Assembly (NCBI GenBank): GCA_951804945.1
Contig: OX638149.1
Coordinates: 19,034,001 to 19,098,000 of the forward strand
From: Podarcis cretensis
Lineage: Eukaryota
Length of the DNA stretch: 64,000 bases
Direction: 5' to 3'
The notes beneath the pieces were generated by a model. The model saw only the letters and a list, made by a program, of their open reading frames with translations. It searched no databases and was not told the DNA's origin. Positions 1 to 64,000 of this stretch are shown one piece after another (positions within the stretch are counted from its first letter, which is position 1; each line of letters begins with the position of its first letter). Position numbers and translations under genes: made by a program.

Positions 1-1063
1 TGGTTTCTGTATGGAAAGATGAAACTGGACGGTCTCGGTGGTGAGAGAGGTGACAAATAGCTGTCTAGGGATACCTCAGGGCAAACCAGAACTTGACACT
101 TTTGACACTTTCCTGTTAAATATGGTGGGAGACAAAAAAGGCAAGTTTTGTCTCCACAGGCTAAAGCTGATGAATTCTGGAGCAAACCTAATGAAGGATG
201 AATGTATAAAACTTAAGAGATTCATTGCAAGTAAACACCCAACATTTCAGATGGTTATCTGAGCTGTCCAAATGTCTGAGCCAAGAATGAAAAAGAAAAG
301 TTACGAATATCTCCCTGACAATTCATAAGACCTGTCTGAACCCTTCATTAATTCATTTCCACATTACGGCCAAGGAAACCTTTATTCACTACTGATGATA
401 ACAAGGACCAAAATATTTCAAAAGCATATTGTGAGAGATGCCTCCTAAATTTCTATTAGTCTTCTAATTAAAAACCCTGTTTGAATTGTGTTGTAATTTT
501 TGTAGGAGCTTCAGTCCAAAGCTATGGGGTGTGTATTTTTTAATTAACACAGCAGCAATTTGCAATAGGTAATTTTAAGTTAATTACAATCTTAGCTTTT
601 GCTCAGAGAAAATACTTTTAGGTGTTCCTGTGATCTCTCTCTCTCTCTATGGCTCTGCTTGCACTACACATTTAAAGCAGTATCATACTCTTTAAACAGC
701 CATAGCTTTCCCTAAAGAATCTTGGGAACTGTAGTTTGTGAAGTTCCTGGGAAGACATTCCCCTCACAGAGTAACAATTCTCGGAGTGATTTAACAGTCA
801 GACCCTCTTCCCAGGAAACTGAGGCGGCAGGACTGTCCTTGCTCAACAGACAGCACCCTAACCCTAAAATAGCTATTCACCAGTAACAACAGGCCATATA
901 ACAGAGACACAACACAGGGAGCACACCCTGGTCAGATGCCAACTCTACTATTAACACAGCAACATAATAAAAAAATAAGCAACAGCATCAAGGACTCATT
1001 CAGGTGCTCACCTTCCAGCCTGCCTGGGTTAAAGGGAGCCCTTTGTGTTGTGATACATACAAA

Positions 1064-1425
1064 AAAGGTAAAGGTAAGGGACCCCTGCGGTTGCAGCACT
1101 CATCTCGCTTTTCAGGCCGAGGAGCTGGCATTTGTCCACAGACAGCTTTCTGGGTCATGTGGCCAGCATGACTAAACCGCTTCTGGCGCAATGGAAACAC
1201 TGTGACGGAAACCAGAACGCACAGAACTGCTGTTTACCTTCCCGCTGCAGCGGTACCTATCTATCTACTTGCACTGGCATGCTTTTGAACTGCTAGGTTG
1301 GCAGGAGCTGGGACCCCTGACTTTGCAGGGAACATGTTGCTAGTGGCAACACAGGAGCTCACTCCGTCGCGAGGATTCGAACAGCCGCCCTTCCGATTGG
1401 CAAACCCAAGAGGCTCGGTGGTTTA
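1064..1425 (-). mobile_element. Sauria SINE (diverged, with small internal insertion)
   Basis: (AAAGGT)n tail and Sauria core GTACCTATCTATCTACTTGCAC...AACTGCTAGGTTGGCAGG. Confidence 0.85.
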
Positions 1426-2039
1426 CATTCACATGCTTATCCAAGCATGGGCTTGGTTTTTCTTAGTTGAAGATTACAGCTTCTTCATTAAATATTCAAA
1501 CAAACTGAGTCTTTTCTCTGTTTCCTGTACTTGCACTCAGTTGTCTGTCTATGACCCAGCAAGGTCATGCAGTTCCTTCTGAGAAGTTTCCACTTTCTCC
1601 TTTCAGCAGAGTTCTCCTTACTGTTTCTTTGGGATAACATCAACTTCTGTACTTCTTTCTGTCGCATACACTCACTCAGAAACGTTAGCACCCCCTTCCT
1701 CTATTGCATATAGAGAGGGGGTTATCCAATACCGACTCTCCTTCAGCCTTCATGGAGATGCAGCCACTACAGTCAAGTCACACACAAAACAAAATGGAGA
1801 ATATAATAAGAAGCCTTCCATGTGACCAGAGTTAACCAATCACACGAGAGTTACTGGGGACCATTCCAGAATCAAACATACAGTAATGCATTTGAGCATT
1901 CCCAATTTCAGTATATTAAATCACGATACTTAACAGTCTCTTGGCTTATCTTGAGCTCTGCATAGTATTGTCATACTTTTTCACTTCTTGTCTCTACCTG
2001 TGTATGTATGTAACTGTTAGGTCGAGCATCACACCTGGT

Positions 2040-2128
2040 TATAGCTGTCAACTTTTCCCTCTTTTAAGGAAAATTCCCTTATTCTGAGTAGGATTCCTCG
2101 CAAGAAAAGGGAAAAGTTGACAGCTATG
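2040..2128. mobile_element. 89-bp palindromic hAT MITE
   Basis: TIR ATAGCTGTCAACTTTTCCCT / AGGGAAAAGTTGACAGCTAT; 8-bp TSD CACCTGGT (2032-2039, 2129-2136). Confidence 0.88.
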
Positions 2129-3174
2129 CACCTGGTGCATTGGGTGAAATGGACCATTAATTTAGGGTACCACAAGTCTCATTATTGTTTTTGCTGTAGA
2201 AAGCCAAACAAAACCCCAAAACCGAACACAGCTACTCCTCTGAAAGTTCATATTAAACCAGTTTACAATTACCAACTGCCCGGGGAAAAAATGACATTCT
2301 CTGCTCTTCAGAGCAGCCTTGATGTGCAAAAAATCAGCAGCTGAAGCTTTTCACAGTATGGAAATGAAAATCTTTAGCACCCGCTGATATCTTTACATTG
2401 AGATGCTTTTAAAAGCCACCCCAAATACTGAAAGGCTTTCGGTCTTAAAATTAAAAATAAAATAAAAGCGTAATGGATACAGGTCTCCTTGTTTTTGTTT
2501 TTGTTTCATCTTGCTAAATAAAGGAAGGTGATATCTCAGCAGAGGGCAAACTGCTTGGGCAGGTGGAAATCAAATTCCCGAGGGCAGCTAAACTTTCCTA
2601 ATCAACCAAGAAGCTGCTTTCCGAAGTCCTGGCGACAAACAGCAGGATCCGTTCCTGGGAAGATGCCAAGGCAAGAGTTAGCTCTTCAGGTTAATAGCAC
2701 AAGAGAGGCAAATAAATAAGGTGGGGGGAGTTATCGTTTTTCATGTTTCGGCAGCATATTCTAATTATTTACAATGTCTCCTGGGGGACTCAAGGAGAAC
2801 AAAGCTTACATCTTGGCAGCAAAAAATATATGCAGGAAGCCACCTCGGTTTCATTAGGGGAACAGATTCCAAACAGCAGTACTAGCATGAGACTTAGTCA
2901 TTGACACAATAATAGTCCATTAGTGGTGGATTTATACTGGACCGTCCTCACATTGCTGTGAACAGAGGGGCCAGCTTGAGAGGGAGATGGGGGGTGAGGA
3001 GCAATGTTGTGCGTGTGACATCACACGTGGGCAACGTCAGCTGGGGCTAGAGCTGAAAACAGCAGCAGCATGGCCTCAATGGTTGGTCCTCCTTCTCCTG
3101 CCACTGCCATCGGTGGGGGGCTGCTTCAATCCTCATTCCCCTCCATAGCAGGACGAGGAGTCAGAGCAGGTGGC

Positions 3175-3956
3175 TGTGACGTTAACATGAGAATCCTGGA
3201 GGTGAAATAGTTAAAGAGGCTACCCAATCAGGACCCAGGGGGGTGGAGTGAGAGGGACTATAAAACCAGCTCTGGGAGTTTGGGACAGAGTTTGTGGGTA
3301 GGTTATATGGGATGTGGGTGGCGCTGTGGGTTAAACCACAGAGCCTAGGACTTGCCGATTAGAAGGTCAGCAGTTCGAATCCCCACAACGGGGTGAGCTC
3401 CCATTGCTCGGTCCCAGCTCCTACCCACCTAGCAGTTTGAAAGCACGTCAAAGTGCAAGTAGATAAATAGGTACCACTCCGGCGGGAAGGTAAACGGCGT
3501 TTCCGTGCGCTGCTCTGGTTCACCAGAAGCGACTTAGCCGATAAAGCGAGATGAGCACCGCAACCCCGGAGTCGCCTGCGACTGGACCTAATGGTCAGGG
3601 GTCCCTTTACCTTTACCTTGTGGGTAGGATGAGTTAGTGTAGCGAAATAAGCTGAGTCAGGAACAGTTAGGGGCTAGGAAGACAAGTAAATATCTGAGAG
3701 GTGGTTTAGTGAGAGAGCAGGTAGTGGAAGTTATCAGTCTGAATAGGCACCCCATGATTGTAATTGACCGATACCGTTTATGAAACCACACGCTTGTTAA
3801 ACTGCAATAAATAAACAGAGGTTTATGTTCCAATTTAACCCTGACTGGACTCAGTATTGTACCAGGTAGGGCCTGGGTGGTGGCAACGAGAAATAAAGTG
3901 GTGGCACAGGGATCAATAGACGGTGAAACGTCCGGGGACCCTGTGTGATCGCCACA
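3175..3956 (+). mobile_element. Solo LTR interrupted by a Sauria SINE
   Basis: TGTGACG...CGCCACA termini; 5-bp TSD GTGGC/GCGGC; CCAAT 3224, TATAAAA 3259, AATAAA 3806 in LTR order. Confidence 0.8.
3309..3619 (+). mobile_element. Sauria SINE (internal deletion) inside solo LTR
   Basis: tRNA-like head GGTGGCGCTGTGG...GTTCGAATCC, (ACCTTT)n tail, TSD ~TGTGGGTAGG. Confidence 0.92.
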
Positions 3957-4164
3957 GCGGCCACTTGAAGCTGTGCCACACTCAGCTCTGCGCTCGGCCT
4001 CCTCTGCCCCCTGGTTTCTTGGGAAATTGGGGCGGGTGGCAAAAAGGCTCTGTCCCCCTGAGGTGTTGCCTCTGGGCTGTGAACAAAATGGGACTTACTT
4101 CTAAGCATAGGATCATGTGGCTTGTTGCCTGTGCAAAAGATATCGGGTGGCACCAGAGCGTATG

Positions 4165-4607
4165 TTTATTTTTATTTTTATCCGCCCATCATCAACAGGT
4201 CCTCAGGGCAGATTACAACAATTTAAAAATCAGGATTTAAAACTCGTAAGGCGAATTACGGTTGCATGAATAAGGGTGGGTCATAAAAACACTCATCTCA
4301 GGCCAGGGTAAAAGGGGTACACCTTCAGCATTTGCCAAAAGCTGTATGCTGGCAGTTCCAGATATTCCTCTGTGGGGAGAGAATTCAATAACTTAGTACC
4401 TGAGGGTGCCCTCTCCCGGGCCACCACTCCCCCCAGACCTCTGGGGGCAGTGGAACTACCAACAGTACCCCTTCTGCTGAGCTTAACACCTGAGAGAGTC
4501 TGTAGGGAAGGAGGTGATCTCTCATATATTTGGGGTCTGAGTCATTTAAGGCTTTCAACACTAGTGTGAGCACCTGTAACTAGGCCCGGAATTGAACCAG
4601 CAGCCAA
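4165..4607 (-). mobile_element. L2 LINE 3' fragment (diverged)
   Basis: Translation LKALNDSDPKYMRDHLLPY...LSSAE..LLVVP. Confidence 0.7.
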
Positions 4608-5266
4608 ATATGAATGCCAAGGTTTGGGTTACTTGGATCTGCATCCTAACCTTTCCATGCCTCACAACTGCTCCCACTGCAGCCTTTCAGAGGCTGTGGC
4701 AAAAGGGCCGTAATTTAGGGCTCCCTCATAAACACAGCTCCAAAACATAATTGGCCTGATTTCCACACTGCAGCAGCAATTTCTAATTATTTTACTAAGA
4801 AGTTGACTCCATCGGAGCAGCGCTGTTGCTGACAGCCTCACTCATCTGTCCCAAACTGCAGAGCTTTCATTGGCACCTCAGCATCCCGACACTCAGGCTA
4901 TGAGCTGTTTCCAGTGCCAGGGCTCAGTGGGGTGACCAGATGCCATCTACTCTAAGGCTCTTGTATCTCTTTAATGGCTGTGTGGAAGAGGGGAGTTTGG
5001 CAGCTCGGCTCGCTGCTCGCGAGGGCTGAGCAAAGCTGCACCTGCTGCAATGTCAACTTTATGAAGGTTTTCAAGGTACAGGAAGCCTGCCTTCTGTCAT
5101 GGAGCCTTGGCGTGGAAAGAAAGCTTCCAAGCCAAGAGTCCTTCCAAGGTGCCCAGATTCAAATTAAAGCTCCTTGATTTGAAGAATGGCTGGCAGGAGG
5201 GCTGAACTGAAAGGAAATATTCTTCCTTAGTAGAAGGTTTGGAAGCAACCTACAGGTGTGTGGTGA

Positions 5267-5526
5267 CAGAGGGCCAGCCCAAGGGATTTTGCTGCCTGAA
5301 GCAAAGCTCAAGAAGTTGTCTCCTCGTGGTCCCCTTTCATGTACAGAAGCTCAGCAGAACATCTTGTTTCAACATCCTCTATCGCAGCCCAAGGGCAGTG
5401 GCCTAGTTAAGTGGGCGCAGGACAGAATGCATGGCACAGACCATAGAGCTCTCTCCACTTGCTGCCCCTCAGTATTTGCCGCCTGAGGCAGCTGCCTCAC
5501 CCTGCCTCATGGTAGGGCCATTCCTG
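5267..5526. mobile_element. hAT-type MITE
   Basis: 8-bp TSD TGTGGTGA (5259-5266, 5527-5534); CAG...CTG termini. Confidence 0.75.
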
Positions 5527-5661
5527 TGTGGTGAGGTTACTCTCAAAGCTATGGAAATGTCATCATCAGCCCACCCTGCACCCTAAATTCTCGGGGTGGG
5601 TTAAAGCAATTGGAGCACAGTATTAAAATCAGTTTAAAACAACTTACAATCACAGAAATTA

Positions 5662-5986
5662 GGTTAAACCACAGAGCCTAGGACTTGCTGATCAGAAGGT
5701 TGGCGGTTCGAATCCCTGCGATGGGTGAGCTCCCGTTGCTCAGTCCCTGCTCCTGCCAACCTAGCACGTCAAAGTGCAAGTAGATAAATAGGTACCACTC
5801 CAGCGGGAAGGTAAACGGCGTTTCTGTGCGCTGCTCTGGTTCGCCAGAAGCGGCTTAGTCATGCTGGCCACATGACCCGGAAGCTGTATGCATGCTCCCT
5901 CGGCCAATAAAGCGAGATGAGCGCCGCAACCCCAGAGTCGGCCATGACTGGACCTAATGGTCAGGGGTCCCTTTACCTTTACCTTT
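5662..5986 (+). mobile_element. Sauria SINE (5'-truncated)
   Basis: Same consensus as the 3309 copy; (ACCTTT)n tail. Confidence 0.92.
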
Positions 5987-6397
5987 AAAAATATACATCT
6001 CAAAAGCCAGGATACAGAGGTACACCTTCAGCATTCAGTATAATGTGGTATAATGAGTGTGCCGGATGCTCCCCCTGAGGGGAGGGAGTTCCACGACTAA
6101 AGATACGTAATGAAGGCAACAGGCGAGTCTCCTTGGGGAGTGCCACCACAGAAAAGGCCTGTTCTCGTGTTCCAACTCTCCAGGACTCTTGTGGAGGGAG
6201 AGCACAAAGAAGGGGCTTAGATGATGATCACAGGGCCATAAAAAGGTATTTAATCCACACTCCTCACACACCAGTACATGAATCAAGCAAGACACAGCTA
6301 TCCGATACACACAGATATGTACAAAACTGTATATATTGGGGGAGGGAGAAGTATGCAGTAAACGCAGACATTAGTAAAATATCATCAAAATGCATTA

Positions 6398-6634
6398 CAG
6401 TGGTACCTCTGGATGTGAACGGGATCTGTTCCGGAGCCCTGTTCACATCCTGAAGCGAACACAACCCACGTCCGCGCAGGTCGTGAGTTGCCACTTCCAC
6501 TCATGCGCGTGACGTCATTTTGAGCGTCTGCGCATGAACGAGTGGCAAAACCTGGAAGTAATGCTCTCCGTTACTTCCGTGTCACCATGGAGTGTAACCT
6601 GAAAATGCTCAACCTGAAGCACATTTAACCCGAG
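6398..6634. mobile_element. Tc1/mariner MITE truncated by a Sauria SINE
   Basis: TA|CAGTGGTACCTC left end; the right end ...TTAACCCGAGG abuts the SINE. Confidence 0.7.
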
Positions 6635-6999
6635 GCAGGTGGCGCTGTGGGTTAAAGCCTCAGCGCCTAGGACTTGCCGATCGAAAGGTTGGTGGTTCGA
6701 ATCCCTGCGGCGGGGTGCGCTCCCGCTGCTCGGTCCCAGCGCCTGCCAACCTAGCAGTTCGAAAGCACCTCCGGGTGCAAGTAGATAAATAGGGACCGCT
6801 TACCAGCGGGAAGGTAAACGGCGTTTCCGTGTGCGGCTCTGGCTCGCCAGATGCAGCTTTGTCACGCTGGCCACGTGACCCGGAAGTGTCTCCGGACAGC
6901 GCTGGCCCCTGGCCTCTTAAGTGAGATGGGCGCACAACCCCAGAGTCTGTCAAGACTGGCCCGTAGGGGCAGGGGTACCTTTACCTTTACCTTTACCTT
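6635..6999 (+). mobile_element. Sauria SINE, second subfamily
   Basis: Diagnostic GGAAGTGTCTCCGGACAGCGCTGGCCCC segment; (ACCTTT)n tail. Confidence 0.92.
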
Positions 7000-8284
7000 A
7001 TGGCTGTATCTTAGAGGAAATTGCTTTGCAAAAATGCGCAGGTTCTTCAAAGCTGCATACAAAAATGTGTTTGTTAGGAGAAATTTGCGCTAAAATGCTG
7101 TCAAATTTTCATTAAGTTTTAAAATTATTATTATTGCAAACACTGTATCTGCAGAAGTGCAGAGAGTTGAATTTAAGAATGGGGGGGGGGGGGTGTGGCG
7201 GAACTGAAATTTACAGATTCATCCACCCCTACCTCCAACTCATTCTCTCAGCTTTGCAAAAACAACAAACCAACTCTGCAGCGTGCTTACAAAAGTATTT
7301 ACAGCTCACAGAGCACCTTTTTGCACTGCCAATTCCTTCCTTGCCAGTTTTCAGCTCAGTTCCCTGCTATTGACTGTAAGAAAAGAGCCAGGAGTCTCGG
7401 CTGCCTGGGTTTTCAACTGATGCTGGTGCTAACAGCCCTGATGTATGCTTTTCCATCACCACAATTTGCAGCTAGTTAAATAAAGCTGGCTTTATGAGCA
7501 ACTGTTACAGCCACCTTAGGCTACACAGGTGTGCTAGGAGCTGTTTGGATGATGCTGGGACTACAGTAGCTGAATTAGGGGGAAGTTACTTTAGTCTTAG
7601 AGCACCCCTTAAAGAATAATCATGGAAGAGATCAGGCACAACCAAGACTGAACACCTGAGACAGTTTTCAGTGCAAAGGCTTAGTTCCAGAATGTGCAAA
7701 GTGGCGTTATTAATTTTTTCTTGTACTGATATTACTGGCTAAAGGGCAATTTACCAATCAAATTGGCTAAATCCTTCCCCATAAATTTGTGTTCCTATTC
7801 TACAGTAGAATCTAAATTGAAAACTATATATCCTGACTTTCAGGCTCAGCCTATGCATTCCTTACAGGTTGGGTAGTCTCTCCAGGCCACGTAATCTTTC
7901 TGTTTTACACAGAACATCACATAAAATTCAGCTAGGTTTATCTGGCCAAGTCATTTCGCAGCTGGGACAATAGAAGATCTACATTTGCTACTTCACTTCA
8001 TCCAGTCTCACCATGAAGTACAGGGTGTATAAAACAGCATTGAGGCATCTGCGTCCGACAAACTTGAACATGGGAAAGTTAAGCATGTGTTCAGATGTGT
8101 TTCTTTGACATCAATATGTGTGTGGAAGGGTGTGTGTGTGTCTGCCCACACCTTAGGAACGACGATGCTCAAGGTGTGTATGGTGTAAGTCTAACAAAAC
8201 CGAAAATTCACGGGTGTGTGCTTAATACAAATTAAAACCTTTGGGTTGGGGGAAGAAATGAAGACTGTGTGTATGCTGGAACGA

Positions 8285-8495
8285 TAGTATGGTGTTGTGG
8301 TTAGAGTGTCATTCTAGAACCTGGGTTCAGATCCCCAGTCAGCTCTGAATCTCACTGAGGGACCCGGGGGGCAGTCATGGCCTCTCAGTCTAATCTACCT
8401 CACAGGGGTTTTGGGAGGATAAAATCAGGAGGGTGATATTTATGTATACCGCCTTGAGCTCTTTGGAGAAAATGTGAGGTATAAATGTAATAAAT
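8285..8495 (+). mobile_element. Older Squam3/MIR-like SINE
   Basis: Degenerate TGGTGTTGTGGTTAGAG...GGGTTCAGATCCC...CTACCTCACAGGG; similar copy at ~14392-14580. Confidence 0.6.
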
Positions 8496-8500
8496 AAGTA

Positions 8501-8877
8501 AAGGTAAAGGTAAAGATACCCCTGCCCGTACGGGCCAGTCTTGACAGACTCTGGGGTTGTGTGCCCATCTCACTCAAGAGGCCAGGGGCCAGCGCTGTCC
8601 GGAGACACTTCCGGGTCACGTGGCCAGCGTGACATTGCTGCTCTGGCCAGAGCCAGAGCCAGAGCCAGAGCCGCACACGGAAACGCCGTTTACCTTCCCG
8701 CTGGTAAGCGGTCCCTATTTATCTACTTGCACCCGGAGGTGCTTTCGAACTGCTAGGTTGGCAGGCGCTGGGACCAAGCAGCAGGAGCGCACCCCGCCAC
8801 GGGGATTCGAACCGCCGACCTTTCGATCGGCAAGCCCTAGGCGCTGAGGCTTTTACCCACAGTGCCACCCGCGTCCC
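8501..8877 (-). mobile_element. Sauria SINE, second subfamily, full length
   Basis: 13-bp TSD TAATAAATAAGTA; internal (GCCAGA)x4 expansion. Confidence 0.95.
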
Positions 8878-9160
8878 ATAATAAATAAGTACATAGTATA
8901 TATTTTTTTACTCTGTGTAAAACTTAGTTGAGCACCACCTAAAATATTATATTTTCTTTTGAACTATTATTGGTTTTTCTTATGTGAACATTCATTTGAA
9001 TAAAAAAGTCAGTTGACTACAGCTCATCTGATTAAATTGGCTAATGTTTCTTTAGTCAGCAACCAGCACTCCCCCACATAAACATTTATATCTTTAAGGG
9101 GTGCCAACTTGAAGAAAATATGGGGGCGGGTGGATAATCAATCACAGTGTGGTGATTGAA

Positions 9161-9398
9161 AGCCAGTGTGGTGTAGTGGTTAAGAGCGGTAGACTTGTAA
9201 TCTGATGAACCGGGTTCAATTCCCCGCTCCTCCACATGTGGCTGCTGGGTGACCTTGGGCTAGTCACCCTTCTTTGAAGTCTCTCAGCCTCACTCACCTC
9301 ACAGAGTGTTTGTTGTGGGGGAGGAAGGGAAAGGAGAATGTTAGCCATTTTGAGACTCCGGGTAGTGATAAAGCAGGATATCAAATCCAAACTCTTCT
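9161..9398 (+). mobile_element. tRNA-derived SINE (Squam3-like)
   Basis: Head GCCAGTGTGGTGTAGTGGTTAAGAG...GGTTCAATTCC; shared with copies at 15890 and 21611. Confidence 0.85.
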
Positions 9399-10411
9399 AC
9401 AAGATGCAGCACACACACAGCATTTGAATGGCAATGCCCATCAATTGGGGGGCTGCCCCCCTCAATTATTGTATTTGGGGTTGGGCAAAGGGACCCTAGT
9501 CTCTAGGTGTTAGCTCCTATGATATCTTCTGAAGCTCTTTGCTATAGCTTGATTGCCTGGGTTTTCCCCAGAGTGCCTGCAGTCTTTTTTTTTTTTGAGC
9601 TGCTTAAATTTGTAGATCTCTGAGAATCGGAAGATGGCAGTGGTTCTTTTCTGCATTAGGCCATCCCCGCCAAACCCATTTCTCCCTTCGCCGTGTCCGC
9701 CTCTGCACTAGTGCAAATCTGCGTAGAAATAAGTTGCCTCAAGACGGGCTTTCTGGTTTATGACTCTGACCTATGGACGCCAATGTGACAGAGCCTAATT
9801 GGCTTTTATAGATGGGGCCATCAGGACGGTAATTATCACTGAGTACATGCCTGCCGTTTGTCCAGGTGCCAGGACAGGAAATGTATGCGAGGCCCCTTTT
9901 TCTGTTGCTGATGTAGGGCATTAAGAGCAAAAGAAGTCTTGGGAAGTAAATGGCTGAACCCAGCTCAGGTTCAGTTGAGTCATTACTCCTTAGCGCCCAG
10001 CCTTTGTTTGTTTTCTATTTTTCAGTGGAGATCCTTTGCCACAAGAGGTTAAAGATTACTGAGATAACTCTCAATAACTGTGCCTGGCTGTTGTGACTTT
10101 TGACTTATAATTATAACTCGAGCGGGTTGCCTGAGAGTGATCTGGGTTGAATCTTATCCACTATCGCGTCGCCGGAGGAAAAGCAAGTGGCAAAGGAACG
10201 CATTAAAACCTTAACTCTTTATTAATATCTAAGAGGGGAGAAGCACAGTCACAACCCACCCCCCAAGTGTCCCTTTTTTCCAGGGACAGTCCTGGATTTA
10301 CAGAAGCAATCCCAGTTTATGATTTGATCCTGGAATGTCCAGCTTTTCCTCAGGAAGCCCCTATTTTCATCAGAGAAATGTTGGAGGGTATGCAGCTATC
10401 TGACCCCCCGG

Positions 10412-11245
10412 AGCCACATATCCAACTCAATGGTGTAATGTTGGAAAATGTTGATTGCTTCTCCTACCTAGGCGGTTATCTTTCCACAAGGGCCAACACT
10501 GATGCTGAAATCCAGCATCGTCTGAGCTCTGCGGGTGCGGATTTCTCCCGATTGAAGTGCAGAGTGTTTGAGGACCGGCACATTCGCAGGGAAATCAAAA
10601 TGCTTGTTTATAAGGCTATTGTACTACCAACCTTACTGTATGTTTGTGAAACGTGGACCACTTATAAACGCAATCTCCAACTCCTCAAAAAATTGCATCA
10701 ACGGTGTCTCCAAAAAATCTTACACATCACTTGGAAAGACAGGCAAACTAATATCAGTGTACTGGATGAAGCAAAGATCCCCAGTGTCAAAGCAATGATT
10801 CTTCAACATCAACTTCATTGGACTGGTCATGTTGTGTGGATGCCTGATTATCGTCTTCCAAAGCAAATACTCTATTCCGAACTTAAAAATGGAAAGATTA
10901 ATGCTGGTGGTCAACAAAAGAGGTTTAAAGACCGTCTCAAGGCAAATCTTTAAAAATGTAGTATAAACACCAGCAATTGGGAAACACTTGCCTGCGAGCA
11001 CTCCAATTGGAGAACAGCCTCAGAACTCAGAACACAAGGAAGAAATGTACTAAGAGGAAGGCAACCTTGGCAAACCCTCACCATTATCAACTCCCACCTG
11101 GAAACCAATATCCCCACTGTGGAAGTACATGTGGATCCAGAACTGGCCTCCTCGTTCACTTACGGACTCATTGTTAAAACTGTGTTTATAGAAGACAATC
11201 TTACTCGGCTACGAGTGATCACCAAAGAATAATAATAATAAGATA
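10412..11245 (+). mobile_element. RTE-clade LINE 3' fragment (non-Bov-B, RTE-1 type)
   Basis: LENVDCFSYLG...YKAIVLPTLLYVCETWT...L.WTGHV..MPD.RLPKQILY, then a degenerate C-terminal Zn-finger (PHCGSTCGSRTGLLVHLRTH) and a (TAA)n tail. Confidence 0.88.
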
Positions 11246-11403
11246 ATATATTGTAAAATATGCCTAAGAAGATACACACAAAACCCAGAGGTTTTTAAAA
11301 CAAAACAAACATGCATCATAAAATTACGTGTCTGGGTAAGCAAAATTTTTTTAAGCCGGCATCAGAAACAGTACAACGAAGGCTCCTGCTTGATATCAAT
11401 ACA

Positions 11404-11652
11404 TGTTGTTGTTGTTGTTGTTGTTTAGTTGTGTCTGACTCTTTGTGACCCCATGGACTAGAGCACGCCAGGCACTCCTGTCTTCCACTGCCTCCCACAG
11501 TTTGGTCAAACTCATGTTGGTAGCTTTGAGAACACTGTCCAACCATCTCGTCCTTTGTCGTCCCCTTCTCCTTGTGCCCAACTTCAGGGTCTTTTCCAGG
11601 GAGTCTTCTCTTCTCATGAGGTGGCCAAAGTATTGGAGCCTCAGCTTCAATA
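11404..11652 (-). mobile_element. Bov-B LINE 3' end with (CAA)n tail
   Basis: LKLRLQYFGHLMRREDSLEKTL...AWRALVHGVTKS; (TTG)n on the + strand. Confidence 0.9.
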
Positions 11653-11871
11653 CATAGAGAATTCCAACAAGCAGGTGATGCCATACTAAAAGAGCAATTC
11701 CTCGCATGTGTGCAACACACATTACGTGGCACTTCGGAGATTCCTGATTCCTGAGGCTGAAGCGGATGAGTGGCCAAACCCATGAGGTAAGAGCTTCCTT
11801 CAACTAAACTGCCCCCCCCATCTGTTGAGGACTTTATACACTAGCAGAAACACCTTGAATTTCAACAGCAG

Positions 11872-12224
11872 CATACCCTTCAACATTTCTCCGATGAAAA
11901 TAGGGACGTCCCATTCCATAATGATAATTTTACTATTTATATCCCACATATCTTATTGGGTTACCCCAGCCACTCTGGGCGACTTCCCAACATATATAAA
12001 AACAAAATAAAACAGCCAACTTTTTTAAAAAAAACCACATTTCCCTATACAGGATTGCCTTCAGACAGGACAGGAGTCAAATACCTCCATAGCCTCCAAC
12101 ATTTCTCCAATGAAAACAGGAACATCCTAAGGAAAAGTGGGACATTTCAAGATCAAATAAAAAACTGGGACAGCTTCTCTAAGTTAGGGAAGTCCCTGGA
12201 AAATAGGGGCATTTGGAGGGTTTG
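11872..12224. mobile_element. Composite non-autonomous DNA element carrying an L2 tail
   Basis: Termini CATACCCTTCAA / TTGGAGGGTTTG; two CCAACATTTCTCC..TGAAAA.AGGGAC units flank an L2 3' UTR piece. Relatives at 10256-10410 and 28025-30190. Confidence 0.65.
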
Positions 12225-12642
12225 CAACAGATGGAGACACAGAAACTGTGGTGTTGAAATTCCTCCCAGCAGGCCCAAAGTGGCAGAAAGAGCTTCACCT
12301 GGGATTTTATTGGGAAGGTGAAAGTTTATCAGGCTGTGGCTAAATTCGTAGGAGGGTCAGCTCAAAAAAGAAGGAAAAAACGGGGCAACTCTAAAAGTTG
12401 AGGGATTCCCAAAAGTCAGCCACTGGGGAACAGAGTGCTGAACCAGGTGAGTCTTTTGTTTGATCCAGCAGGGCTCTTTTCATATTCTTAAATGTGACGA
12501 TGATATTATAATATTATAAAACAATCTTAGTCATGGGGATTTGTGAACCCTTTCAGTTAATTTAATTTGAGATGAAGCTTAAAGGAAGAACACTCTGATC
12601 CAATTTATCAGGCAGGGGACACAGGGCTGATAGATTGTGTAG

Positions 12643-12644
<2 letters not shown>

Positions 12645-12683
<39 letters not shown>
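12645..12683. repeat. (TG)n microsatellite
   Basis: Direct read. Confidence 0.95.
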
Positions 12684-12685
<2 letters not shown>

Positions 12686-12775
12686 GTGATCTGTCATTAA
12701 ACCACCAGAAGGATTACTGGGTCGAAATTTGGGATATAAATCTTCCAAGTAAATAAATAGGTGCACACAGTACTA

Positions 12776-12966
12776 CAGTGGTACCTTGGGTTACAGACAC
12801 TTAAGGTTACAGACTCCGGTTAGGACCTCGGGTTTGCTTCAGGATGAGAACAGAAATCGTACTCCGGCGGCGTGGCAGCAGTAGGAGGCCCCATTAGCTA
12901 AAGTGGTGCTTCAGGTTAAGAACGAACCACCAGAACGAATTAAGTTCTTAACCCGAGGTACCACTG
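12776..12966. mobile_element. Tc1/mariner (Tigger/pogo-like) MITE
   Basis: TA|CAGTGGTACCT...AGGTACCACTG|TA. Confidence 0.88.
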
Positions 12967-13251
12967 TATTTTTCTAGAAAATGAGGTGCCGGAACTCACC
13001 ACGAACACTTCTTTGTTCACCTGAGATGTGCTGGAACTGAGTTCCAGCTGGGGGGAAAGGCCCTGAGTGTACATAAATTTGCACATCTGCTGTTTTCTTG
13101 ATGTTCACTTCTTTGTAGGGGTGCTGACTCTTTTTCCTTTCGGAGCTCCTATGGATCAGGCAGAAATTCGTTAGGAAAACTGGAAACAGGAAAACAGGAA
13201 AACTGTTCCACGACATATACAGTGGTACCTCAGGTTATGTACTTAACTGTA

Positions 13252-13493
13252 CAGTGGTACCTCGGGTTACATACGCTTCAGGTTACATACACTTCAGGTT
13301 ACAGACTCCGCTAACCCAGAAATATTACCTCGGGTTAAGAACTTTGCTTCAGGATGAGAAAAGAAATTGTGCAGCGGTGGCACAGCGGCAGCGGGAGGCC
13401 CCATTAGCTAAAGTGGTGCTTCAGGTTGAGAACAGTTTCAGGTTAAGAACAGACCTCTGGAATGAATTAAGTTCTTAACCCGAGGTACCACTG
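13252..13493. mobile_element. Tc1/mariner (Tigger/pogo-like) MITE
   Basis: TA|CAGTGGTACCTCGGGTTA...TAACCCGAGGTACCACTG|TA; orphan extra left TIR at 13220. Confidence 0.9.
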
Positions 13494-13524
13494 TAAAACG
13501 TAGTGATGGGAATGCAACCAATGG

Positions 13525-13745
13525 CCCAATTAGTCCAGCATCCTGTTCTCTCAGTGGCCCAATAGATGCCTTTGGGAAACCAGCAAGCCAGATCTGAGCA
13601 CAAGAGCCCTCTCCCTTCCTATGGCTCCCAGCAACTAGTATTTGGAAGCCATCACCATGGCTAGCTAGCAGCCATTGATAGCCATTTCCTCCATTAATTT
13701 GTTCAATTCCCTTTCAAAGTTGATGGCCATCGCTGGCTCCTGTGG
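13525..13745 (-). mobile_element. CR1-type LINE 3' end (second copy ~31100-31325)
   Basis: Shared TAGTCCAGCATC...CAGTGGCC...TAGCCATTGATAGCC motif in both places. Confidence 0.55.
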
Positions 13746-13949
13746 AGGCAACTGCCCCAATTGCTGGTGTTGAAGCAAAATTCAACCACCAGCCTGGTTA
13801 GCGAGATGAGATGATGTCATCCGGTAGATAGTCAGAGATCTAGGGTCAGGCCTGTTTGCTAATAATATGTTACTATGGCAATTTTGTTTTGGAGAGTTGC
13901 AACAGAAGGATCCGAGAAATAGTTGCTTTCCAAGTACAGGCAGTTTCAT

Positions 13950-13999
13950 AGGTCACTAGAATTCAGTGTTTCAGAGGTCACTAGAATTCAGTGTTCCAG
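13950..13999. repeat. 25-bp tandem duplication
   Basis: AGGTCACTAGAATTCAGTGTT(T/C)CAG twice. Confidence 0.9.
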
Positions 14000-14587
14000 A
14001 TGGACTGATTCATCCCGCTTAGAACTTGCTGAATTTCCACCCGTGTTTGATTGAAAACTTCTTGCTAGGTTATGTGAGTAGGCCAGCACTAGCCAGAATC
14101 TGGTCGCATTGAATGCCCAGGATTAATATTGTTCTTTAAGCAGTGAGAAGGTCCAAGGCATAACAGTTGTCCAGGTTTGCTTCCCTTTGGAAAGAGGTCA
14201 TAAAAATATGAGAGGAACCCTACTGGATAAATGTTGTGCTGCAGACCCTCTCACTGATCCAACAATAGCAAAAAGGGCATGCAGGTGAGGGGAGCTGAAT
14301 TCTCTCCATCCCCCTTACTGCCCTCCAATCCCTTTCCCCAATCACTTTTGTGTCAGCAAGTCTCCCTTGGCTGGGAGAAAAGTACCTGAGCCGATGTGGT
14401 GCAGTGGTTAGAGCCTTGTCCTAGCGAGTGCCTCACGCAAAGCCTCACTCAGGGATAAAGCTAACTGGGGTCCCCAGCCTTGGACCATGGCCTAACCTAC
14501 CTCACAGGGTTGTTGGGAAGATAAGACAGGAAGGGAGAAAATCATGTAAGCTGCTTTGAGCTTGAGTGAAAGGTGGAACATGCATAT

Positions 14588-15035
14588 TGTTCAGCTGTAC
14601 GATACCCCAGTCCCTTCTAATTCCTGGATCCAGCAAGGGTTAAAATCTAATGGAGGATCCCTCTGTTGAATTAGTCAGGCAAGAGCCATCATGCCCCCTA
14701 AGTATGGATCATTGTGCCAGAGGTCAAATGTGTGGGCCCCTTCCCTCACCTGGCTGGTAATGAAAAGGACAACAGCCAGAAGTTCTAGCTGGGCTAGAAG
14801 CAGGCTGCCGGCAGAAGCCTGAGAGTGAGAGACATCCTTGATTTCTGCTTGAATCCAAGGCTACGGGAGAAGCAAGACCTTCCAGGGGATTGATGCTGTG
14901 AACTCCTCCATCATAGGCTCAGGTCTAAGTAATCCATATATCATAAAGACAATGTCCCACATTCCAAGGAAACAAAACCCCAGGTAAGTGCCTGGAACCT
15001 TGCAGCGCTCGTGGACTGGGGTGTGCTGTGCAACA
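14588..15035. mobile_element. Possible solo LTR
   Basis: TGTT...AACA termini with near-TSD ATAT/GTAT. Confidence 0.45.
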
Positions 15036-15649
15036 GTATAATCAGTAAATCAGCTCCCTTGACTTCCATGCAACTTTACAAAACCCAACGCCCACCTCCT
15101 TATGTCTACATGATGGCTTTGGGTTTGTTTTGTTTTTTGCATGTTAAAAAGCACAGGCCTCCCGCAGTCAAGTCTATCCGGGCTTTGATTCTGCATCCGG
15201 ACTTCCCTTTCGCCTGGCCTTTGGCTTCTTATGCTCCTTTGCACCTGCGATTCCTTTTTGTCCAGGTACGGCAACCCTGCTTTCCATCTGCTCTGCTCAA
15301 TTCAGGCTCTTATCAGCAGCTTCGCCGTGTGATCTTGGCATCAGGTGTGGCCCAGGGTCACTCTCTGAAATTATCCCTGCCTAGTACCTACCTGTCCAGA
15401 TCCTGGGTCTGATTTCACAATTGTCCTTGGCCGCCACATGCCCCCCCTTCCCCCCCCCTTCCAGGGCAGGTGTTTTGCTTAACCCTTTCTGCACTGGATG
15501 TGATGCATCTTTCACATGAAGGCAGGTTAGCAAAACCCTCGAGTCTGGTTTTCGCTGGTTTTCCTTTCACACACTTTCCTGCCATTTTTAAAAATAAAAA
15601 TGTATCTATTGAACATTTCCCAAGACAATAATGTCCACTCTACATTATA

Positions 15650-15790
15650 AAGAGCTTATGACCTACCTACCCTCAGCAGCCAGAAGCGTCATAGCCAGAC
15701 ACAGGATGGACCTGTCAAGAGTAAAGATGGACCACTGGTACCAAATCGTATGGGAAACAGCCTTACTAGAAAAAGCTAACCAATAAGGAA
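15650..15790 (+). mobile_element. L1 ORF2 C-terminal fragment
   Basis: Reads TYL.SAARSVIARH...DHWYQIVWETALLEKLT, like the non-mammalian L1 AAR..IA..WK...W...EKL motif. Confidence 0.5.
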
Positions 15791-15889
15791 ATATAATAAA
15801 TGAATAGAAAGAGAACCTACCTAAGTGAAGCTGACATAAAACCCCCACAAATGCACTAAGTATTACCACCCTCCCCTCTTCTTCTTCTT

Positions 15890-16140
15890 CCAGTGTGGTG
15901 TAGTGGTTAAGAGTGGTAGTCTCATAATCCTGGGGAACCGGGTTCGCGTCTCTGCTCCTCCACATGCAGCTGCTGGGTGACCTTGGGCCAGTCACACTTC
16001 TTTGAAGTCTCTCAGCCCCACTCACCTCACAGAGTGTTTGTTGTGGGGGAGGAAGGGAAAGGAGAATGTTAGCCGCTTTGAGACTCCTTAAAGGGAGTGA
16101 AAGGCGGGATATCAAATCCAAACTCTTCTTCTTCTTCTTC
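15890..16140 (+). mobile_element. tRNA-derived SINE (Squam3-like)
   Basis: Same consensus; (TTC)n tail. Confidence 0.85.
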
Positions 16141-16306
16141 CCCAATTTTATTCTGCATACAACACTAACGTCTCACTTCTAATGTGAAAATGATTCTACT
16201 GAAAAAAGATTCTACTGATTCTACTGAAAAAAGAGACAAGGCATGTACTTTTGTAAACCAAGAAAATCTTTAATTATTTTTTTAAATGCATCTATATGTT
16301 TACTTA

Positions 16307-16670
16307 GGGACGCGGGTGGCGCTGTGGGTAAAACCTCAGTGCCTAGGACTTGCCGATCCCATGGTCGGCGGTTCGAATCCCCGTGGTGGAGTGAGCTCCC
16401 ATCTTTCGGTCCCAGCTCCTGCCCACCTAGCAGTTCGAAAGCACCCCCAAGTGCAAGTAGATAAATAGGTACCACTTTATAGCGGGAAGGTAAACGGCGT
16501 TTCCATGTGCTGCGCTGGTGCTGGCTCACCAGAGCAGCTTTGTCACGCTGGCCACGTGACCTGGAAGTGTCTCCGGACAGCGCTGGCCCCCGGCCTCTTA
16601 AGTGAGATGGGCGCACAACCCTAGAGTCGGACACGACTGGCCCGTACGGGCAGGGGTACCTTTACCTTTT
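16307..16670 (+). mobile_element. Sauria SINE, second subfamily, full length
   Basis: 14-bp TSD TATATGTTTACTTA (16293-16306, 16671-16684). Confidence 0.95.
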
Positions 16671-17028
16671 TATATGTTTACTTATGGTATCTATAAGTTG
16701 CCCAATAACTCAAGTTTTATGGGGCAGCTTACAGTAAAAGTTAAAAACAGTTGCATGCATCCATAAAGCAATGAAATCCAAACCAGAGTAAAGCCAGGAG
16801 CGGAGGTTAATTACCCTAAAACAAAGCTCACGGCAGCACCTAAGATTCTCAGGTCTCAAAACACAGAAATATCCAAAAGGCATAAATACTAAAAATTATT
16901 AAAGTGGCAGGAATGGGACAGCATGAGAAAATTCAAAAAGCTTTTTCACCCTTGTTGCTGAAAAGACTACACTGCAGATAGATACTAGGCAAGGTTTGAT
17001 GAGTAGCACCTCTCATTTGCGGGGGCAC

Positions 17029-17029
17029 A

Positions 17030-17075
<46 letters not shown>
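17029..17075. repeat. (ATT)n microsatellite
   Basis: Direct read; others at ~28066-28109 and ~57226-57253. Confidence 0.95.
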
Positions 17076-17076
<1 letters not shown>

Positions 17077-17308
17077 AATTGCAGTTAATTTACTAATTGC
17101 CTTCTAAACCACTGTCTAAAGGTGATTTACATTTTGAGAAGGGCCTCAAAATCTCTCAGAGTGGTAGCAGGTGTAAACGTTGCTGGATGGTTAAGGTACA
17201 TAAGCAAAAGGGACACAGTGAAGGTGAGTCCAATTTAAATATTTTTAAATTTAAAAAATACCAGATTTCACTCTGGGGTATTAGCCCCACGGAATTCTAA
17301 GAATTAAA

Positions 17309-17666
17309 AAAGGTAAAGGGTAACGGGACCCCTGACCATGAGCTCCAGTCGTGACCGACTCTGGGGTTGCGGCGCTCATCTCGCTTTACTGGCTGAGGGA
17401 GCCGGCGTACAGCTTCCGGGTCATGTGGCCAGGATGACTAAGCCGCTTCTGGTGAACCAGAGCAGTGCACGGAAATGCCGTTTACCTTCCCGCCGGAGCG
17501 GTAACTATTTATCTACTTGCACTTTTGCGTACTTTCGAACTGCTAGGTTGGCAGGAGCAGGGACCGAGCAACGGGAGCTCACCCCGTCGCGGGGATTCGG
17601 ACCGCCGACCTTCTGATCGGCGAGTCCTAGGCTCTGTGGTTTAACCCACAGCACCACCTGCCTCCC
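17309..17666 (-). mobile_element. Sauria SINE
   Basis: Full head-to-tail consensus on the minus strand. Confidence 0.92.
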
Positions 17667-18030
17667 ATTTCAGTAAGGATTACTTACTAGTAAACATGCA
17701 TAGGGAATAGTTTGCATGAAACCCAGAACAGTAGTTAGGACACGACCAGCAATGGGGCATATGAACTACAAAAGAAATTGTGTTGTTTTCAAGTACAAAT
17801 CAGGTGGCGCCAGAAGGTTTATGCGGTGAGCAGCTTTGCAAGTCATGGTGATGGTGCATAGAGTTGCATTTCTTGTTTCTTCTCCATTTGATCCAAAATA
17901 GACCTTCAATCTTCACCCTAGATATAAAGACATCCACTAGAAGTGAGAAGTACAGAAAGGAAACACAAGCCTTCCTGCATCTCTGATCCTGTAGCAAAAG
18001 GACACTCTTACAGCCTGGTGCTTTTCTAAC

Positions 18031-18212
18031 TGTTATGTACAAAGCTTGGATCCTAGAACAATAGGCAGGTAGGATCCTAGAATGCAACAACTGATTGGCT
18101 GATTCTGCTTCCCTCCTGGAGCCTGATTGGTCTTCTCCTGCAGGTCAATCAGTTGTTGCATTCTAAGATCCTACCTGCCTATTGTTCTAGGATCCAAGCT
18201 TAGTACATAATA
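18031..18212. mobile_element. Fold-back element with 67-bp inverted arms related to the adjacent LTR 5' end
   Basis: Arms 18031-18097 and 18146-18212 are reverse complements with ~3 mismatches; flanked by CTAAC/CTTAC. Confidence 0.85.
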
Positions 18213-18217
18213 CTTAC

Positions 18218-18484
18218 TGTTATGTACTGAGCTGAATCCTAGATCAATAGGATTCAGAATGCAGCAGTCTGATTGGTCCACAGAAGCCACCCAATCCAGC
18301 TCCAGGTGAAAGTGAACCAGCAACCTGATTGGCCTGCAGGAGCAGCCCGGAATTAGCGAATCACACGGGGCCCGTGGTGCAAATAATGTATATATAGCTA
18401 GATGTTTTGGGGAAAGTTTCATTAATTGCTACTATGAGCTGAATAAAGAACATGAAATTCACACTCGACTCCGAGTATATTTCA
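18218..18484 (+). mobile_element. Solo LTR (267 bp, 5-bp TSD; copia/BEL/gypsy class not resolved)
   Basis: TG...CA termini, perfect TSD CTTAC (18213-18217, 18485-18489), multiple CCAAT/ATTGG, TATATATA ~18389, AATAAA ~18442. Confidence 0.85.
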
Positions 18485-19379
18485 CTTACCTTAGTGCAGG
18501 TGAGCCTGGGGCTTTCCAGGTGTTATTGGCCTCCTGTCAGCCCCAGCCAGTGACCCTCCAATGTCGTTGGACTACAATTCCCACCAGCCCCAGCCAGCAT
18601 GGCCAATGGTCAGGAATGATGGGAGCTGGAACAGAGCCAGGTCTCTGCTATGGGGGCTGTAGCAATACTACCTTTCCCCACAATGCAGATAACACGAAAG
18701 GCACATAGCTTTGCTCAGTGACCCCGGGGTTTTCCTCTTCCTCAGTTTTCCAAGGCTCTGCTCATGTGGTTCCAGATTTCCTATGCTGGTGCTTCTCCCC
18801 GTGCCCCCCCCCAAAAAAAAAATAGGTGGCGGAACTCACCATGAAGTTGTTAAAGTATGTCACCAGGTGACTCAGAGCAGCCCTGAACAGGCGCCAGTTT
18901 GACAACAGCTACGTTCACCACCTGTGGAGGTGCTGAAAACTATGCCAAGCTGCCTCCCTAGCTGGTTTGGGGGTCACCCCAGGTTCCGGCACAGGTCAAA
19001 TAAATATGCCCCCACCTCCCTCGTTCTCTTAGATTCAGGCAAATGGCCAGGGCAGCTCAGAAAGGCTACTGTCTCCACCCCCCATCGTTCTACCCGGACA
19101 CTGAGGTCCAGCACCGAGAGCGTTCTGGCAGTTCCCTCACTGCGAGAAGCTAAGCTACAGGGAACCAGGCGGAGGGCCTTCTCGGTAGTGGTGCCCGCCC
19201 TGTGGAATGCCTTCCCACCAGATGTCAAAGAGAACAACAACTACCAGACTTTTAGAAAACATCTGAAGGCAGCCCTGTTTAGGGAAGCTTTTAATGTTTG
19301 ATGTGTTACAGTATTTTAATATTTTTTGGGAAGCCGCCCAGAGTGGCTGGGGACAGCGGCGTAGCGTGGGTTGTCAGCA

Positions 19380-19525
19380 CCCGGGGCAAGGCAAGTAATT
19401 TGCACCCCCTAACCCGGGGCAAGGCAAGTAATTTGTGCCCCCTAACCTGGGGCAAGGCAAGCAATTTGCACCCCCTAACCCAGGGCAAGGCAAGTAATTT
19501 GCGCCCCTAACCCCTAACCCCTAAC
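19380..19525 (+). repeat. 33-bp tandem repeat x4 followed by (CCCCTAA)-type repeats
   Basis: Unit CCCGGGGCAAGGCAAGTAATTTGCACCCCCTAA starting at 19380, 19413, 19446 and 19479. Confidence 0.92.
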
Positions 19526-19858
19526 CTGCCGCCGCTGCCAGCTTCTTCTTGCTGCTGCCTGGGCTGGGGTATTTACGGTAAGGTAGCCACGGCGGCGGTG
19601 GTGGGTCCGTGTCAGGTGATCTGAGGCGAGTTGCCGCTGGCGCTGCTGCCCAAACGACGCCGCTTGCCCGGAGGAGGAGGAGGGCAGAGAGGTGAGGAAA
19701 ATGCAACATGGCCCAGCAGCTGCAGCGGCGGCGGCAGCAGGGCTGTGAGGAGGCCCTCCGCGGCCCTGATGCGCGGGGACCGCGGAGAGCGCTGAGAGCC
19801 GCTGCCTGCCGGACGCCTTCAGCCCGGACGCGTGCACAGCTTGTCGGTTCCGCGAGAC

Positions 19859-19912
19859 ATGGGGCTCTGCTACAGCCTGCGCCCGAGGCTCTTCGGCGAC
19901 TCCGGAGGCGGT
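19859..19912 (+). pseudogene. GNAL: Captured fragment of GNAL XL-isoform (XLGalpha-olf) first coding exon
   Basis: Translates MGLCYSLRPRLFGDSGGG; the recalled human XLGolf N-terminus is MGLCYSLRPLLFGG (12/13 identical). No further GNAL sequence; lies inside the hAT element. Confidence 0.8.
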
Positions 19913-20063
19913 GAGCACGCCCACCCAGATGTTGCGGCCGGTGCGGCCGGCCCCCCCTGCACCCCCCACGCTATGCCACTGGCTGGGGAAGCCCAGCCAG
20001 ATGGGCAGGGTATAAATAATAAATTATTATTATTATTATTACTGTATTATTATTACCCATGTG

Positions 20064-20283
20064 CACTGGCAGACGAAGGTGGGGGCGGGGGGGTGGTCTG
20101 CCCCAGCTGCCATCCCAGGGGGTTGACGTCACGACTGCCCCCCGGGACGCTCGCCGCTTGCAGGGCATACCCCGACACACACCACACCCTCCATGGGTTG
20201 CGCGTCACGCCCCTGGGACACATGCCAGCCACGCCCCCAGATTTATGCCGCTCCCGGTGCTGGAGCAGGTAGCTCCACCACTG
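20064..20283. mobile_element. hAT-type MITE
   Basis: 8-bp TSD CCCATGTG (20056-20063, 20284-20291); degenerate CA(C/G)TGG termini. Confidence 0.75.
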
Positions 20284-21267
20284 CCCATGTGTGCTGGCAA
20301 GCTTAAAGCCTGCCACCAGTACACAGGAGATGAATGGAAGAAAAGCAAATACAAACTGCCCACTCTACCCCGTAGCTTGACCAATTGCAGCCAGGAGAGG
20401 CTAGGAGCTAGATCTTCAAATAGTGCAGGCGCGCACATGCTAGCCAGCTTCTGTTTTGACTTGAAATGTTTGTTTTGGGCTTCTCAGAAGTACGTGAAGG
20501 CAAGAAACAGCTAGGGTGAGTGTTGGCCTGCAATGGCCTCCCACCTGAGAGGCTGAAGAAAAGCACTGCTAGAGGACCAGGCTACGCTGGCAACCCTTTG
20601 TGCATTTACATTGGACACGTGCATCTTTATCTTCCTGCTCTTCTCCTCTGCAGAAAGAGTTAAGTGGAACTTGGTACTTCAGGGTTATCTGGAACTCTTG
20701 TTTACAAGCAATAAACATTCTACCATTCCTGGCTGATATATATGGTCAATACAGACCTGGAGAGCTGTGTATAAAATAGCCTTTTAAGTCTTCTCCAATC
20801 CATAGTGTTTCATTGACAAGGAGAAAACATCAAAGGCTGAACTGATGCCAGACCCCAACATTTCCATCTAATATGCTGTTGCCAAACTCACCAGAAATTC
20901 AAATTTTCATGGGGGGGGGGGGCATTAGCTCTTTATGCTTTAAATAGGCTGACAGGTGGAATAGTGATGGTAGCTGGGCTTGTGCGGCACAATGAATGGA
21001 AAATGTAATAAAATATAAATAAAGCCAGACGTTAAAGTGTGGGGGCAAGGTGAGGGCATGTTGCAAATTTGTTATTTAAAAGCAGGAATGCCTGACCTGT
21101 TGCCTTTCAGATGTTGTTGGATTGCAGTTGCCTTCAGGTACATTGGCTAGCATGCCCAATGGTCAGGGATGATGGCGGTTGAGTCCAGCAACATCCGGGA
21201 AGGTACTCCTGGCTGTTATAGATAGCCATCTCCAGCCATGCTCAAAGGTGGCCTTTGAAAGGAACTG

Positions 21268-21412
21268 GCTGAGGACAGCTGAGTTGGTAAAGCATGCGAT
21301 TCTTAATCTCAGGGTTTGAGCCCCACATTGGGCAAAAGTATTCCTGCACTGCAGGCGGTTGGACTAGATGACCCTCATGGTCCGTCCCAGCTCTGCAATT
21401 CTGCGGTTCTAT
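21268..21412 (+). mobile_element. tRNA-derived SINE with CR1-type tail (Squam2-like)
   Basis: Head AGCTGAGTTGGTAAAGCA...CTTAATCTCAGGG and tail TTGGACTAGATGACC; partial copy ~31610-31685. Confidence 0.65.
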
Positions 21413-21610
21413 TACCTAAGCACTCCTTATGTGTTATATCACACAACTGGCAAAAAGGCAAGCTGCTGCATAGATTCACTTCTAATCCACAGAACTGGTT
21501 CATCTGTACATATTTCAGTGCTTGATACCGTAGCAGCATCAGACAATGATGGGGCAAGTGTGAATGGGTCGTCAGACTGAAACAGCTTTCAGTGGGGCTC
21601 GTAGTGGTTA

Positions 21611-21861
21611 AGAGCCAGTGTGGTGTAGTGGTTAAGAGCAGTGGACTCGTAATCTGGTTAACTGGGTTCGCGTCTCCGCTCCTCCACATGCAGCTGCTGG
21701 GTGACCTTGGGCTAGTCACACTTCTCTGAAGTCTCTCAGCCCCACTCACCTCACAGAGTGTTTGTTGTGGGGAGAGGAAGGGAAAGGAGATTGTTAGCCG
21801 CTTGAGACTCCTTAGAGTAGTGATAAAGTGGGATATCAAATCCAAACTCTTCTTCTTCTTC
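21611..21861 (+). mobile_element. tRNA-derived SINE (Squam3-like)
   Basis: Same consensus; its (TTC)n tail is the target of the L1-like insertion. Confidence 0.85.
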
Positions 21862-21869
21862 ACACTTTC

Positions 21870-23839
21870 TTTTTTGAAAAAATAATTTTTATTAACGGAC
21901 CAATCACATCAAATCAAACCAAATTACATAAATAACAAATTACATAGCCGAATTTTAAATTTTTGTTGGGGGTACCCATATTTCAAGTTCCGAAGGGGAT
22001 CCAATCATCTTCTTGCTGCTGCTTTAATGTCCACAAATCTGTCCATATGATGTTCACAATGCTGTCCAGTCCTTTCTTATTGTTTTCCACATCTCCTCTT
22101 GTTATTCTCATATATTTTTCCTTTCTCTTTGTGACCTCTGATGCTCTCCAAAGCGGGTTAAGACAAATTGTAATCCTGTGTGGATATTTTTATTCATCCA
22201 AGAACCATATTCAGACGGTTTCCGTATATCATCACTTCCATAAATAAAAACAGTCTTACCGTCGTTAATCTTCACAGGTCTGTCGCCTTTCTCCAACCTC
22301 TGAGGAGGTTCGCCAGGAATGCAGTCCGAAAACAAATACATTCCTCCTCCCGGTTGTAAATCCTTCGACAAAGCCTCCTGCCAACATGGCGACTGTTTTT
22401 ATTGCTGCGTCATTCCAAAAGCTCTTGCTCTTTACTCGATCTCCGTAAAACATACTGTCAGAGCTGCCCCTAGGTCCCAGCTCACAGAGGACCAACGCCA
22501 GGCTGTCGTTATGTACAAAAGTCTTTATTGAAGTTCAGTTTCCATTTCAAAGCCGCAGCGCGCAGTTCTACGTCTTAAACCCTAGACCGGCGAAGTCCCG
22601 TCTGAGTCTCCTCCCCTCTGACACCAGTTTAAGATCCTAGCCCTGCTCCACCTTTTCCACTGCTCTCTCCTCCTCTGGGTCCTCCTGCCCGCTGGGGCAT
22701 TCCCCTTTCTGGACTCTTCTGACGCTGAGTCGCTTAACTCCTCCCCCTGTCTCTGGCGGGCTTCAGGACCCGGTTCCCAATCCTCATTCTCTGCTGTCCC
22801 ACGCTCCTGTACATTTGAACTTGCCTCTCGCGCCAACCCAGTGACCTTCCTCCTGACCGTTACACTACTTCTGTCACTGCTTCCCTCTTCCAGGATACTG
22901 GCTGGATCTGACCTCCCCTCCGTTGTCTGACTCTCTGATGGAGGCGTGGTCAGCCCTGCCTTATCTTCTCTCCCTGGTGGGGAATCCACTGGCCCCGATA
23001 CCTGGGACTCTTCCCCCCCACTATGCTCTGGTGGGGAAGCTGGTCCTGATTTCCAACTGCTGCTCTGGGAGTCCCTGCTGCCCCCTTGCTCCTGGGGCGT
23101 TCCCCTTGGGAACCCCCTTCCCCTGGCCACTGGCGCCCCCTTCTGTGAATCTTCCGATTCGCTGGAGAGGCTCATGGAATCCCTCGGGCCACTGTCATCT
23201 TCTCCTACGCTGCCCTCAGATTCTTCCCCTTCACTCTCCATCTCCCCTCTTCCCTGTGCTTCTGCTCCTGAGCCCCTGACACATACTTTTGGTTAAAGTT
23301 CATTTCCACACAGTCCTTAAACATCCTGCTTAGGTCAGTTAACCGACGGTTCCAGCATGAGGAGGGGTTCTTGGTTAATCACATAGAAGAAAAGAAAAAA
23401 AGTCCCCCCCATCCAGTCCCACTGCTGACATACCCAGCCTTTGATGTATCTTCCCCATGAAATATTCCTGTTGCTCCAACACGTCGCTCTGTTTTCACAG
23501 AGGTCCCTTCAATTAGCAGTCTTCACTCCCCTTCTTCACTTGAAATATGTGCATTTGCTTCTTTCTAATTGTAATATTTCAAATTGCTGCAGCTAGTGTG
23601 CAATCAGAGACAGCGTCCAGGAGAGCCGGAGTCCACATGAGGGCATTCTGCCTAGTGCCCTCACCCTCTTCTTTCGAATCCGGGGGTGATTTATGGGCAC
23701 AGCAGGCAAGGGCAGTGTTCCCCATTCCCTTGGGGCAACAAGGGAGGCTACCTACTCCCATAATAGCCTCTTAATTACCTCGTGTGGGCTGGAGAGATGG
23801 TATTGTCGGCCATCTTCCAATGTGCCCCTAGTGGCCCCC
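21870..23839 (-). mobile_element. Short non-autonomous L1-like retroelement (~1.14 kb without the nested LTR)
   Basis: 16-bp TSD TCTTCTTCACACTTTC (21854-21869, 23840-23855). Minus-strand 5' end GGGGG... with L1-type YY1 motif AAGATGGCCG (23807-23816); minus-strand AATAAA plus A-rich tail at 21870-21895. Confidence 0.8.
22456..23281 (-). mobile_element. Solo LTR (826 bp) containing a 219-aa ORF
   Basis: TGTCAG...CTGACA inverted termini, perfect 5-bp TSD CATAC (22451-22455, 23282-23286), minus-strand AATAAA at ~22524-22529, ORF 23241->22582. Confidence 0.85.
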
Positions 23840-23920
23840 TCTTCTTCACACTTTCATCTGCAAGGCATGAAGGGCCTGTTCATACAATGTGCATGTATAT
23901 TATTGATTTATCCAAAGCTA

Positions 23921-24300
23921 AAAAAAGGTAAAGGACCCTTGGACGGATAAGTCCTATCAAAGGCGACTATGGGGTTGCGGCGCTCATCTCGCTTTCAGGC
24001 CGAGGGAGCCGGCGTTTGTCCACAGACAGCTTTCCAGGTCATGTGGCCAGCATGACTAAACCGCTTCTGGCGCAACAGGACACCATGATGGAAGACAGAG
24101 CGCATGGAAATGCCATTTACCTTCCCACTGCAGCAGCACCTATTTATCTACTTGCACTTCGTGCTTTCAAACTGCTAGGTTGGCAGGAGCTGGGACTGAA
24201 CAACGGGAGCTCACCCTGTTGCGGGGATTCAAACCACCAACCTTTCGATCGGCAAGCCCAGGCGGCACAATGGTTTAACCCACAGCACCACCTGTGTCCC
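23921..24300 (-). mobile_element. Sauria SINE
   Basis: Consensus match; flanking direct repeat TATTGATTTATC. Confidence 0.9.
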
Positions 24301-26405
24301 TATTGATTTATCTACCCTTTATTATGATGGTGGCTGGCACCTGAAATTGGGAACCGGCTCCCTTACAAAGCAACGTGCTCGAAGTGCTGTTTACAGCAGC
24401 AACGGTGTATTTTCATGTGCAAGGTGACACTTGATATCACAGCCATCAAGTAATATACAGTATATGCACGTGTGAATCAGATCTGTGCCAGTGAGCCCAG
24501 AACTAGGGGAAGGTAGTTGTTATGGATGAATTAAAGCTGGATGCAAACAATCGTTATTTTCAAGAGTGGCTTGAGAGAGACTTTGCTTTCAAAAGGATGC
24601 ACATATATTTTATAATGTGTGTGACTTCTTGAAATGATATCAAACCTGGCAAAGTTATTTTCCAGAGCTAGAGGAGGTTTGCACAGCAACCCCACCTTCA
24701 AACTGCCCTCAGATCTCATGGGGGTGCTTCCGGTTGTGTCTTTTCATCCCATGCTTAGTGGTTATTTTGGGGTAACTGTCTTTCTGTCTCCAGGCCTGTT
24801 GCTCAGGCACTGCCTTCGTGAACTGGGTTCATCAGCCCAAAGAAAGCGAAAGAAGGATGAAAGAAGGAATGCTGAAGAGTCAAGAGCATACTTCAAGTCA
24901 GCCCTTGGCTCTGATCAAATGGCTAGCATTTATGAGCAAGATAATCCGGTTTCTCATTGATCTTGGCAGTGCTGGCAGGGGGCTGTATTTACATTTGGAC
25001 GGATGGCCCCTGGACATATTTTTCTCCACAGTATTAAACACAAAGAGGCTTGCTATTAGCACCAGGAAAGCTGGTGCTTTTAAATTCATCTCTTCATTAC
25101 AAATGCATTTCTTTGAAAGCCTAACCTTCTTTGTTCCAATACCTTATTTTTATCTCAGTAAAGTTGCACTGAAGTTTGCAGAACCACAGGGCTCCATTCA
25201 GCTAACAGGTCCCACTAGAAGGAGCTTGCTTGTGCAATGGAGCTGTCTTTCCTCTTCTCCCCACATGCCCCTGGTGCCCCCAAATTGGCTCTGGGGCAGT
25301 CAAGACAACCCCCAGAAAAGCGCGTGGGTGGGGGAAGAGGAGAAATGCTTGCACCAGGCAAGCAGAAACACATGCGCTGATTGAGTGATCTCCTTAGCCC
25401 TATGTTGAATTGATTCTGCCCTTTTTGTCTGTAAGTTTATAACCTTCACATCTGTATTTTGGTTTGGTTTTTTTTTTTTTTTTTTTGCAGATTTCCAATC
25501 TTTGCCATTGTATCCTGCTGCTCTTATCTGTAAAGGCCGAATTATAAAATACCTGTAGCTCGAAAGACATCAGGTAAGTCACCATGATGACCGGCATCTG
25601 TTTTTAGACAGCAACTCCTAACTCTTGTGCAACTAGTCAGAACATTTCAATGAGCTGCGCTCTGGCTTGATGAAACTTGAGAACAAATCTTTATCCAGGT
25701 GAAATTAAACTCCATAAATGGCTGCATATGGCCAGGAGTGGGCAGAAGGTACATCATAGGCTATATCAACTACTATTTGACGTGTTGTTTCTCAAACAAG
25801 CTTGATACCAATAGTAATTTATAGGCTCAGATTATATTTGATGCTAACATTCCCCTGTCCTACTCCTAACTATCCGTTTCATGAAGCTACACTATAGATC
25901 CTTCAAGACCACTGCTAGTTGCTCCTCCTCACAGTGGCTCTCTTAAGATACCAGGCAGAATTGGGTGCTCCCACCCTGCCCACTCCCCCCAGCCCTGCTC
26001 CCTGAGATCATTTATTTGGAGCTGCTAGGGTTTGAACTTGGGTGAATCTAATCTAGAAGACACAATACAAAGGGAAAAATAGATTGGGAGGGATGAGGAG
26101 GGATTCAAGATGCATAAACACACAGTCATTCAACTTTTAGAGAATGCGGGGAGGGAATTACTGGGGAATAAGTAGGATATACATGATTATTATTGGGGGG
26201 GGGGTGCAGAGCAGGGATCCACACTAACAAAATTTTAACAAGTGGTGGCAGCTGAAAAGCAATGGTGATCTACCAGGAAAAGGTAAACAGAAACTGTTTG
26301 AGCATTCTATGATCACATAAGAATCTAAACACAGTAGTTTAATGCAACTTCCTACACAGAATAGTTTTCCGTGTAGGAAATGGATGAGAAGCAGCTGTTT
26401 ATTAG

Positions 26406-26765
26406 GTAAAGGTAAAGGTACCCCTGCCCGTACGGGCCAGTCTTGACAGACTCTGGGGTTGTGCGCCCATCTCACTTAAGAGGCCAGGGGCCAGCGCTGT
26501 CCGGAGACACTTCCGGGTCACGTGGCCAGCATGACATCGCTGCTCTGGCGAGCCAGAGCCGCACACGGAAACGCCGTTTACCTTCCCGCTGGTAAGCGGT
26601 CCCTATTTATCTACTTGCACCCGGAGGTGCTTTCGAACTGCTAGGTTGGCAGGCGCTGGGACCGAGCAGCGGGAGCGCACCCCGCCGCAGGGATTCGAAC
26701 CGCCGACCTTTCGATCGGCAAGCCCTAGGCACTGAGGCTTTAACCCACAGCGCCACCTGCGTCCC
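26406..26765 (-). mobile_element. Sauria SINE, second subfamily
   Basis: TSD AGCTGTTTATTAG; nearly identical to the 8501-8877 copy. Confidence 0.95.
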
Positions 26766-28067
26766 ATAGCTGTTTATTAGTCCCATGCAAAAATAATAAT
26801 CTTGAACAACTAGGATAAATTTGCCCCTGTACTTCTATAGAATCCCCACCCACCCCATTATTTATTTCTGTTTTAAAATTAGTATGAAACAGAACTGAGA
26901 AGAGATGGAGAGAGAAAGAAAGATTTGCTCTAGCAATCTGTGGTTTTGATCTAGGGACACAGGTGTCTCTTCCTTGTGCCCTTTTGTGAAACACCAACCC
27001 CCTCGGGACAAGTGATAGAACATAGAGATGGCTACGATTCAATAAAGTCGCAATAAAACATCCAGGGCCTTTGATACTCTTTCACTTTCTTTAACTCAAT
27101 TTATTTTTCATTTCACGGACAGAGATTTAGTCCTGGTATTAGTTTGTGATTTTGCTGAAAGAATTACTCAGCCCATACGAAAGGGAAATATTATCGTTAC
27201 TCTCTCTCTCTTTTATTTTATTTTATTCTTTGCCCCGCATTATGCCATCGGAGGCTCAAACAGAGCCGACGGAAAACAAAAGAGGAGAGCCGAAATCACT
27301 TCACCACTGCTGCGTTTTTCATTACAGAAGTTATTACATATAGAAATTACTCCAAATTATCTGAAATGAATGGAAATTATGAGGTTTAAATTCCCCAAGT
27401 TGTTGCAAGCGCAGCACTGGAAATTTATTTTGTCATCTTGCCGAACATAATTGCTGCAACAAAATTCTCTCCCATTTTACAACTGCAGCATAACTTATTT
27501 ATACCAGTGTTGTTGTAATTCGACATCAATAAGTTGCATGGGAAGACATGCACAGGTGGTAATTGAAAACAATAATTTGTAGCGGGGTCCAGGTGGAATG
27601 GTTGGCTGGCTCAGAAAAGGCTTTTGCATCAGTGTGGCCTCCCCCCCCCTTTTCCCCCCACCGCAGCATAAGCATCCCCCTGGTCCAGCAGGCTCTGAGG
27701 TTGCCTAATCATCCTAAATTACATTTCAAAGTGTCAGCTGAGGTGAGCCGAACAGCTGATCTATAATTATGGCCTTGACCCACAGATCACAAGCAGGAAG
27801 CACAGGCAAGGCATCTGGGGAATCCCTCTTGCTCTCTCTCTCTTTTAAACAGGCCAAGGGAAAGGGGAGGAAAGCCCTCAGCCTCACCGAAAAAACGGTG
27901 TTTCAAGGTGGCTAGCCACAGCTTTAAGGCGGCAAACTTCGTCGCCAAGGTTTCTGGTATGGAAAGTTATTGACATTTTGCGGCAGAAGAAGGTCAACTG
28001 GCATGTTTGTAATGGATCTTTTGCGTCCCCTCCAACATTTCTCCGATGAAAACAGGGACATCCTACC

Positions 28068-28109
<42 letters not shown>

Positions 28110-28110
<1 letters not shown>

Positions 28111-28697
28111 TTCCTTTCTTGGGCTCCATGATCACTGCAGATGGTGACAGCAGTCACAAAATTAAAAGACGCCTGCTTCTTGGGAGAAAAGCAATGAAAA
28201 ACCTAGACAACATCTTAAAAAGCTGAGACATCACCTTGCCAACAAAGATCCGTATAGTTAAAGCTATGGTTTTCCCAGTAGTGATGTATGGAAGTGAGAG
28301 CTGGACCATAAAGAAGGCTGATCACCGAAGAATTTATGCTTTTGAATTATGGTGCTGGAGGAGACTCTTGAGAGTCCCATGGACTGCAAGAAGATCAAAC
28401 CTATCCGTTCTGAAGGAAATCAGCCCTGAGTGCTCACTGGAAGGACAGATCGTGAAGCTGAGGCTCCAATACTTTGGCCACCTCATGAGAAGGGAAGACT
28501 CCCTGGAAAAGACCCTGATGTTGGGAAGGATTGAGGGCACAATGAGAAGGGGACGACAGAGGACAAGATGGTTGGACAGTGTTCTTGAAGCTACCAGCAT
28601 GAGTTTGACCAAACTGCGGGAGGCAGTGGAAGACAGAAGTGCCTGGCGTGCTCTGGTCCATGGGGTCACAAAGAGTCGGACACGACTAAACAACTAA
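28110..28697 (+). mobile_element. Bov-B (RTE) LINE 3' fragment
   Basis: Translation IVKAMVFPVVMYGSESWTIKKA..RRI.AFELWCWRRLLRVPWTARRSN...LQYFGHLMRR.DSLEKTLMLG is characteristic of Bov-B. Confidence 0.93.
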
Positions 28698-28795
28698 AAC
28701 ATGCCCATCTGACTGGGTTGCCTCAGTCACTCTGGGCAGCTTCCAACATTTATAAAAACATAGCAAAACATTGAACATTAAAAAATTTCCGTATA

Positions 28796-29034
28796 CAGTC
28801 AAACCTCGGTTCCCAAACGCCTCCGTTATTGTACGTTTCGGCTCCCAAATGCCAAAAACCTGAAAATAAATGCTCTGGTTTTTTAAGGTTTTTCAGAACC
28901 CAAACATCCGATGCAGCTTCTGCTTGAGTGCAAGAAGTTCTTGCAATCAACTGGAAGCTGGACCTCAGTTGACAAGTTTCGGAAGCCGAACGGTCTTCCG
29001 GAACGGATAACGTTCGACCACCGAGGTTTGACTG
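28796..29034. mobile_element. Tc1/mariner (Tigger-like) MITE
   Basis: TA|CAGTCAAACCTCGG...CCGAGGTTTGACTG|TA. Confidence 0.9.
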
Positions 29035-29289
29035 TACAGGGCTGCCTTCAGATGGTTCAGGGGCCAGATTACTCTATAACCACCAATGTTTCTCTAATGA
29101 AAACAGGGACATCTTAAGGGAAAGTGGGTCACTTCCAGGATCAAATCAGAAACCAGAACATGTTTCTATTTTTTCAGGGACAGTTGTGGATTTACAGAAG
29201 CCGTCCCAGTTTCTGATTTGATCATATAATGTCCTGCTTTCCCTTAGGACATCCCTATTTCCATCAAAGAAATGTTGAAGGGTATGGTA

Positions 29290-29644
29290 AAGGTAAAGGG
29301 ACCCCTGACCATTAGGTCTAGTCGCAGACGACTCTGAGGTTGCGGCGCTCATCTTGTTTTATTGGCCGAGGGAGCCGGCGTACAGCTTCCAGGTCATGTG
29401 GCCAGCATGACTAAGCCGCTTCTGGCGAACCAGAGCAGTGCACGGAAACATTGTTTACCTTCCCGCCGGAGCAGTACCTATTTATCTACTTGCACTTGAC
29501 GTGCTTTCGAACTGCTAGGTTGGCAGGAGCAGGAGCTGGGACAGAACAACAGAAGCTCACCCCATCACGGGGATTCGAACCACCAACCTTCTGATCGGCA
29601 TGCCCTAGGCTCTGTGATTTAACCCACAGCGCCACCCACATCCC
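29290..29644 (-). mobile_element. Sauria SINE
   Basis: 14-bp TSD TGAAGGGTATGGTA. Confidence 0.93.
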
Positions 29645-31817
29645 TGAAGGGTATGGTAGGGTGTCCCTATTTTCATGGGAGAAACGTTGGAGGGTATGCA
29701 GTTATGTGACCTCCAAGCCCAGGAGATAAGTAACTATACAACCTTTAGAAGACATCTGCAGGCAGCCCTGTATAGGGAAGTTTTTTAAATGCAACCCAGT
29801 CAGATTGGTGGGGTTTTGTTTGTTTGTTTGTTTGTTTGTTTAATATACCACCCTATACCTGCAGGTCTCAGGGTGGTTCACAGAATATAATCAGAATATA
29901 AAACCACAAAATACATACTCAAAATAAAAACAACCCAATAACATCCTCCAAACAGAATTTCTTTCCTCTGTGGTGAGTTCTGGCACCTTTTTAGTGTTGC
30001 TGCTTGTAGCTCAACAACTTAGGGTTGTCCGTCCCAAAAAGGGGGGGGGGGTTTCCTGCACCTCTTTTTCTAGAAAAAAAGCGCTGCTTCCAACACATTT
30101 TAAAAGGACATAGAATTATTATTATTATTATTGTTATTATTATTATTGAATAAAATGTCCCTAATTTCATTGGATAAATGTTGGAGGGTGGGGTCACAGG
30201 CTTCGGCCTGTGTAGCTTCCACTATCAGTATGATGAGGGAAGCTTCATCATATGTTGAACAATCACTTCAAGACCAGTTTCAATGTTACCTTTAATCTGG
30301 TCCTTGTACCACATCCATCCATGCTGTTTGTTCATCCCTTCATCACAGAAGACCCAAAATAAAATTCACACTGGCTTTCTCCAGCGAGAGAATTCTGCTT
30401 AAAAATGATGGTCCTTCAACAAGAATAAGGCTATGATTCTAAGTACATTCATGAGAGACGAGGCAAAAGGGAGTTGAACACAATTCGATTGACTTCTAAG
30501 CAAACAAGCATAGGATTGTGGTACATAGACATATAGGAACCTCACAAAATGGAGGCCTAGAAAAGTTGCCCTAGTTTGGATTTGCAAATCCTAATAAAGT
30601 TTTTCCTGAATTCTGTGTCTCAGATGTATGGCATGTGAATAGCTCATAAACTCCACCTCAGTCCCTATATCTGTAAAATGGAAAGAATAAATCCTTACAT
30701 GTCTCACAAAGCTGTCAAGAAGACGAATGAGGGAAATATGTTTTCTTGAATTGTTTTTGCCCAATTAAAGTGCTGTGTAACAGATTAATAATAATTGGTT
30801 CCCCAAAGGACACAAATAATGATATTCCCCTTGTTAAACTCACTTAAGCTGCACTCCTAGCAAACTCCATTACCAGTTCCTTGAAAACAATAATCTGCAC
30901 TTAATGTTCAATCCAAACTTATTGCTCCCAGGTTAGGTGTCCCCAGTAGAGTTGGTGTTTCTTTCTTTGTTGACAAGAATAATGTATCTGCAAATGTTCT
31001 CAGTAAATCTAAATACTTGAAATTTTAACTCTTTGTTTTGAATATCGTTTGTTTCTTTTAAGTCTCGTCATTCTGCATCATCTAAAAGATTACTTTTAGG
31101 GATCGGAACACAAGTAGAGCCCTGCAGGATCAGGCCAAAGACCCAACTAGTCCAGCATCATGCTCTCACAGTGTTTGGCCAGATTCCTGTGAGAAACCCA
31201 CAAGCACAATCTGAACTCAACAATTGTCTCAACTGTGATTCCTAACAAGTGGTATTCAAAGGCCTTCTGCAGAGGTAATATATGGCCATCATTCATAGCT
31301 AGTAGCCATTGATAGCCTTATCGTCTAGCAAAAAATAATGCAAAAAACAACAACAAAACAAACCACAACCCCAGTTGGAACATACTTTTCTGATGATACC
31401 AGCTTAATTTGCACAGCCCTGGAACATAAAAAGCAGAAATATGGATGGAGCTAATCCAGAGTTCACTACTGGGCTCAGTTGGGACTGAAAATGGTTTCAT
31501 TATTTGTTTCCCAAAAAGCTACTGCACAGCAACATCTTGAGGGCATTGGTTGGGGAAGGCTGAACCCGAAAACCCCATTGCATGTGTAAGTCTTTCCATC
31601 ATGACCCCACAAAGCAAAAGTTTCCTGCATTGCAGTAGGTTGGATGAGATGACCCTCGTGGACCCTTCCAGCTCTATGACTCTCATGAAACATAGCAATA
31701 CGTCTGAGAGCCTAAGGTGCTGGTTATTATTTTTATTTATCCCACCTGTGATAACATTCAGCGCAAGGGCAAGTGGCAGGCACACACTGCAAACTCTCTT
31801 TCCTTGTATTGTGCATG

Positions 31818-31860
31818 CAGTGGCGTAACGTGGGTTGCCAGGGCCTGGGGCAGTGTGGAG
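31818..31860 (+). mobile_element. Left end of a hAT element related to the one at 19354
   Basis: CAGTGGCGTAACGTGGGTTGCCAGGGCCTGGGGCA versus CAGCGGCGTAGCGTGGGTTGTCAGCACCCGGGGCA; right end not found. Confidence 0.6.
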
Positions 31861-32619
31861 GAGTGGCTAAGAGGGAGGGAAGGAAGGAAACAGACAGAGT
31901 ACGCATTCAACCACCTAGCCACATCTCTGTCACCCAGGAGATCGAAGCCACAGAGATAAGATGAGGTCACTTCCTGGTTCGCATGGAGAAGCCGTTTGCA
32001 AGAGTCCAGCAATGGAAGCACACAGCTGTATTGAGGCAGCACCGGGCGTTGAAATTCTGTGTGTATGGATGGAGGCGAAGGACAAAATGCTGGAGGAAGA
32101 GGGCCTACCAGATAGGAGGTGGGGAAGTCAACTGGAGCTATGAAAGCTTTGTTGAAATGATCTCAGTGCATTTTGAACGTGCAACTAAAGGGCGACACAC
32201 GAGACACAACTCTGTGAAAAAGCTGGAAAGTGTGTGATCTTATGCTGGCGCCTGCAATCTGCCTGGATGCAACATCCTTTGATCCAGAAACCTTTCCCAT
32301 TAACCCATTTTCTGGAATGTAAAGGATTCCACCATCCAAACATTCCCATCAAAACCAGGCTTCCTCAAGTCTGTTTGGGTGATGGTGCTAAGCACAGCAA
32401 GCAGACACACACACTTTTGTGGCACTAAACCATGGGCAGCACTAGAGGGGGGCAGAGGGCAAGCACCCCACCACCACCAAATAAGGAGCTTGCCCCACCT
32501 GTGCCCCCTGACTTCTTCTTTTGCAGTTTTCCCCATTCATCTTTGGATCGATGCCTCTTCAAGTTCTCTCCATCATTTTCTGTTGGCTCCTTGCACCCAC
32601 ATAAGCCCTGCTGTTAGTT

Positions 32620-32860
32620 TTAGATTGTCCACAGGTGGTCACTTACGTGGTCTTTTGAAATTGTAGACTCTCCATACTGACACTGCTTTATTCCATTGGC
32701 CCAAATCACGTCTCGCCACATGTCCTGCATGTATTTGTTCACAAGATCCATACCTTTTGATATTTGCCACATCCAATTAGCTTTTCTATCTTTTAATGAT
32801 ATTCCTAACATTGCATGTACCTTGGCGTGCTGTGTCATTCTTAAGCTGTTCACATTGCAG
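32620..32860 (-). mobile_element. Ancient RTE-like LINE fragment
   Basis: Degenerate translation LRMTQHAK..AMLGISLKDRK.N resembles the RTE motif L..TQRAMER.MLG.SL.DR..N. Confidence 0.5.
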
Positions 32861-34631
32861 GTGATATGTACATAGGGAACACATTAGCATTCAAGCCAAA
32901 GGAAATATTTTTATTTTTCATTATAAAGTTGAATTATAAAGGTTATAAATATGTACTATTATATTTATTTCAGACACAACTTGGGACACAACTTGTCTAC
33001 CTAGAAATATACTTTGCTTGCCCTTTCTGTACTCACCTGTAAATAAAATTTTGGTACCATCATGGTCCTAAATTTCGGATTACCAATTCACGGCAGAAAG
33101 CAGTAAGTGAGCTCATCTGTTCATCTATTCATATTTCGCTTAATGCTCATACGGATTCTAAGCAGTCAAATATGGGGAATCCTTTGTCGAATGTCTCTGT
33201 TTATTTATTTTTATTTTAAATGAACCGGCCCCCGGTAGAGATAGGCTCATCGGATGCAAAAGCTCTTCTACTCTATAGATAACAAGCTGCGCTTCCTCTT
33301 TTCCTCGCAAGGTGGAGCGACTTTTTCATCAGCTTCTGGCTCAATGTTATTTCACACACCCAAACGCGCCTCCTTTTCCTTCAACACTTAAAAGAGACAG
33401 TTATGCCGCAGACAGAGCATTAGTAATAAAAGAAGTTTGATCGAGGGAGGCAGTTTTAATTTTGAAAATAAAAATGAAAATGACTTCCAGCCCGATCACC
33501 CTGTGCGTTTTTACTTTTGAGTAGTCCCACTAAGAGTTCAAGGAGACAGAAGGGATTAACTCCGAAATCTCCTCTAAACAGGAATCTCTAGCCCCTAACT
33601 TGCAATCCATTGAAGTTGACAGTTGCATCGGACGGGTCGGGTCGGGGAAGAGCGCGAAACACAAACTTTGCAAAAGTGAAAGCAGGCGGCGTGCCTTGCT
33701 CCTAATCCACACTAAAGCGAAGTGGCGCCACAAACTTTTAACCTGCGCATTTAAATTTTGCAACACGGCAGTGCAATCAAGAGCTGGCCCGGGTTTTGGC
33801 ACTTTCACGGGTTTTGTGGTGCCCTTCTATTCTAGAGCATGTGGCTTCACCGGAGAACGTGATTGGTTAATACGCTGGTGCGGTAATATGGCTTGCCAAA
33901 AATATTTCCTCCAAACACGCTTTCAAACCTGAGCCTTGCATAACCTTCATTCTCTGTATGAACTGATACTAAGGAACATTTGACTCTCACCTGAAGCTGA
34001 AAAATGCTGCATTCACTTACATGGGAGAAAGCCCCATTGAACACAGTGGGGTTTCCCTCCTAGTAAACCTACATAGGTTTGAGCTGCTGCTGCTGCTGCA
34101 CAATTTTGATTTGTGATTACCCGTGCTATATGACTATGTAGAAAATAATACATGTCTCAATATCCTGAACAGTTAATAAAATGGAGCATTCACATTTATC
34201 ATATTCTTATAACCGAAGACGCTTTTTATTTAACCCGGTACTTTGATCTAGTATTCATTACATAAAATAACTTGCGTTTAATTTCCTTTCCTTTCCTAAA
34301 AAACAAAACACCAAACCTAACCCTTGTTTTCCAGGCTCTTTCTAATCACGTTGCCATTATGATAAATAGTATATTGGTCGCTTGCTTTGCGTCCTAAACC
34401 GTGTCTACTTGGAAGTAAGCCCCACGGGTTTCAATGGGATTTACTCCCGAGTAAGCGCGCTCGTGCAAACAAAAACAAAACAAATACCCACCAACCTATG
34501 CCGTCGCCTTTAAAAAAAAAAGTTGCAATTCCTCTGCGCGTTTCTTTTGGGAAAAACCAAACACAATTCAATGGGACCCACTTCCATGCAGAGGCTCAGG
34601 GTGCAACTTTCTCCAGAACCGTGCCCACCAT

Positions 34632-35208
34632 AAATAATAATAATAATAATAATAATAATATATTATTTATACCCTAACCCTCCCCAGCCACTCTGGGCGG
34701 CTTCCATAGAAACCAAAAATACACTAAAATATCACACGTTAAAAACTTCCCTGAACAGGGCTGCCTTAAGATGTCTTCTGAATGTCAGGTAGTTGTTTAT
34801 CTCTTTGACATGTGATGGGAGGGCATTCCACAGGGTGGGTGCTACTACCGAGAAGGCCCTCTGCCTGGTTCCCTGCAGCTTTGCTTCTGGCAATGAGGGA
34901 ACCGCCAGAAGGCCCTCAGCGCGGGATCCAGGCAGAATGATGGGGGTGGAGACGCTCCTTCAGGTATACTGGACTGAGGCCCTTTAGGGCTTTAAAGGTC
35001 AGCACCAATACTTTGAATTGTGCTCAGAAAGGTACTGGGAGCCAATGTAGGTCTTTCAAGACCGGTGTTATGTGGTCTTGGCGGCGCCCCCAGTCACTGG
35101 TCTAGCTGCCGCATTCTGGATTAGTTGTAGTTTCCGAGTCACCTTCAAAGGTAGCCCCACGTAGAGCGCATTGCAGTAGTCCAAGCGGGAGATAACCAGA
35201 GCATGCAC
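34632..35208 (-). mobile_element. L2 LINE 3' fragment
   Basis: Reverse complement of the L2 family at 19075 and 60873, with (AAT)n tail. Confidence 0.85.
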
Positions 35209-38200
35209 ATCTAAAACGCCTTCGGAAAAGAAAAGAAGTACATGGGGGGTGGGTGGAGAAATTTGATTGTCCCCACTGCAAGACGGCGGTCAATCGATAC
35301 GTCCTTTTTAAAAATAATAAAAAGTTCAGCAGACTTTTCCCGCGTTTTTATGACGCCTCTGCAAAGTAGCCGATGGGAACCTGCCACGTTCCCTTTGCAA
35401 CCTTGCAGACTTCTTGCGCGCTTTGCAGAGGACTGGCTGGGGTGGGGGGGGGGCGGGGCGGTGAGAGACATGGGACGGGGAGGGGGGGTCGCGAAGGAAG
35501 AAATGCAGACAAAGCAATAAACACTCCGCATCAGGGAGGGGCATCGTCCGGCCAACGTGACTGGCAACCTGGACCTTTGTTGTAAAAGGGGGGGGGAGTT
35601 GGGGGGAGAAGGTTTAAACACCCCCCACACTTTCTCTCCCCCCCCTCCTCTTTGCTGCCCTTAGAGAGAAGCGAGTCCCTCTTGATTGTCTCTTGTCCCC
35701 GACTGTGGCTGGGATATCGACAGAGTGGGGCGGGCGGGCGGGGGGGGGGGGTGTGAACAAAACAGTGGGGCCAGCTGCAGATGGAGGCGGGGTCGAGGGA
35801 GAGGTCAAGGTTAGCGAGAAACTGCTATTGATCTGACTTTGAACGCGAGACGAGCAGCGCGGAGAGACCAAAGGGGGAGCTGTGAGACAAGACATTAACA
35901 GCTTTCGCGGTGCTAATGATCACAAGTGCCAGACGGGGGAGGGAGGAAAGGAGAGGCTGTGGAAATCACTTCGGAATATATTTCCGACCCCTACCGCCCG
36001 CAAATCTCGTCGTTAGGACATATCCAGGACGCAGAAAAACCTTTTTTTAAATAATAACAACAACAACAACAACAACAATAATAATAATACCCGCCACCAC
36101 CCTCGAGTGATCTAGCGCCTTTATCTCTCCGGGAAGAGCGGCTTTGCGCGCGCGCCCCCTCTCCCCTTGCAATAAACTCAGGAAGGCGACGCGGCCAGTC
36201 GTTCATTCGCCCTTATCTTGGATCTGAATAGCCCCTGGCAAGGAGGGTGGCCTAGCAAGGTGTGTCCATCCCCCGATTGCTCCGCACACCCCACCAGGCC
36301 GTTTGAAGTTTCCTGCCTGGAGCGACAAAAATAAAATAAAAATAAAAATGCACTCAAGGTGTGGACTTTGCCCGCCTCGCCTCTCTGGGTCTGCGGGAAA
36401 GGCGGAAAGGGCCCTTAGTCGGCAGAAATCTCTTGGGGTTCCAACCCCACCCCCGCTAAACAGAGTTTCCTCCTCTTAACACGTAGGACGCGTTCACAAG
36501 ACCTCACTTTTGTTACTCTTCGGGGATAGTTCCAAGTCCTGCTTCTGTATTCAGAAGCGTCCGTTGGAGCAGAGGGTGCCTCAAATTTCCACGCTGTCAA
36601 TAAGCGTTACTGCTGCGTAGTCGTGAAACAAGAGTACAGTATTCTTCACATTGCCTGTTCTGAATTTATACTCAAAGTCAAGTCCTATACGTGTTTCCTA
36701 AGAAGCAAGTCGCCCTGATTTCTAGGGGACTGACTTCTGATGTGAACTCGCATTTGGGATCTAATTTCTGGTGGAAGGACGTGACCTACAAATTCGCACC
36801 GATGTTTGGGGTTGTGTGAATGCGCCCCAGCAGGGTGGGTTTGAAGGAGTAGGGGTATTATTTTTTTTTTTAAATGTGAGTCTACCTATCCAAGTTTTAT
36901 GGGCCGATCTACTATATATTAACTCGGCAGCCATTCCAACAACTCAAGTGAGACTTACTCCTAGGTAAGTGTGCCGCGGATCTCAGCCCTAAAAGTGTGT
37001 GTTTGGCATGACACTGGTATTAAAGGATTACCAACAACTCAGCAAGAAGTAAGAAAAAGAATCTGGGGGAAATAAAGACTTGTGTGAACAAAGGAAATAA
37101 AACTGCTTCGGGAAATTTGTGCAGGAACTCTCCCGGAGAAGGATTCGCGCGTCGGAGTTCAAGTCCAAGATGCTCACCAGAGCTTTTGTTTCCTGAACTA
37201 TTTGCGCCAACTTCTTTAGTTATCACGTGGTTTTTATACCCGGACCTTCCTCCGCACTTAGGAGCACCGGGCGGCGCACAATACATCAGGGACAGTATAC
37301 AAATACTGTTGTATCTTCTGGGGCACTTTACGAGCCTAGAAAGGCTACGTGGAAACATCCGGACCCCTCTACTCATGGCATCAATTATAGTGATACCATG
37401 TGGGGCTGGCGCGTTCCACGCGTAAAACTGTAGAAAAATGGGACATACGATTTAATATCTGGAATAAGTTTGAAAAAAAAAGACCCTAGTTTTTTGGGGG
37501 CGGGGGAGTTTGAGGGCGTGGGACAGAAAGCACTGCGTTCCACCAAGAGTATGAAAACCCCACAAATCCCTGCCTCTTCTCACACAATCGCAGCAGCGGG
37601 TCCTTTAAGGCGCCCCCTCCTCTTTCTTTTCTTTGTCGCTGGGATTGTTTGGACAACTTTTTGAAACAGCGCGCGCGTGTGCGTCGAAGAAAGAGCCATC
37701 TCTCTCGCTCTCTCCTTTTCGGCGGCTTCCTGTGTTGCAAGAAGTTGTTTCTATCGTGATGCTAATTTGCCTTTTGTATAAACCGGCAAAGCCCCCAGCG
37801 AATCTGCGAAGGTCTGGGAGAGGGGCTGGAGAAGGGGGTTTAAAGAGGCGTTGGACGCCTCGCTCCATCTCTCTTGCCCGCTTTGTTGAGTGGAGAGCGA
37901 GGAGAACTGAGCCTAGGTCTTCAGAAGAGCAGTTGGGGGGAGTTTGGGCCGGGGGTTGGCCAATGAGGGCCCGCCTTGGCGCCCTCACTCATCCCACTTC
38001 TGGATTTATTTATTTGGGGCGCGCGGGGAGGGAAGAGTCCTCTATTCTGCCCTCAGGTGGAAACAAATAAGCAGGAGTGCCATGTTCCCAAATAAATAGT
38101 AGTGAGGATGAGTCGGAAGATGGGGTCATTGGGGTTCCAAGTAGATCCCGGAAATGGAAGCAGGCTGCTGGTTTTCGCTTTGAAAGATGGAAGGACAGTG

Positions 38201-38994
38201 GAATAGTGAATGCTCAACCCGACCAAATTTACTCACCTGGAAGTGAGCTCCATTGAGCACAGTGGGATATTAGCCTAGGGTTGCTTTGCCTTGTTAAACG
38301 CCCGTTGGTTGTGAAAAATTGGCAATCAGAAGTTAAGTCCTATTCAGCGGGACATATTCCAAGAAAAGTGTATATGGGGTTGCAGCGTTACGCATATATT
38401 TTAACTCTCCCACTAAATTAAAGGGGTTTAATTATTGCTGGGTTGTCTTCCACTCTGCTTCTTAGCTGAATGTATGAATGCAGATCATCAAAGCATCTCA
38501 GGGACTGGAGCAGAAGGGGAGGGAGACTGGAGCATTTCTGTGTGTGAGGAAGACCTCGCCACACATCTCCAGCCGGAGCTCAGGATCAGAGCATCCTCTT
38601 GGCCTGGCTGAAGAAAGTCCAAGGTTTGATCTCCTGCGTCTCCAAGTAGGGCTAGCTAGGAAACTGCTTGTCCGGAGAGCAGCTCACCATGTCCGGTGGA
38701 CTACTCTGAGATAGGTGCACCAGTTCCCTTTATAAATAAGTGGGGCAGGGTGAGATGTGAATCTTAAAACTGGACGGGGCCGCCTCTCCCAGCAGGAGAA
38801 TACCTCACTACAGTCCTCTCCTGGTCAAGCTATTCAATCTGCGAGGGCTACAAGTGAGCCCCAAGCCAAGGGCTGTTAAGTGTAGAGGAAGTGGTGAATC
38901 CGGGCGAGGACACTATGTGGGAAGGGTGGTCGTGATGATGGGGAGTTAATCTTCAATGGGAGAATACTAGAGTACTAGTACTGCTTGGAGTACT

Positions 38995-39145
38995 AAAGGT
39001 CCCAGGCTCAGTCCCTAGCCTCTCCAGATATGTTTGGGAGAGACCCTTGCCTGATCCTTTGGCGCGCTGCTGCCAGTCAGTGCAGACAACACGAAGCGAG
39101 GTGGACCCATGGTCTGACGCAGTATAAGGCAGCTTCCTATGTTCC
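38995..39145 (+). mobile_element. Old tRNA-derived SINE (related copies ~52145-52330 and ~59515-59690)
   Basis: Shared GCTGCCAGTCAGTG(C/T)AGACAA...GGACC...GTATAAGGCAGCTTCCT core. Confidence 0.65.
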
Positions 39146-39272
39146 AGTAATGGGAAGAGGAAAGTTAACCACAGGAAGAGGGCCTTTAATGCAATCTCTA
39201 ACCTCCCACCAAACGTGTTTGAATTCTCCCATGCTACACTTTGTAATTCAGATTGCAACTTCTTGCATATGG

Positions 39273-39273
<1 letters not shown>

Positions 39274-39310
<37 letters not shown>
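39274..39310. repeat. (TG)n microsatellite ~2 kb upstream of the BCL11B 5' region
   Basis: Direct read. Confidence 0.95.
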
Positions 39311-39313
<3 letters not shown>

Positions 39314-41152
39314 TCAGGAGTGACAAAACCGACGGGCGCAATAACTCCCTAGCGGGGTCTGCTAGTGAACTGGACCCTTGGAGGGCGCAAATCCATTTTC
39401 CAATGGCTCTCTCGCTTGCAGGGCTCAAGCGCGCACGGCGTTTCGAAACGAGCCAATGAAAAACCGCGTGTCTCCAGAAGCGCACGTCTCCAGGATCCCT
39501 CGCAGAGGATGCTGGGTGCTCTCTCGGATCGTGGCGGCTTGTGGGGCACCTGGGCGCAGAGAAGTAGGCTGCAGGCCTCCTGAAGGCGATCCTACTATTG
39601 GAGCCGACCGGTTCCGAACTGGGTCTGTCTAGTACAAAGTCATAAACTCAAGCACCACTTAATGTGGACGAAGCGAGCCTTCTAAAGGCAGTTTAACCAC
39701 TCTTCTGTGGATCAGGGTGGTTAAAAGTGTGGCAAAGACCACTTACCGGTTCCCTCTTCCTCGCCCTTTCATGTTTACGGTCAGAACTAAAGAGTCAAAA
39801 TGCGCCAGGCATGACGCGTGTGGAAACAAGCAGTGATGGTTATTCTGCGTTATTTGATCAGAATTAGGGGAAAGCAACCTTGCTCGTTGTGTTTGTGCGG
39901 GCATGCAGGTTAGTTATAAACTTTGGGACCCCCAAACTGGAGGATCACTGGTTCATCCAGAGTACTCCGGCACGGAAAGCAATTCAATGCAAAGCTAAAT
40001 CTCAGAGGTCACCAGGGAACCCCGCATTTCAGAAAGAAACTTGCAGGAGAAATCGCGTAAAAATGCAGCTGCCTTGCGTTTTAATAACCACCACTGCGTA
40101 GGAATGTATTGGGGAGGCGCGTGGAGGTCCACCGTGACTTATTTACCGATTTGCCCGGTTTTGGCTTCCTTCGGGTCAATGCTGAGTTTGCAGCGAGCCC
40201 GGGGATTTCACAGGGACCCTTTCCCTCGCGAAGTGGGTAGAGAGAGGGGGGACGACGAGAGAGGGAGCGAGGAAGAGGAGAGTGTGCGCGTCTTTGTGGC
40301 TCCCTCTGCAATCGCAATTCAGATTGAGAGGAGGGGGGGGGGCGAGAGAGAAATATCTCTTCCCCCACGCAGATATTTGTGTTATTGTAAAAACTGTTGG
40401 AAATGCGAAGGTGTTTGGAGCGGAGTCGGGCTGCTGCTGCCGCTGCCGCCTGCTTGGCTGCCTGCGCGCAGGGAAGAGGAGAGCGAGCGAGACAGCTCCT
40501 TAGTTGAAAGGGGGGCAGCGAAGGGATCTCCGCGAAGCAAAGATCCGAGCCGCCTGGGAGATCTCGGAGCAGGTGGATCGAGCGAGACCAGGATGGATCC
40601 CGCTCCCTTCCCGGGGGGCGCCCACCTCAACCCCCTCCCGCCTGGCTCGCCGGGTCGAGCCCACCGCTCTCACCGCCCACTCTTTTTCTGCCTTTCCGGC
40701 GCCAGCCTGCTGAGCTTCACCAGACCCCTTACCTACTCGCCCCCCCGCCAGCGCTTCCCCCGGGAGACGGCCGTCCCTTTTGGGCTTCTTGCCAAGGGGC
40801 GGAGGAGGGGGGAGGCGGCTGCCCGGGCCCTGATCTGCCCCCTCCCGCCACCTAACACCCCCCAGACCTTGCCTGCGTCTCATCCTAAACCTGATCGGCG
40901 ATGGTTTGGGAGAAAGGGACTCTCGGTCCCTCTTTTTTTTCCTGATTGGTCCTCTTTTCTTCCCCTTCCCCAGCTAAATTCTGCTTAATTTCATTTTGGC
41001 TGCGTGCTCCGCAGACGTAGCCCTGGCTAAGCAGTCGGAGCCGCGTGTGTGCTGGGAGTCTGTTTGAGGGTGGCTTTTCCCCCCTCTCCCTCTCTCTCTC
41101 TCTCCTTCCTCCTCTTTTCCTTCTTCTCCCCCTTCTTCTTGTTCTCTTGCAG

Positions 41153-42250
41153 GGTACAATGTTAAAAAGCCACCGCTAGTCGCCCCCAGTGCTCCTACTC
41201 TCTAGGTCTTTTTTGTCTCTAGTGCAGATTAAACGTCACGTCCGCACTTGAACTTGAATTTTATCCCATTGTACGGAGGCAGACCCAGCCATAGAGAGAC
41301 AGAGCGCTCCCAGGGAACCAGGACTCCGCCATCTTCACATTGCAATATATCTCCTTAGTAATAGCCAGCACTAACCCAGAAGCACTGGGGGGCTTCCTTC
41401 CTAGCAAGACCCTGTGCCAAGCGAGGGGAGGAGGGGGGTTGAAGCCAGTGGCAAAGTGGTGCGAGCAAAGCAAAGCAAAAAAATAATAATATTATACAAC
41501 AACAAAAAACCAACCCAGTGGCACTTGAACTGGCAAAGAGGAGACACAGTTTGGGCTAACCCCTTTTTCTTTTCTTTTTTTTGAAAAAAAAGAGACAAGA
41601 AAGCGAGAGAGAAAGAATTCTAATTAACCCAGGAAGGGTATTTTTTTTTCCTGCATTTTTCTCTGCGTGTGGGGAAATTCCAATTTTTCTACTTTTGTGC
41701 GAGCGTGTGTGTATGTAATCCATTTTTTTTTCTTTTTTAAAAAGATTCGTCCTGGTGGAAGAAGTGCACTTTGCTTCTCTCTCCCGCCCCCCTTCTGCTC
41801 TCTTGTTTTTCTTTTTCTCCCCCCCCCCGCCTCCAAAGCACTCTGGAAAAATTTAAAAAAAAAAGTGTCAGCGCTTGGTGAGGGGGGGTGGGAAACCATC
41901 CTTCTCTCCTGAAGTTCAAGAAAAGACCTGGAAGCGGTGAAAAGGAAAAAAAAAAACAAACCAACCAAACAAAACAGTTGTCTTGCGAAAACAAAAACCA
42001 AGGCTTCCCCACTCTTCCGATGATGATTTTTTAATTGAAGGAAGAATCTCATCTTGAGTGCTCCAAGGGGGTGTGTGGAACTGTTCCCCCCTCTTCTTCT
42101 TCTTTTTTTTTTTTAAGAAGAAAAGTACCAAGAAGAAAATAGAAGACCGGGAGGAAGAAGAAGATCGCTCCCCACCACCACCACCTCCAACCCGATCCCC
42201 CCCTACCCAAGTCCAGCTCTCCGGGCGATGACCGTGTAAATGCCAGGGCA
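41153..42250 (+). promoter_or_regulatory. BCL11B: BCL11B core promoter / 5' UTR region with several uORFs
   Basis: Contains ACGTCACGTCCGCACTTGAACTTG (41233-41256), YY1 consensus CCGCCATCTT (41326-41335), and segments resembling the recalled mammalian BCL11B 5' UTR (AAAGTGTCAG, AAGTTCAAGAA, CAGCTCTCCGGGCGATG). Short uORFs at 41159-41179, 41713-41718, 42020-42034 and 42228-42239. Exact TSS cannot be read from sequence. Confidence 0.75.
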
Positions 42251-42308
42251 ATGTCCCGCCGCAAGCAGGGGAACCCGCAGCACTTATCACAAAGGGAAAT
42301 TATCACGC
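42251..42308 (+). CDS. BCL11B: BCL11B coding exon 1 (N-terminal NuRD/RBBP4-binding motif)
   Basis: ATG at 42251 translates MSRRKQGNPQHLSQREIIT+C, followed by canonical donor GTAAGT at 42309 (phase 1). Matches the recalled BCL11B N-terminus (human MSRRKQGNPQHLSQRELIT); BCL11A has GKPQHLSKREF. Confidence 0.97.
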
Positions 42309-45300
42309 GTAAGTTGCAACTCTTTCAAAGGAGCCGGATCGGAAAGGAAAGTGGTGTTTCTATGTGTGTGTTGGGAGGAGAGCAGTGATGGGAAGTTGGG
42401 GTGCGTTTGTGCGCGTGGTGTGTGAAGCTGACCGGGAAAGATTGGAGAAGGGGTGTGTTGTGCGTAAAGTGAAGGGTCTTGGAGAGTTTGCAAAGCATTG
42501 GCGCGGGGGGGACGACGGTGGCTGACGGGGAGAGGGGAGTCGAGGAGAGAGAGAAGCGGGGGGCCGGCAGGATAGGTGTTCTGGAAAGTAAAGTTTGCAG
42601 GGTAACGGAGGAGGCCGCGAAGCCGGCTGAGAGCGGCCGAGGCGAGCTGGGGACGGCGGGGAAGACGGCCGGGTGGGGGATCCGCAGCAGGGACTTCCAG
42701 ACGAGAGGCTGGGTTGGAAAGGCTGGTCCAAAGTTGGCGAGCACGCGAGAGCAGCAGCCGGAGCGGCAGCGGCGGCAGCCGAGAAGAGGAAGGTGGCTGG
42801 AGTCGGGGCTGGAGCGGGGGGAGCCTTAATGGGAACCACATGCAAGGGACGCCTGGCAGGCCGGCGAGGGAGCGGCGAGGCCGGTCTGGGGAGCCGGGAG
42901 AGGCGGAGGCGGCGCGCGGAAGGCGAGGTTGGGTGTGTGTGTGTTGGGGGGAGATCTAGCGACGGGGGTCTGCATCTCCCCCCATCCCGGCTTGGTACCG
43001 GAGACATAACAGGACCGGGCGTTGGGGAAGGGGCCGAGAGAAATGTCAGTGTACAGGTAGACCGGCAGGCGGGCGGGAGCCTTTTGCTCGACTCCCCCCT
43101 GGGCAAGGTCCGGCTGCCCTGCCCAAAGCGCAAGGTAGCTTTTGTATGCATTTATGCATGTGCTAACCTTGCTGCAAAATGGTGTGTGTGGGTTTTTTTT
43201 TTTGGGGGGGGGAGACAGACAGGGAAGGGGTACATTTTGCGTGCACGTTGCAAAGTAAAGTAGCAGCAATTTTTTTTTTGCAAAGTGAAGCGCGCGCACA
43301 GTTTGCAAAGCGGCGAAGGAGTCCTGCAAAAAGGCGCGCCACTTTTGCAAAAGAGCGAGGTGGTAGGATCTCATCGTAGTAGCAAAAAAGCAGCCCAAGG
43401 CAGCAGTGTATTGAGGGGTAGAAGCGATCTAGAACGAGGTGTTCCTTTCACAGGAGCCGAGGGTGGTGTATGTGTTGTGTATGGTGGTGGTGGGAATCCA
43501 GGCCCAGAGTTGCCTGTATAGGGGTCCAGATCCGGGGTGGGTGGTGTCAGTCTTCCTTAGTATCAGCTTCGCTTTGCAAACATCTCCTGCCCTGCTAATA
43601 ATGAAGGACAAAAACAAAGCACCCAAACTCTGCTCCTCTTTATTTCGCTTCTGCCCACTCCGCTATTTCCAACATTGAAATGCAATGGAAACCCAACACA
43701 CCTAAAGGTTGCGCCTTGAAGGTTTGCAGGCAGCAGGGATTGGTGCATTTTGCTCTCCTGACCTGGGTGATCAATAATAATCATTTTTTATTTTATTTTG
43801 GAGGCTAGTTTCAGAATTAAAAAATAAGAATAATGCAAGGGAAGGAAATCGGCCTCTGTTCCTGTTAATGGGGCGGTGGGGGTGGCGCGGAGGGAGGGAG
43901 AAAAAAAGGAGAAAAATCACAGCCCCAAACATAACGCCAAAAAGAACAGCTCCCTTTGCACGCTTGGCTTTTGCAAAGCAGCCGTTGCGCGTGTGGAGCC
44001 GGGCGAGCGGAGAAGGGGGGGGGGGCGCAGTGTGTGAGAGAGAGAGGGGGAAGAGAAAGAAGCAAGAGGGAAGGGGGCCGAGCCGGAGAGGATGTTGGGG
44101 GGGGGGCGCATAGAGAGAATAATAGAATATGTATGTTATATTTCTTAAAAATTTAAATAAATATATATATATATAGCCCGGCGTCTCCCCTCCCCCTTGA
44201 AAGCCTAAGACTAGCAGCCATCTGCCAGCAGCATTTGGTGACAGCGCTCTCTCTCTCTCTTTCCTTTGTTACAGCTGATAAAAATTGTTGTTTGTAACAA
44301 TACATCGGAATTATATTGATTGGCGAATGCTGCCGTTCGACCTTGGACGGTGCTTGGCTTGCGAATTTCATTTTTTCCCTCTCTCCACTTTTATTTTCTT
44401 CTTCTTTTCCTTCCTCTCCTCTCCTCTCCCCCCTCAAAAAACCCAACCCTTTCTTGCCACCCCCTCTAAAAACAACAACAAAAAAAGCCTTTATTAACCA
44501 GCTGCAACAGCACCAATGAAGATGCGTTGGTTGATTTTGAACACTGTTTTGCAACCGGGGAGTTTGACGGTGCTTGCCGAACCATGGGGGGGGGGGGCGG
44601 AAGAGTGGATTTTCTTTTCTTCTACTTTTTAATTTTTCCGAAATAACACACCAAACCTGTAACACCTTTCGACCAAACTGTATTTTTCTCTTTCTTTTTC
44701 CCCATTAAGAAAACCTAGCCGGATTGTAAATTGGGGAGTTGTTGATTCACCCTCCTTTTTTATTTTTTTAAAAAACCAACAAGATCCAGATTATTTCATG
44801 TAACTCTATTCCCCCCCCCCGTGTAGTTTGCATGGGGGACTTTGCTTGTTTGAGGTTGTGTGTATGTAATGTATGTGAAAAAGGTAAGGCAGACAGTATT
44901 GTGTGGAGATAATAGAAAAAGGAAAGAGGCATGTTTGCAAATGTTCCAAATTTTAATTGGCGTGAGGTTAGTCAGGTGGGATTCTTCCTGATTTCCAGCT
45001 CTTTCCCACCAACTCCCCCACTATGAATTTTTTTTTTGGGGGGGGGAGAAGTATATGTAATTTGGAATTGGGTACCAGGTGGGTGTTAAGTATAATGGAA
45101 GGATACCTTTAAACATCTGCCTGAACAGTGTGGCTCAGTGGGGAGGAAGGTTTAGAAGGGAGAAAAACCATAGCCAGGTCTTTTTCTCTGTTCCCCTATT
45201 CATCCTCCCATCTGGAAAGGACTTAACAACAGGACTGACTGAGGTCTCTTAAACTAAGGTTAAGGCAAAAGGGAAGACGATAGATGGGCATAAATCATGT

Positions 45301-48300
45301 GTATTTGGTGTGCCTAGATTTGCAATGGGCAGCCCGGGTGGGGTGGGGGCAGGAATCAGGAAAAAGCAACTGGATGTTTGAGCTAGAGAGAGAGACAGAG
45401 GTGGTTTCACCATGAAAGTGGCTGGACCAGTTTCTAGGAAACAGTTATACATTATTAAAAGGGGAGCCTGTTTGGAAGAGAGAAGTTTGACCAGAAGGGC
45501 CAAATAAAGAAAGAATTAACTTAGCACGGCAACTCCCCTCCGCACATACATGCAAATATACCTGCACCTCTTTTTGCTGAAGGAATCTGGAGTCAGATTC
45601 TGAGGTCCGCAGCTGTTTGATGGAGCAGCTTGTCAAGGAAATGGCATTGCATTTGAGGGTATAGTGCTAAGTGGAGGAGCAGGCTGGCAAATGGGTTTAA
45701 TTCTAACCCTCTTCATTGGAGTTTATTAGATTTTAGTCCCTGTGGGGTGTTGAAAGAAAAACTGCTATCCTGAATGGCAAACAAGCAGAAAGTGAGCGTG
45801 AGAAAGGTGGGTGGGTTGGGGGAATATTTACAGCCTGGTCCTATTCATGTTTACTCAGAAGAAAGCACTGCTGAGCACATTGGGGTTCAGTTTTGAGTAG
45901 GTAAGCATAGGATTTGCAGCCGGAAGGGTACAATCCAGATTCATTTCAGATCCGGCGAGGGTTTTGTTATTATATACAATAACTGACTTTATTGCCATAG
46001 TATGGTATTTTTGCAATTCTGAGAGAGGCTCCTGAGACTTAAGTTCCCCACCCCAAATATATCTCAATACCCTGTTTTTGACAGAGGGATAGCTGATGGA
46101 ATGAGCAAATTTGGGTATGTCTCCAGTGATGGTTGGTTGTGAAAAATACAGCAAAGTTGTATAATAGGAAAATGACATCTCTTATGTAAAAATCCCGACA
46201 AGAGATGTTCTAGGACTGTTCTGAATGACAGATGATAATGTTGGCTGGACATCTGCGATAGGTTTTAACTGCTTCAACAGTGAGATGTGAGCACTAGTTG
46301 TGAATTTTAGGAATGGGAGGAATTGTTGAAACGGATCACCTTCTGCCAGCAAAGTGACCTTCATTATTAAAAAAATATATATGGTTGAACCCTCCTGAAG
46401 AAAGTTCTTGTGGGGAGGGGGCTGAAAGGAGAAAAGCATAAAATAATCCCTGTACAATTTAAAATTATTATTTTTTTAAAAAAATCAGATTTGAAGTCCC
46501 TGGTCAGCAAGTTATTTGCTTCCTGATTTGACACTGTCTGTTTGCATTGTGCCCCTATGGCTGAGAGAAAACACCCTTTATTTATTTATTCCATTATTAT
46601 CCTGTTTTCCTTTTGTGGAATAATTCCTGTCATTCAAAGATGAGCAAGAAAATTAACAGACACAGCAAAGAAAACGGCACATAGATGTAACTAACAGAAT
46701 TAGCCAGGAAGGAAATTGCAGGGATGCTTGGATTTTTTTGGGCGTACCTGTAGGGCTGTAGCACATGCATGTTGTTAGCAGGTGTTGCAAGCTTGAGTTA
46801 TTGAAAATACTGTGTTCTCCATTAGCTGCGTCTGAGCTGCACATCATCAAGTTGCACATGTTACATTAAACTTAAAAGCTGCAGAATTTAAAAGGATAGG
46901 CTCTTCTCTCGTTTTGGATACTTCCAAACATTCTGTCCACTCTTCCCATGCCTCCTTTGAGTTGTTTGATAAGAAACAGCTTTGTGAATGGATGATGGAA
47001 TAAGAAACAGATTTGCTTTTCATTGGAAGGCAAACACAGAGGAGGCTATTTTGTCAAGCTTATTGAAGCATTTTAGTAAGCATGGCTGAAGATCTTTTTC
47101 TCCCCAACGTTCCTTATTAGCAAGGCTTGCATTGGAGTGAATGTCTGTGTCCTTATTTAGCATCAAATTTATTGTGCCGTGTGTGTGTGTTGAACAAAAG
47201 ACAGCCCTCTAGTACACAGAACACAAATGACGATCTGAATGATTGTGGTCCAGGTGGGGAAGAGGCCAAAAGATGCCACTGGTTCCCGTTGGCACCTATT
47301 CTGCCTCCTTTATCAGAGCTCAGTGTGCCTGGAGCTTGATCTATTGGTTTAGCACATCGAGCGCAAGGCTTTTCTTTTCACTTTACATTTCCTGTCTAGA
47401 TCGCCCTGCACACTCTTGTTTGTTGATACAAAGTACTTTCCAAAATAAACTTTGCTAGCTTTTCAGCTGAATTGCAAGTCACATTTGTGGGTGGTTGGCG
47501 CTCAGTGACTTGCCTTGGCGGCTAGGGGGCGCTCGTAGCCTGTCTCTTGGAGAAATTTGGGTTTCCCAGCACCCGCGGAGGAGGCGAGGAAATGTAAAAA
47601 GGCACAAGTGAGCCGGTTCCCATTGCTGCAAAATGTTTTAGGTGTAAAGTTGTGGTATTGATTTTCATGCCGAGATCTATATGGTACAAGATGAGAGAGA
47701 TTGCAAGTTAGATAAATCTATTTTCTAAGCAAATTATGACTGATTAAGCAGCTCCAGCAAGATAGATGTCTTTTAATTAAAATTAGTTTTTAACGGTGTC
47801 TTTCACTGTCAACTCCTCATCTTTTCGCCTTCCCAGTTTTTGAGTTGTTTGACTAGCCGAGAGCAAAGGGGAGGCTTCTGCACAAGTATTAAAATGCACA
47901 TGCATGCTGTGATTAAATCTTATGGGTAAGTTTAGGTGTTGCGCACACACTTGAGCCTCAAGACATTATTACAGTGGGACTGATAAATATGAGCATCGTG
48001 AATGGGATTGATAAAGGGCCGGTTGAACGAAATCTTCGAGAAAATCCGGCAAAGAAGCTATGCATTCAAAAGGGGGAGGCAATGCGTACTAGTTCAGACG
48101 GATCATGCCTCTCCTCTGTGAATGAATGCGTGTGCGCACAAATTCAACAGGAGACTAGTTAACAGAATAATACACATGCATATAGTTCATAATATTGAAT
48201 GCCTAATGGAACCAGATGCTTCAAAGACCCGTGTAGCAGCGCAGGGTATTCTTGCGAAAATCGGTATCACACATAGCAAGCGTTTTCCTGCCACATGCAA

Positions 48301-51300
48301 AAGCGTTTCAGTGTGCAGCAAGAGATCCGAATAGTTATGAACGTTTATGTACTAAACGTTATGTGCAGTTGTTACGATGTGTACAGCTGTGAAGGGACAT
48401 AGCCTTTGGCCGATGCCTGATTTTATTTGTGGCTCTGAAGGTCAGAAAATCCACCTGAGCAAGTTGCCTTACTTTTAATTGCTCTGCCTCTCTTGGAACA
48501 ACGACGTAGGTATTTTCCACGCAGAAAGAGATAGAAGTCCATGTGGAATGTACAAAAGTTTTCTCTCTCGTTTGGTGTGTGTAGAAATGCGCGCGTGCTC
48601 CCCTTTTGAGTGTTCCCCCCAGCTTGCACACACACCTTGCTTACGTAAACGTCATTGGGACACTTCCTTGTCAAATGTATATGCAGCTTAGTGGGTTATA
48701 AAGGGGGGGGGGGGAATCTGGGAATGCCAGGAGTGAATGCTTGCGAAGAAGTTTGTCAGGTTGTGGCATTGTTCCCTGTTCTGCAGATTTCTTTCTCATG
48801 TTAGGACACAGTCTGTGGGTAGATGTTCTTCTCTGCTGACAGAGGAGAGGGCTTCATTTGAACTTGAAAGAGAAATAAATTGGGTCAGACAAAAGAGTAG
48901 GGCTGTCACCCACTATAGGAAAAGCCTTCACTCTGAACTAGATGGAGGTGAGTGGGGGGGGGAGAGAATGAGGTTGCAATGAATCTGAAGGTTCCTTCCT
49001 TCATTTAGGGTTTTCTGTTTGTTGGAAGCATAGAGACAGCGGGCAGCTGATTTTTACTAACCTGGAAAAACGAAGTGATCAGGAAGCTCCCCCTTTTCCC
49101 CTCACCTTTTATTGAAAAAAAATGAATAACCTCCTCCAACTTTGCCAGTAACAACTTGCTTCACTCCCAGAACTTTAAAACTTTTCGCATTTTTGAAATG
49201 ATAAGAATCAAGGGCAGCAGTTCTTAATCAACGAACTTAATCTGCCATTTGGCACAATTTAAAGCATCTCTTATGAAGATGGTTGCTGTCTTCAAACTGC
49301 TTTCTTTTGCTGAAATAATATTCCAACTCCTCGTTTGCTTGTTGCTCCTTGAATCCCAATGAAGTTGAAGAGATGGATAAAGTTGGGCTGGGGCTGGGGC
49401 TGGGGGCAGAAATAAATGACCACCTTCCCCTCTATGTTTACTCAGAAGCAAGTTTCTTTGCATTCAGGGGTTGCTTACTCTCAGGTACGTTTGCATTGAA
49501 TTGCAGCCTCGGGGACATTTTGGGGCTGCATGCAGACATACCTTGAAATTTAGCCTGGCTAGAAAAACCACCATGGAAGCTGTTATATAGTCGTCATAGT
49601 GCAGATACAAAGATGAAGAGCTAGGGCTGCTTCCATTCATTTTGATGGGCCTTGTGCTGGGAGAAACCTTGCAGTGCTGTTCTGCATCCAGTTACGCCTG
49701 TCTGGGACTTTGCTGGGACCAAAGCACATGGAACATGGGCGCATAAGAAGTGCGCAGAGATGTCCGCATATATCTTCATAACAAGATGAGGGGAAGCCGG
49801 TGTTCGCACAGAGCGGGCATTACTGATAAATGTGCCATGCTCCCAGCGGCTGTTATAGTGACACCTTCCTCCTTCCCTGCTTATTTACTTTCATAAAATG
49901 TCCTCATGCAGTCCCTAAGCAATCCCTTTCCACCCTCGGCTATCAGCCTCGGAGGCGGTTGTGTATTCACAGTAAGTTGCCTCTCGACATCAGTTAGATA
50001 TTCTCCCTGCTCCACTATCCCTTGGAAAAAAAGAGAAGCAAACTGCCAACTAAGTCTTTATACAGGGGGTTCTTAAACGGTAGGGAATCCCCTCTCCTTG
50101 TTCTTCCCAAGGGATATATATTAACAATGTCTAATGTGCCTTTTTTTTTTTTTTTTTTTGCAAATACTGTAAATGAAAGAAGCAAACACTTCATGCAATG
50201 TACTCATGTACCAGGGAGAGAGACAGAGGAGGTGGGTAGCAACCGTGGTAGCGACATTATAAGAATATAATCATTTTCTAGCAAAAGCGACATAGCGGTT
50301 CACTGTATGGCATTCGTCGTACCTGCCTTAGTCATTTTATTTTATTTTATACGTTTGCGAGACCTTTGTCTCAGTGCAAATAATAAATTTCCTTTTATGA
50401 AGGAGCTAATGATGTGTGCTGCTTGTTGGGGGCAGTGTGTGTTTGCCGTGATGCAGGAGGAGTGAATGGGGAGTGATTGTATACAGAAAGTTCCTCCACT
50501 TGTGTGTGTGTGTGTGTTTGTGTTTTACGAGCCTGGAATGAACCCACAAAATCCGCTGGGTGTTGGAACACCCTGGCTTCTGTGAATCTTGAAAAATGGC
50601 TCAGAGTTTGGGTGTGAGCCGTGCAAGGTGATTTACAATCCCCTTGTTGAGAAAGGAACTTGACTCAGGTTCCACCCGGGTTTCAATCCACAGCAGAAAT
50701 CAAATGCATTGATTTCCCCCCTTATTTGGGCAGTTTTGTTTTGTTTTCTTCATACATTGCTAAGAATCTATAATTCAGGCAGCCTGTTCTAGTATAGCCA
50801 AAAGTATAGAAATTCCCTGTGCAGACTTCTCCACTCCTCGTTGAAGTATCTATTTCCTCCCCCCTCTCCTTTTTCTATTTCAGTTTTAACTAAAACAAAT
50901 CTATTCACGCAGGAACAAAAGGAGCTTTTGTATCACATCATCTCAATCCCTGATTTATCTGTGAAGATTTACCGCTTTCGTGGTCTATACAAGAACCTAT
51001 GCATTTTAGCCTCCCAATTGCAATAAATCTTTTTTCTTCCTCCCCTTTCTGCACCTCGAGCCACTAGTTTATTTAGCAAAACGTACATCACCTTTTGTTC
51101 CATTAACATTGCATGCATGTAGCCTTTGATTTAAATAAGTGCAGAGGCATGTCTTGGGGTAGAAATTTAGGGAAGCGGGATCGGGGGGGGGGGTCATGCT
51201 GGACATTCCAGAGGCTGGAAGTGACCACTGCACCATACCACGTTTAAGTGGCCTTTGCGAAATCACCGGACTTCAGTTCTGCTGCAAGGTTTTTGGTTTC

Positions 51301-54300
51301 TGCTGGAATATGCTGGGCATTTTATGTTTTACCTCCTTTCACTTCGTCCCCTACTCCCCCCACCTTATAACCACTATGGTTCCCCCCTCCTGTTATTCAG
51401 AGCCTTTTGCCCTACATTCCTACATTTCATCTACATTGGTGGGGTTAAACTTTGTTTTCTAAGATAACAGACTAGTTCTGTGAAAGGTGTCTGGCTTGCA
51501 GGTTTGCAGAGGAGTGCTGAAACTCAACAGCCACCCATTTGCAGACGTTTCAATGGGGGGACTCCAAGCTCCTCTGCTTTCCATAGTGAGCAGAATCTGG
51601 CAACACCTGAAGGCTGGCCAGTCATCTTTACAAAACAATATCAGATCATCGTGTTGGTGTTGTGTACTGAGAGCAGACTCCCTTTTCCTTGGGGCCACGT
51701 GCAAATCCAGGAGCAGTTGTCACTTTTCGTGACACAGCTTCAGTGGCAAGCTTAAAGAACGAAAAACGCCACAGAGGCTGAATTGCCTTTTCCCTTCTCG
51801 GGGGTGGCACTGTTTTTTTATTGTCAAATAGTGCATTTGAGGCTCTTGGGTATCAGATTTCTGCCAGTTGCAAGTGTTGTTAATGCAAGATAGAATGCTG
51901 AAGTAAAACCGAACATGCATGTTCTACGTATTCATTATATCCTTACTGCCTTTCAAATCGGGACATAAAAGTTTCCAGCCGACAAAAGAATGGGTAGCCC
52001 ACAGATACCTCCGGACGTGGCTGTTTCTGTCCGTGATTAGGCAATTGGCTATTTTATAAGGTTGCTGTGGGACATTATTTGCAGGCTGATAGGACTTTGT
52101 GGAGCTGCCAGGACATCTGCTTCATTCTGTCCATGACCAGCAGAAAGGGCCACAGCTCCACTGTAGAACCCCTGTTTTTGCGCACAGAAGACCCCACATT
52201 TAATCCCCGGCATCTGCAGGTAGGGTTGGCAGTGTCCCCTGTCTGAAACCCTGGAAAACCACTGCCAGTCCGTGTAGAAAATACTGATTTAGATGGACCA
52301 GTGGTCTCAAGGTATAAGGCATCTTCCTCTGTGATTAATAGTCCTGGCCAACCATTTCACTACATTGGAATTGAGTTACTGTTTCTCATGTGTGTCAGTG
52401 GCATCACCTTCCTTTTGGGTTTATTATTTTTTGTGTGGAAATCAATGCAAAACAACAACAACACACCTTGGCTCCTTAATAAATAATAATAATGATAATA
52501 ATAATAATTTATTGAATTTATATACTGCCCGGAGTGTCCAGGGCTGTGTTATTGGTGAAATGTAGACATGAAATCTCTATCATAATTAAATTTTCAGTTT
52601 GAAAAGGATTTCCAGGCTAAATATTGGTACAGGTGGGATGGTTGGGCAGGCAAAGGTTTTGTCCAACTGCGTTCTTTTAAGCTGCGGCATCTTTAAAACG
52701 GTCGGTGAGTGATCCAAGTTATCTTCTCACTTGCAGACTGCATGCGTGTGTACACGCGTGAAATAAGTGCTGATGGACACACAGCACCATCTAAAAAAGA
52801 TGGTTTTATGGGTAGCATCTTAAAGGCAAATGTGCTTCCTCCAGTGGGCAGCTGGGTAAGGCTTCCGAATGTTCTTCACACAACCAATATTCAGAATTCT
52901 CCCAGCTGCTGCGCCCAGATCTTGGGAGTGCTGGAAGATCCTCACGGAGGGGGGCGGGGCAGAAGCGGGGAGACTCTTTGAAGTTAGGATTTCCCGGTAG
53001 AGGGGTGCAGCTGGCAAGTGCTGCATGATTCATCAGTTCATCATTACAAAACGCAGTCAGATCTGGTTAATCTGCAGTCTGCTCATCTGGGTTTGTGAAG
53101 AGATTTACATGGTAACCAACCTTACAGTACCCATGGCAATTGTAGCACCCGCTAGCACCTCTGCAGATAAGTAGCAGCAGCAGCAGCGGCAGCAGCAACA
53201 ACATTATTTCCATAGGCTCCTGGGCTTGAACATCTTTCTGGTGTTGTGCAGAACCTGCATGTAGGCAAGAACCTTGGGAAGCAGCGAGACATTGGCCCCT
53301 GATACAATCCACTATTCTTTCCCCTCCTTAAAAAAACAAATAATCATCTTTGCTCGCTTACGCTCTGGATTGATAAGATTAGAAAAGGGGAGAGAGCGTA
53401 CAGCCATCTCTTCCACCCCCCTCCTTTCATTTATATTTCTGCCACATGAATACAATTTGGATATTTTGAAATGACGCATGACCTCAAAAGGGACCACTTC
53501 ACATATTGCATTTTAAAAAGATAATAAGAATGTGATGTGCATTCTGTAAGGTATGCTCTCGTTGAGGAGCTGGGATTAGCTTACAGCTTCCTCTTGACTG
53601 TAGGGTTGGGTGGCAACAACAATATGTGAATCGGTTCTCAGGAGCTTGATTTGATGTCCACAGCAGTTGAAATCCACGTGATTTTTCATGTAGCGCTGAG
53701 GGTTTCTTTGCTCGTGCCCAAAGCAAAGCAAATCAGCTTTGCCCAGCCAGATAGATGTTGCTGGACTCACCATCCCTGACCATTGGCCGCACTAGCTGAG
53801 ACTGATGTGTGCTAGAGCTGACTCTTGGACCTAGGCCTTGAGGACAGTTTTGGAGAACGGCCCTTGGAAGATGCATTCAGGCAGTGCGATATCAGATGTT
53901 CGATTCCTTCTTTGGGGCTGAAATCAGCTGCCTCAAACCCTCCTTTCTTGTTTGAAGGAGAATCTGGAGTTATTCTTCTCCCTCCATCCCTTTCCAAACT
54001 ACATGACGGAGAGAGCAAAGTTTTCCAAACCCCTGTAACCTTTGAAATTCAGGAACATGGCTGAGGAGAAGCTAGACTTAAATCTGAAACAGTTGGGGCC
54101 TTATGTATATTATGGCACCTGAGCATAATGTAGATTTCAGCTTGGACCTATGCTGGCTTTGGGCATGAACTATTAATTTCTGCTCCCCATAAATGTGAAT
54201 CCCAGTGTCTTGGGAGCTGTATTTTGTGGATCATGCCCCATCCACAGTGGATGTGTTAACATCACTAAGCGAGGGCAGCATTTTTGAAGGAAAGAAAAGA

Positions 54301-57300
54301 GCATTGTTCTGTAAGTACTAAACAGAGATTCTCCTCACATTTGGCCATGGATAGGTGATCAGGTTTTTGGATATTTTTATTTTTTTATGGCAGGTTAATT
54401 AGCAGTGGAGGAGAGCTCTAGCCTACCAGGCTCCGTTTACTCTGGGGCAACCCCGTCAAAGTTAATAGACTTGCTCTAGAGTAAGCAGGCTATTGGTTGC
54501 AGTTAACAGATAATGCCTATCACAATCTAGCTGATAAGCTTGACCTTCTTAAATGAGTTACTTTAATTCTGACTGTAATTTAAATAACTTCAAAAAAAAT
54601 AACTACACTTTTCTTGATTCCTTTGAAATTGATGATGATCATTCAGGAGGGCTTTGGTTGGGGGGGGGTTAGTTCAGGGAGTGCAAAGCTGATTTCCAAA
54701 AAGGTTAAGACTGCCAAAGAATGAAAAGGATACCAGATTATTATTATTATTTAAAAAAGAGCTATTGCAGACTGCTTTGATGGTGGGGGCAGAGGAAGAG
54801 GAGAAGATTTCTCATGAATGGGCACATGCGGACTTAACTAATTACGGTCAAATGCTACTGAGACCATCGTAATGCAAGATGCCAAGTTGGGCAGATAAAC
54901 CGTAGGAAATGGCAAGCTTAATAACTTTCGATTCCCGGACCATCTTGCAAAACGGGAGAACTGTGCGAGGTTTTATTTTATTATTATAATAATCCTTCTG
55001 TGGGTGCTTAAACGATTAGTTAGAGAAATGAAAAGGGGGAAAAGTGAACAATTCAAGTTGCTGACAACTGAAGGAGATTTTGGAATTTCTACATTGACAG
55101 AGTCATGGGAAGCTTAGCAAATCTTGCAGTTTTCCTGCTCTCTTCTTTTCCTGGAGCGGGAAAAAAAAATCTCCTTTATCAAAAAGATAATAAATGATCC
55201 TCTCTCCCCTCCCTCCCCGCACTTTAAAACAACAACAGCGACACCACCCTAATGTGCGTAGCCCGAATACTCTAATTTCAAGAGGCTGTCTTAACTTCGA
55301 AGCAGAGCAGGATGGCTATAGTAAATGCCAAAAGGTGTTTTTGGATCCTGTGCTGCAGCTTTACATACCTTGGCTCTGTTCAGCTCTGCTGCTTACTTTG
55401 CCTCTTCCAGTTCTTTTACCTTTATCTCTCCTTTTGTGCGTGCGTGTTTTAATATTTTGACACTCTGCTCCCACCTAATAGGAATTCTTTTCTAGAAACG
55501 GTGCATATGTTGTCTAAAGGAGTCTTTTCACAGCACTCGTATCCCCCCCCCCTCACCTCCGTTTCTTTCTTTCCCTTTTGGCTCTAAAATTATGTATATG
55601 TAATTGGTAATTAAAGGTGCAAGCTCTCTTCAATATAAACAGTATTGCTCAATGTTAGATCATTAAAGGGAACAGAAGCACTAAATAATTACCTTTTGCA
55701 TTGTGACAAACCGTTCGCACAGAAATCCACTCACTTCCCCCTCAGCACCAGGGTTATGATTACATTTTCACGATGGCAAAGAGTCTTTTCATAAAATAAA
55801 TTGGTAAATTAATTACGTTGCATTGTCTACCGGCTGCTTTTAAAGTAAACTTAGAGGAAGGGGTTGGGGGGGGGGAGGCTGAAAGTAATTAATGGGTTTC
55901 ACACACCATGCATTATGCCTAGAGTTGAGTTACCTAGTGGATTAATTTGGCTACAAGTAAGTGGAGGAAACTCAAAAGCTTTCGCCCGTGAATCTTCTCT
56001 TCCTTAGGCTGCTTCTTGTTCATACACCTCCGTCGACTGTGAGGGGTGGCAGCGTAGGCCTAATTTGAAGTGCTGCGAAAATAATAAGCACCAGGTTCTG
56101 ATACGCTTCTCTTTCTTACATAATGCGTGTGCTTAGTGGGCAGTGATGCAGTTTATGATACGTATGATTCATGTACCAATTAGCAATCTTTTTCAGAAAG
56201 GGAAGTTAAGATTTGTTTCGACCTCCAAATAACCATTTCTCTGGCTGAACCTGTGAAATTAGCCTCCGGGTTAGATAAAGCAGTCTTCTCTCATTATTAT
56301 TACTACTACTGCTCTTATAATTTTAAATAAAAAAAAAAGATACAGCAGCTTTAACAAAAAATAATAATCAGGAAATATTTGGGCAAAGTTCCCATTCAGT
56401 TCAGGGATTGCAGTTCAGAATTACGACAAAACGTTTTGCATTGTCCTGCTGCTTTTAGATCTCCAGGAAATTCGGAAGCAAATCACCAATGCCAGTATTT
56501 CCATGCGTTCGTTTCCCCCCCCCCCCCCCTGCAGAGCTTTACTATTCCCATCTCCAGATAAAACTTCAGTGGCTCATCTCTTTTATTTACATGCTGTTAG
56601 TTCTCTGCGTATTGATCGGGCCAAATGATAAAATTTTTGTTCAAAGCAAAAACCCCGCCAGCCAATGGGAATTGTGCCTGATTGAAGACCATGTTTCGTG
56701 TGGTTTTTCAATTAGGCTGCAATGGAAATATATATATATATAAAATAAAAATAAAAAGTTCGTTGCGCGGCAGCCTGTGAATTAGCAGCTTTGAATGCGT
56801 TAGTTTTTCATGCAAACTTAGTTCATCGCAAACTCCTGATTATTCAAATTCATGGAGAGATGTCAACCAGCCCCATTTCAGTATGTAAAGGAGCATTTTC
56901 TTTTTATATGATCTGATGGTCTAGAAAAAGGTTGTGCTTCCTCCAGACAACTTGCCTAAATGTGGGTCTACGGAATCTTTAGGCAAAGCAAAGTATGGTA
57001 TGAATGTGAATCTGGAAATCAATTCCTGTCCCTCAAATGCCTTGCAGTTTACAGCATCTTGAAGAAATTTTTGTGATATTTAAGAGGCTTTGCTTAGCAG
57101 CCGGTTTCACTGAAATTGAACTTACTCCCAAACGTACATGAATATGCTTCACCTGTAAGTTGACCAAATTAATTTGGACTGAAGTGCATGTTTGTTTGTT
57201 TTTGAATTACAGTATTTTTCTGTGCATTATTATTATTATTATTATTATTATTAATTTCCCTTCCGGCTGCTTTAAAAGTTGCTGCTCAGTGCAGCTGCCC

Positions 57301-60300
57301 TTTCAAGTTCACATTCTGCTGCCATCAGGGTTGCATGCAAATCCAGCGACGTAACGTAAATAAAATGGAGACTTGAGGTTGCCACGACCTGATATTAAAA
57401 TTCCATAAAACCAGCAAGTATTTGGGGAGAGAAGATGGAAGAAAGGATGGCGTGTGGGTAGAATTGCTATCCGACGGGAGAAAGTTTGGTTAGAGCAGAC
57501 ATACGACTTTTTTTAGTGCTGCAATACCTGAAAAAGATGTACTTGAAAAGCAGCAATAGGAAGGTATTCATAGTGCTGGATATTTTCCATAGGAAATTAA
57601 GCCAAATTCATTCTGGCATCTGCTATAATCTAGAATCTGAATGCCTGGTGTCTGTATGCCTGTGGTGTAGAGACTGACCTCCAAGAACCCAGTAATTCAC
57701 AAGGAACCTCATGCCCTTCCGTCTCTGTACATGGGAACAACCATGTAACCTAAGGCATTTAAAAAAATAAAATAATAAGCATGTTATACAGTGATGTGTG
57801 CACAGCATTGGCCTTTAGGGGTGGGCAAGCTGAGTGCTGAAGGTGTTGCTCAGCTGAGCTCGGTGTTTGAATGCACTGTCTGCAGTGAGCAAGGATGAAA
57901 TTGTTGAGAGGTACTTCTGGCATCTTCTCATGGGCACTGCTGGGAATACGTGCCTGGCTGCTAGGTTTTGTAGTCCTGCATGAAGCTACACAGCTTGACA
58001 GCTCTGCAAAATTAACCCCTGAGGAAACACACTCAAAGTCTCCTTTGCCTATTTAATCCTAGGATTGGCCCTCAGTTCTGGCTCCTTAGTTCTCTGTCAA
58101 CCAGGACATTAAAGGCATTTCTGGTGGTCCACATCACCTTGGGCCAAGCGTGGGCAGAGGAGGAACGGCGTTGTGGCCTGATGGTCCCACTTGCTCCAGG
58201 TTGAACACACGGGGAAGGGAGAATAGGAAGCACATCCTTGGCTTGGCTTGGGTGCAAGACATGTTGCTTCTTTCTCTCATAAGGCCGACCGCCACTTTGG
58301 CTCAGCTGCCAACAACAAGAAGCGATTTTGGTGCTCGTTCGGGCGGTAGCCCCAGTGGTTCAGTCAGGTTTGTGTTGGGTTGGCGGGGTTTGTGTGCTGA
58401 AAGCCTCTTCCTGCTCAAAGCCAGCCCAGGAAGCCCCCCTTCTGCACGTTGGTAGGTTGCCCATACTAGCAAATGACAGGGACTTGTTTCCTGAGTTGGT
58501 TTTGCCCTTGTAGGGCAGTCTTGCCTTGGGCAATGCTTCCGACATTTTCCTGGCCACCGTGATGCAAAGACTCTGTCCCTGGGATTGCCTCTTCACCATT
58601 GAGAAAGGGAGCCATTTTTGAGGCTTCATCTTTCTTGACCATTCTGGAAACTGAGCACACAAAGGCCCAAACTTTTTTTATGTAAGGTTTTCTGTTTGTC
58701 CAAAAGCTTTGTCGTTCTCTTTAGGCCGCAAATGAAATGAGTCTTGTACAGTAACATTGAGATGAGCACACACGGTAGATTTTTCCTCACAAAAATCTTA
58801 GTATTATTATTTTTTTTAAATATTACTACAATATAATCTTTAAAGAAAGCAATGAATGTGTTATTGCGTCATCACTAAAGTTCTCATTCCAAAAAGAAGG
58901 AAAGAGTGCTCAGGTTTGTCCTCACAGATCACAATTTCTCCTGAACGTAATATGTTGATCTATACATTATTGCCATGTCCCCTATTTCTGAAATAAACAT
59001 TCTGGCAGGGAGGGTGGAGTGGAACCATCGTGTGGTGACCATTTTGACATCCACATTCTCTGCCTATCCTTCCGTGTGCTCTTGAAGTGTTTTTTTATCT
59101 TGTTGAACTGTTGCGTGCTTTAACACCAAAAGCTTTCCTTCCATGATATTTATTTTATTTCTATGCCACTTTTCAGGCACGCCTCGTGAAGTGGTTTACG
59201 TAGAAATATTGGAAGAATAGAGATTAAGTAAAACCATGTATTAAAACTGCGGAGACAAGCGACACGGCTATGTGTGTGTGTGGTGGGACTCTTTGAAAAG
59301 CAGAATTCTCCTCCCCTCGGGGAAAGATGGTCCTTGAGTAGCCTTGTGGTGATGGTTGGGGCAAGGAGAAGCCACCTCAGCTGAGTCGCTGAAGGGTGAA
59401 GAGTTGGCAACTCATTCAAGCAGTTCTTCTGTTTTCTCTTTACCCTTCTTCCCTCAGCGCAAGATGCTCCAACTCCTGTGGTGTTTGTTAAGAGAGAGGG
59501 AGGCTGCCTCAGGTGGAAGCTCTGTAGCTCAGCCACAGAACATTTGCCCTGCATGCAGAGCAAATTTGGGGTCAATCCCTGGCATCTCCTCATAGCGTTG
59601 GGAGAGACAACCGCCTGAAATTCTCGAGAGCCTCTTCTGGTGCATGTAGACAATATTGCACCAGGTGGACCCAGTGGTTTTCCAGCCTAACTCTGTGGTC
59701 CTCAACATGGTGCCCATGGGCATTTTGGTGTCCTTCCTTGCTGGCCAACAAGGCTCCCCTGCTTCTTTCTGCAAAGCGTGTCTCCTTCATGGAGAGCACG
59801 TGTTGCGGTGGGGTCTAGCAAGTCATCCCTCTGTTGCTGGGCGGGTAAGATTAGATGGCCACGTTTGCGATTGGGCTCCTCTATGTTGTTGGGGAGATTT
59901 TAATGTTGCTATTCCTGATTGACAGCCTATTAGCTTTATATTCCCTGCGCGCAGCGTTGAGCTTCCTCTTTTCTCTCCCCTGCTGCTTTCTGAAAATTTT
60001 TTATTTTTTAAATTTATTTGGGGCTTTGTTTATTGTTGCTTTTTTGGGGGGGGAGATTCCTTTAATTTTTGGGGGTGTGTGATTGCTTTTTTATTGCCTA
60101 TGTTTGTTTTGTTATAGGAGGAGGTTTATTTTTAGGGTGTTCCGAGCACTGCCAGTTTTTCTTTTGCAAAATAGGTATTTTGTGGAGCCCACAGCAGTTT
60201 GTTAGGTTTCCAAATGTGCCCCTGGAGCCCAGAAGGCGTTTCTTCTGAGTCCTGTGACTGTACAGTATTTGTAAGACCAATCCAGTATATTCAGCTCTTC

Positions 60301-60501
60301 CAAAAGAACCACTGCATGTAGAGGACCCTACAAAGTGCATGTGTCTGGGTTGGGGTGGAAGGAACATGAAGATATCCTAAACTGTATAGGATAGAGTAAT
60401 AGGACAGCACTCGGGCTTATTCACAAAGGCCTATTTAAGAAAAAAGCTCTTGAAGCAATTCTTGCAAAATATCACCTTTTTTGTTTATACATTTTTTTCA
60501 A

Positions 60502-60502
<1 letters not shown>

Positions 60503-60550
<48 letters not shown>
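60503..60550. repeat. Compound (TG)n(AG)n microsatellite
   Basis: Direct read. Confidence 0.95.
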
Positions 60551-60551
<1 letters not shown>

Positions 60552-60872
60552 AAGCAACAACCCTATCAGGTAGGTCAGTTATTGTTTCCATTTTGCAGAA
60601 GAAGACACTGAGGCTGACTTGGATAGGACTGCTTAATTAGTCCATAGAAACAGTTGACACTACCCATTGGATCAAATCAGTTAATGGCTCCGAAGGCAAT
60701 CGTAACAGGCTATTATTGTTCTTAGCACAATGCTGATGGGTATTCTTTGAAGATACATTCAGGAAAGCCACATCAGACCCGCCTGTTATTTTGCTCTGCA
60801 GACAGACTCGGTTGCAAAACATTTTTAAATCATTTGAAGAAAGACAAGCAGGATGGGGAATATAAATATATA

Positions 60873-61235
60873 TAAATGGCCTCGGTCCTGCATACTTGAA
60901 GGAGCGTCTCCTCCCCCATCGTTCAGCCCCAACACTGAGATCCAGCTCTGAGGGCCTTTTGGTGGTTCCCTCACTGAAAGAAGTGAGGTTACAGGGAACC
61001 AGGCAGAGGGGCTTCTCAGTAGTGGCGCCTGCCCTGTGGAACTCCGTCCCATCAGATGTCAAGGAAATAAGCAACTATCCTGCTTTTAAAAGACATCTGA
61101 AAGCAGCCCTGTTGGAAGTTTTTAATGTTTAATGCTGTATTGTATTTTTAATATTCTATTGGGAGCTGCCCAGAGTGGCTGGGGAAACCCAGATGGGTGG
61201 GGTATAAATATATTATTATTATTATTATTATTATT
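60873..61235 (+). mobile_element. L2 LINE 3' fragment just upstream of exon 2
   Basis: NGLGPAYLKERLLPHRSAPTLRSSSEGLLVVP...FSVVAPALWN; (ATT)n tail. Confidence 0.85.
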
Positions 61236-61384
61236 AAAAAGGTAACCTCTGTGTTTTAAGACAACCCTGTTCTAAGTCAGGCTATAAGAATGCATAAACA
61301 AAATTGCCCTCAGTTCTTTTTCCTCCCTTTTCCCCTGACCCTCACTTTCTCTTTTCTTTTTCTTTTTTGCTTACCCACTTAAAG

Positions 61385-61750
61385 CAGAGGCTGACCATGT
61401 GGAAACCGCCATTGCCCACGAGGATGAGACCCTAGCGATAGGAGATCCGGTTGGGCTCGGCCTTGCGACGGGTGGAGCAGACCCCGACCTATTAACCTGT
61501 GGACAGTGTCAGATGAACTTCCCCCTGGGAGACATCTTGGTTTTTATAGAGCACAAGAGGAAGCAGTGCAATGGCATTGGTGGTTCCTGCTACGAGAAGA
61601 ACCTGGATAAGAGCAGCCCTCCCCCATCATCACGCTCCGAGCTCAGGAAAGTGTCAGAGCCGGTGGAAATCGGGATCCAAGTCACGCCCGACGAAGAAGA
61701 CCGTCTTCTCACGCCTAAAGGAATTTGCCCCAAGCTGGAGAACGTTGCAG
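61385..61750 (+). CDS. BCL11B: BCL11B coding exon 2 (CCHC zinc finger ZF0 at 61498-61569)
   Basis: Long pyrimidine tract ~61313-61380, acceptor AAG|CAG. 366-nt phase 1-1 exon encoding (P)[14 protein letters not shown]...[30 protein letters not shown]...[32 protein letters not shown](G). Donor GTACAG at 61751. Splices in frame to exon 1. Confidence 0.97.
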
Positions 61751-64000
61751 GTACAGCATGTTTTATTGTTTTTATACATTAAGTCATGTATGGTCTTCCA
61801 CCACTGTCCTAACAACCATCCTCTACTTTTCCAGAGAGAGAGAGAGAGAGAGACTTGTGGAAAGTCCCGATAATTCTTAAGACTTCTGTAGTAGCCAGGG
61901 GTGGGGTGGGGATCAAACGTCTGCCCCATGCTTTGGAGAACCCATTTCTTTTCAGGCTTCTGTGGAACCTGTTCTAAATAGGATTTCGTTCCATGGGCAG
62001 TAGAGGGCCCTTTGCCAATCTGATTTTTGCGAGGGATGGCATAGGCCATGGTGGGCATTGGGGGGGGGGGCAGGTTTCTGAGCCCTCATTTGGCAACTGT
62101 GATACTCAGTGCTTTTTCTCTCTCTAGAAAACTCACCATGATGTTGTTAGAGTAAGTGCCGCACTTTTTAACAACAGGAAAAGAGGTACTGCATACCATT
62201 GAGTACCCCCTGGAAAAAAGCACTGGTGCTACATGGGTAAGGGGTTAGGAAAGGCCGGCTACCTCTCCCCTACTCCCATCCGCGACAGGTATCGGCCTGC
62301 CCCATAGTTCACAACTGGAAGACAATCTGCTTGGCGATAATGCTGAAAGCCTCACTTAGAAAACTTGGCTTTGGAAAGGTCTCACCTGGACAAAACGCAA
62401 CGCCAGAGTTTCAGAGACGTTAATAAATGCAGATTTCTTCTTTGAGCTGTAATGCAGACAAAGGTAGCATCTCCATTAACTAGAAAACAGAAGAAAAATG
62501 GTTGAGGTAGGCTTTCTGCAGGGTTAAACACCCTTGGAGGTAAATATCAACCCACTTTCCCAAGGCAGACTGATGTCTGGACTAGGTAAAGAAAATGTCT
62601 TGGCTGACTTTTCTGCTAGCTCATCTTGACCACAAATGTAGATGCACCCTCTTTGTCTACGCAGGACAGTAAGTCAGAAGGGGATATCCTTTGATGGGGT
62701 GGGGGGCTTTTCTTTCTAGGGGGCTGCACTCTATTGGTGGGCAAAGCAGTGGATGCACCTTTTGACGTTTGCACATACATACCCAAAAGCAAAAGCAAGA
62801 ATTTTCCACGCCCTCTGCGTTCTTCAGACAAGAGGTGTTATCATTGCTCAGAGTTACATCCCAGCTAGGAGGTTGGGAAGCAGGACACCAGTGTGGTACA
62901 TGGCGTGTGTGTGTGTGCGTGCATTCTGAGGGCTGGAAAGTGAACATAGGAAGGCCACATTTTTAAAAAAACTTTGGATTTAATATTTGTACGTTGCTTT
63001 CCCAACAACGTTGAGCTCGAAGCAGATTGCAAGAATAAGCAAACAACATTTCCACCAGTTTTAACTGTATATCCCAAATCGCAGCAGCATATAAGCACAA
63101 AGCGAAAGCAAAACCATTCCACAAACAACTGATGCTGGTAAATGCAAGCTCATAATAATTCAAAAATAACATTTGCCCCCTGGGGGCTTGAGTTTCCTGA
63201 CCCCTGCCCATATACAGTGATGTGAGGGGGTGAGGAAGGGCAGTTGCCTTTGGTAGGAGGAAGACGTGAACCTGAACAACAGAAATGTGTAGACCGCAAA
63301 TAAGAAATGGCTTCCTTTCTTCTCCCCGCCACCCCGCAGTGAAACCTGTTTGTTGTAGTTCCTGTAGGTTCTTACCACCCTTGCAACTCTACTATTGCCA
63401 GGTGTCCGCCACAGTTAAATTGGTTTAAAACTGGATTAGGTGTGCGCTTATAGACAGGACAATACAAAACTAAACAGGTGCGCTTGTAAGCTGGATGTGT
63501 TAAGGTGCTTGTGCGTAGGCAGAACTGATCTCATTGGTTTTGGAAGCCCTTGAACAGGCCTCTGCCATTTCTGATATTTAAGTGCCCCATATGTTCCTAA
63601 ATCTGGAGCAAAGAAAGGAAAGAGAGAGAGAGGAAACCACAGCACCTTTATAAATGCTTCACCCCAGAAATGAGTTTCTGCGAAGTACAGGGCGGAAAAA
63701 ACAGCGCGAGGTGGTCTGAGGCCAGAAGATGACAAGTATGGTGTATTTTCATTTCTAAAGTGCCTGGACGTTGCGGTGAAATTAGTTGTGTAGGTCAAAG
63801 CTGCCTTGAGGCTGTCTTTACCATGTGCAGTCAACACTTCTTCAGCAGATTGCCACTGGTCTTCTTAAAGGGTTATTACGGAAAGGAGGACTGTGCCATC
63901 CACCTGGATGAGCACCTTAAAGAAATTGCCTTGAACTGCGCACAATGCAGAATAACTTTTTTTCTTTTTCTTTAGCACTGGGCGGCCGTAGAAAACTCTC
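61751..64000 (+). other. BCL11B: BCL11B intron 2 (partial, runs off window)
   Basis: Donor GT at 61751; no recognisable downstream BCL11B exon before the window end. Confidence 0.85.
62107..62225. mobile_element. hAT-type MITE
   Basis: TIR CAGTGCTTTTT / AAAAAGCACTG; imperfect 8-bp TSD GTGATACT/GTGCTACA. Confidence 0.65.

What the first reader, a model, noticed from the sequence alone, without database searches (positions are those of the whole stretch)
19354..19981. Pack-type hAT transposon that has captured the GNAL (XLGalpha-olf) start region and landed upstream of BCL11B
Seen in sequence: 16-bp TIRs, a perfect 8-bp TSD (hAT signature), insertion into a young L2 tail, and a ~390-bp CpG-rich interior with no transposase similarity, containing ATG-19859 MGLCYSLRPRLFG. 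Established knowledge (recalled): the GNAL long isoform begins MGLCYSLRPLLFG, GNAL is not a BCL11B neighbour in mammals, and capture of GC-rich gene 5' ends by TIR elements is well known in plants (Pack-MULEs) but rarely reported for vertebrate hATs. Inference: a lizard non-autonomous hAT family is picking up and moving host first-exon/CpG-island fragments.
Basis: partly seen in the sequence, partly recalled or inferred. Interest (0 to 1): 0.9.

Follow-up and report, generated by a model that had tools for sequence, protein, structure and literature searches.

The report
Lizard hAT transposon carrying GNAL start
A 628-base non-autonomous hAT transposon, one copy of a family present in roughly thousands of copies in related lizard genomes, carries the start codon and first 18 codons of the long isoform of the host G-protein gene GNAL; this copy sits inside a retroposon 22 kb upstream of BCL11B and shows no sign of function.

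Summary
Positions 19354-19981 are a hAT-type element with 17-nt inverted ends (15/17) and a perfect 8-bp target-site duplication. It carries a 33-bp subterminal tandem array and a CpG-rich interior with no Pfam match.

The central claim was tested at protein level. The element's ORF start, MGLCYSLRPRLFGDSGGG, matches 18 of 18 residues at the N-terminus of annotated GNAL (G(olf) alpha) isoform X1 in five lacertids (Zootoca, Lacerta, three Podarcis). Other squamates, birds and turtles differ at residues 14-18. The likeness stops exactly after codon 18 (19912). The motif is ancestral in vertebrates, so the transfer went from gene to transposon.

This locus is not a fresh capture. Contigs of two related organisms show the same interior at depths suggesting about 10^3-10^4 copies. 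This copy differs from the family majority mainly by CpG decay. One old capture in the lacertid lineage was followed by amplification.

The scan met this family before on other DNA (s1-835084), with the GNAL origin left untested.

The closest analogues are vertebrate Pack-hATs and the bat HelibatN3/NUBPL Helitron.

The parts
19346..19353 (.). Left copy of the 8-bp target-site duplication GCTGGGGA
   Evidence: Read. Intact copies of the host repeat have a single GCTGGGGA (tables 5 and 7).
19354..19370 (+). 5' terminal inverted repeat CAGCGGCGTAGCGTGGG
   Evidence: pair I3; 3 matches in the window, 0 expected.
19379..19513 (+). Subterminal tandem array, 4.1 units of 33 bp, ending in short CCCCTAA-like repeats that run to 19526
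   Evidence: period 33, 89% matches.
19527..19858 (+). G+C- and CpG-rich interior of untested origin. It could be GNAL 5' UTR or promoter DNA. The in-frame stretch upstream of the ATG is open for 21 codons, and the ATG has a purine at -3 and G at +4.
   Evidence: (CpG o/e 0.85), (no Pfam family). Depth is lower at 19710-19857 than in the rest, and a deletion variant joins 19566 to 19858.
19859..19912 (+). GNAL long-isoform (XL exon 1) start codon and first 18 codons, MGLCYSLRPRLFGDSGGG
   Evidence: Matches 18/18 residues of lacertid GNAL isoform X1: P0138, P0225, P0226, P0228, P0233, P0234. tblastn E = 7.7e-8 within the window. First lead was P0004.
19911..19916 (+). GTGAGC at the junction between the GNAL-derived part and the transposon part. 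It resembles a splice donor; use is not shown.
   Evidence: Read from the sequence. Inference only.
19913..19964 (+). 3' subterminal region of the transposon. It has no likeness to GNAL and contains TGCACCCCC, also found in the 33-bp unit.
   Evidence: D11; native reads SISS..., the element reads EHAHPD....
19965..19981 (-). 3' terminal inverted repeat (reverse complement CAGTGGCATAGCGTGGG)
   Evidence: The family majority has C at 19974, which restores CAGTGGCGTAGCGTGGG (table 3).
19982..19989 (.). Right copy of the target-site duplication GCTGGGGA
19079..20055 (+). Host repeat that received the insertion: a very high-copy, 5'-truncated retroposon 3' part with an (ATT)n tail, split by the element
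   Evidence: Depths are 10^6-10^7 in X1. Loose ends at 19079 show that other copies continue upstream.
31818..31852 (+). Lone 5' end of a related element (35 nt, 83% identical to 19354-19388). No matching 3' end was found.
42251..42310 (+). Context only: start of a BCL11B-type first exon (MSRRKQGNPQHLSQRE...)
   Evidence: The motif was recalled from memory.

Best explanation
Positions 19354-19981 are one copy of a high-copy, non-autonomous hAT (MITE-like) family of lacertid lizards. The family moves by cut-and-paste, using a transposase supplied in trans, and makes 8-bp target duplications.

Its internal region contains a piece of the host gene GNAL: the start codon and first 18 codons of the long-isoform (XL) first exon. 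Probably some of the CpG-rich 5' UTR upstream came with it. The piece was acquired once, in the lacertid lineage. The likely mechanism is template switching or gap repair during transposon replication or excision repair; this is inferred. The element was then amplified to about 10^3-10^4 copies.

This copy landed in a retroposon tail 22.3 kb upstream of the BCL11B start. It has since decayed at CpG sites like methylated, neutral DNA. No function of this copy is shown.
For: hAT anatomy:
- Ends beginning CAG, 17 nt long, 15/17 complementary, with an 8-bp duplication.
- Intact paralogous host repeats show the exact empty site.
- A 33-bp subterminal array.
- No protein family match in any ORF.

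GNAL origin:
- A phmmer scan of 1.84 billion representatives gave one relevant hit starting at residue 1. It is a thrush Galpha XL-exon protein, P0004, E = 9.4e-4.
- Its relatives are named GNAL/G(olf) in many vertebrates and carry the Galpha domain.
- All six lacertid GNAL isoform X1 entries begin MGLCYSLRPRLFGDSGGG followed by SISS. That is 18/18 with the element.
- Elgaria, Varanus, geckos, Anolis, agamids, birds and turtles differ at residues 14-18.

Direction: MGLCYSLRPRLFG is shared from sharks and fish to birds, so the gene is the donor.

Family and age:
- Interior depth in X1 is 60,000-750,000 against about 65 for the unique flank. The interior is also deep in X8, a different organism.
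- There are 70-105 distinct contigs per interior position.
- Element 5' ends are preceded by unrelated flanks (table 7, place 19354, agreement 0.36).
- Of 11 listed places where the family majority differs from this copy, 9 are CpG-to-TpG or CpG-to-CpA changes in this copy.
Against: The match to GNAL is shown only for the 18-residue translation. The native GNAL DNA could not be fetched, so the 5' limit of the captured piece is unknown. The upstream 330 bp may have another source.

Copy numbers are read from summed contig depths, which the tool warns are not copy numbers.

No autonomous partner element was found in the window.

Organism names were coded, so the taxonomic spread of the family is not named.

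The list of differences is truncated (211 rows not shown), so the decay estimate is rough.
Confidence: 0.85

Rival explanations
1. Only the 54 coding bases (plus a few bases around the ATG) come from GNAL. The rest of the CpG-rich interior (19527-19858) is the transposon's own sequence or comes from another source. On this reading the element carries a tiny gene scrap, not a promoter or first-exon unit.
For: Nothing ties 19527-19858 to GNAL. A family variant joins 19566 directly to 19858, one base before the ATG. Depth over 19710-19857 is 3-6 times lower than on either side, so many copies lack that part (tables 2 and 5).
Against: The ATG keeps a good initiation context, and the region is CpG-island-like, as expected of a first-exon flank. 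A capture starting exactly at the ATG would be a coincidence. The variant may be a secondary internal deletion.
Confidence: 0.3
2. The likeness to GNAL is chance, or the bias of a G+C-rich ORF.
For: The interior is G+C-rich and has open frames in several phases. The other phmmer hits were low-complexity repeats.
Against: The 18/18 identity begins at the ATG and includes C, Y, F and a lineage-specific DSGGG found only in lacertids among about 15 sauropsids compared. tblastn against the window finds no other comparable match.
Confidence: 0.01
3. The transfer went the other way: the GNAL long-isoform start in lacertids was supplied by a copy of this transposon.
For: None beyond the shared 18 residues.
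Against: The same N-terminus, in one uninterrupted exon with the rest of the XL exon, is present in sharks, fish, amphibians, turtles, birds and mammals.
Confidence: 0.01
4. The capture happened recently, at this locus or in this copy (a fresh Pack-hAT event upstream of BCL11B).
For: The target duplication is perfect and CpG content is still high.
Against: The same interior, including the bin with the GNAL codons, is present at thousand-fold depth in two organisms. The scan's earlier follow-up saw the same family elsewhere (s1-835084).
Confidence: 0.02

Closest known systems
Pack-TIR / Pack-hAT elements of animals (Tan et al. 2021, PMC8277862), for example Pack-hAT-N8_XT of Xenopus tropicalis carrying 291 bp of the CAPSL 5' UTR
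   Same: Both are non-autonomous hAT elements with inverted ends and a target duplication, and both enclose a fragment of the 5' end of a host gene. Both were moved to new loci by transposition.
   Different: That survey found only 4 multicopy cases among the Pack-TIRs of 100 animal genomes, and its worked example has three copies. The depths here point to about 10^3-10^4 copies in at least two organisms. This cargo also includes a start codon and 18 codons.
HelibatN3 Helitrons of vespertilionid bats carrying the NUBPL promoter, six N-terminal codons and a splice donor (PMC4778049)
   Same: A host gene's 5' end with its start codon and a few codons was captured once and amplified to high copy. 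A donor-like GT follows the codons.
   Different: HelibatN3 belongs to a different transposon class (rolling-circle rather than cut-and-paste hAT). In bats, promoter activity and chimeric transcripts were shown experimentally. Here neither is shown, and the donor-like site lies at the capture junction, not at the gene's own donor.
Pack-MULEs of plants
   Same: Both involve capture of G+C-rich gene fragments between inverted repeats of a DNA transposon.
   Different: Pack-MULEs belong to a different superfamily (Mutator, 9-bp duplication, long inverted repeats) and occur in plants.
hAT MITEs with subterminal repeats (Ds1-like elements, Drosophila Mar; PMC3517528)
   Same: All are short, high-copy and without coding capacity. 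They have an 8-bp duplication, short inverted ends and subterminal repeats.
   Different: Those elements are not known to carry a host gene start.

Membership tests
hAT superfamily (non-autonomous member) | 8-bp target-site duplication | tested here: met
   GCTGGGGA lies on both sides. Intact host repeats have it once.
hAT superfamily (non-autonomous member) | Short terminal inverted repeats (about 10-25 bp) beginning CAG / YARNG | tested here: met
   17-nt arms, 15/17 complementary, starting CAGYGG.
hAT superfamily (non-autonomous member) | An autonomous partner with the same ends that encodes a hAT transposase | not testable with these tools
   None is in the window. The lizard genome could not be searched.
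MITE-like non-autonomous family | Short (<800 bp), no transposase, high copy number | tested here: met
   628 bp; no Pfam match; interior depth is 10^3-10^4 times the unique flank in X1 and also high in X8.
Pack-TIR (transduplicating TIR element) | Internal sequence derived from a host gene whose parental copy lies elsewhere | tested here: met
   18/18 residues match the lacertid GNAL isoform X1 N-terminus. No Galpha domain is in the window. This was tested on the translation only.
Pack-TIR (transduplicating TIR element) | Nucleotide-level alignment of the cargo to the parental locus, with defined breakpoints | not testable with these tools
The 3' breakpoint is placed after 19912 from the protein comparison; the 5' breakpoint is unknown.
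GNAL (G(olf) alpha) gene or pseudogene copy | Remainder of the XL exon and the Galpha domain | tested here: not met
   Only residues 1-18 match, and the rest of the ORF is unrelated. It is a fragment, not a gene copy.
Promoter/first-exon-dispersing transposon (HelibatN3-like behaviour) | Transcripts that start in copies and splice into host exons | tested here: inconclusive
   RNA reads over the interior scale with genomic copy depth, and no start pile-up was reported. No non-GNAL protein of 293-931 aa with this N-terminus appeared among cluster representatives. Both tests are weak.

The most novel reading that the evidence does not exclude
The family may act as a portable first exon. Thousands of copies would spread a CpG-rich 5' region and a well-placed ATG. 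The first 17-18 residues, MGLCYS..., fit the N-myristoylation consensus (Gly2, Ser6) and have a Cys4 that could be palmitoylated. A donor-like GTGAGC was created at the capture junction. Copies landing in or upstream of genes could then start new transcripts or give membrane-anchored chimeric proteins, as HelibatN3/NUBPL does in bats. This would be the first such case for a cut-and-paste transposon in a vertebrate.
Probability: 0.1. Interest if true: 0.8.

Novelty: new member of a known kind. Interest (0 to 1): 0.5.

Why it matters
Gene-fragment capture by DNA transposons is well documented in plants. In animals it is known mostly as single-copy cases, and the one survey read here found only four multicopy ones in 100 genomes.

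This lacertid family moved the start of a signalling gene to about a thousand or more loci. That gives a natural experiment on whether dispersed first-exon or CpG-rich fragments seed new promoters, upstream ORFs or chimeric N-termini.

It is also a practical warning for annotation. Each copy offers an ATG with a perfect 18-residue match to GNAL, which can mislead gene predictors and homology searches.

For this particular locus the likely consequence is nil. The copy sits inside a retroposon 22 kb from BCL11B and decays like neutral DNA.

Tried and rejected
- **Peptide in the literature.** A full-text search for the peptide start found no paper. A search for the end motif found only unrelated primers.
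- **Other phmmer hits.** The three better-scoring hits (P0001-P0003) are long repetitive proteins matching the Gly/Ala/Pro-rich tail, not relatives.
- **RNA use.** In raw RNA reads of organism E, coverage of the interior is low. It is roughly proportional to genomic copy depth (about 2-3 reads per 1000 units of DNA depth, as for the host retroposon). No start or end pile-ups were reported. This gives no evidence that copies act as promoters. There is a 7-10-fold strand bias toward the sense strand over 19562-19635 and 19858-19931, which I could not interpret.
- **Chimeric proteins.** A search for annotated proteins of 293-931 aa carrying the 18-residue N-terminus returned only GNAL orthologues. 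This is a weak negative, because only cluster representatives are scored.
- **Second copy.** No 3' end or target duplication was found for the related 5' end at 31818, so it says nothing about other cargos.
- **Orthologous empty site.** Not decidable. Both flanks are repeats, and organism E does not align to the unique flank.
- **Human entries.** The human GNAL entries returned were left aside and not used as queries.

Full report
**1. What is in the sequence**

The stretch 19354-19981 (628 bp) has 17-nt inverted ends. They read CAGCGGCGTAGCGTGGG at 19354-19370 and, as reverse complement, CAGTGGCATAGCGTGGG at 19965-19981, which is 15/17 complementary. With up to 3 mismatches the motif occurs three times in the 64-kb window against none in 100 shuffles. 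The element is flanked by a perfect 8-bp direct repeat, GCTGGGGA, at 19346-19353 and 19982-19989.

Inside, from the 5' end:
- a 33-bp tandem array of 4.1 units at 19379-19513, ending in short CCCCTAA-like repeats;
- a G+C-rich interior at 19526-19915, with 69% G+C and CpG observed/expected 0.85, against 0.33-0.40 in the flanks;
- a 52-bp 3' subterminal stretch.

No ORF of the interior matches a Pfam family.

**2. The insertion is real**

The element interrupts a very high-copy retroposon 3' part (19079-19353 and 19990-20055, with an (ATT)n tail). I laid Logan contigs and reads of four runs on 18600-20800. Hundreds of records match up to 19353 and then continue AACCCAGCCAGATGGG..., which is the sequence that here follows the second GCTGGGGA. 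Contigs in two organisms skip 19346-19985. Intact copies of the host repeat therefore carry GCTGGGGA once. That is the expected empty site for an 8-bp duplicating insertion.

This copy is 5'-truncated at 19079. It differs from its family majority at about six listed places in 275 bp.

**3. It is one copy of a large family**

In run X1 (organism A), a contig matches the unique flank 20546-20800 without a single difference at depth 65. This is probably the source species or a very close relative. In that run the summed contig depth over the interior was:

| Stretch | Summed depth in X1 |
|---|---|
| 19414-19709 | 356,000-750,000 |
| 19710-19857 | 60,000-116,000 |
| 19858-19931 (holds the ATG and 18 codons) | 350,000 |

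Seventy to 105 distinct contigs cover each interior position. In X8, a different organism that does not align to the unique flank, the interior is also deep, 1,500-41,000 against about 5.

The tool warns that summed depths are not copy numbers, so I read them only as an order of magnitude of 10^3-10^4. Reads of element 5' ends are preceded by unrelated sequence (place 19354, agreement 0.36), as expected of many insertion sites. Variants exist: one joins 19566 to 19858, and the depth dip suggests that many copies lack about 19710-19857.

Seven coded organisms from 11 studies hold about half or more of the sampled words of 19200-20150. That stretch also contains the host repeat, so this figure does not describe the element alone.

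It reached the same high-copy conclusion and left the GNAL origin untested. Other first-reader notes in this genome (s1-835234, s1-832938, s1-836700) may be further copies; I did not check them.

**4. State of this copy**

Within the element, one search lists 11 places where the family majority differs from this copy:
- Seven are T here and C in the majority, each followed by G (19599, 19602, 19647, 19693, 19833, 19842, 19974).
- Two are A here and G in the majority, each preceded by C (19404, 19917).
- Two are transversions (for the contexts).

So nine of eleven are CpG decay in this copy, the pattern of methylated, unconstrained DNA. The change at 19974 restores a 3' end reading CAGTGGCGTAGCGTGGG. 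The table is truncated, so these counts are minimal. None of the listed differences falls in 19859-19912.

**5. Is the cargo from GNAL?**

The ORF at 19859 starts MGLCYSLRPRLFGDSGGG and goes on EHAHPD....

- A phmmer scan of the 41 in-element residues against 1.84 billion representatives gave one relevant hit beginning at residue 1. This was P0004, E = 9.4e-4.
- P0004 is a Turdus protein, KAF4788897.1, labelled XLas-like. Its sequence is an XL-type Galpha first exon read through into the intron.
- Searching with it returned 120 relatives from sharks to mammals. Nearly all begin MGLCYSLRPRLFG (non-mammals) or MGLCYSLRPLLFG (mammals). The named ones are mostly GNAL/G(olf). P0010, an owl "G protein subunit alpha L", joins this start to a complete G(olf)-type Galpha domain.
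- A further search brought in squamate GNAL isoform X1 proteins. The cluster of the Zootoca entry holds Podarcis muralis, P. lilfordi, P. raffonei and Lacerta agilis.
- All six lacertid entries begin MGLCYSLRPRLFGDSGGG and then SISS.... The element matches 18 of 18 residues, and the likeness ends exactly after codon 18 (19912).
- Other sauropsids differ at residues 14-18: Elgaria EPGAGGG, Varanus EPGTAGG, geckos DPGAA..., Anolis EGGGG, agamids EAGTGG or TGEPGG, birds DAGGG, turtles DPGGG.
- tblastn of the Podarcis protein against the window finds only this start, and no Galpha exon.

The conclusions are these. The 54 bases are GNAL-derived. The gene is the donor, because the motif is ancestral to vertebrates. 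The source was a lacertid-type GNAL.

That region is CpG-island-like. The ATG has G at -3 and G at +4, and the frame is open for 21 codons upstream. These features are compatible with a captured 5' UTR but do not prove it.

**6. Mechanism**

Shown: the hAT-type ends and duplication, the family amplification, the GNAL-derived start, and the neutral-looking decay of this copy.

Inferred: mobilisation in trans by an autonomous hAT that recognises the ends and the 33-bp subterminal repeats. Also inferred is a single capture by template switching or gap repair in a lacertid ancestor, followed by a burst of transposition.

The junction creates GCG|GTGAGC at 19908-19916, a donor-like site. From established knowledge of N-myristoyltransferase, the captured MGLCYS fits the myristoylation consensus (Gly2, Ser6), with a nearby Cys. 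Whether any copy is used as a first exon is not shown:
- RNA coverage follows genomic copy depth.
- No non-GNAL protein of 293-931 aa with this start appeared among cluster representatives.

Both tests are weak.

**7. Comparison with known systems**

Tan et al. 2021 (PMC8277862) reported 370 Pack-TIRs in 100 animal genomes, 208 of them hAT. Only four were multicopy. Their worked example, a frog hAT-N8_XT carrying 291 bp of the CAPSL 5' UTR, has three copies. This element is the same kind of thing but appears amplified by about three orders of magnitude.

The nearest behavioural analogue is HelibatN3 of bats. That Helitron family captured the NUBPL promoter, six codons and a splice donor, was amplified, and makes chimeric transcripts (PMC4778049).

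Membership in the hAT superfamily is met for the duplication and the ends. The autonomous partner is untested. Pack-TIR status is met at protein level only.

**8. Verdict**

It is wrong in its framing as a local or ongoing capture, and the position upstream of BCL11B (start at about 42251) looks incidental. It is a new member of a known kind, notable for its copy number.

Papers on the family itself were not found, and Repbase/Dfam could not be consulted, so the family may already be catalogued without its GNAL piece having been noticed.

Noticed in passing
window 31818-31852: A lone 5' end of a related hAT element (CAGTGGCGTAACGTGGG..., 83% identical over 35 nt to 19354-19388). It is followed by unrelated sequence, and no 3' end or duplication was found within 4 kb.
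   Followed up: partly
window 19067-20299 and flanks 18808-19066 / 20300-20523: Contigs of organism A join 19040-19066 directly to 20299-20300. The whole block (retroposon, nested hAT and 244 further bases) is therefore itself an insertion into an older, lower-copy repeat. Near-identical 16-nt direct repeats (CCCATGTGCACTGGCA / CCCATGTGTGCTGGCA) lie at 20056-20071 and 20284-20299. Unexplained.
   Followed up: no
proteins P0117-P0122: A second, shorter XL-type Galpha first exon begins MGLCYSLRSRLAAAHPS... and ends ...KQTHRLLLLG. It comes from unnamed ENA/Logan contigs with very G+C-rich introns. It may be a paralogue of the GNAL XL exon in some vertebrate group.
   Followed up: no
window 19858-19931 and 19562-19635, RNA run X23: Reads over the element interior show a 7-10-fold excess of first mates on the - strand, more than the 1.6-fold excess seen over the host retroposon. 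This could reflect sense transcripts of copies or of native GNAL. It was not resolved.
   Followed up: no
table 5c (joints 19981 to 19354): In organism A some contigs run from an element 3' end through 26-37 unrelated bases into another element 5' end. Copies therefore sometimes sit almost back to back.
   Followed up: no
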